Shown here piece by piece: positions 1 to 64,000 of a DNA stretch of 64,000 nucleotides. How positions within the stretch are numbered: the first letter of the stretch is position 1; the number at the start of each line of letters is the position of its first letter. The stretch is taken from assembly GCF_055900595.2 (NCBI RefSeq), contig NZ_CM148325.1; one strand, given 5' to 3'. Both the position numbers and the translations under genes were made by a program. The notes under the pieces were generated by a model. That model was not told the origin of the DNA and made no database searches. It was given only the letters and a program-made list of their open reading frames with translations.

Positions 1-37
1 CTTTTTGTGTGCTGGCATAGGCTATTCGAAGGGGTAG

Positions 38-553
<516 letters not shown>

Positions 554-565
554 TCGGGATTATAG

Positions 566-961
<396 letters not shown>

Positions 962-995
962 TTGGCTTCTGCTCCGGCAGAAAACAATTTGCGAA

Positions 996-1020
996 AAAAC
1001 CCGCTTCGGCGGGTTTTTTT
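996..1020 (+). terminator. Rho-independent terminator of rplM-rpsI
   Basis: GC hairpin aaaacccgcttcggcgggttttttt followed by T-run, directly after rpsI stop. Confidence 0.7.
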
Positions 1021-1353
1021 ATGGCTAAAATCTGAATCAGCGTAAAAAAAGGAATGTTGATTTTTGCTATCGCCTGACAGACAGAAAACAAAAACCACAT
1101 CGCCGATAAGGGACTAAGTCAACCATTTCAGACTAAAGCGCATCTCTTTTTCCCCATTTCCGGCATCGACTCACCACAAAGGTCACAAAATCTGGTAAAC
1201 TATCATCCAATTTTCTGCCCAAATGTCGGGTATTGCTCATTTTTTGTTTGATTTTCGAACAAAGAGAGTCGTTCCTTACTGGGTAACACAACTTCTGACT
1301 GGCCACCTGGTGGCTGGTAGCAGTAAAAATTCTGACTATACCTGGAGGTTTTC

Positions 1354-1992
1354 ATGGCTGTCGCTGCCAACAAACGTTCGGTAATGACGCTGTTTTCCGG
1401 TCCTACTGACATCTATAGCCATCAGGTCCGCATTGTGCTGGCTGAGAAAGGTGTAAGTTTCGAGATCGAACACGTGGAAAAGGACAATCCGCCTCAGGAT
1501 CTGATTGACCTCAACCCGAATCAGAGCGTTCCGACCCTGGTGGATCGTGAGCTGACCCTGTGGGAATCTCGCATCATTATGGAATATCTGGATGAGCGTT
1601 TCCCGCATCCGCCACTGATGCCTGTTTACCCGGTAGCTCGCGGTGAAAGCCGTCTGTACATGCATCGCATCGAAAAAGACTGGTACACGCTGATGAACAC
1701 CATCATCAACGGTTCAGCTTCTGAAGCAGATGCCGCACGTAAGCAACTGCGCGAAGAACTGCTGGCGATTGCGCCGGTCTTCGGTCAGAAGCCGTACTTC
1801 CTGAGCGATGAGTTCAGCCTGGTCGATTGCTACCTTGCTCCGCTGCTGTGGCGTCTGCCGCAACTGGGCATCGAGTTCAGCGGCCCGGGTGCGAAAGAGC
1901 TGAAAGGCTATATGACCCGCGTCTTTGAACGTGACTCTTTCCTTGCTTCTTTAACTGAAGCTGAACGTGAAATGCGTCTGGGCCGGAGTTAA
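1354..1992 (+). CDS. sspA: stringent starvation protein A (GST-fold RNAP-associated protein)
   Basis: 212-aa ORF MAVAANKRSVMTLFSGPTDIYSHQVRIVLAEKGV...; recognised SspA, followed 5 bp later by sspB. Confidence 0.93.
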   Translation: MAVAANKRSVMTLFSGPTDIYSHQVRIVLAEKGVSFEIEHVEKDNPPQDLIDLNPNQSVPTLVDRELTLWESRIIMEYLDERFPHPPLMPVYPVARGESRLYMHRIEKDWYTLMNTIINGSASEADAARKQLREELLAIAPVFGQKPYFLSDEFSLVDCYLAPLLWRLPQLGIEFSGPGAKELKGYMTRVFERDSFLASLTEAEREMRLGRS

Positions 1993-1997
1993 TCTGT

Positions 1998-2495
1998 ATG
2001 GATTTGTCACAGCTAACACCACGTCGTCCCTATCTGCTGCGTGCATTCTATGAGTGGTTGCTGGATAACCAGCTCACGCCGCACCTGGTGGTGGATGTGA
2101 CGCTCCCTGGCGTGCAGGTTCCTATGGAATATGCGCGTGACGGGCAAATCGTACTCAACATTGCGCCGCGTGCTGTCGGCAATCTGGAACTGGCGAATGA
2201 TGAGGTGCGCTTTAACGCGCGCTTTGGTGGCATTCCGCGTCAGGTTTCTGTGCCGCTGGCTGCCGTGCTGGCTATCTACGCCCGTGAAAATGGCGCAGGC
2301 ACGATGTTTGAACCTGAAGCTGCCTACGATGAAGATGCCAGCATCATGAATGATGAAGAGGCATCGGCAGACAACGAAACCGTTATGTCGGTTATTGATG
2401 GCGACAAGCCAGATCACGATGATGACACTCATCCTGACGATGAACCACCGCAGCCACCACGCGGTGGTCGACCGGCATTACGCGTTGTGAAGTAA
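1998..2495 (+). CDS. sspB: ClpXP specificity-enhancing adaptor SspB
   Basis: 165-aa ORF MDLSQLTPRRPYLLRAFYEWLLDNQLTPHLVVD... with acidic C-terminal tail; recognised SspB. Confidence 0.93.
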   Translation: MDLSQLTPRRPYLLRAFYEWLLDNQLTPHLVVDVTLPGVQVPMEYARDGQIVLNIAPRAVGNLELANDEVRFNARFGGIPRQVSVPLAAVLAIYARENGAGTMFEPEAAYDEDASIMNDEEASADNETVMSVIDGDKPDHDDDTHPDDEPPQPPRGGRPALRVVK

Positions 2496-2499
2496 AATG

Positions 2500-2527
2500 A
2501 AAACAGGCCCTGGCGGCCTGTTTTGTC
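2500..2527. terminator. Bidirectional hairpin terminator between convergent sspB and dcuD
   Basis: aacaggccctggcggcctgtttt hairpin with flanking A/T runs between the two stop codons. Confidence 0.6.
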
Positions 2528-2538
2528 TTCTTTATCGC

Positions 2539-3906
2539 TTAATAAAATAGCGTGATTGTGGCAATCATATTCACCACGAAACCGACTGCCATGGGGATCG
2601 CTGTCCGCTTCACCACTGCAAAAGGCGAAACACCTGCAATTCCTGATGTAACGACCACCACCGCAGTAATCGGCGAAACAGCGCGCGCTAGCGTCGTGGC
2701 AAAATGCATCGGCATAATCATTACAACCGCAGGTACATGTAGTCCGGCTGCGATATTCGGAATAAGACTGGCAAATGACATAAATGGCGCATTGCCTGAG
2801 CCCATCACAATGGCACAAATGGCAATGACCAGCGCCATAATAATCATCACGCCAATACCGCCCAGACCAGAATGCTCCGCACCCCTGATAACCGCATCGA
2901 CAGTGCCAATTGTCGTTAAGCCCTTCGCAAATATTTCACCCGCGACCACCAGCGTTACCACGTTGGCAAACTGCGTACCCATGCCGTCAAAAAACGCCTG
3001 CACATCGTCCATTGTTTCGCGCAAATTATGCTTGCGGAAAAACTCAACAAACATCGTCACCGTCAAACTCAGTAACATCACCACCACCAGATGCAGTTCT
3101 GACTGCATCAGTCCAGCGTGGGCGAGGAACAGCGAGCCGAGCATCAGGATTAACGGCATCACCGGTAAAATGGCGTAATAAAGCGGTGGGACATTATCGA
3201 GAGCTTTTTGCTCCGCCTGCTCGTGATTGATATTTTTATCTTTTTTGTCAAAAGCGCGTTGCACGAAAAAGTGAGAGATCGCTACCGAGATAATGACGCA
3301 AGAGGCGACCGGAAGCTGGTAGTGGAAGAAGTAAGTGGCAATTTTCATTCCTGCCACCTGGGCCGCAAAAATAGAGTTCGTTTCCAGAATCCCCCACTCA
3401 ATGGACATCGTGGTTGCGATAACTGCCACCGCAGAGAGTCGACTTACTCCCAGACTCACCAGTGTCGGAAATAAGGTGACCATCAGCAACATACCCAGAC
3501 CGGAGGCGCTGGTAATAAACTGCGCCATGATTTGGCCGATGACGTAAGTTGCCGACAGAATAATATACGGCGAGCGAATGAGTTTTAACGGGCGGCTTAA
3601 CAAGCTCACCATCGCCCGACTGGCTCCTATGCGCTCCATGTAGCGGGCATACCCGCCCACCGCCATAATCGACAACCCTAACCCGGCAATGCGGTTGGAC
3701 AGCATGCGCAGGATTTCATTATAAATATCGACGATCAAGTAGCCGCTGCTTTGGGTGGGATCGAGTACTCCACCGAACCCTAACCAGACACCGCACATCA
3801 TCAGGAAGATACCTGCGGCAGCCAGCACCACTTGAGGTTTGTAGTTTTTCAGGATCAAATAGCCCATCGTCATTAATACGATGACAGATATAATTATGCC
3901 GAACAT
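2539..3906 (-). CDS. dcuD: C4-dicarboxylate transporter DcuD (DcuC family)
   Basis: ORF 2539..3924 minus; polytopic membrane protein; start trimmed to [11 protein letters not shown]... (455 aa) from recall of the DcuD N-terminus; position between sspB and nanR matches E. coli. Confidence 0.85.
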
Positions 3907-4284
3907 TGTTGAACTCCGTGTCAAAAGAAAACGGTCAATCCCATAAACGGCAGATTGAAAACAGTGATGTTATATTTTTTGCAAGGCTATTTATGGTGTT
4001 GGTGTCGTATTTTTTAATTCTGGATGAGGCAATTTTTCATTATAAAATATGCATTTATGATTATTTTGTAAGAACATATTCGTAATATTCATAATGCTTG
4101 TGAATAGTCTTATGAATAATTCATTCAGGATGTTTTATCGGCGTTACACTAATTTTCGCAATAGTTAATTATTACGTTAATTATGATAATAATGAGACAC
4201 AAAGAGAAAAAACCGCCATTTCCCCCTACTTTCAATCCTGTGATAGGATGTCACTGATGATGTTAATCACACTGACCTTACAGA

Positions 4285-5076
4285 ATGGGCCTTATGAACG
4301 CATTTGATTCGCAAACCGAAGATTCTTCACCTGCAATTGGTCGCAACTTGCGTAGCCGCCCGCTGGCGCGTAAGAAACTCTCCGAAATGGTGGAAGAAGA
4401 GCTGGAACAGATGATCCGCCGCCGTGAATTTGGCGAAGGTGAACAATTACCGTCTGAACGCGAACTGATGGCGTTCTTTAACGTCGGGCGTCCTTCTGTG
4501 CGCGAAGCGCTGGCAGCGTTAAAACGCAAAGGTCTGGTGCAAATAAACAACGGCGAACGTGCCCGCGTCTCGCGTCCTTCAGCGGACACCATCATCGGCG
4601 AGCTTTCCGGCATGGCGAAAGATTTCCTTTCTCATCCTGGCGGAATTGCCCATTTCGAACAATTACGTCTGTTCTTTGAATCCAGCCTGGTGCGCTATGC
4701 GGCTGAACACGCCACCGATGAGCAAATCGATTTGCTGGCAAAAGCACTGGAAATCAACAGTCAGTCGCTTGATAACAACGCGGCATTCATTCGTTCAGAC
4801 GTTGATTTCCACCGCGTGCTGGCGGAGATCCCCGGTAACCCAATCTTCATGGCGATCCATGTTGCCCTGCTCGATTGGCTGATCGCCGCGCGCCCAACGG
4901 TAGCTGATCAGGCTCTGCATGAGCATAACAACGTTAGCTATCAACAGCATATTGCGATCGTTGACGCGATCCGTCGTCATGATCCTGACGAAGCCGATCG
5001 CGCGTTGCAATCGCATCTCAACAGCGTCTCTGCTACCTGGCACGCCTTCGGTCAGACCACCAACAAAAAGAAATAA
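4285..5076 (+). CDS. nanR: GntR/FadR-family transcriptional repressor NanR
   Basis: 263-aa ORF with N-terminal winged-HTH region (…[54 protein letters not shown]…); lies immediately upstream of the Nan operator and nan operon. Confidence 0.9.
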
Positions 5077-5139
5077 TGCCACTTTAGTGAAGCAGATCGC
5101 ATTATAAGCTTTCTGTATGGGGTGTTGCTTAATTGATCT

Positions 5140-5162
5140 GGTATAACAGGTATAAAGGTATA
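5140..5162. promoter_or_regulatory. NanR operator (three direct GGTATA repeats) within the nanA promoter region
   Basis: ggtataacaggtataaaggtata read directly; matches the established Nan box. A GATC Dam site lies just upstream (aattgatctgg). Confidence 0.7.
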
Positions 5163-5176
5163 TCGTTTATCAGACA

Positions 5177-5185
5177 AGCATCACT
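5177..5185. repeat. Left copy of the 9-bp target-site duplication (AGCATCACT) flanking IS10
   Basis: Identical 9-mer agcatcact occurs immediately outside both IS10 termini (5177..5185 and 6515..6523). Confidence 0.9.
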
Positions 5186-5230
5186 CTGATGAATCCCCTA
5201 ATGATTTTGGTAAAAATCATTAAGTTAAGG

Positions 5231-5300
5231 TGGATACACATCTTGTCATATGATCAAATGGTTTCGCCAAAAATCAATAATCAGACAACAAAATGTGCGA
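5231..5300 (-). ncRNA. IS10 RNA-OUT antisense RNA (pOUT transcript), placed from recalled element coordinates
   Basis: Established IS10 architecture: pOUT transcript of about 69 nt starts near element bp 115 and runs toward the outside end, pairing with the 5' end of the transposase mRNA. Coordinates are inferred from element position, not from a visible signal. Confidence 0.4.
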
Positions 5301-6501
5301 ACTCGATATTTTACACGACTCTCTTTACCAATTCTGCCCCGAATTACACTTAAAACGACTCAACAGCTTAACGTTGGCTTGCCACGCCTTACTTGACTGT
5401 AAAACTCTCACTCTTACCGAACTTGGCCGTAACCTGCCAACCAAAGCGAGAACAAAACATAACATCAAACGAATCGACCGATTGTTAGGTAATCGTCACC
5501 TCCACAAAGAGCGACTCGCTGTATACCGTTGGCATGCTAGCTTTATCTGTTCGGGCAATACGATGCCCATTGTACTTGTTGACTGGTCTGATATCCGTGA
5601 GCAAAAACGGCTTATGGTATTGCGAGCTTCAGTCGCACTACACGGTCGTTCTGTTACTCTTTATGAGAAAGCGTTCCCGCTTTCAGAGCAATGTTCAAAG
5701 AAAGCTCATGACCAATTTCTAGCCGACCTTGCGAGCATTCTACCGAGTAACACCACACCGCTCATTGTCAGTGATGCTGGCTTTAAAGTGCCATGGTATA
5801 AATCCGTTGAGAAGCTGGGTTGGTACTGGTTAAGTCGAGTAAGAGGAAAAGTACAATATGCAGACCTAGGAGCGGAAAACTGGAAACCTATCAGCAACTT
5901 ACATGATATGTCATCTAGTCACTCAAAGACTTTAGGCTATAAGAGGCTGACTAAAAGCAATCCAATCTCATGCCAAATTCTATTGTATAAATCTCGCTCT
6001 AAAGGCCGAAAAAATCAGCGCTCGACACGGACTCATTGTCACCACCCGTCACCTAAAATCTACTCAGCGTCGGCAAAGGAGCCATGGATTCTAGCAACTA
6101 ACTTACCTGTTGAAATTCGAACACCCAAACAACTTGTTAATATCTATTCGAAGCGAATGCAGATTGAAGAAACCTTCCGAGACTTGAAAAGTCCTGCCTA
6201 CGGACTAGGCCTACGCCATAGCCGAACGAGCAGCTCAGAGCGTTTTGATATCATGCTGCTAATCGCCCTGATGCTTCAACTAACATGTTGGCTTGCGGGC
6301 GTTCATGCTCAGAAACAAGGTTGGGACAAGCACTTCCAGGCTAACACAGTCAGAAATCGAAACGTACTCTCAACAGTTCGCTTAGGCATGGAAGTTTTGC
6401 GGCATTCTGGCTACACAATAACAAGGGAAGACTCACTCGTGGCTGCAACCCTGCTTACTCAAAATCTATTCACACATGGTTACGTTTTGGGGAAATTATG
6501 A
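5293..6501 (+). CDS. IS10 transposase (DDE, IS4 family), apparently intact
   Basis: Uninterrupted 402-aa [67 protein letters not shown]...; recognised as Tn10/IS10 transposase. Confidence 0.95.
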
Positions 6502-6514
6502 GGGGATCTCTCAG

Positions 6515-6523
6515 AGCATCACT
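6515..6523. repeat. Right copy of the 9-bp target-site duplication (AGCATCACT) flanking IS10
   Basis: agcatcact immediately after the IS10 inside end; identical to 5177..5185. Confidence 0.9.
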
Positions 6524-6535
6524 TCAGAGGTATTT

Positions 6536-7429
6536 ATGGCAACGAATTTACGTGGCGTAATGGCCGCACTCCTGACTCCTTTTGATCAACAACAAGCACT
6601 GGATAAAGCGAGTCTGCGTCGCCTGGTTCAGTTCAATATTCAGCAGGGCATCGACGGTTTATACGTGGGTGGTTCTACCGGCGAAGCCTTTGTACAAAGC
6701 CTTTCCGAGCGTGAACAGGTACTGGAAATCGTCGCCGAAGAGGCGAAAGGCAAGATTAAACTCATCGCCCACGTCGGTTGCGTCAGCACTGCTGAAAGCC
6801 AACAACTTGCGGCATCGGCTAAACGTTATGGCTTCGATGCCGTCTCCGCTGTCACGCCGTTCTACTATCCTTTCAGCTTTGAAGAACACTGCGATCACTA
6901 TCGGGCAATTATTGATTCGGCGGATGGTTTGCCGATGGTGGTGTACAACATTCCGGCGTTAAGCGGCGTTAAACTGACCCTGGATCAGATTAACACTCTG
7001 GTTAAGTTGCCTGGTGTCGGCGCGCTGAAACAGACCTCTGGCGATCTCTATCAGATGGAGCAGATCCGTCGTGAACATCCGGATCTGGTGCTCTATAACG
7101 GTTACGACGAAATCTTTGCTTCTGGTTTGTTGGCGGGCGCTGATGGTGGTATCGGCAGTACTTACAACATCATGGGCTGGCGTTATCAGGGTATCGTGAA
7201 GGCGCTGAAAGAAGGCGATATCCAGACCGCGCAGAAGCTGCAAACCGAATGTAATAAAGTCATTGATTTACTGATCAAAACGGGCGTATTCCGCGGCCTG
7301 AAAACGGTCCTGCACTATATGGATGTCGTTTCTGTGCCGCTGTGCCGCAAACCGTTTGGTCCGGTCGATGAAAAATATCTGCCAGAACTGAAGGCGCTAG
7401 CCCAGCAGTTGATGCAAGAGCGCGGGTGA
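6536..7429 (+). CDS. nanA: N-acetylneuraminate lyase
   Basis: ORF 6476..7429 trimmed to [20 protein letters not shown]... (297 aa), preceded by SD gagg; DHDPS-family lyase; first gene of the nan operon. Confidence 0.92.
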
Positions 7430-7537
7430 GTTGTTTCCCCTCGCTCGCCCCTACCGGGTGAGGGGAAATAAACGCATCTGTACCCTACAATTTTTATACC
7501 AAAGCGTGTGGGCATCGCCCACCGCGGGAGACTCACA

Positions 7538-9028
7538 ATGAGTACTACAACCCAGAATATCCCGTGGTATCGCCATCTCAACCGCGCACAATGGCGCGCA
7601 TTTTCCGCTGCCTGGTTGGGATATCTGCTTGACGGTTTTGATTTCGTTTTAATCGCCCTGGTACTCACCGAAGTACAAGGTGAATTCGGGCTGACGACGG
7701 TACAGGCGGCAAGTCTGATCTCCGCAGCCTTTATCTCTCGCTGGTTCGGCGGCCTGATGCTTGGCGCTATGGGCGACCGCTACGGGCGTCGTCTGGCAAT
7801 GGTTACCAGTATCGTTCTCTTCTCGGCCGGGACGCTGGCCTGCGGCTTTGCGCCAGGCTACATCACCATGTTTATTGCTCGTCTGGTCATCGGCATGGGG
7901 ATGGCGGGAGAATACGGCTCCAGCGCCACCTATGTCATTGAAAGCTGGCCAAAACATCTGCGTAACAAAGCCAGTGGCTTTCTGATTTCCGGCTTCTCGG
8001 TGGGTGCCGTCGTTGCCGCTCAGGTCTACAGCCTGGTGGTTCCGGTCTGGGGCTGGCGAGCGCTGTTCTTTATCGGCATTTTGCCAATCATCTTTGCTCT
8101 CTGGCTGCGTAAAAACATTCCGGAAGCGGAAGACTGGAAAGAGAAACACGCAGGTAAAGCACCAGTACGCACGATGGTAGACATTCTTTACCGTGGTGAA
8201 CATCGCATTGCCAATATCGTAATGACGCTGGCGGCGGCCACTGCGCTGTGGTTCTGCTTCGCTGGTAACCTGCAAAATGCCGCAATCGTCGCTGTTCTCG
8301 GGCTGTTATGTGCCGCAATCTTTATCAGCTTTATGGTTCAGAGTACGGGCAAACGCTGGCCAACGGGCGTAATGCTGATGGTGGTTGTGTTATTTGCTTT
8401 CCTCTACTCATGGCCGATTCAGGCACTGCTGCCAACGTATCTGAAAACCGATCTTGCTTATGACCCGCATACTGTCGCCAATGTGCTGTTCTTTAGTGGC
8501 TTTGGGGCGGCTGTGGGTTGCTGTGTCGGCGGCTTCCTCGGTGACTGGCTGGGAACCCGCAAAGCGTACGTTTGTAGCCTGCTGGCCTCGCAACTGCTGA
8601 TTATTCCGGTATTTGCGATTGGTGGCGCAAACGTCTGGGTGCTCGGTTTGTTACTGTTCTTCCAGCAAATGCTTGGACAAGGGATCGCCGGGATCTTACC
8701 GAAACTGATTGGCGGTTATTTCGATACCGACCAGCGTGCAGCGGGCCTGGGCTTTACCTACAACGTTGGCGCATTGGGCGGCGCACTGGCCCCAATCCTC
8801 GGCGCGTTGATCGCTCAACGTCTGGATCTGGGTACTGCGCTGGCATCGCTTTCGTTTAGCCTGACGTTCGTGGTGATCCTGCTGATTGGGCTGGATATGC
8901 CTTCTCGCGTTCAGCGTTGGTTGCGCCCGGAAGCGTTGCGTACTCATGACGCTATCGACGGCAAACCATTTAGCGGTGCCGTGCCGTTTGGCAGCGCTAA
9001 AAACGATTTAGTCAAAACCAAAAGTTAA
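7538..9028 (+). CDS. nanT: sialic acid transporter NanT (MFS)
   Basis: ORF 7508..9028 trimmed to [19 protein letters not shown]... (496 aa); polytopic MFS membrane protein following nanA. Confidence 0.92.
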
Positions 9029-9074
9029 TCCTGTTGCCCGGTCTTCTACCGGGCCTTTCGCTAAGGGAAGATGT

Positions 9075-9760
9075 ATGTCGTTACTTGCACAACTGGATCA
9101 AAAAATCGCTGCTAACGGTGGCCTGATTGTCTCCTGCCAGCCGGTTCCGGACAGCCCACTCGATAAACCTGAAATCGTCGCCGCCATGGCATTAGCGGCA
9201 GAGCAGGCGGGAGCGGTTGCCATTCGTATTGAAGGTGTGGCAAATCTGCAAGCCACGCGTGCGGTGGTGAGCGTGCCAATTATCGGGATTGTCAAACGCG
9301 ATCTGGAGGATTCTCCGGTACGCATCACGGCATATATTGAAGATGTCGATGCGCTGGCGCAGGCAGGCGCGGATATCATCGCGATTGACGGCACCGACCG
9401 ACCGCGTCCGGTGCCTGTTGAAACGCTACTGGCACGTATCCACCATCACGGTTTACTGGCGATGACCGACTGCTCAACGCCGGAAGACGGCCTGGCATGC
9501 CAAAAGCTGGGAGCCGAAATTATTGGCACTACGCTTTCTGGCTATACCACACCTGAAACGCCAGAAGAGCCGGATCTGGCGCTGGTGAAAACGTTGAGCG
9601 ACGCCGGATGTCGGGTGATTGCCGAAGGGCGTTACAACACGCCTGCTCAGGCGGCGGATGCGATGCGCCACGGCGCATGGGCGGTGACGGTCGGTTCTGC
9701 TATCACACGTCTTGAACACATTTGCCAGTGGTACAACACAGCGATGAAAAAGGCGGTGCT

Positions 9761-9764
<4 letters not shown>
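9075..9764 (+). CDS. nanE: N-acetylmannosamine-6-phosphate 2-epimerase
   Basis: 229-aa [38 protein letters not shown]...; recognised NanE. Confidence 0.92.
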
Positions 9765-11097
<1,333 letters not shown>

Positions 11098-11116
11098 AAC
11101 TTAGTTCGTTTTAAAG

Positions 11117-11141
11117 ATTCTGCAGACACTGTCTGCAGAAT
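11117..11141. repeat. Perfect 11-bp-arm palindrome (attctgcagac-act-gtctgcagaat), fourth member of the yhcG palindrome family
   Basis: Read directly: perfect inverted repeat with 3-nt spacer between the yhcH stop and the yhcG stop; core cagacNNNgtctg shared with three palindromes inside yhcG. Confidence 0.75.
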
Positions 11142-11156
11142 TCGAAACCGCTGAAA

Positions 11157-22395: not shown

Positions 22396-22507
22396 CCCCG
22401 GCTAGACCGGGGTGCGCGAATACTGCGCCAACACCAGGGAAATCTTGGCTGCGCCGTAAATTTTTATGATGAGTTACAAGGGCACAGCACTTTTTTTCAG
22501 GCCGCAC
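22386..22507 (-). ncRNA. arcZ: ArcZ small RNA (Hfq-dependent), convergent with arcB
   Basis: Reverse complement reads gtgcggcctgaaaaa...gtgctgtgcccttgtaactcatcat...ggcgcagccaagatttccctggtgttggcgcagtattcgcgcaccccggtctagccggggtcattttttt, matching the recalled ArcZ sequence and its terminator overlapping the arcB 3' end. Confidence 0.65.
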
Positions 22508-22624
22508 GCAGTTAAGATAGCAAAACTTAAATGATTTGTTACATGAATCAGTTAAATGTGTGATGCGTAGCATTTTTATTAAAAAAATTAATGTGTTTCA
22601 GTCAATTGCGAAAGGATGATCACA

Positions 22625-23278
22625 ATGAAGAAAATTGGCGTAATTCTGAGCGGATGCGGCGTCTATGACGGTTCTGAAATTCATGAAGCGGTGTTGACGT
22701 TGTTAGCTATTTCACGCAGTGGTGCGCAGGCGGTCTGCTTTGCACCGGATAAGCAGCAGGTTGATGTAATCAATCATTTAACTGGCGAAGCGATGCCGGA
22801 AACGCGCAATGTGCTGATTGAAGCGGCACGAATAACGCGCGGTGAAATCCGTCCTCTGGCTCAGGCCGATGCCGCTGAACTGGATGCGTTGATTGTGCCG
22901 GGGGGGTTTGGTGCGGCGAAGAATTTAAGCAACTTTGCCCGTCTGGGGAGTGAATGCACCGTTGAGCGTGAATTACAGGCGCTGGCGCAAGCGATGCATC
23001 AGGCCGGAAAACCGCTTGGTTTTATGTGTATTGCCCCGGCGATGCTGCCGAAAATTTTCGATTTCCCGCTGCGTTTGACCATCGGTACTGATATCGATAC
23101 CGCAGAAGTGCTGGAGGAGATGGGCGCGGAGCATGTGCCGTGTCCTGTCGATGATATCGTGGTTGATGAAGACAATAAGATTGTCACCACCCCGGCATAT
23201 ATGCTGGCGCAGAACATTGCAGAAGCGGCGAGCGGCATTGATAAGCTGGTTTCCCGCGTGCTGGTTCTGACTGAATGA
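22625..23278 (+). CDS. elbB: glyoxalase III-like protein ElbB (DJ-1/PfpI family)
   Basis: ORF 22616..23278 trimmed to [23 protein letters not shown]... (217 aa); recognised ElbB/YhbL. Confidence 0.88.
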
Positions 23279-24003
23279 GTAAAAGCCGCTTAACGGTGTT
23301 TAGTTTCGTTCGCCGTTTTCTTCTACGGTTAATGGTTGTCCTCGCCGTTTTCTGGGGCGGGGGCATCGCGTTGTTTAGCGTTGCGCCTGTTCCTTTCTCA
23401 GCGGTAATGGCCGAGCGACAAGTCAGCGCCTGGCTGCATGGCAATTTTCGTTACGTGGCACATTCTGACTGGGTCAGTATGGATCAAATCTCGCCGTGGA
23501 TGGGACTGGCGGTGATTGCCGCAGAAGATCAGAAGTTTCCTGAGCACTGGGGCTTTGATGTCGCTTCCATTGAGCAAGCCCTGGCGCACAACGAGCGCAA
23601 TGAAAACCGTATTCGCGGTGCTTCAACGATTTCTCAGCAGACAGCCAAAAATCTCTTTTTATGGGATGGGCGTAGCTGGGTTCGAAAAGGGCTGGAAGCT
23701 GGATTAACGCTGGGGATAGAAACAGTCTGGAGCAAAAAGCGTATCCTGACGGTTTACCTGAATATCGCCGAATTTGGCGACGGTGTGTTTGGCGTCGAAG
23801 CTGCGGCACAACGTTATTTCCACAAACCCGCGAGCAAACTTACCCGGTCGGAAGCTGCGTTACTGGCTGCCGTATTACCTAATCCACTGCGTTTCAAAGT
23901 CTCCGCGCCATCGGGCTATGTGCGTAGCCGTCAGGCGTGGATTTTACGGCAGATGTATCAGTTAGGCGGTGAGTCGTTTATGCAACAACACCAGCTGAAT
24001 TAA
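23275..24003 (+). CDS. mtgA: monofunctional peptidoglycan glycosyltransferase
   Basis: 242-aa ORF with N-terminal TM segment and transglycosylase motifs (…[15 protein letters not shown]…); overlaps elbB stop by 4 bp. Confidence 0.9.
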
Positions 24004-24632
24004 GCTTCGCGCGAAGTGAGGGCCAGCGTTTTGCTCTCACGTGGTTGCAGATCTTTCTGTAGGGCAATAGCCAGTGCCGGCTGGGCGATAAACCGTTTCC
24101 ATAACCGCTCTTGCTTTCGCTGACAACACCACTTTGACCAGGTCGCCAGTGGAATCAACGTGCTTTCACCAATGTTGTCGCAGACGACGGGGATAACCTC
24201 TGACTCACTGATGCGGTGACAGAGGATATTCTGCGGCTTCAACGACATCGTCACGATATGGTTATCCTGCAAATAACGTTTCAGCTGTTTCAGTAACTGG
24301 CGCAGCTGTGCAACGTCTTCTTCGTAACGGCATTGTTCTGCAAATTCGGTCAGCGTAACGGAGGGCTTACCGTCGAAATCGGCAATCACATCGTAGACAT
24401 AACCCGTTCCGCAATCCGTCTCCACGGTACCGTGATAGCGCGGTATTCCACTCCAGTCTTTTAACCGGCGACCAAGATGCGCGTAATACTTTAACTCACG
24501 GCGGATCTCTTTATCACCACCATCACCACGGTTGTAGACAATCTTGATACAGCGTTGGGCATCTTCCGGATGCGCATAACATTTCCGATGTCTTCCGGTG
24601 CCCAGGGGATTTTGTTCAGATAAGCGAATCAT
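24000..24632 (-). CDS. yrbL: YrbL (PhoP-regulated, protein-kinase-like fold, uncharacterised)
   Basis: ORF 24000..24689 trimmed to [24 protein letters not shown]... (210 aa); convergent with mtgA, stop codons overlapping by 4 bp. Confidence 0.8.
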
Positions 24633-24844
24633 ACCATCTCCTGGAAATATTTTCTGACGATCTCCAGTATGGTCAAATAACTTAAACAAAACCTAAACAA
24701 TGCCTCTTAAGGTTTTCTTAAGGTTCTTCTGAAAGTGAAAAGCGCACAAAATGTACAATTTCCGTCATTAATAACGATTTCAGTACGCGCTTTTTTTATT
24801 GTCGGGGGGAGCTTGAAGGGATTTGTATGTCAAAGTGATGAAAA

Positions 24845-25117
24845 TTAATCTTCATCAAAACCAGAGTTAAAGAGGGCGATAACGGCGGCCAGTGCTTCCT
24901 CTTCCTGTGGACCGGTCGCTTCGACTTCAATCTGCCGTCCTTTGGCAGAATCCAGCATCAGCAGCGCAATAACGCTGTTGGCTTCAGCTTCAGTGCCTTC
25001 ATCGTTACGTAACAGCACTTCAGCGTCAAAACCCTGCATTAATTCAAACAGCTTCATTGCAGGCCGGGCATGCATGCCCAGCTTGTTTGTGATTTCAACC
25101 GTTTGCTTGACGGTCAT
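24845..25117 (-). CDS. ptsO: nitrogen-related phosphocarrier protein NPr
   Basis: 90-aa HPr-like [29 protein letters not shown]...; overlaps rapZ stop. Confidence 0.92.
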
Positions 25118-25968
25118 GGTTTACGTTTTTCCAGCGTACGATGGCGTGACTGGACGTTTTTACCGCGTGAACGGAAGTAGTCTGCCAACTGCTCTGCAAT
25201 ATACACCGAACGGTGCTTCCCGCCAGTACAACCAATGGCGACCGTCAGGTAGCTACGGTTGTTGGTTTCCAGCATAGGTAACCATAGCTCAAGATAGCTT
25301 CGCGTCTGGTAAATAAAATTGTGTACTTCTGTGTGGCGGTCGAGGAATGCGGCGACAGGCTTATCAAGACCTGTCATCGGACGCAGTTTTGGATCCCAGT
25401 GCGGGTTCGGCAAGAAGCGCACGTCAAAGACGTAATCTGCATCGATAGGGATACCGTGTTTGAAGCCGAAAGACTCAAAGACCATGGTCAGTTCGCGTTC
25501 ACGTTTACCCAGTAAACGGGTACGCAACATTTCTGCCAGCTCGTGAACGGACATTTCTGAGGTATCGACAATCAGATCCGCTCGCGAACGCAGTGGTTCC
25601 AGTAGATCGCTTTCTTTGTCGATAGCACTTTCCAGCGACAGGTTTTTGCTGGAAAGCGGATGCAGGCGGCGCGTGTCACTGTAACGACGAATTAAGGTAT
25701 TACGGTCGGCATCCAGGAACAGGAGTTGCGGTGAGAAAGCGTCAGGTAGGTTACTCATCGCCTGTTCGAATATTTCTGGTGACTCCGGCATATTACGAAC
25801 ATCAATGCTGACGGCGGCAGAAATCTCGCGATCGGCCAGAGTTCGAGCCAGATCGGGTAACAACACTACGGGGAGGTTATCCACGCAGTAAAAACCCATA
25901 TCTTCCAGCGCACGAAGGGCGACAGATTTACCTGAACCTGAACGTCCGCTGACGATCATCAGTACCAT
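25114..25968 (-). CDS. rapZ: RNase adaptor protein RapZ (P-loop NTPase)
   Basis: 284-aa [36 protein letters not shown]... with Walker A; recognised RapZ/YhbJ. Confidence 0.92.
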
Positions 25969-26013
25969 GTACTGTTTCTCCTCACAACGTCTAAAAGAGA
26001 CATTACCGAATAA

Positions 26014-26505
26014 CTACGCTTCATCCGGAGTACCTTCGGTATCCGTAATGATTTGATACAGCTCTTCATCGCTCTGGGCTGCGCGTAAACGGCGGCAGAT
26101 GGTTTTATCCGCCAGACGTTTCGCCACCAGCGACAGAGTATGCAGGTGCGTTTTGGTTTGGTCAGCCGGAACCAGCAACGCAAACAGTAAATCTACCGGT
26201 TGGTTGTCAATGGCATCGAAAGCTATGGGCGTTTCGAGCTGAACGAAAACACCAACGGCGCGCAGAGTATCTTCTTCCAGTTTGCCATGCGGAATGGCTA
26301 TACCATTGCCGATACCGGTACTGCCCATTTTTTCCCGCGTCAGGATAGCTTCAAAAACCACCTGAGGCGGCAGGCTAAGTTGTTTCGCCGCCAGCTCGCT
26401 GATGATTTCCAGGGCGCGTTTTTTGCTCTGACAGTGGACGCGGCTTCGCGTACATTCCCTGTTAAGAACAGTGCTAAGCTGTAGAGTTGTATCATTATTT
26501 GTCAT
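26014..26505 (-). CDS. ptsN: nitrogen PTS enzyme IIA-Ntr
   Basis: ORF 26014..26529 trimmed to MTNNDTTLQLS... (163 aa); EIIA fold with active-site His region (GIAIPHGK). Confidence 0.9.
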   Translation of the reverse strand: MTNNDTTLQLSTVLNRECTRSRVHCQSKKRALEIISELAAKQLSLPPQVVFEAILTREKMGSTGIGNGIAIPHGKLEEDTLRAVGVFVQLETPIAFDAIDNQPVDLLFALLVPADQTKTHLHTLSLVAKRLADKTICRRLRAAQSDEELYQIITDTEGTPDEA

Positions 26506-26622
26506 AATTTCACCTAAGAACCTGCTCACTCAAACGGTGGAACAGGTTCGGAGCATTAACTGTACAAATGGCCCGTTGTGCCGCACAACAGGCCGCCATG
26601 CACATGCTAATTGCCCGGACAA

Positions 26623-26910
26623 TTAGTGTTGTTTCAGTTTATCTTTATGTTTGGTCAACTGGCGTGCCAGCTTATCAATTAAGCCATCAATGGCAGCGTA
26701 CATGTCCTGACCTTCCGCGCTGGCATGAATTTCACCACCGTTTACATGCAGTGTTGCATCTGAGGTATGGGTGACTTTCTCCACTTTCAGAACAACATAG
26801 ACCTGGTTGATTCGGTCAAAATATTGCTCAAGTTTGGCAAATTTAGCAGTAACAAATTCGCGCAGTGCCTCGGTGATCTCGACGTTATTTCCGGTAATGT
26901 TGAGCTGCAT
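26623..26910 (-). CDS. hpf: ribosome hibernation promoting factor
   Basis: ORF 26623..26994 trimmed to MQLNITGNNVEITEALREFV... (95 aa); recognised Hpf/YhbH. Confidence 0.9.
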   Translation of the reverse strand: MQLNITGNNVEITEALREFVTAKFAKLEQYFDRINQVYVVLKVEKVTHTSDATLHVNGGEIHASAEGQDMYAAIDGLIDKLARQLTKHKDKLKQH

Positions 26911-26932
26911 AGTGTCTTCCTTATCGGTTGGG

Positions 26933-28366
26933 TCAAACGAGCTGTTTACGCTGGTTTGACGGCGGAATGGATAAAGACTCTCGGTACTTCGCAACAGTGC
27001 GGCGTGCCACCATGATACCTTGTTCTGACAGCAAAGAGGTTAACTTGCTGTCGCTTAGCGGTTTCGCTGGGTTTTCCGCCGCGATTAATTTCTTCACCAG
27101 CGCACGAATTGCCGTTGAGGAAGCTTCGCCGCCGCCCTCGGTATTGACGTGACTGGAAAAGAAATACTTCAGTTCAAAAATGCCTCGTGGACTATGCAGG
27201 TATTTTTGCGTGGTCACGCGAGATATCGTCGATTCATGCATTTCGACAGCCTGGGCGATATCGGCCAGTACCATCGGTTTCATATATTCTTCGCCTTGCT
27301 CAAAGAAGGCTTGCTGCTGTTCAACGATACAGCGACTCACGCGTAGTAGCGTATCGTTACGGCTTTCCAGACTCTTGATCAACCATTTGGCATCCTGCAG
27401 ATTGCTGCGGATAAACTGGCTGTCACCGTCGTTGCGCGCGTTATTGCACATCGAGGCGTAGTGCTGGTTGATTTGCAGACGCGGAATGCTGTCGCTGTTG
27501 AGTTCTACTGTCCAGTGACCGTTATGCTTACGCACCAGTACATCTGGAATAACATACTCCGGTTCACCAGTCTGGATCGACTGTCCGGGGCGTGGATCGA
27601 GCGACTGGATCAGATTGACGGCTTCTTTCAGCACATCTTCTTTCAGTCGCGTGACGCGCATCAAGGTGCGGAAGTCGTGATTGGCTAACAGATCGAGATG
27701 ATCGCTAATGATCAGTCTCGCCTCTTCCAGCCACGGCGTAGTTTTATCGAATTGGGAGAGTTGGATCAGCAGGCAGTCACGCAGATCTTTCGCCGCTACG
27801 CCGACCGGATCAAACCGTTGGATCCGCTTCAGGACGGCTTCAACTTCATCGATGTCGATTTCTTCATCGCCCATACTTTCGAGAATATCTTCCAGCGGAA
27901 CAGTCAGATAACCGGTGTCATCAACGGCATCGACGATAGAGGTAGCAATAGCGCGGTCTGTGTCGGAAAACGGTGTCAGCTCGACTTGCCACATCAGGTA
28001 ATCTTGCAAGGTCTGCGTTGTTTCGCCCTGATAGACCGGCAGCTCGTCGTCAATGTAGTCACCGCTGGTGCCGGAGGGTGTACCAGCGGTGTAAATGGTG
28101 TCCCAACTGGCATCGAGCGGCAGCTCTTCCGGCATCTCTTTTTGTTCGAGTGCGTCGGCGGTGTCCAGTGTTTCACTGTCTTGCGTTTCGCGGGTGTCGA
28201 TTTCTTCATGAGTGTCGATTTGCTCAAGCAGCGGATTACTCTCCAGCGCCTGCTGTAGCTCCTGCTGAAGTTCCAGCGTCGACAACTGCAACAGACGAAT
28301 AGCCTGTTGGAGCTGTGGCGTCATCGCCAGTTGTTGGCTAAGCCTGAGTTGCAAACCTTGCTTCAT
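26933..28366 (-). CDS. rpoN: RNA polymerase sigma-54 factor
   Basis: 477-aa ORF with Gln-rich N-terminus ([29 protein letters not shown]) and C-terminal RpoN box ([10 protein letters not shown]). Confidence 0.95.
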
Positions 28367-28413
28367 GTTCAGAATCGTACTCTCCTGATAAAACGTCGCA
28401 AACTTCTACCCTA

Positions 28414-29139
28414 TCAGAGTCTGAAGTCTTCCCCAAGGTATACACGCTTAACATGTTCGTCTTGTAAGATTTCTGTAGGCGTGCCGTGGGCGATCAAATG
28501 CCCCTGACTGACGATATAAGCGCGTTCACAAACCGCCAGCGTTTCACGCACGTTATGGTCGGTGATCAGCACGCCCAGGCCGCTGTCGCGCAAGTGCTCA
28601 ATGATGCGTTTGATGTCGATAACCGAGATCGGGTCAACCCCGGCAAACGGTTCATCAAGCAGAATAAATTTCGGATTCGCAGCCAGTGCACGGGCAATTT
28701 CTACACGGCGACGTTCACCCCCGGAGAGTGACTGCCCCATGCTGTCACGCAGGTGTTCGATGTGAAACTCTTCCATCAGCTCGTTCGCGCGGTCTTCACG
28801 TTGTTCAGCAGACAAGTCGTCACGAATTTGCAGTACCGCCATCAGGTTATCGTAAACGCTGAGGCGACGAAAAATGGAGGCTTCCTGCGGCAGATAGCCG
28901 ATACCGCGGCGCGCGCGCGCATGCAGAGGCAGCAGACTGATATCGTCATCATCAATAATGATATTGCCCGCATCGCGCGGCACAATGCCAACAACCATGT
29001 AGAAAGTGGTGGTCTTACCGGCACCGTTTGGCCCCAGCAGACCGACAATTTCCCCGGAGTTGACGGTCAGGCTAACGTCTTCTACCACGCGGCGGCCTTT
29101 ATAGGCTTTTGCAAGGTTCTTTGCAGTTAATGTTGCCAT
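28414..29139 (-). CDS. lptB: LPS export ABC transporter ATPase LptB
   Basis: 241-aa ORF with Walker [10 protein letters not shown], signature LSGGERRR, Walker [12 protein letters not shown]. Confidence 0.95.
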
Positions 29140-29145
29140 AACGAA

Positions 29146-29703
29146 TTAATTACCCTTCTTCTGTGCCGGGGTCTGGCCTTTGTTGTTTTTGTCCTGCAGC
29201 TGCGACGGCACCAGAACGGTGGTTACGCGCTTGCCTTTGTCGCTGAACGCCTGCATTTTCTGCTCTTTCACCAGGTAAGTGATCTTATCACCCTTAATGT
29301 TGCTATCGACCTGCTGCAGATAAGCATTACCCGTCAGAACGACAAAATCTTTTGCCAATTCGTAGTGCATCTGGGAAGCGTGACCTTCAACGGGTTTACC
29401 GTTGTCCTGCATCTGGTAGAACGTTGCCGGTTTACCGTAGCCGTCAATCACTTCTTTACCTTGTTCGCCGCCCGGACGGGTAACGACCACTTTGTCGGCA
29501 TTAATTTTGATGGTGCCCTGGGTGACGATGACATTACCGGTAAAGGTAACCACGTTGCCTTGCATATCAAGAGATTGCTGGTCCGATTCAATGTGGATCG
29601 GCTGATCAGTGTCTCCGGTTACGGCAAATGCCGGAATGGTGGCGGCCAGAAGTGAGCTGGCAAGCACAAGATTAAGGCTGAGTTTGTTTGTTTTGAATTT
29701 CAT
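29146..29703 (-). CDS. lptA: LPS transport periplasmic protein LptA
   Basis: ORF 29146..29724 trimmed to MKFKTNKLSLNLVLASSLLAA... (185 aa), signal peptide; overlaps lptC 3' end. Confidence 0.9.
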   Translation of the reverse strand: MKFKTNKLSLNLVLASSLLAATIPAFAVTGDTDQPIHIESDQQSLDMQGNVVTFTGNVIVTQGTIKINADKVVVTRPGGEQGKEVIDGYGKPATFYQMQDNGKPVEGHASQMHYELAKDFVVLTGNAYLQQVDSNIKGDKITYLVKEQKMQAFSDKGKRVTTVLVPSQLQDKNNKGQTPAQKKGN

Positions 29704-30247
29704 AGGATGTTCTAACCTTTTCAATCAGCTCGGCGTTCTTGCTGCGTAAGTTGCCGCGCATTTTCAGACCGCTGGAGTTAAATGTTGTTCCGTATAACGT
29801 GACAAGGTCTTCAGAGGTAACATCCTGCGTCACCAGATTGATCTGCGCGTTATCCGTCGTGATTCTGCGAAGTTGAGAGTCCGGCACGAGTGCGTTGACT
29901 TCAACGTGTCCATATAAATAGAGCATCCGGTCATTGGTCAGCTTGGCTTTATCTGCTTTTACGGACCATGTCGGGATTTTATCCTTATCAAACGTGGTAA
30001 GTACCGGCTGCGTAAACCACGAAACGGCCTGATCGGAATAATATTCAACGTGTTGAGCAATCAATCGATAGCTTAGTGCCCCTTCTGGGTTATAGACGAG
30101 CGTGTCCGTATGCTCGCTTTTATAGGTGGGATCATTATTGTTGATGACCACCTGGGCGGTATCGTCTTTTTCGGCCATATTAATGCCGATCATCACCAGA
30201 ACCGCCAGTGATAGCACAATGATAACCCAACGTCTGGCTTTACTCAT
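29672..30247 (-). CDS. lptC: LPS export system protein LptC
   Basis: 191-aa ORF with single N-terminal TM segment; overlaps kdsC stop by 4 bp. Confidence 0.9.
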   Translation of the reverse strand: MSKARRWVIIVLSLAVLVMIGINMAEKDDTAQVVINNNDPTYKSEHTDTLVYNPEGALSYRLIAQHVEYYSDQAVSWFTQPVLTTFDKDKIPTWSVKADKAKLTNDRMLYLYGHVEVNALVPDSQLRRITTDNAQINLVTQDVTSEDLVTLYGTTFNSSGLKMRGNLRSKNAELIEKVRTSYEIQNKQTQP

Positions 30248-30810
30248 ATCGATTGCCCTTTGGCTTCATCCAGTTTGCCCTGCGCCAGGAGTAATAAGTC
30301 GCAAACTTCTCGCACTGCGCCACGACCGCCAGCAATGCGCGTCACGTAATCGGCGCGCGGGAGCAACAGTGGATGCGCATCGGCCACGGCGATGCTTAAA
30401 CCCACTTTTTCCATTACCGGCCAGTCAATGAGATCATCGCCGACATAAGCCACATTTTCCGGGGCAATTGCCAGTTTTTCCAGCAGATCGCTAAAGGCGA
30501 TCAGTTTGTTTGACTGCCCCTGATACAAGTGAGTGATCCCCAATGTGGCACAACGATCTTCTACCAGTTTAGCCTTTCGCCCGGTAATGATAGCGACTTC
30601 AATATCAGAGGTGAGCGCACAACGAATGCCATAACCGTCACGAACGTTGAACGCTTTCAGCTCTTCGCCATTATTGCCCATATAAATCAGGCCATCTGAC
30701 AGTACGCCATCAACGTCGAGGATCAGCAGACGAATGTTCTCTGCTTTTGCCATAACGTCGGCGCTGACAGGGCCGTAACAGGTCGCAAGCGACGCACCTG
30801 CTTTGCTCAT
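30244..30810 (-). CDS. kdsC: 3-deoxy-D-manno-octulosonate 8-phosphate phosphatase (HAD family)
   Basis: 188-aa ORF with HAD motif LLILDVDGVLSDG; recognised KdsC. Confidence 0.92.
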   Translation of the reverse strand: MSKAGASLATCYGPVSADVMAKAENIRLLILDVDGVLSDGLIYMGNNGEELKAFNVRDGYGIRCALTSDIEVAIITGRKAKLVEDRCATLGITHLYQGQSNKLIAFSDLLEKLAIAPENVAYVGDDLIDWPVMEKVGLSIAVADAHPLLLPRADYVTRIAGGRGAVREVCDLLLLAQGKLDEAKGQSI

Positions 30811-30830
30811 TGTTGTTTATCCTTGAATCT

Positions 30831-31817
30831 TTACACTACGCCTGCACGCAGTAAATCATGCATATGTAACACACCGAGTAAATGGTCGCCATCGGCAACC
30901 ATCACGGAGGTGATATGGCGGGACTGCATTAAGTTCAGTGCCTCAACGGCCAGAATGCCAGGGCGTACACGTATTCCCCCCGGCGTCATCACATCGGCAA
31001 TACTTAACTGACGAACATCCACACCCATATCGAAGACACGGCGTAAATCACCGTCGGTAAAGATGCCTTCAATCATCATATTGTCATCGCAAATGACCGT
31101 CATACCAAGATTTTTGCGGGTAACTTCCAGCAACGCGTCGCGCAGGCTGGCCGTTTTCTTAACATGCGGGATCTCATCGCCCGTATGCATAATATCGTTT
31201 ACGCGCAGCAGAAGTTTACGACCCAGTGCGCCGCCGGGGTGTGAGAGCGCAAAATCTTCAGCAGTAAAGCCGCGTGCTTTTAACAGCGCGACAGCGAGCG
31301 CATCGCCCATAACCAGCGTGGCGGTCGTGCTGCTGGTCGGTGCCAGCCCTAACGGACAGGCTTCTTTCGCTACTTTAACACACAGATGCACATCTGCGGC
31401 GCGCGCCATGCTGCTCTCCGGGCGACCGGTGATGCAGATTAACGGCACGTGAAGACGCTTAAGCACTGGAATTAAGGCCGTGATTTCGCTGGATTCACCG
31501 GAGTTAGAGATAGCAATCACCACGTCCTGCGGGGTGACCATACCCAAATCACCATGAGCAGCTTCACCTGGATGGACGAAAAATGAAGGTGTACCAGTGC
31601 TGGCAAACGTTGCCGCCATTTTGCGCCCAATATGCCCCGATTTCCCCATCCCCATGACGACAACTTTCCCTTTACACCAGAACATCTTTTCACAGGCAAG
31701 CGTGAAATTCTGATTGATGTATTGATCAAGCTCCGCCAGGCAGTCACGTTCAATCGCCAGGACTTCTTTACCTGCTTGCTGAAAGTCAAAACCCGGTTGT
31801 AACTCTACGTGCGACAT
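30831..31817 (-). CDS. kdsD: D-arabinose 5-phosphate isomerase
   Basis: ORF 30831..31838 trimmed to MSHVELQPGFDFQQAGKEVL... (328 aa); SIS domain plus tandem CBS domains. Confidence 0.9.
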   Translation of the reverse strand: MSHVELQPGFDFQQAGKEVLAIERDCLAELDQYINQNFTLACEKMFWCKGKVVVMGMGKSGHIGRKMAATFASTGTPSFFVHPGEAAHGDLGMVTPQDVVIAISNSGESSEITALIPVLKRLHVPLICITGRPESSMARAADVHLCVKVAKEACPLGLAPTSSTTATLVMGDALAVALLKARGFTAEDFALSHPGGALGRKLLLRVNDIMHTGDEIPHVKKTASLRDALLEVTRKNLGMTVICDDNMMIEGIFTDGDLRRVFDMGVDVRQLSIADVMTPGGIRVRPGILAVEALNLMQSRHITSVMVADGDHLLGVLHMHDLLRAGVV

Positions 31818-31830
31818 AATGCGTTTCCAG

Positions 31831-32808
31831 TTATTCAACGAGTATTGGCGATAACCAGTACAACATCGCCAGCCATACGATAAATCCGCCAGTTAATAAT
31901 ACCCCTACACCACGGCCCGGTTGCGGGGAGCGCCGCCAGCACAGCAACGCAAAAATAATGCTCACCAGCAACATCACGCTGTAGTCACGACTGTACGCCA
32001 GTGGATCAATCTCTCCAGGCGTTATCAGCGCGGGTAAACCCAACACGATGACAATATTAAAAATGTTTGCGCCAATGATATTCCCGACAGCAATGTCGTT
32101 TTCACCTTTGCGAACCCCCGCGATTGCGGTTGCCAGTTCTGGCAGACTGGTTCCGATAGCGATTGCCGTCAGACCCATCGTCAACTCGCTGATGGCAAAG
32201 TAATTCGCCAGCACCGTGGCGTTATCAACCACCATCCGCGTGGCCACTGGCATGATGATCAGCGCAATGCCGAGCCATAAAAACGCGACGGGCAATCCGC
32301 CTTCACGCGGCAGCTCTGCAAGCTGCTCTCTGGTCAGGCTGTCAGTCCCCTGACGTTCAGCCAGACGTGCAAGTTTAACAATGAACAGCAGCCATAGCAC
32401 AGCCAGAAAGAGGAGAAAGATACCATCGCTGCGACTAAGTTGTCCGTCATAGAGTACGGAACCGGCCACCACACTGACCAACAACATTAAGGGTAATTCG
32501 CGGCGCAGAACATCGGAATGGACGGTAAAAGGACGTACCAGCGCAGCCAGACCGAGGATCAGCAAAATATTGATAATGTTTGATCCGAGGGCTACACCAA
32601 CGGCTAAATCGCGTTGTTCGTGCAGTGATGCGGCAAGCGAAACGATGATTTCTGGTAACGATGTGCCAATACTGACCACCGTCATGCCGATGATCAGTGG
32701 CGGTATGCCAAAGGATCGGCAAAGAATGGACGCGGCAAATACCAGGCGGTCGGCACTGTAAACGACCAAAAGTAAACCAACAATTAACAGTGCCGTAGCT
32801 AAAAGCAT
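31831..32808 (-). CDS. yrbG: Ca2+/cation antiporter family inner membrane protein YrbG
   Basis: 325-aa polytopic membrane ORF with duplicated alpha-repeat motifs (GTSLPE); recognised YrbG. Confidence 0.88.
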   Translation of the reverse strand: MLLATALLIVGLLLVVYSADRLVFAASILCRSFGIPPLIIGMTVVSIGTSLPEIIVSLAASLHEQRDLAVGVALGSNIINILLILGLAALVRPFTVHSDVLRRELPLMLLVSVVAGSVLYDGQLSRSDGIFLLFLAVLWLLFIVKLARLAERQGTDSLTREQLAELPREGGLPVAFLWLGIALIIMPVATRMVVDNATVLANYFAISELTMGLTAIAIGTSLPELATAIAGVRKGENDIAVGNIIGANIFNIVIVLGLPALITPGEIDPLAYSRDYSVMLLVSIIFALLCWRRSPQPGRGVGVLLTGGFIVWLAMLYWLSPILVE

Positions 32809-33017
32809 CTAACGTCCTTTCTTCAGGTATACTCGCCGGTCCGCTGAAGATTTTCAGAAAGCCGTAACGGATTCTTAATTTTGACTTTATGCGGCTAAAA
32901 AGTAAAACAAATGCCAGCTTTCGCTAACCACGGCGGGTAATATTCTGTAAATATGTTGGGTTCAAGGTTAAATTGAGCGCCATGCTTAGAAAATCAACGC
33001 AAGACGAAGGGTGAATT

Positions 33018-34617
<1,600 letters not shown>

Positions 34618-34621
34618 GTTC

Positions 34622-35173
34622 ATGCAAACGAAAAAAAATGAAATTTGGGTGGGTATCTTTTTATTAGCAGCACTGCTGGCGGCGCTGTTTGTTTGCCTGA
34701 AGGCGGCGAACGTGACGTCCATACGTACTGAACCGACCTATACGCTTTATGCGACGTTCGATAACATTGGCGGCCTGAAAGCGCGCTCTCCGGTCAGCAT
34801 TGGTGGCGTTGTTGTGGGCCGGGTGGCGGATATTACGCTGGACCCGAAAACCTATCTGCCACGCGTAACGCTGGAAATTGAACAACGTTATAACCACATT
34901 CCTGATACCAGTTCGCTGAGCATCCGTACTTCCGGCCTGCTGGGGGAACAATATCTGGCATTAAACGTCGGTTTTGAAGACCCGGAACTGGGGACTGCTA
35001 TCCTGAAGGATGGCGATACAATCCAGGACACTAAGTCTGCGATGGTGCTGGAAGATCTCATTGGTCAGTTCCTTTACGGTAGTAAAGGCGATGACAATAA
35101 GAATAGTGGCGATGCGCCAGCTGCTGCGCCAGGTAATAATGAAACCACTGAACCTGTGGGTACAACGAAATAA
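34622..35173 (+). CDS. mlaD: MCE-domain periplasmic phospholipid-binding protein MlaD
   Basis: ORF 34607..35173 trimmed to MQTKKNEIWVGIFLLAALLAALF... (183 aa), N-terminal TM anchor. Confidence 0.9.
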   Translation: MQTKKNEIWVGIFLLAALLAALFVCLKAANVTSIRTEPTYTLYATFDNIGGLKARSPVSIGGVVVGRVADITLDPKTYLPRVTLEIEQRYNHIPDTSSLSIRTSGLLGEQYLALNVGFEDPELGTAILKDGDTIQDTKSAMVLEDLIGQFLYGSKGDDNKNSGDAPAAAPGNNETTEPVGTTK

Positions 35174-35826
<653 letters not shown>

Positions 35827-35827
<1 letters not shown>

Positions 35828-36120
35828 TGAGCGAGTCACTGAGCTGGATGCAGACGGGTGACACGCTGGCGTTATCCGGAGAGCTGGATCAGGACGTTCT
35901 GCTACCGCTTTGGGAAATGCGTGAGGAGGCGGTGAAGGGGATTACCTGCATCGATCTTAGCCGTGTATCCCGCGTTGATACAGGTGGACTGGCGCTGCTG
36001 CTCCATCTTATCGATCTGGCGAAAAAGCAGGGCAACAATGTGACGCTTCAGGGGGTAAACGACAAAGTGTATACCCTGGCGAAATTGTATAATTTGCCTG
36101 CTGATGTTCTGCCTCGTTAA
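35827..36120 (+). CDS. mlaB: STAS-domain protein MlaB
   Basis: ORF 35731..36120 trimmed to MSESLSWMQTGDTLALSGELD... (97 aa); ATG overlaps the mlaC stop. Confidence 0.88.
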
Positions 36121-36130
36121 ATTTTTTCAG

Positions 36131-36161
36131 GCCGGATAAGGCGTTAACCGCCTGTCCGGCA
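36131..36161. repeat. REP (repetitive extragenic palindrome) element
   Basis: gccggataaggcgttaaccgcctgtccggc resembles the E. coli REP consensus; lies after mlaB. Confidence 0.5.
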
Positions 36162-36279
36162 AACCTGCCTGCAAGTTGAGCCTTGTCTGATTTATCAGCG
36201 AGGCTTTTTGCTTATTTATGCCAGCGCAACTTTGCTCTAAGATGTTTCGCTGGTTTATTAACTGATGATTGAAGATCCC

Positions 36280-36534
36280 ATGGAAAATAATGAAATTCAG
36301 AGCGTGTTGATGAACGCTCTCTCCCTCCAGGAAGTCCACGTTTCCGGCGATGGCAGCCACTTTCAGGTTATTGCCGTGGGTGAGTTGTTTGACGGCATGA
36401 GTCGGGTTAAAAAACAGCAGACGGTCTATGGCCCGCTGATGGAATATATTGCGGATAACCGCATTCATGCTGTGTCGATCAAAGCGTATACCCCTGCGGA
36501 GTGGGCGCGCGATCGCAAACTGAACGGCTTTTGA
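36280..36534 (+). CDS. ibaG: BolA-family acid stress protein IbaG
   Basis: ORF 36265..36534 trimmed to [28 protein letters not shown]... (84 aa). Confidence 0.88.
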
Positions 36535-36588
36535 GCTATGGGCGATTCGCCGGTAGCGGATATGAATTGTTAACTGAGAACAAACTAA

Positions 36589-37848
<1,260 letters not shown>

Positions 37849-37895
37849 TCGTCCGAGAGCTGGCAGCCCCGTTCGCGGGGCTACCGCCAGACCAC

Positions 37896-38174
37896 TCATT
37901 TTTTCGGTTTAGTGTAGCTACGCATCAACTGCGTTCTGTCGATAAACTCATGGGTCTGCGGATCATGGTAGCGTGATGGCCAGATAACCCAGGGGTCAGT
38001 TCCCAGGGCTTTCGCAATAATCATCTCTCCTTTCGGCCATGGGCGCGATAATGCGTTCGCCAGCGTTGAGGAACTCAAACCATTTCTACGAGATTCCGCC
38101 GCCATTGACGTTCCTTTCTTGCGTAAACCCGCAATGATGTCAGCGGGATGCCAGTCAATGAAATTACTTTCCAT
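37896..38174 (-). CDS. sfsB: Ner-like DNA-binding protein SfsB/Nlp
   Basis: 92-aa ORF MESNFIDWHPADIIAGLRKKGTSMAAESRRNGLSSSTLANAL...; HTH protein convergent with murA. Confidence 0.88.
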   Translation of the reverse strand: MESNFIDWHPADIIAGLRKKGTSMAAESRRNGLSSSTLANALSRPWPKGEMIIAKALGTDPWVIWPSRYHDPQTHEFIDRTQLMRSYTKPKK

Positions 38175-38402
38175 CTTTCCTCACTCCTTAAGTTAGTCGC
38201 TTTCATTCAGAACACTTCTTCTGTCGAGCATCACTATACTCCTGATGGCCTATTGCTCTAAAAAGTTCCTGTAAAGAGTGTGAATATTCAGAATATATAA
38301 AGATACATACACTGGTTTTTCAGGCGTTATCACGCTGAATAAGTGTTTTTATGGAACTTATTGGAATCATCCCGCGCACTGCGCGGGATGAGGGGGAGGG
38401 GA

Positions 38403-39374
38403 TTAACGATCGCGTTGAACAGCGATGTGCGCGAGGCCGATGAGTGCTTCTCGCCACGGGGTGTCCGGGAGCACCTGTAACGCTGCGATGGCTTTGTCTG
38501 CTTCTTCCTCGGCACGCTGACGCGTCCATTCAAGAGAGCCACAAGCGTTCATTGCTTCCAGAACCGGTTCCAGAAGATGACGACCGTTACCCTGTTCGAT
38601 GGCGGTACGAATCATCTGTGCCTGTTCTGGTGTGCCATGATGCATTGCATGCAGCAGCGGCAGCGTCGGTTTACCTTCGTTCAGATCGTCGCCGACGTTT
38701 TTACCTAACTGTTCGCCATCGGCATTGTAATCGAGTAAATCGTCGATCAACTGGAAAGCGGTGCCGAGATAACGCCCATAATCCTGCAGGCCTTTCTCCT
38801 CCTCCGGCGTACAGCCAGCCAGAATCCCGGAACACTGCGCGGCAGCCTCAAACAGACGCGCGGTCTTGCTGTAGATAACGCGCATGTAGTTTTCTTCGGT
38901 GATGTCCGGGTCGTTAACGTTCATCAGTTGCAGAACTTCACCTTCTGCGATGACGTTTACGGCTTCAGACATCACTTCCAGCACTTTGAGCGAACCGAGG
39001 CTGGTCATCATCTGGAACGCGCGGGTATAAATAAAATCGCCTACCAGCACGCTGGCGGCATTGCCAAATGCGGCGTTGGCGGTAGCTTTACCCCTGCGCA
39101 TATCTGATTCATCCACAACGTCGTCGTGCAGCAGAGTCGCCGTGTGGATAAACTCGATCAGGGCAGCAATGGTGACATGCGCATTTCCCTCATAGCCAAC
39201 AGCTCGTGCAGCCAGTACAGCAATCATCGGACGAATACGTTTACCGCCGCCGCTGACGATGTAATAGCCTAACTGATTGATCAGTTGGACGTCTGAATTA
39301 AGCTGCTCAAGGATTGCCGCATTAACACCCGCCATATCTTGCGCGGTTAACTCATTGATTTTTTCTAAATTCAT
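38403..39374 (-). CDS. ispB: octaprenyl diphosphate synthase
   Basis: 323-aa ORF with polyprenyl synthase aspartate-rich motifs (LLHDDVVDESDMRRG; FQLIDDLLDY). Confidence 0.93.
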   Translation of the reverse strand: MNLEKINELTAQDMAGVNAAILEQLNSDVQLINQLGYYIVSGGGKRIRPMIAVLAARAVGYEGNAHVTIAALIEFIHTATLLHDDVVDESDMRRGKATANAAFGNAASVLVGDFIYTRAFQMMTSLGSLKVLEVMSEAVNVIAEGEVLQLMNVNDPDITEENYMRVIYSKTARLFEAAAQCSGILAGCTPEEEKGLQDYGRYLGTAFQLIDDLLDYNADGEQLGKNVGDDLNEGKPTLPLLHAMHHGTPEQAQMIRTAIEQGNGRHLLEPVLEAMNACGSLEWTRQRAEEEADKAIAALQVLPDTPWREALIGLAHIAVQRDR

Positions 39375-39596
39375 CGCAAAAGCCGGGCTTTTCGCCCCGA
39401 TTACCTTACTGTGAACAAAGGCAACTTAGGGTTTATGGTTAGGAATATAGGGTGATTGTACTGAAAAAATGGCACAGATAAACGTTACCGTACAAGTTGT
39501 GTTTTTTTTCTTCGTGTATTGACTGTAGCACTTGTCAAAGGCGTGCGTTTTGCGTAATATTCGCGCCCTATTGTGAATATTTATAGCGCACTCTGA

Positions 39597-40222
<626 letters not shown>

Positions 40223-40235
40223 GTTTTTCGCGTCC

Positions 40236-40266
40236 CGGTAACGGATGAAAGCCCCGCAACACGTTG
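40236..40266 (+). terminator. Rho-independent terminator after rpmA
   Basis: gaaagccccgcaacacgttgcggggcttttt hairpin plus T-run. Confidence 0.7.
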
Positions 40267-40348
40267 CGGGGCTTTTTACATTCGATAACCGGTAAAAATT
40301 CGCATCGTGCGGCGTTAACTCGCAAATGCGTTTTGTAGGGAATACGGT

Positions 40349-41314
40349 ATGAAGCAGCAGGCAGGCATTGGCATTCTTTTGGCGCTCACCACAGCAATTT
40401 GCTGGGGGGCGTTGCCAATTGCAATGAAGCAGGTGCTGGAGGTGATGGAACCTCCGACAATCGTGTTTTACCGTTTCTTGATGGCGAGTATTGGCCTTGG
40501 TGCCATTCTTGCGGTGAAGAAGAGGTTGCCGCCATTACGCGTGTTTCGTAAGCCACGCTGGTTGATTTTGTTAGCAGTGGCGACCGCCGGGCTGTTTGGG
40601 AACTTCATCCTGTTCAGCTCATCTTTGCAATACCTGAGTCCGACCGCTTCGCAGGTGATTGGGCAACTCTCGCCAGTTGGCATGATGGTTGCCAGCGTAT
40701 TTATCCTGAAAGAGAAAATGCGCAGCACTCAGGTTGTAGGGGCATTGATGCTCCTGAGCGGCCTGGTGATGTTTTTTAACACCAGTCTGGTCGAGATATT
40801 TACAAAGCTCACCGATTACACCTGGGGAGTTATTTTTGGGGTCGGTGCGGCGACGGTTTGGGTGAGTTATGGCGTGGCGCAAAAGGTTTTATTACGTCGG
40901 CTGGCCTCACCGCAGATCCTGTTTTTATTGTACACTTTATGTACAATTGCGCTCTTCCCTCTGGCAAATCCTGGAGTGATAGCGCAGCTTAGCCACTGGC
41001 AGCTCGCATGTTTAATTTTTTGCGGACTGAATACATTGGTAGGATATGGCGCCCTGGCGGAAGCGATGGCTCGCTGGCAGGCAGCGCAGGTGAGCGCGAT
41101 CATCACGCTCACCCCACTGTTTACGCTGTTTTTTTCAGATCTTTTATCACTGGCCTGGCCCGATTTCTTCGCCAGACCGATGTTAAACCTTTTAGGTTAT
41201 CTCGGTGCGTTTGTCGTGGTTGCGGGCGCGATGTATTCCGCCATTGGTCATCGTATTTGGGGCGGTTTACGTAAGCATACAACGGTGGTATCGCAACCCC
41301 GCGCAGGCGAATGA
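40349..41314 (+). CDS. yhbE: EamA/DMT-family inner membrane transporter YhbE
   Basis: 321-aa polytopic membrane ORF at the expected position between rpmA and obgE. Confidence 0.85.
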   Translation: MKQQAGIGILLALTTAICWGALPIAMKQVLEVMEPPTIVFYRFLMASIGLGAILAVKKRLPPLRVFRKPRWLILLAVATAGLFGNFILFSSSLQYLSPTASQVIGQLSPVGMMVASVFILKEKMRSTQVVGALMLLSGLVMFFNTSLVEIFTKLTDYTWGVIFGVGAATVWVSYGVAQKVLLRRLASPQILFLLYTLCTIALFPLANPGVIAQLSHWQLACLIFCGLNTLVGYGALAEAMARWQAAQVSAIITLTPLFTLFFSDLLSLAWPDFFARPMLNLLGYLGAFVVVAGAMYSAIGHRIWGGLRKHTTVVSQPRAGE

Positions 41315-42502
<1,188 letters not shown>

Positions 42503-42542
42503 TCAGCTAAACCCCGGCCATGTGCCGGGGTTTCTCTTTAGA

Positions 42543-43976
42543 CTAATTATTCTGATAAATATCTTTATACAAACGGCTTTCAAAACGCACTAACGGAATG
42601 CGGCGATTACGCTGATCCGCGGGTTCTACCGCATAGCCAGAAAGATATTGTACAAACGCCATTCGTTGCCCGCTCGCTGTGGTAATGAATCCCGCCAGGT
42701 TATATACCCCCTGCAAAGAGCCGGTTTTTGCTGAGACCTTTCCGTCCACGCCAGCCTGATGCAGGCCCGCACGGTACTGCAAAGAGCCGTCATAGCCTGC
42801 CAGCGGCAGCATAGAGATAAAGTTAAGTTCATTGTCATGTTGGGCAATGTATTGCAGCACCTGCATCATGGTGGCAGGTGCAATCAGGTTATGCCGCGAA
42901 AGCCCTGAACCATCGGCAATAATCGTGTTACCAATATCGATACCAGCTTGCTGACGCAGGATCTGACGTACGGCATCCGATCCGGCCCGCCATGTTCCGG
43001 GCACATTGAAGCGCGCATGGCCTATCATGCGGAAAACCGTATCGGCAATCATGTTGTCTGACTTTTTCAGCATAATCTTAAGCAGATCGTGCAGCGGGGC
43101 CGACTGTTTACTGGCAACTACCGTTCCGGGTTCATTAACCTGAGTCTGGCGCAGTAGTGTTCCGCTCCAGGTGATACCTGCCTGTTTTAACTCATCTTTC
43201 AGAATTGCACCGGCATAGCTGGCTCCATCCTGTATGGCAAAAGCCAACGGGAGCGGCTCAGAACGTTGTGGCAGGCATCCGGTCAGCGTAAAGCGGTTCA
43301 GGTCGCCTGGCACCACATCCAGCTCGCAATATTGCGCTTCGGCAGAACCACGGGGGAGGGTGCGTACCTGGCTGAACATCGTAACAGGGTAATAAGATGC
43401 CACGCGTATAAAGGCCATATCACCGGGTTTTTGGGCACTGTAGAGCGAGACGGAGAAACAGTTGCGGTCAACTATGGCGGCGGCAGGCGGAGCGCTAAAG
43501 CATTGTGTCATGTCATTCCACGGCCAGCCGGGGGCTTTATCGTGGCTGGCAAAAATGGAGGTGTCTATCAACACATTACCATCAATTTGGTTGACGCCAG
43601 ATTTTTTCAAAGTCGTGACCATATTGCGAATATCCTGACGTTTTAACGTCGGATCGGCACCAAATCGCGCCACTAAGTCACCCTTGAGTACGCCGTTTTC
43701 CACATTGCCTTTGGTTTCAAGCGTAGTAGTAAAACGAAAATCGGGGCCGAGTTGAATCAACGCCGCCAGCGCAGTAATCACTTTCTGCGTACTGGCGGGC
43801 AGCGCCATCTGCTGACTGTGGTAATCAATAGCGGGGGCCGATGCGCCGACTTTTTGCACCATCAGGGCAAGGTTGGCACCAGCGGGGAGTTGAGTAATGT
43901 ACTCATCAACATTCGCGGCCTGAACACTGAACGCTATACAGCTGGTCAATCCGATGATAAATCTGGAAAATCGCAT
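42543..43976 (-). CDS. dacB: D-alanyl-D-alanine carboxypeptidase/endopeptidase PBP4
   Basis: 477-aa ORF with signal peptide and SxxK motif (PASTQKVITALAAL). Confidence 0.93.
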   Translation of the reverse strand: MRFSRFIIGLTSCIAFSVQAANVDEYITQLPAGANLALMVQKVGASAPAIDYHSQQMALPASTQKVITALAALIQLGPDFRFTTTLETKGNVENGVLKGDLVARFGADPTLKRQDIRNMVTTLKKSGVNQIDGNVLIDTSIFASHDKAPGWPWNDMTQCFSAPPAAAIVDRNCFSVSLYSAQKPGDMAFIRVASYYPVTMFSQVRTLPRGSAEAQYCELDVVPGDLNRFTLTGCLPQRSEPLPLAFAIQDGASYAGAILKDELKQAGITWSGTLLRQTQVNEPGTVVASKQSAPLHDLLKIMLKKSDNMIADTVFRMIGHARFNVPGTWRAGSDAVRQILRQQAGIDIGNTIIADGSGLSRHNLIAPATMMQVLQYIAQHDNELNFISMLPLAGYDGSLQYRAGLHQAGVDGKVSAKTGSLQGVYNLAGFITTASGQRMAFVQYLSGYAVEPADQRNRRIPLVRFESRLYKDIYQNN

Positions 43977-44223
43977 AATCTCGCGCTAACAACCTGGAAT
44001 CGAGCCGTCATACTACGGCGCAACGCCCTATAAAGTAAACGATGACCCTGCGGGAACTTCAGGGTAAAATGACTATCAAAATGTGAATTGCAGCTGACCT
44101 GGGACTTGTACCCGGGTCGGTATTTTTTTGCTTCTGGTCCCGGTGAGGAGTTATGCCGGGCAGGCCGAACAGCCGGGGTGGGTGAAGACTTGCCCCATCA
44201 GGAATATTCAAGAGGTATAACAA

Positions 44224-44700
<477 letters not shown>

Positions 44701-44855
44701 GAATTACCCAATACTCAAGATGTTGATGTATTGTAAAGAAAGGAAAAAGGCCGCTATGCGGCCTTTTATCAACGAACAGAGCGTGGCATTTTGCTCTCCT
44801 GCCTGCGGAAAACCCCTCGTTTTACACAGCAAATGTGTGTAACTTTAGGATAATC

Positions 44856-45149
44856 TTAGCGTGGCAACGAGATTTTACGTTCTTTAGTTGGGCGATAAAG
44901 CACCAGCGTTTTACCGATGACCTGTACATTACAGGCGCCGGTTTCGCGCACGATAGCTTCCACGATCAAGGTTTTAGTTTCGCGATCTTCGGTGGCGATT
45001 TTCACCTTGATGAGTTCATGGTGCTCTAACGCTTGTTCAATCTCGGCCAGCACCCCTTCGGTCAAACCATTACTGCCAAGCAGAACAACTGGCTTGAGCG
45101 GATGTGCCAGACCTTTCAGGTGCTGTTTTTGTTTAGTACTCAGATTCAT
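44856..45149 (-). CDS. yhbY: ribosome assembly RNA-binding protein YhbY (CRS1/YhbY domain)
   Basis: 97-aa ORF MNLSTKQKQHLKGLAHPLKPVVLLGSNGLTEGVLAEIEQALEHHELIKVK... Confidence 0.92.
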   Translation of the reverse strand: MNLSTKQKQHLKGLAHPLKPVVLLGSNGLTEGVLAEIEQALEHHELIKVKIATEDRETKTLIVEAIVRETGACNVQVIGKTLVLYRPTKERKISLPR

Positions 45150-45274
45150 CGTATTTTTTGCTTACGTTGGGATTGAAAACGGGTCATTCTACCGCCATCT
45201 CCCATATATCACCAAATAGGCGCGTAAAAATTTACGCAATTGGTTACGATGAGTTATCCCCATGGGAAAGTTAA

Positions 45275-45904
45275 ATGACAGGTAAGAAGCGTTCTGCCAG
45301 CTCCAGCCGCTGGCTTCAGGAACACTTTAGCGATAAATATGTTCAACAGGCACAGAAAAAGGGGTTACGTTCCCGTGCCTGGTTTAAACTTGATGAAATA
45401 CAGCAAAGTGACAAACTCTTTAAACCGGGAATGACGGTTGTCGACCTTGGTGCTGCTCCGGGTGGTTGGTCACAATATGTGGTCACCCAAATTGGCGGCA
45501 AAGGCCGCATCATCGCTTGCGATCTTTTACCTATGGATCCTATCGTTGGTGTGGACTTTCTTCAGGGCGATTTTCGTGATGAACTGGTGATGAAAGCACT
45601 GCTGGAGCGCGTTGGCGACAGCAAAGTCCAGGTTGTCATGTCCGATATGGCACCAAACATGAGCGGAACACCGGCGGTGGATATCCCCCGTGCCATGTAT
45701 CTGGTGGAACTGGCGTTAGAAATGTGTCGTGATGTATTAGCGCCAGGTGGCAGTTTTGTAGTGAAGGTGTTCCAGGGCGAAGGTTTCGATGAGTATCTAA
45801 GGGAAATTCGCTCCCTGTTTACGAAGGTCAAAGTTCGTAAGCCGGACTCTTCTCGTGCACGTTCGCGGGAAGTGTATATTGTAGCGACCGGGCGTAAACC
45901 CTAA
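45275..45904 (+). CDS. rlmE: 23S rRNA (uridine2552-2'-O)-methyltransferase RlmE/FtsJ
   Basis: 209-aa ORF with SAM-binding motif [13 protein letters not shown]. Confidence 0.95.
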
Positions 45905-46003
45905 CCGGGAGATTTCAGACGAAAGTTTGAAAGATGCTGGATATAGAGTATCCTGACGCTGTTTTTAACACAGTTGTAATAAGAGGTTAATCCCTTGAGT
46001 GAC

Positions 46004-47938
46004 ATGGCGAAAAACCTAATACTCTGGCTGGTCATTGCCGTTGTGCTGATGTCAGTATTCCAGAGCTTTGGGCCCAGCGAGTCTAATGGCCGTAAGGTGG
46101 ATTACTCTACCTTCCTACAAGAGGTCAATAACGACCAGGTTCGTGAAGCGCGTATCAACGGACGTGAAATCAACGTTACCAAGAAAGATAGTAACCGTTA
46201 TACCACTTACATTCCGGTTCAGGATCCGAAATTACTGGATAACCTGTTGACCAAGAACGTCAAGGTTGTCGGTGAACCGCCTGAAGAACCAAGCCTGCTG
46301 GCTTCTATCTTCATCTCCTGGTTCCCGATGCTGTTGCTGATTGGTGTCTGGATCTTCTTCATGCGTCAAATGCAGGGCGGCGGTGGCAAAGGTGCCATGT
46401 CGTTCGGTAAGAGCAAAGCGCGCATGCTGACGGAAGATCAGATCAAAACGACCTTTGCTGACGTTGCGGGCTGCGACGAAGCAAAAGAAGAAGTTGCTGA
46501 ACTGGTTGAGTATCTGCGCGAGCCGAGCCGCTTCCAGAAACTCGGCGGTAAGATCCCGAAAGGCGTCCTGATGGTCGGTCCTCCGGGTACCGGTAAAACG
46601 CTGCTGGCGAAAGCGATTGCAGGCGAAGCGAAAGTTCCGTTCTTTACTATCTCCGGTTCTGACTTCGTAGAAATGTTCGTCGGTGTGGGTGCATCCCGTG
46701 TTCGTGACATGTTCGAACAGGCGAAGAAAGCGGCTCCGTGCATCATCTTTATCGATGAAATCGACGCCGTAGGCCGCCAGCGTGGCGCAGGTCTGGGCGG
46801 TGGTCACGATGAACGTGAACAGACTCTGAACCAGATGCTGGTTGAGATGGATGGCTTCGAAGGTAACGAAGGTATCATCGTTATCGCTGCGACTAACCGT
46901 CCGGACGTTCTCGACCCGGCGCTGCTGCGTCCTGGCCGTTTCGACCGTCAGGTTGTGGTTGGCTTGCCAGATGTTCGCGGTCGTGAGCAGATTCTGAAAG
47001 TTCACATGCGTCGCGTACCATTGGCACCCGATATCGACGCGGCAATCATTGCCCGTGGTACTCCAGGTTTCTCCGGTGCTGACCTGGCGAACCTGGTGAA
47101 CGAAGCGGCACTGTTCGCTGCTCGTGGCAACAAACGTGTTGTGTCGATGGTTGAGTTCGAGAAAGCGAAAGACAAAATCATGATGGGTGCGGAACGTCGC
47201 TCCATGGTGATGACGGAAGCGCAGAAAGAATCGACTGCTTACCACGAAGCAGGTCACGCGATTATCGGTCGCCTGGTGCCGGAACACGATCCGGTGCACA
47301 AAGTAACGATTATCCCGCGCGGTCGTGCGCTGGGTGTGACCTTCTTCTTGCCTGAGGGCGACGCAATCAGCGCCAGCCGTCAGAAACTGGAAAGCCAGAT
47401 TTCTACGCTGTACGGCGGTCGTCTGGCAGAAGAGATCATCTACGGGCCGGAACATGTTTCTACCGGGGCGTCCAACGATATTAAAGTTGCGACCAACCTG
47501 GCGCGTAACATGGTTACCCAGTGGGGCTTCTCTGAGAAACTCGGTCCGCTGCTGTATGCGGAAGAAGAAGGTGAAGTGTTCCTCGGTCGTAGCGTAGCGA
47601 AAGCGAAACATATGTCCGATGAAACGGCACGTATCATCGACCAGGAAGTGAAAGCACTGATCGAGCGTAACTATAATCGTGCGCGTCAGCTTCTGACCGA
47701 CAATATGGATATTCTGCATGCGATGAAAGATGCTCTCATGAAATATGAGACTATCGACGCACCGCAGATTGATGACCTGATGGCACGTCGCGATGTACGT
47801 CCGCCAGCGGGCTGGGAAGAACCAGGCGCTTCTAACAATTCTGGCGACAATGGTAGTCCAAAGGCTCCGCGTCCGGTTGATGAACCGCGTACGCCGAACC
47901 CGGGTAACACCATGTCAGAGCAGTTAGGCGACAAGTAA
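46004..47938 (+). CDS. ftsH: ATP-dependent zinc metalloprotease FtsH
   Basis: ORF 45995..47938 trimmed to [20 protein letters not shown]... (644 aa); AAA Walker A GPPGTGKT, zinc site HEAGH. Confidence 0.95.
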
Positions 47939-48027
47939 GTTCCCGCATTAGATGACTGTATTTGTACCGAAAACCCCGGGGCGTGCTCCGGGGTTTTTTC
48001 TTATCAATTCATACCAGGGATAACATC

Positions 48028-48876
48028 ATGAAACTCTTTGCCCAGGGCACTTCACTGGACCTTAGCCATCCTCACGTAATGGGGATCCTCAACGTTACGC
48101 CTGATTCCTTTTCGGATGGCGGCACGCATAACTCGCTGATAGATGCGGTGAAACATGCGAATCTGATGATTAACGCTGGTGCGACGATCATTGACGTTGG
48201 TGGCGAGTCCACGCGCCCAGGGGCGGCGGAAGTTAGCGTTGAAGAAGAGTTGCAACGTGTTATTCCTGTGGTTGAGGCAATTGCTCAACGCTTCGAAGTC
48301 TGGATCTCGGTAGATACTTCCAAACCAGAAGTCATCCGTGAGTCAGCGAAAGTTGGTGCTCACATTATTAACGATATTCGCTCTCTTTCCGAACCTGGCG
48401 CTCTGGAAGCTGCTGCAGAAACCGGTTTGCCAGTTTGCCTGATGCATATGCAGGGAAATCCAAAAACCATGCAGGAAGCCCCGAAGTATGATGATGTCTT
48501 TGCGGAAGTGAATCGCTACTTTATTGAGCAGATAGCTCGTTGTGAGCAGGCGGGTATCGCAAAAGAGAAATTGTTGCTCGACCCCGGATTCGGTTTCGGT
48601 AAAAATCTCTCCCATAACTATTCATTACTGGCGCGCCTGGCTGAATTTCACCATTTCAACCTGCCGCTGTTGGTGGGTATGTCACGAAAATCGATGATTG
48701 GGCAATTGCTGAACGTGGGGCCGTCCGAGCGCCTGAGCGGTAGTTTGGCCTGTGCGGTCATTGCCGCAATGCAAGGTGCGCACATCATTCGTGTTCATGA
48801 CGTCAAAGAAACCGTAGAAGCGATGCGGGTGGTGGAAGCCACTCTGTCTGCAAAGGAAAACAAACGCTATGAGTAA
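48028..48876 (+). CDS. folP: dihydropteroate synthase
   Basis: ORF 47962..48876 trimmed to [32 protein letters not shown]... (282 aa). Confidence 0.93.
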
Positions 48877-50206
48877 TCGTAAATATTTCGGTACCGATGG
48901 GATTCGTGGTCGTGTAGGGGATGCGCCGATCACCCCTGATTTTGTACTTAAGTTGGGTTGGGCCGCCGGTAAAGTGCTGGCGCGCCACGGCTCGCGTAAG
49001 ATCATTATTGGTAAAGACACGCGTATTTCTGGCTATATGCTGGAGTCAGCACTGGAAGCGGGTCTGGCGGCTGCGGGCCTTTCCGCACTCTTTACAGGCC
49101 CGATGCCTACACCTGCCGTGGCTTATCTGACGCGTACCTTCCGCGCAGAGGCCGGGATTGTAATTTCTGCATCGCATAACCCATTCTACGATAACGGCAT
49201 TAAATTCTTTTCTATTGACGGTACTAAGCTGCCGGATGCAGTTGAAGAAGCCATCGAAGCGGAAATGGAAAAAGAGATCAGCTGTGTTGATTCGGCAGAA
49301 CTGGGTAAAGCCAGCCGTATCGTTGATGCTGCGGGTCGCTATATCGAGTTTTGCAAAGCCACGTTCCCGAACGAACTTAGCCTCAGTGAACTGAAGATTG
49401 TGGTGGATTGCGCAAATGGCGCGACTTATCACATCGCGCCGAACGTACTGCGTGAACTGGGGGCGAACGTTATCGCTATCGGTTGTGAGCCGAACGGCGT
49501 AAACATCAATGCCGAAGTGGGGGCAACTGATGTTCGTGCGTTACAGGCGCGCGTACTGGCTGAAAAAGCAGATCTTGGTATCGCCTTTGACGGTGACGGC
49601 GACCGCGTGATTATGGTTGACCATGAAGGCAATAAAGTCGATGGCGACCAGATTATGTATATCATCGCGCGCGAAGGTCTGCGTCAGGGCCAACTGCGTG
49701 GTGGCGCGGTGGGTACATTGATGAGCAACATGGGGCTGGAACTCGCCCTGAAACAGCTAGGAATTCCGTTTGCTCGTGCGAAAGTGGGCGATCGCTACGT
49801 ACTGGAAAAAATGCAGGAGAAAGGCTGGCGTATCGGTGCAGAGAACTCTGGTCATGTGATCCTGCTGGATAAAACCACAACCGGTGACGGCATCGTTGCT
49901 GGTTTGCAGGTACTGGCGGCGATGGCGCGTAACCATATGAGCCTGCACGACCTTTGCAGTGGTATGAAAATGTTCCCGCAGATTCTGGTTAACGTGCGTT
50001 ACACCGCAGGTAGTGGCGATCCGCTGGAGCATGAATCAGTCAAAGCTGTAACCGCAGAAGTTGAAGCGGCGCTGGGTAGCCGTGGACGTGTGCTGTTGCG
50101 TAAATCCGGCACCGAACCGTTAATTCGCGTGATGGTGGAAGGCGAAGACGAAGCGCAGGTGACTGAATTTGCACACCGCATCGCCGATGCAGTAAAAGCC
50201 GTTTAA
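48869..50206 (+). CDS. glmM: phosphoglucosamine mutase
   Basis: 445-aa [20 protein letters not shown]... with active-site serine region ([15 protein letters not shown]); overlaps folP stop. Confidence 0.95.
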
Positions 50207-50215
50207 CGCGTTATA

Positions 50216-50248
50216 TAACTGGCTAAAAAGGCGGCGATTGTCGCCTTT
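50216..50248 (+). terminator. Rho-independent terminator after glmM
   Basis: aaaaaggcggcgattgtcgccttttttc hairpin plus T-run. Confidence 0.6.
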
Positions 50249-50433
50249 TTTCTCAGCGAACACATCGGTTTTGCTGTTTTTTTCCGCAGTTGATACAATG
50301 CGATAAAATTGCCCTTGCGAAGGTCATTCGCTTTGGTTAGTATTCACACCCGCTTCAGTGGGAAAGATTAGAAACTCCCGCTTTATTGGTTGAAGCATTG
50401 GTACGCGGCAACTCCGCAAGGAACAGGTTGATT

Positions 50434-50766
50434 ATGTACGAAGCTCTTTTAGTAGTTTTCCTTATTGTGGCAATTGGCCTTGTTGGTCTGATCATGCTGC
50501 AGCAAGGTAAAGGCGCTGATATGGGAGCCTCCTTCGGAGCAGGCGCTTCCGCTACGCTGTTTGGTTCAAGTGGTTCTGGTAACTTCATGACCCGCATGAC
50601 GGCGCTGCTGGCAACGTTATTCTTCATCATCAGTCTGGTGCTGGGTAACATCAATAGCAACAAAACCAATAAAGGTAGCGAATGGGAAAATCTGAGTGCA
50701 CCGGCGAAAACCGAACAAACTCAGCCAGCTGCTCCGGCTAAGCCGACCAGCGATATCCCGAACTAA
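50434..50766 (+). CDS. secG: protein translocase subunit SecG
   Basis: ORF 50386..50766 trimmed to MYEALLVVFLIVAIGLVGLIMLQQGKGADMGASFG... (110 aa). Confidence 0.93.
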   Translation: MYEALLVVFLIVAIGLVGLIMLQQGKGADMGASFGAGASATLFGSSGSGNFMTRMTALLATLFFIISLVLGNINSNKTNKGSEWENLSAPAKTEQTQPAAPAKPTSDIPN

Positions 50767-50780
50767 AAAGTAGTATCCGT

Positions 50781-50867
50781 GCCGAGGTGGTGGAATTGGT
50801 AGACACGCTACCTTGAGGTGGTAGTGCCCAATAGGGCTTACGGGTTCAAGTCCCGTCCTCGGTACCA
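50781..50867 (+). tRNA. leuU: tRNA-Leu (anticodon GAG)
   Basis: 87-nt sequence gccgaggtggtggaattggtagacacgctaccttgaggtggtag...ggttcaagtcccgtcctcggtacca with long variable arm and CCA end; 14 bp after secG; followed by a hairpin/T-run terminator (50880..50905). Confidence 0.9.
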
Positions 50868-51134
50868 AATTCCAGAAAAGAGACGCTGAAAAGCGTCTTT
50901 TTTTGTTTTATATCCCCGCATTTTATTGGCTGGATAACGAGCCCCCTCAACTCCTCTCTCTTTGCCTCCTGACTCCGCATAAATCCTTCAAAATAAGATC
51001 TGAATCACTTTTGTTTGGTAGAGCATATAAGCTAAGTGTAAACATTTTTTCAAAATGATATAGATCAGGACTTCAGTTTTTCTAATGTATAAAATCGCAC
51101 GCCGTCGATATTTACTCTGTTCTTATCTACGGGT

Positions 51135-64000: not shown

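Follow-up and report, generated by a model that had tools for sequence, protein, structure and literature searches.

Within the window, the 64-kb stretch of DNA analysed here, positions 3907-4284 form a 378-bp spacer with the divergent genes dcuD and nanR on either side. The gene order of the window is that of E. coli K-12 and its gene identities agree with the MG1655 annotation, in which the counterpart gap measures 379 bp (3,374,490-3,374,868) and holds no annotated feature between nanR and dcuD. The dcuD product, 99% identical over 455 aa to K-12 DcuD, is named 'putative transporter DcuD' in MG1655, and DcuD homologues carry Pfam PF03606. The genes and larger units of the locus are:

1354-1992, plus strand: sspA, from the ORF list
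1998-2495, plus strand: sspB, from the ORF list
2526..4215, no strand assigned: accessory segment of ~1.69 kb, comprising dcuD and ~310 bp of the spacer; boundaries approximate
2539..3906, minus strand: dcuD coding sequence, an intact ORF of 455 aa encoding a DcuC-family transporter
3906-3904, minus strand: ATG of dcuD, read from the sequence
3907..4284, no strand assigned: the spacer, GC 0.317
4285..5076, plus strand: nanR coding sequence; annotated start 4285, conserved start 4294

The GC content of the spacer is 31.7%, compared with 0.513 for the whole window, and no 378-bp stretch of the 64 kb lies lower. Only 0.17% of such stretches are equally AT-rich, every one of them overlapping the dcuD–nanR spacer, and the next-lowest values are 0.331-0.333. 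The sole other stretches of the window with a 378-bp GC of 0.36 or less are 18515-19035 and 50845-51410 (minima 0.333 and 0.331). AT content reaches 72% in the 260-bp core of the spacer, 3964-4223 (GC 0.277), and is 68% over the whole; the flanking dcuD and nanR coding DNA has about 47-56% GC. The AT-richness is real and no chance fluctuation. A sequence-only reading of this DNA had described a very AT-rich 378-bp gap between divergent dcuD and nanR starts; its coordinates are exact, with ATGs at 3906 and 4285, and the composition bears it out as the window minimum for stretches of this length. The same reading saw no ORF or repeat, which is essentially right, as the ORFs are short chance ones of 20-59 aa and a 12-bp tandem duplication is the sole notable repeat. 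An Rfam scan at E ≤ 1 placed no family in the spacer, its single match being the IS10 RNA-OUT outside it, and no terminator-like site lies inside.

Conservation does not extend to the nanR ATG annotated at 4285 (MGLM...), which is ATA in two Citrobacter loci. What the genera share is a start at the second ATG, 4294 (MNAFD...), and measured to it the functional gap may be 387 bp.

Presence, absence and origin of the dcuD segment

Genomes either have the whole segment 2526..4215, lying between the sspB terminator and the nanR promoter, or lack all of it. Among 5,426 complete E. coli genomes, the spacer is found in 4,327, and 1,040 (19%) carry a nearly clonal dcuD-less junction in which 107 bp, with no AT-rich DNA, separate sspB from nanR. 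The dcuD-less state is found, for example, in APEC O18 and in several UPEC strains, probably members of phylogroup B2.

Across species, one genome was surveyed for each species with NanR, giving 80 loci, and dcuD was located by tblastn. Only four Escherichia loci and about 16 Citrobacter loci have it between sspB and nanR. The dcuD-carrying Escherichia records include sp. MOD1-EC7003, sp. E1V33 and E. whittamii; three Escherichia records are dcuD-less. Most Enterobacteriaceae lack the gene at this place: sspB adjoins nanR in E. albertii, Salmonella arizonae, C. koseri, C. amalonaticus and C. sedlakii, and also in Kluyvera, Raoultella, Enterobacter, Lelliottia, Buttiauxella and others. The presence/absence polymorphism and the patchy phylogenetic distribution together mark the dcuD segment as accessory DNA. 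The dcuD-less junctions are collinear and their sequence is common across genera. The dcuD-less state looks ancestral, with ~2526-4215 as the variable piece, and the sequences would fit either one old gain followed by losses or transfer by homologous recombination. A target-site duplication flanking the segment was considered and rejected, as there is just a weak resemblance that is not kept in Citrobacter.

Outside Escherichia and Citrobacter, DcuD is patchy, and the next homologues, at 73-77% identity, come from organisms of 40-42% GC. DNA upstream of these distant dcuD homologues has no similarity to the spacer. The nearest non-enterobacterial homologues (75-77%) stand in a conserved cluster of a racemase-like gene, an M20 peptidase, a MaoC dehydratase, a second M20 peptidase, DcuD and a CoA-transferase III. 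Given this company of racemase, M20 peptidases, MaoC and CoA-transferase, the substrate of the DcuD family may not be a plain C4-dicarboxylate.

Divergence from K-12 changes sharply along the locus: pS is 0.02 in sspA and sspB, compared with 0.11 in dcuD, 0.16 in nanR and 0.195 in nanA, a step that points to a recombination boundary between sspB and dcuD. The dcuD–nanR–nanA region of the window (2539-7429) is a rare, deeply divergent haplotype, matched at 99% identity or more in only about 10-14 of the 5,426 genomes. In its two nearest relatives, 2017-02-2CC and Z0117EC0005, dcuD is annotated as a pseudogene with an internal stop; the gene is intact in the window (2539-3906).

Insertion sequences have been recorded at the locus. 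In strain WEM25 an IS1 stands 57 bp ahead of dcuD, and all DNA from that point through the nan operon to gltD is deleted. According to a preprint, IS5 inserted recurrently between nanR and dcuD in the course of laboratory evolution. The spacer was rejected as an IS hot spot, being split in 30 of 4,373 genomes against 61 of 5,425 for the control gap rpsI–sspA.

Conserved ends and variable middle of the spacer

An alignment of 17 Escherichia and Citrobacter spacers was the basis for calling blocks invariant or conserved. All promoter assignments given here are candidates drawn from sequence and conservation. The features of the spacer, from the dcuD end to the nanR end, are:

3907..3963, minus strand: dcuD-proximal 57 bp, probable 5' UTR, identical to K-12
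3914..3917, minus strand: dcuD Shine-Dalgarno GGAG, 7 nt before the ATG; ACTCC columns invariant in Escherichia and Citrobacter
3967..3979, minus strand: 13-nt block, AAAAATATAACAT on the dcuD strand, invariant in 17/17 spacers
3991..3996, minus strand: CCATAA on the dcuD strand, 5/6 positions invariant, exactly 16 nt upstream of TATAAC in both genera
4005..4014, minus strand: conserved block, AAAAATACGA on the dcuD strand, a putative UP-element-like A-tract; TC and TTTTT columns invariant
4034..4061, plus strand: promoter-like site toward nanR (TTTTCA-16 nt-TATGAT), 9/12 in the consensus scan, its TATGAT half inside a conserved TTATGAT block
4096..4215, no strand assigned: hypervariable AT-rich filler of ~120 bp, unalignable between Escherichia and Citrobacter
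4164..4187, plus strand: 12-bp tandem duplication, GTTAATTATTAC / GTTAATTATGAT, from the repeat search
4216..4284, plus strand: putative ancestral nanR promoter and 5' UTR, homologous to the DNA right after the sspB terminator in dcuD-less genomes
4239..4249, plus strand: candidate nanR extended −10 element, TGTGATAGGAT, with TG at 4241-4242 and the −10 hexamer TAGGAT at 4244-4249

The spacer differs from K-12 at 34 positions, all within the 260-bp core 3964-4223, where they amount to 13.0% divergence. This value matches the synonymous divergence of the flanking genes, indicating that the core drifts at a neutral rate. Faster-than-neutral diversification of the core, an idea taken from Higashi 2016, was rejected for the same reason. 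The segment 3907..3963 has 0 differences from K-12, where ~7 are predicted at the neutral rate of the core (P = 3.5e-4), and the last 61 bp of the spacer likewise have 0 differences (P = 2e-4). Judged from these comparisons, both spacer ends are under purifying selection.

The region upstream of dcuD that belongs to the gene itself, 3907-4095 (~190 bp), contains blocks shared by Escherichia and Citrobacter, with additional conserved islands extending to about 4095. The best −10 candidates for dcuD, TATAAC (3974..3969) and TAACAT (3972..3967), both lie in the AAAAATATAACAT block. TATAAC is passed over by the scanner because it has C, not T, at hexamer position 6. CCATAA, at the −35 position, matches TTGACA at 2 of 6 bases and is a possible activator site. 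A sigma-70 consensus scan of the dcuD strand of the spacer returned no match, consensus scans near dcuD for sigma-54, FNR, CRP, ArcA and NarL found no site, and scans of the spacer with the IHF, Lrp and Fis consensus gave nothing convincing. The three blocks shared by the two genera are placed as the −10, the −35 and the UP element or activator site of dcuD would be. They could instead be sites for a repressor or a nucleoid protein. We propose that the dcuD-side ~190 bp would be the control region of the gene itself, acquired along with dcuD and provided with a good ribosome-binding site.

At the opposite end, the TG at 4241-4242 stands one base 5' of a hexamer whose second base is A and whose sixth is T (TG-A-TAGGAT, 4241-4249). 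Of 84 enterobacterial loci, dcuD-less ones included, 70 have the pattern TGTGnTAnnAT 43-64 nt 5' of the conserved nanR ATG, and 77 have the shorter TGnTAnnAT within 130 nt upstream of nanR. TGTG-n-TA-nn-AT upstream of nanR is, at the level of sequence, the signature of an extended −10 promoter. Like sigma-70 promoters of the extended −10 (TGn) type, the TGTGATAGGAT of nanR combines TG with a TAnnAT hexamer and has no good −35. In dcuD-less genomes the conserved motif likewise follows directly on the sspB terminator, so the ancestral nanR promoter and leader would be the last ~70 bp of the spacer. This promoter appears to be independent of the AT-rich tract, as it sits ~25-30 bp past the sspB terminator in dcuD-less genomes. 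The nanR side would thus be an ancient, compact promoter in which a short leader comes after an extended −10 element.

Further sites on the nanR strand are less clear. The number of consensus promoter matches in the spacer is not above shuffle expectation. The 4034..4061 site could equally be a dcuD regulatory site on the opposite strand, and the promoter-like sites on the nanR strand within the core might be real distal nanR promoters. A weak half-site of CRP/FNR type, conserved in Escherichia only, also came out of the consensus scan, 3' of the nanR −10 at 4256-4271. The NanR operator GGTATA is absent from the spacer; it occurs three times at 5140-5162, upstream of nanA.

A complete IS10 of 1,329 bp lies between nanR and nanA in the window (5186-6514). 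Its transposase is encoded at 5293-6501 on the plus strand and Rfam matches RNA-OUT on the minus strand (5231-5300); the element is bordered at 5177-5185 and 6515-6523 by a 9-bp target duplication, AGCATCACT. With the NanR operator (5140-5162) on one side and the ribosome-binding site and ATG of nanA (6536) on the other, the insertion separates nanATEK from its promoter. The IS10 junction of the window is in no complete E. coli RefSeq genome.

Between the two conserved ends, the middle ~120 bp would be unconstrained filler that drifts neutrally and is altered by slippage. Escherichia sp. MOD1-EC7003 has a 12-bp gap at the 4164-4187 duplication, which points to gain or loss of one unit by replication slippage. 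The extreme AT content of the filler may be the product of mutation bias in unconstrained enterobacterial DNA. Spacer length is 356-396 bp and GC 0.29-0.35 in all taxa that carry dcuD, and this AT-richness could be kept by selection, for example for H-NS or Fis binding, instead of drift.

Silence of dcuD and readings of the spacer

The gene has been reported without evident expression (PMC6414658, PMC12886548), in keeping with the cryptic status that the sequence-only reading gave it. Its control region has no canonical sigma-70 promoter. With TATAAC lacking T at position 6 and only 2 of 6 TTGACA bases at the −35 position, the dcuD promoter would be intrinsically weak and dependent on an activator or a condition, and this is the most likely cause of its silence in the laboratory. 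This interpretation of the sequence fits the reported absence of dcuD expression. Overall, we consider it probable, though by no means assured, that the spacer is a composite divergent regulatory region of three parts in which dcuD is silent mostly through its weak promoter.

Two other accounts of dcuD transcription bear on this conclusion. One would have the gene driven by a sigma-54 promoter within the spacer, since a list of sigma-54-dependent promoters derived from RegulonDB includes dcuD (PMC3118216). However, TGGCACG-N4-TTGCW has no match within 3 mismatches anywhere in 3890-4300, and the ChIP-detected site assigned to dcuD is 2,253 bp upstream, in the nanA–nanT gap (PMC4591121). That K-12 site corresponds to window 7486-7502 on the minus strand, TTGGTATAAAAATTGTA, which has one mismatch and lies in the nanA–nanT gap antisense to the nan operon. 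A sigma-54 promoter in the spacer is therefore the most improbable of the readings considered here, and we give it almost no weight. The other account, which develops the H-NS silencing suggested in the sequence-only reading, holds that H-NS nucleates on the AT-rich, curved spacer and occludes the dcuD promoter, and that this xenogeneic-type silencing is the main cause of crypticity. The AT content of the spacer favours H-NS binding (68-72% AT; GC 0.317 for the 378 bp and 0.277 for the 260-bp core). It has 11 A/T-tracts of at least 4 nt, or 29 per kb against 9 per kb in the window, a density three times the window average. Its curvature as predicted by a wedge model has a minimum in the top 0.6% of positions and makes it the 8th most curved locus of the window, which may also favour H-NS. 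The same holds for the patchy, accessory distribution of dcuD and the spacer, with nearest outside homologues from organisms of 40-42% GC, and for the silence of dcuD under standard conditions. IS insertions are found at H-NS-silenced loci such as bgl, and the IS1 (WEM25) and recurrent IS5 insertions recorded at the spacer resemble these.

Several observations nevertheless argue against H-NS as the main cause. The high-affinity H-NS nucleation motif, reportedly the TCGWTWAATT of Lang et al. 2007, has no spacer site within 1 mismatch; at 2 mismatches there are two sites, 1.8 times the window background. The AT-rich tract covers merely ~260-310 bp, well short of a kilobase-scale bound tract, and dcuD itself has ~50% GC. 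H-NS regions average 1,686 bp, and short ones act as mild, transcription-factor-like repressors (Kahramanoglou et al., PMC3064808). Natural insertions split the spacer no oftener than the control gap (30/4,373 vs 61/5,425). A full-text literature search on dcuD/nanR (yhcL, yhcK, b3227) gave no H-NS report for the locus, and the locus gene names and b-numbers do not occur in the Higashi 2016 supplement. Finally, the lack of a usable dcuD promoter could already account for the silence, and H-NS is not needed for it, as the dcuD strand has no sigma-70 consensus match. Comparison with the H-NS-repressed bgl and proU gives a similar balance. The spacer resembles them in AT content, A-tracts, predicted curvature, a laboratory-silent gene, accessory DNA and IS1/IS5 insertions, but differs in its short tract, coding flanks of ~50% GC and want of a good high-affinity motif, in showing no excess of natural insertions over the control gap, and in having on its dcuD side no recognisable promoter for silencing. 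We put the chance that H-NS binds somewhere on the spacer at about even, and consider it doubtful, although a serious contender, that H-NS is the main cause of dcuD crypticity. If bound, nucleoid proteins such as H-NS would form a short patch that damps transcription and would not be the chief reason for dcuD being cryptic.

A further reading is that the spacer hides a small gene, either a small RNA or a leader peptide or small protein such as the 33-aa ORF at 4092..3991 (minus strand, upstream of dcuD and in the same direction). An ATG- or GTG-started ORF is kept at this position in Escherichia, with 20 aa in some Citrobacter, and the first 20 codons of the 33-aa ORF overlap conserved DNA blocks. 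Yet the pN of this ORF relative to K-12 is 0.08-0.12, 30-40 times that of dcuD and nanR (0.002-0.003), which indicates that it is not under protein-level selection; its pN/pS is about 0.5, from tiny counts. The ORF has no Shine-Dalgarno, its length and C-terminus vary, and in 378 bp chance would be expected to give ORFs as long as this. A 59-aa plus-strand ORF is shortened to 36 aa in K-12, and neither an Rfam family nor a terminator-like site was found in the spacer. The small spacer ORFs were rejected as genes on pN and frame breaks, and a small gene of any kind is very unlikely. A joint reading has somewhat more room, although it too is improbable: a 1.69-kb dcuD cassette with no mobility genes would be exchanged between Citrobacter and Escherichia by recombination in sspB and nanR, would be kept off by a nucleoid-protein patch together with a defective promoter, and would be turned on in a gut-specific condition by an activator binding AAAAATATAACAT and its partner blocks.

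In sum, the spacer is a divergent control region of an ordinary kind, if unusually AT-rich, with a composite history. Like ordinary divergent control regions of the Enterobacteriaceae, it has two back-to-back genes, promoter-proximal DNA under purifying selection, and less constrained AT-rich DNA between. It departs from them in an AT content that is extreme for the window, and in halves that differ in history, the nanR promoter being ancestral and the rest having come with dcuD. No condition is known in which the DcuD transporter is expressed, and the conserved blocks offer a concrete start for finding what activates its gene. Genomes that naturally carry or lack dcuD provide a comparison for the effect of the AT-tract on nanR and thus on sialic-acid regulation.

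Follow-up and report, generated by a model that had tools for sequence, protein, structure and literature searches.

The question raised by this locus is how the sialic acid catabolic operon nanATEK-yhcH can be expressed when a complete IS10 element lies between nanA and the promoter and operator through which the repressor NanR controls it. The window that was analysed comprises 64,000 nt of contig NZ_CM148325.1 (assembly GCF_055900595.2) and represents one Escherichia coli strain. Our preferred answer, which on the basis of the sequence we hold to be probable, is that IS10 in the nanA leader acts as a polar insertion that would strongly lower inducible nan expression and leave regulated read-through together with weak constitutive transcription from IS10. 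The elements of the locus are the following.

4285-5076, plus strand: nanR, GntR/FadR-family repressor of the sialoregulon, intact, 263 aa
5086-5101, plus strand: candidate CRP site AGTGAAGCAGATCGCA, a half-palindrome upstream of the Nan boxes with 2 mismatches to TGTGAN6TCACA
5140-5162, plus strand: NanR operator GGTATAACAGGTATAAAGGTATA, three GGTATA boxes (5140, 5149, 5157) with 3- and 2-nt spacers
5177-5185 and 6515-6523, no strand: left and right copies of the 9-bp target-site duplication AGCATCACT, an exact direct repeat flanking IS10
5186-6514, plus strand: IS10 (IS4-like element ISVsa5 in the PGAP annotation), full-length, exactly 1329 bp, outside end left, inside end right
5293-6501, plus strand: IS10 transposase gene (IS10 nt 108-1316), a single intact ORF for a DDE protein of 402 aa, co-directional with nanA
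6526-6530, plus strand: nanA Shine-Dalgarno sequence AGAGG, within the 12 bp between the right target duplication and the ATG
6536-7429, plus strand: nanA, N-acetylneuraminate lyase, intact
7538-9028, plus strand: nanT, full length
9075-9764, plus strand: nanE, full length
9761-10636, plus strand: nanK, full length
10633-11097, plus strand: yhcH (nanQ in the PGAP annotation), full length

The last four genes were mapped from the annotation of the relative E200086, which carries the empty site, and from the ORF list. The products of nanR and nanA match their profiles well above the cut-offs (NCBIfam NF003011, 408.9 bits against 260, and TIGR00683, 571.8 bits against 382, respectively), and between 3395 and 5185 E200086 differs from the window by one mismatch, at 4009, outside nanR. 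The part of the operon downstream of nanA carries one private nonsynonymous SNP, at 10864. The nan operon is without decay, which fits either a very recent insertion or retained function.

The regulatory region to the left of the element is complete. The (GGTATA)3 pattern occurs once in the window and not at all in 100 shuffles, and its three boxes stand where the first-pass annotation had placed them. We take fimB to be among the targets of NanR. The (GGTATA)3 motif is described as the NanR operator, and nanCMS and yjhBC are further targets of this repressor (PMC8012715, PMC3658417). In the nanA promoter, this operator lies across the -10 element (PMC8786299, PMC8012715), and IS10 is therefore located in the 5' leader, downstream of both promoter and operator. 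Secondary statements in the literature would place the nanA transcription start at approximately 5155-5172, upstream of IS10, so that the element would have entered some 15-30 nt past the start under NanR/CRP control and directly upstream of the Shine-Dalgarno sequence. The assumption of the first-pass annotation that the native start does not lie downstream of 6523 holds, since only 12 bp, including the Shine-Dalgarno sequence, are left there. By virtue of its position, the half-palindrome at 5086-5101 may serve the nanA promoter as its CRP site; the window contains 14 matches to the CRP consensus versus 27.8 expected, and this match is not significant alone.

The geometry proposed earlier was reproduced almost to the nucleotide. 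The gap between the last Nan box and IS10 is 23 bp (about 25 bp had been given), the gap between the right target duplication and the nanA ATG (6536-6538) is exactly 12 bp, and the displacement of the operon from its native promoter, put at 1.3 kb, measures 1338 bp (1329 + 9). The contiguity of the native arrangement, in which 35 nt separate the last box from the ATG, is thus broken here, while it is kept in 5,408 of the 5,409 genomes having the region. The transposase ORF reads rightward and therefore the IS10 promoter pOUT reads leftward, to nanR; the outside end, which carries pOUT, is turned to nanR and the inside end to nanA, which agrees with the earlier statement that pOUT points away from nanA and is antisense to the 3' end of nanR.

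IS10 is represented here by a complete copy. Its outside end starts with CTGATGAATCCCC on the left, its inside end finishes with GGGGATCTCTCAG on the right, and its terminal inverted repeats are imperfect, with agreement at 17 of the first 22 positions. Compared with the Tn10 copies on R100, the element is 99.7% identical (4 mismatches) to the jemA-side copy and 99.2% identical (11 mismatches) to the tetD-side copy; copies that are 100% identical are present in E. coli 55989 and in OZ546963.1. The transposase matches the IS4 family transposase profile NCBIfam NF033591 (E = 1.5e-120) and is identical to the protein of the jemA-side copy (IS10-left) of R100, and its reading frame stops 35 nt ahead of the nanA ATG. 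Dam sites (GATC) are located at IS10 nt 67 (5252-5255, in the -10 element of the transposase promoter pIN) and at nt 1320 (6505, in the inside end). The duplicated sequence AGCATCACT, which occurs once in the empty site of 5,408 genomes, agrees with the relaxed target consensus NRCNNNGYN (quoted in PMC4574204) at 3 of the 4 specified positions and with the GCTNAGC core at 3 of 6, and the target is therefore not an IS10 hot spot.

Neither IS10 junction was found in any of 5,426 complete E. coli genomes, and searches with the exact junction sequences were also negative among metagenome contigs and species-representative genomes. When the empty site was reconstructed and used as a 483-bp query, it proved to be present in 5,408 genomes, in 8 of which it is identical over the full query; these 8 genomes are about 99.99% identical to the window over 24.5 kb, and E200086 differs from it by 8 mismatches in 57,486 bp. 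A disruption of any kind in the 483-bp nanR-nanA region affects at most one of the 5,409 genomes, and therefore this arrangement normally stays intact. A literature search for IS10 together with nanA returned nothing relevant. Judged from these comparisons, the insertion is strain-private and recent. An insertion unique to one sequence could also be an assembly or cloning artefact that is absent from the chromosome of the organism, especially as transposition of IS10 into cloned DNA is a known event in the E. coli hosts used in laboratories (PMC4574204). We give this explanation hardly any credence: the complete element with both ends lies between exact copies of a 9-bp sequence that the relatives contain once, which indicates true transposition and not mis-joined contigs, the allele is the same as that of natural chromosomal copies such as the one in strain 55989, and even if IS10 had jumped while the strain was being cultured, the mutation would be real.

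What could be transcribed from within the element depends on the promoters of IS10, the anatomy of which, including the overlap of a Dam site with the pIN -10 element, is published (PMC5006887) and agrees with the sequence of the window.

5232-5300, minus strand: RNA-OUT antisense RNA, 69 nt, from the pOUT start at IS10 nt 115 to the end at nt 47; coordinates transferred from PMC5006887
5249-5254, plus strand: pIN -10 element TATGAT, overlapping the Dam site GATC at 5252-5255; RNA-IN start near 5266 (IS10 nt 81)
6185-6415, plus strand: segment (IS10 nt 1000-1230) reported to contain the outward promoters pIII and OUTIIp (PMC11481808, PMC4574204)

Longer pOUT transcripts can exit IS10 (PMC9330008). 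A strict promoter scan of 5000-6700 returned no sites; it also misses the known pIN and pOUT and is therefore uninformative on promoters here. A looser scan with position weight matrices recovers both pIN and pOUT at their published positions (for pOUT, a -10 element TAAAAT at 5313-5308 and a start near 5301), where promoter activity is thus predicted; it gives many equal-scoring matches elsewhere and does not pinpoint pIII/OUTIIp. The segment assigned to the latter is identical to both R100 copies, and transcription from pIII/OUTIIp would cross the inside end and continue into nanA. A promoter newly created at the inside end, one of the two sources of nanA transcription envisaged in the first-pass annotation, finds no counterpart in the scans: no pair with a -35 element in the IS10 end and a -10 element in the flank straddles the junction in the looser scan, and the nearest candidate, TTCACA-17-GAAATT (6469-6497), lies wholly within IS10 and has a poor -10 element. 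We thus found no convincing hybrid promoter at the IS10-nanA junction in either scan. The other source, read-through from pIN, may contribute, and the original list is incomplete in that it omits the intact native NanR/CRP promoter as well as pIII/OUTIIp.

Terminators and RNA structure determine how far transcripts entering the element from the left may proceed. On the plus strand of IS10 there is one weak 5-bp stem, at 5553-5568, versus 1.4 expected by chance, which makes no convincing intrinsic terminator, and no terminator-like site is present from 5569 to nanA; the same holds for the minus strand from pOUT to nanR. Any polarity would therefore rest wholly on Rho and poor translation. RNA folding predicts that the segment 5237-5247, present in read-through RNA, pairs back onto the AUG of the transposase, and that the transposase ribosome-binding region, unpaired with a probability of 0.55 in the pIN transcript, reaches no more than 0.30-0.32 when the RNA stems from read-through. 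Between 5280 and 5480 the C/G ratio amounts to 2.0-2.5. The ribosome-binding region of nanA has a predicted accessibility of 0.40-0.42 in all contexts. A change of nanA translation by IS10 was rejected, the predicted accessibility of the Shine-Dalgarno sequence and AUG being the same with and without the element; an in-frame ATG at 6476 was likewise rejected as a new NanA start because it is not preceded by a Shine-Dalgarno sequence.

The polar insertion that we favour would then operate as follows. Transcripts from the native promoter would enter IS10 through the outside end, and the start codon of the transposase would be hidden in them by the fold-back pairing, so that approximately 1.2 kb of RNA would be poorly translated. 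Being C-rich and G-poor near its start, this RNA would be prone to Rho-dependent termination, and the native transcripts would in addition collide head-on with transcription from pOUT. Poor translation, Rho termination and head-on pOUT transcription together would cause a strong drop of the sialic-acid-inducible expression of nanATEK-yhcH. Two residual activities may remain: a small NanR/CRP-dependent fraction of read-through from the native promoter, and weak constitutive, NanR-independent transcription from the Dam-sensitive pIN and from pIII/OUTIIp. With the initiation of nanA translation itself unaffected, the net phenotype would be slower or no growth on sialic acid and a raised uninduced floor. 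The expectation that expression becomes independent of NanR and of sialic acid would accordingly apply to transcripts derived from IS10, whereas transcripts reaching nanA from the native promoter would remain under regulation; the broader form of this expectation, reduced and/or deregulated nan expression, is plausible. Every functional step, whether it concerns expression or growth, is deduced from the DNA sequence.

The induction of nanA can reach about 1000-fold (PMC3658417), and therefore a few percent of read-through could suffice for growth on sialic acid. This very large range, the intact promoter, operator, nanR and nan genes, and the plus strand of IS10 without a significant intrinsic terminator would all be compatible with an element that is functionally almost silent, its 1.3 kb being read through efficiently and the operon remaining normally inducible and regulated by NanR and CRP. 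We nevertheless think it unlikely that so little has changed: the hidden transposase start makes the read-through RNA long, poorly translated, C-rich and Rho-prone, head-on transcription from pOUT begins only about 140 bp away from the native start, and at most 1 in 5,409 genomes has a disruption in the 483-bp region, which is thus normally preserved.

The polar insertion may be compared with several known cases. In the classical polar insertions of Tn10 and IS10, external transcription likewise enters through the outside end, and the fold-back of the transposase start was reproduced by folding here; the external promoter at nan, in contrast, is a natural and sialic-acid-inducible one, and the polarity is deduced. 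Davis, Simons and Kleckner reportedly described in 1985 the self-protection of Tn10 from external promoters and fold-back inhibition. In evolved E. coli rpoS mutants, IS10 was found at +12/+13 of the otsBA leader, with pOUT toward the operon in all lines (Stoebel et al. 2009, PMC2744996). The element is the same, it lies in a 5' leader a few nt past the start, in a non-consensus target, and the operon is severed from its native regulated promoter; there, however, pOUT faces and drives the operon and was repeatedly selected, whereas here it is the inside end that is turned to nanA, and nothing points to selection. In pSU/pSW vectors, IS10 was found to separate the cat ORF from Pcat (Gonzalez-Prieto et al. 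2015, PMC4574204). Both insertions lie between a -10 element and an ORF (for cat, 22 bp past the -10 and 53 bp before the ATG) and have duplicated 9 bp of a non-canonical target, but in the cat case IS10 nt 1329 adjoins the promoter, pOUT faces cat, and the insertion is plasmid-borne and was selected with chloramphenicol. Activation of the pOUT type has the outside end toward the gene, and the orientation at nanA is the reverse of that at otsBA and cat. The nearest functional analogue is an IS10-left in the promoter PJ23116 of a mevalonate operon (PMC11481808), where only pIII/OUTIIp were inferred to read into the operon and expression was interpreted as reduced but non-zero. That promoter is a synthetic constitutive one on a plasmid, it was disrupted and the expression was inferred, while the nanA promoter is intact and regulated.

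Alternatively, the insertion might be adaptive, with pIII/OUTIIp providing substantial constitutive expression of the nan operon independently of NanR, which would keep its other targets. IS10 reportedly has outward-facing promoters at each end (PMC4574204), and pIII/OUTIIp were proposed as a rescue of an operon after promoter disruption (PMC11481808); no terminator separates their segment from nanA, and the ribosome-binding region of nanA is intact. Such rewiring is nonetheless distinctly improbable in our estimate: experimental selection for activation brought pOUT, not the inside end, toward the gene (PMC2744996, PMC4574204), the insertion is found in a single genome without sign of spread, and the one case cited (PMC11481808) credits the inside-end promoters with "just sufficient" expression only. 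Selected rewiring to a low constitutive, NanR-independent nan expression, which would at the same time put the IS10 transposase and the activity of the outside end under a sialic-acid-inducible promoter, has a still slimmer chance of being correct. If true, it would mean that transposition of this IS10 copy responds to a gut nutrient.

The polar insertion in the nanA leader, our preferred reading, adds one more case to a well-known class of mutations and holds no new biology beyond this strain; both the insertion of an IS between a promoter and a gene and the way in which IS10 is transcribed are textbook matters. Sialic acid is a nutrient that comes from the host, and blockage or deregulation of the nan operon would probably make a strain less able to use it. 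Poorer use of sialic acid would be expected to weaken gut colonisation. Every nan gene is intact and the locus looks complete, and therefore methods based on gene content would call this strain sialic-acid-positive and miss the likely regulatory defect.

A complete IS10 lies between the NanR operator and nanA in the window, and the nan region is composed as follows:

4285-5076, plus strand: nanR (NCBIfam NanR, 408.9 bits, cut-off 260)
starts at 5140, 5149 and 5157: three GGTATA boxes downstream of nanR
5177-5185 and 6515-6523: 9-bp direct repeat AGCATCACT, directly abutting both IS10 ends
5186-6514: IS10, exactly 1329 bp, beginning with CTGATGAATCCCCTAATG (outside end, left) and finishing with GAGGGGATCTCTCAG (inside end, right)
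start near 5266, plus strand: RNA-IN, transferred from published anatomy
5300 leftward to 5232, minus strand: RNA-OUT, transferred likewise
5293-6501 (IS10 nt 108-1316): transposase ORF, 402 aa, IS4 family (NF033591, E = 1.5e-120)
within the 12 bases between the right repeat (ending at 6523) and the nanA start: nanA Shine-Dalgarno AGAGG
start at 6536, plus strand: nanA (TIGR00683, 571.8 bits)
downstream of nanA: nanT, nanE, nanK and yhcH (PGAP name nanQ), every one full length

The GGTATA array GGTATAACAGGTATAAAGGTATA is matched once in the window and in none of 100 shuffles. The positions that the first-pass annotation assigned to the boxes, the IS10, the duplication and nanA are all correct, the only discrepancy being the gap between boxes and IS10, given there as "about 25" bp and measuring 23 bp. 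Within IS10, the ATG at 6476 shares the nanA reading frame, uninterrupted by a stop, and opens an ORF of 317 aa (6476-7429) with 20 added N-terminal codons; because no Shine-Dalgarno sequence precedes it, this ATG is probably a mere annotation hazard.

According to two papers, the NanR operator is located in the promoter region (PMC8012715) and overlaps the -10 element (PMC8786299). The boxes contain the -10-like hexamers TATAAC (5142), TATAAA (5151) and TATATC (5159), which would place the nanA transcription start in about 5155-5172. Under every reading of the start, the insertion point (5185/5186) is in the transcribed leader, 3' of the promoter and operator and 5' of the Shine-Dalgarno sequence. 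A native start downstream of 6523, the alternative raised in the first-pass annotation, can be set aside since only 12 bp are left there. A CRP-like candidate at 5086-5101, alone not statistically significant, has its centre 61.5 bp 5' of a start at 5155. Another CRP-like sequence, GATGATGTTAATCACA (4256-4271, two consensus mismatches, likewise non-significant), immediately precedes the start codon of nanR. Partial complementarity exists between the nan leader and the outside end of IS10 (GUUUAUCAGA and UCUGAUGAAU, window 5165-5194), probably by chance, and RNA folding predicts a new 10-bp hairpin over the left junction in read-through RNA from the nan promoter.

Relative to the Tn10 copies on R100 (L003, 9501-10829 and 17319-18647), the element differs from IS10-left (on the jemA side) by 4 mismatches and from IS10-right (on the tetD side) by 11, and is a mosaic, right-type over nt 1-47 and left-type over nt 83-1329. 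Its transposase is the IS10-left protein, which differs from that of IS10-right at 4 residues; textbooks describe IS10-left as the copy with weak activity. GATC occurs at nt 67 and at nt 1320, the latter being the known Dam site of the inside end. The published Dam site overlying the -10 of the transposase promoter pIN (PMC5006887) is the GATC at nt 67, and a simple PWM scan located -10/-35 pairs exactly at the transferred RNA-IN and RNA-OUT positions.

Full-length IS10 copies are common, being present in 1,173 of 5,426 complete E. coli genomes (at up to 45 places per genome); a 100% identical copy occurs in only 2 of the 5,426, and the nearest natural E. coli copies among the matches listed differ from that of the window by 1-3 mismatches. 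Neither junction was found in any of the 5,426 genomes (presence requiring a place covering at least 80% of the junction query), and the exact junction strings were absent from metagenome contigs and species-representative genomes. The empty site, queried as the 483 bp of window sequence minus IS10 and one duplication copy, was found in 5,408 genomes, 8 of which are identical over all 483 bp and also have a rounded identity of 100.0% to window 6524-31000; this nanR-nanA stretch is interrupted in at most 1 of the 5,409 genomes having the region. One of the 8, E200086 (stool, Mali), has 8 mismatches to the window in 57,486 bp, with 1 in 3395-5185. Since the junctions are absent elsewhere and near-identical relatives have the empty site, the sequence comparison identifies the insertion as a private, recent event, with the locus intact in other sequenced lineage members.

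Another of the 8 mismatches, at 10864, is nonsynonymous and falls in the last operon gene, yhcH/nanQ (10633-11097; Lys78 in the window, Glu78 in E200086). Upstream of nanR, the C4-dicarboxylate transporter gene of E200086 (PGAP name dcuC) carries an internal stop and is interrupted by an element of the IS3 family; its window counterpart is an intact 461-aa ORF (2539-3924, minus strand; window 803-3924 compared with L001 1-4528). Window 803-3398 is 98.9% identical to E200086 (28 mismatches) as against 99.99% for the other 59 kb, which suggests a recombination patch adjoining the nan locus.

Leader insertions of IS10 are well documented. In the otsBA case (between +12 and +13) and the cat case (22 bp past the -10), the recovered orientation directs the outward promoter pOUT towards the gene, whereas the nan insertion is reversed, which argues against selected activation. 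Its nearest analogue is an IS10-left in a plasmid promoter, for which residual expression from pIII/OUTIIp was proposed (PMC11481808). The PWM scan found no hybrid promoter at the IS10-nanA junction; the best near-end candidate, TTCACA-17-GAAATT (6469-6497), lies entirely within IS10 and has a poor -10.

The intact native promoter would fire into the IS10 outside end and be opposed head-on by the strong pOUT, with starts just ~140 bp apart. pOUT is indeed aimed at nanR, as proposed earlier, with no minus-strand terminator-like site between it and the nanR 3' end. RNA folded from an assumed start at 5150 or 5165 through 5400 reproduces the known fold-back pairing of 5237-5247 with the transposase AUG region, and the ribosome-binding region, predicted to be unpaired with a probability of 0.55 on the pIN transcript, reaches only 0.30-0.32 on read-through RNA, whose translation should therefore be poor. 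Over its first 200 nt the transposase message is rich in C and poor in G (C/G ratio 2.0-2.5), a composition that would favour Rho loading. The sole intrinsic-terminator-like site on the IS10 plus strand is weak and not above chance expectation, so that polarity would be Rho-dependent and partial.

Transcription begun inside IS10 could also reach nanA. One source would be pIN, weak and Dam-sensitive; pIII and OUTIIp are mapped, in PMC11481808, to IS10 nt 1000-1230, here 6185-6415, a segment identical to both R100 copies and followed by no detected terminator-like site before nanA. As predicted accessibility of the nanA Shine-Dalgarno/AUG is 0.40-0.42 on the native and all IS10-derived leaders, nanA translation initiation should be unchanged. 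Overall, induced expression is predicted to reach a far lower maximum, and the basal, NanR-independent level to rise somewhat. Induction of the native operon is up to 1000-fold, and therefore a small read-through fraction could still permit some inducible growth on sialic acid.

The separation of operator and promoter from the operon is confirmed, and its interpretation as reduced or deregulated expression is partly supported: the anatomy and general prediction are sound, but not all transcript sources had been listed, and the phenotype remains a prediction. The allele is an ordinary, not previously catalogued IS10 insertion of a well-understood kind, with no pointer to new biology. It bears on the sialic-acid phenotype predicted for the strain and is a caution that intact genes throughout a locus do not preclude broken regulation.

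Follow-up and report, generated by a model that had tools for sequence, protein, structure and literature searches.

We conclude with high confidence that an intact IS10 transposed alone into the leader of the sialic-acid operon nanATEK-nanQ of an E. coli strain, and that a strongly polar loss or reduction of function in sialic-acid catabolism is the most likely outcome. The event would have been a standard cut-and-paste transposition of a single IS10 into this leader, with duplication of the 9-bp target AGCATCACT, and sialic-acid catabolism is predicted to be impaired or deregulated in the isolate but not in its clonal relatives. Insertion at this site has no precedent in the collections that we searched, though events of this kind are routine. 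As a whole, the finding falls within known biology, IS10 being a textbook element with matches in roughly one in three complete E. coli genomes.

A single intact IS10 between nanR and nanA

The element lies on the plus strand at positions 5186..6514 of the window (the whole 64-kb stretch of DNA analysed here) and, read directly from the sequence, spans 1329 bp with its outside end on the left and its inside end on the right. It opens with the IS10 outside end, CTGATGAATCCCCTAATGA, and terminates in the reverse complement of the inside end, CTGAGAGATCCCCTCATAA. The 23-bp terminal inverted repeats, likewise read directly, occupy 5186..5208 (+) at the outside end and 6492..6514 (-) at the inside end, the latter including a GATC at 6505-6508, and the terminal 23 bp at either end are the same as in the two copies carried by plasmid R100. 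Between them, the transposase gene at 5293..6501 (+) is an intact, uninterrupted open reading frame of 402 aa of the DDE_Tnp_1 type, and PF01609 (DDE_Tnp_1) is on record for this exact protein.

The full known set of IS10 control elements is present, namely pIN with its Dam site, RNA-OUT and the Dam site of the inside end. Specifically, the element has just two GATC, at 5252 (element nt 67-70) and at 6505 (nt 1320); the first of these sites (5252-5255) overlaps the -10 region of pIN, and the sites have a described Dam regulatory role (PMC5006887). The gene for the antisense RNA-OUT at 5231..5300 (-) matches the Rfam model RF00240 over its full length (1-70) with 97.3 bits, against a gathering threshold of 41. 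In its length and ends, its near-identity to the reference copies, its 402-aa DDE reading frame, its 9-bp target-site duplication, its RNA-OUT and its Dam sites, the element is IS10 (IS4 family), in one intact copy. A preliminary description of this DNA had made the same identification, with which the termini, the length of 1329 bp and the identities of 99.7% and 99.2% to the R100 copies all agree; its claims of an uninterrupted 402-aa transposase, of two Dam GATC sites and of a location between nanR and nanA are equally borne out.

To the left of the element, nanR is intact at 4285..5076 (+), recognized by its reading frame and annotated as nanR at the matching position in relatives. It is followed by the NanR operator at 5140..5162 (+), with three GGTATA repeats (5140-5145, 5149-5154 and 5157-5162; operator as defined in PMC8012715 and PMC3658417). 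To the right, nanA, the first gene of nanATEK-nanQ, is intact at 6536..7429 (+) according to its reading frame, its sequence and the annotation of E200086, a clonal relative. IS10 begins 23 bp downstream of the operator, and the ATG of nanA at 6536 lies 21 bp past the inside end, with the Shine-Dalgarno sequence AGAGG (6526-6530) kept. Since the operator is located downstream of the RNA polymerase site (PMC8012715), IS10 sits within the transcribed leader, parting nanATEK-nanQ from its promoter and operator.

Two identical copies of AGCATCACT bracket the element, at 5177..5185 and 6515..6523; the chance recurrence of a given 9-mer at that spot is about 4e-6. The target agrees with the classical hotspot NGCTNAGCN at three of the six specified positions and with the relaxed IS10 target consensus NRCNNNGYN (PMC4574204) at three of four, and its earlier characterization as a poor hotspot match is a fair one; all 13 perfect hotspot sites in the window are unused. 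An empty-site construct, in which 4677-5185 is joined to 6524-7023 with a single copy of AGCATCACT kept, gives a single ungapped alignment under annotated nanR and nanA in 5408 of the 5426 complete E. coli genomes searched; eight of the 5408, clonal relatives of the isolate, match it at 100% identity. When the window is compared with one of the eight, the human stool isolate E200086 from Mali, the BLAST pieces flanking IS10 overlap by exactly the 9-bp target. The simple, unrearranged transposition with a 9-bp duplication that had been proposed is thus upheld both by the exactness of the duplication and by the single copy of the target recovered from the empty site of related genomes. Conversely, an occupied site, defined as a place covering 80%, was found in none of the 5426 complete E. 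coli genomes, and the left junction sequence is absent from a contig collection with one genome per species (genome_contigs) and from a collection of metagenome contigs (metagenome_contigs). With no occupied site among the 5426 genomes, the insertion is therefore recent and private to the strain, as far as the searched data reach.

Identity to the window across 24.5 kb rightward is 100.0% for these eight genomes as well, and E200086 is collinear with it from 3395 to 64000 except for IS10, with eight mismatches (SNPs) in 57.5 kb. Further left, the stretch 1303..3398 is 98.8% identical to E200086, with 25 mismatches in 2.1 kb, and resembles a small patch of recombination around sspB-dcuD. The gene for a dcuC/dcuD-type C4-dicarboxylate transporter that adjoins nanR (2539..3924, -) is intact in the window and split by an IS3-family element in E200086; members of this clone therefore have private IS insertions around nanR. 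The RNA elements of the window present nothing unusual: the Rfam families found are those expected for E. coli (ArcZ at 22400..22507, the greA leader at 44007..44128, the rimP leader at 54636..54736, naRNA4 at 59435..59505, the S15 leader at 61017..61131 and SraG at 61360..61531), alongside two tRNAs at 50781 and 54471.

Other origins of the element can be envisioned. The copy might belong to a larger composite transposon as one of its arms, or to an IS10-mediated rearrangement, with its partner beyond the window, a scenario favoured by the visible sequence being only 64 kb long and by the median of two IS10 places, and up to 45, in genomes that bear the element. We give it hardly any credence, as the 9-bp duplication brackets this single copy, whereas a composite would have its duplication at the outer ends only, as the two flanks adjoin each other in the empty site and as the collinearity with E200086 is broken by IS10 alone. 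BLAST of the element finds no second IS10 in the 64-kb window, and BLAST of the Tn10 interior of R100 (jemA to tetD) finds none of its tet and jem genes there; the structure of a composite Tn10, two inverted IS10 around tetR/tetA/tetC/tetD and jemABC, is absent from the window, in line with the designation of this copy as a solo IS10 in the preliminary description. Within the window, a composite transposon can be ruled out, and the duplication around a single copy makes it unlikely elsewhere. Very improbable, too, is a laboratory origin, by a jump from a cloning host (DH10B, JM109 or XL1-Blue, with Tn10-derived IS10) into a clone while a library was being made, or by misassembly. Hops of IS10 from laboratory hosts into cloned DNA are documented (PMC4574204), but these hosts carry the IS10R and IS10L derived from Tn10 (PMC11148124), from which the window copy differs by 11 and 4, respectively; moreover, it is identical to chromosomal copies of the wild isolates 55989 and AF56, and its junctions and duplication are exact.

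Allelic make-up and mobility of the element

Our reference copies were both IS10 of Tn10 in plasmid R100 (NC_002134, 36132-45278). The copy adjoining tetD we take to be IS10-Right, as it matches the published IS10-Right sequence and tetD is the known neighbour of IS10-Right; the copy adjoining the glutamate symporter gene (jemA/gltS) was taken as IS10-Left. These two differ from each other at 15 positions, at four of which the window copy is R-type (nt 24, 25, 27 and 47) and at 11 L-type (nt 83, 107, 410, 425, 903, 1249, 1268, 1271, 1272, 1281 and 1300). At no position does it depart from both R100 copies, and after nt 1300 it equals both.

Set against IS10-Right, the window copy is identical at 1318 of 1329 positions (99.2%), without indels and with 11 nucleotide differences. 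The two have nt 1-82 in common, a segment with the outside-end repeat, the pIN region and the Dam site of that region, and share the length of 1329 bp, the inside end with its Dam site, RNA-OUT, the 9-bp duplication and a 402-aa DDE transposase, whereas four residues of that transposase are changed (I266 for V, S381 for L, T389 for A and V398 for A). Set against IS10-Left, it is identical at 1325 of 1329 positions (99.7%), again without indels; the four differences lie near the outside end, nt 48-1329 are the same and the transposase protein is identical (WP_001352368.1), but the window copy is a solo element outside Tn10. Alignment to IS10R and IS10L, which the preliminary description had proposed as the way to decide on the allele, gives a mixed answer, in that the copy is neither canonical allele. 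On the pattern of its diagnostic sites, it is a natural allelic mosaic, the first 47 nt of which match Right and the remainder, with the whole transposase, Left.

IS10A, a distant relative (68% nucleotide and 70% amino-acid identity), agrees with IS10-Right at each of the four amino-acid differences and also at most of the 3' diagnostic sites. Given this agreement at four of four residues, the protein encoded in the window carries derived changes, and by this polarisation the L-type body and the window transposase are derived states. The window copy matches one or the other Tn10 copy at each diagnostic site, which had prompted the idea that its allele might be the common ancestor of IS10L and IS10R; the polarisation by IS10A led us to reject it. 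A reciprocal mosaic IS10 occurs in the Salmonella Schwarzengrund plasmid NZ_CP130110.1 (28966-30294), in which nt 24-47 are of the Left type and most of the other diagnostic sites of the Right type. Every pairing of an L- or R-type end with an L- or R-type body, four in all, exists, and IS10 variants have therefore recombined.

Two of the differences from IS10-Right, at nt 83 and nt 107, fall in the overlap of RNA-IN and RNA-OUT. The change at nt 107 puts a G-U in place of a G-C pair in the stem of RNA-OUT, and that at nt 83 lies in the loop region, where the pairing with transposase mRNA begins, at the 5' end of that message.

IS10 is common among the genomes searched, with matches in 1967 of the 5426 complete E. 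coli genomes (36%). In 1173 genomes, 80% or more of the element is covered by one place; among IS10-bearing genomes the median is two places and the maximum 45. Of the 1248 records in which the 3' end is present, 685 are matched best by its Left-type form; for the first 120 nt, the window type gives the best match in no more than 277 of 2292 records. The exact 1329-bp sequence was found in only two other genomes among the 5426, those of E. coli 55989, where it lies between dkgB and yafC with the target-site duplication GATTAAGCC, and of the blood isolate AF56, where it lies inside cdgI with the duplication AACAAAGTG. These chromosomal IS10 of wild E. coli are 100% identical to the window copy over 1329 bp and differ from it in insertion site alone. 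Such chromosomal copies are labelled by NCBI as 'IS4-like element ISVsa5 family transposase'.

The window insertion is missing from the eight clonal relatives, and the identical allele occupies two other sites with target-site duplications of their own. Found at three unrelated sites, each perfectly duplicated, the allele shows itself to be evidently mobile, by its own or another copy's transposase, and the label 'apparently active' that the preliminary description had given to the window copy seems reasonable in this light, if by indirect evidence. IS10-Left transposase has been described as inactive or weak (PMC11148124), and because the window transposase is the IS10-Left protein, the copy's own activity may be low and its jump could have been catalysed by another copy in the genome. 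Pure L-type solo copies with perfect target-site duplications occur at seven further sites, five of them in one genome that also carries Tn10, and such solo copies with duplications qualify the statement on IS10-Left inactivity (PMC11148124). The genome in question, E. coli CP024273.1, contains Tn10 and five solo IS10-Left-type copies, each with a perfect 9-bp duplication, and three of these copies split genes (for an SbmA/BacA-type ABC transporter, a UPF0257 protein and a DUF898 protein).

The searches also returned a 36-37-nt fragment with full identity to nt 1-37 of the IS10 outside end in many plasmids of E. coli, Klebsiella and Shigella. Where annotated, the hits fall on a ParB-type partition gene, and the fragment appears to be a widespread IS10 remnant.

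Transcription across the nan leader

The outside end of the element faces the nan promoter, and pOUT, the promoter of RNA-OUT, therefore reads leftward, toward nanR and away from nanA. The nan promoter is induced by sialic acid up to 1000-fold (PMC3658417), and its transcripts would have to run through 1.3 kb of IS10, in its sense direction, before reaching nanA. In the read-through RNA 5163-5330, the predicted fold buries the AUG of the transposase in a hairpin (-33.8 kcal/mol, z = -2.9). Fold-back protection of this kind against read-through is known for IS10. With its start codon hidden by the fold-back hairpin, the transposase frame would be poorly translated in read-through RNA, and the long poorly translated stretch would have a polar effect on nanATEK-nanQ. 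Rho-dependent polarity is to be expected from a poorly translated stretch of about 1.2 kb. As to termination within the element itself, there is no terminator-like site at its 3' end, and one weak internal hairpin lies at 5553-5568. Left of the element, the flanking TTTATCAG (5166..5173) is a 7/8 inverted match to the IS10 terminal CTGATGAA (5186..5193), and the two pair in the predicted read-through RNA.

A different outcome would be that nanATEK is expressed at a low level and independently of NanR from IS10 promoters, by read-through from pIN or from the inside end, or that it remains inducible by sialic acid through read-through of the element. We regard such rewired expression as possible but improbable. 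In its favour, nanA keeps its Shine-Dalgarno sequence and ATG, 21 bp from the inside end, and the terminator-like site that would stop read-through near the 3' end of the element was not found. A relaxed promoter scan yielded one weak candidate only, near the inside end, an outward promoter-like motif at 6469..6499 (+) with TTCACA followed after 17 nt by GAAATT or after 19 nt by AATTAT, which may be the promoter 'pIII' named by Simons et al. 1983. According to PMC4574204, promoter activity has been reported for either end of IS10. Within the element, an ATG at 6476 is also in frame with nanA, which would speak for the same outcome but is probably coincidental; the reading frame that it opens, 6476..7429 (+), crosses the inside end and the target duplication in a frame other than that of the transposase end and would add 20 codons to NanA. 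On the other side, a stricter consensus scan finds no promoter above threshold in 5000-6700, although it also misses the known pIN and pOUT and is thus uninformative here. Moreover, pOUT, the sole well-documented outward promoter, points away from nanA; the outside end is the one that faces the gene in documented activations; and a poorly translated stretch of 1.2 kb would be expected to be polar.

It is more doubtful still that the insertion is adaptive. Two versions of this idea can be formulated. Under the first, nanATEK is freed from control by NanR and sialic acid, the result being either lost catabolism or low constitutive expression from inside IS10. Under the second, the transcription or mobility of IS10 has become sugar-responsive behind the nan promoter, such that a host-derived sugar, acting on a promoter inducible up to 1000-fold, drives transcription into IS10 and possibly its mobility. 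A strongly polar insertion that abolishes or reduces sialic-acid catabolism remains our preferred reading.

Significance and comparison with known insertions

The importance of this insertion beyond the strain that carries it is small. Mutants in nanA and nanT are disadvantaged in the mouse gut (as cited in PMC5155068), and sialic-acid catabolism is a trait that bears on gut colonisation. At the level of the element, the L-type IS10 body is evidently mobilisable in nature, with solo copies and fresh duplications at many sites.

In the published cases in which IS10 activates a gene, pOUT is directed at that gene, as for otsBA (PMC2744996) and for cat in pSU vectors (PMC4574204). The insertion described here is like these in that the element entered a leader, tens of bp before the start codon, at a target that is not a hotspot. 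By sharp contrast, in those activations it is the outside end, with pOUT, that faces the gene, whereas here nanA is faced by the inside end.
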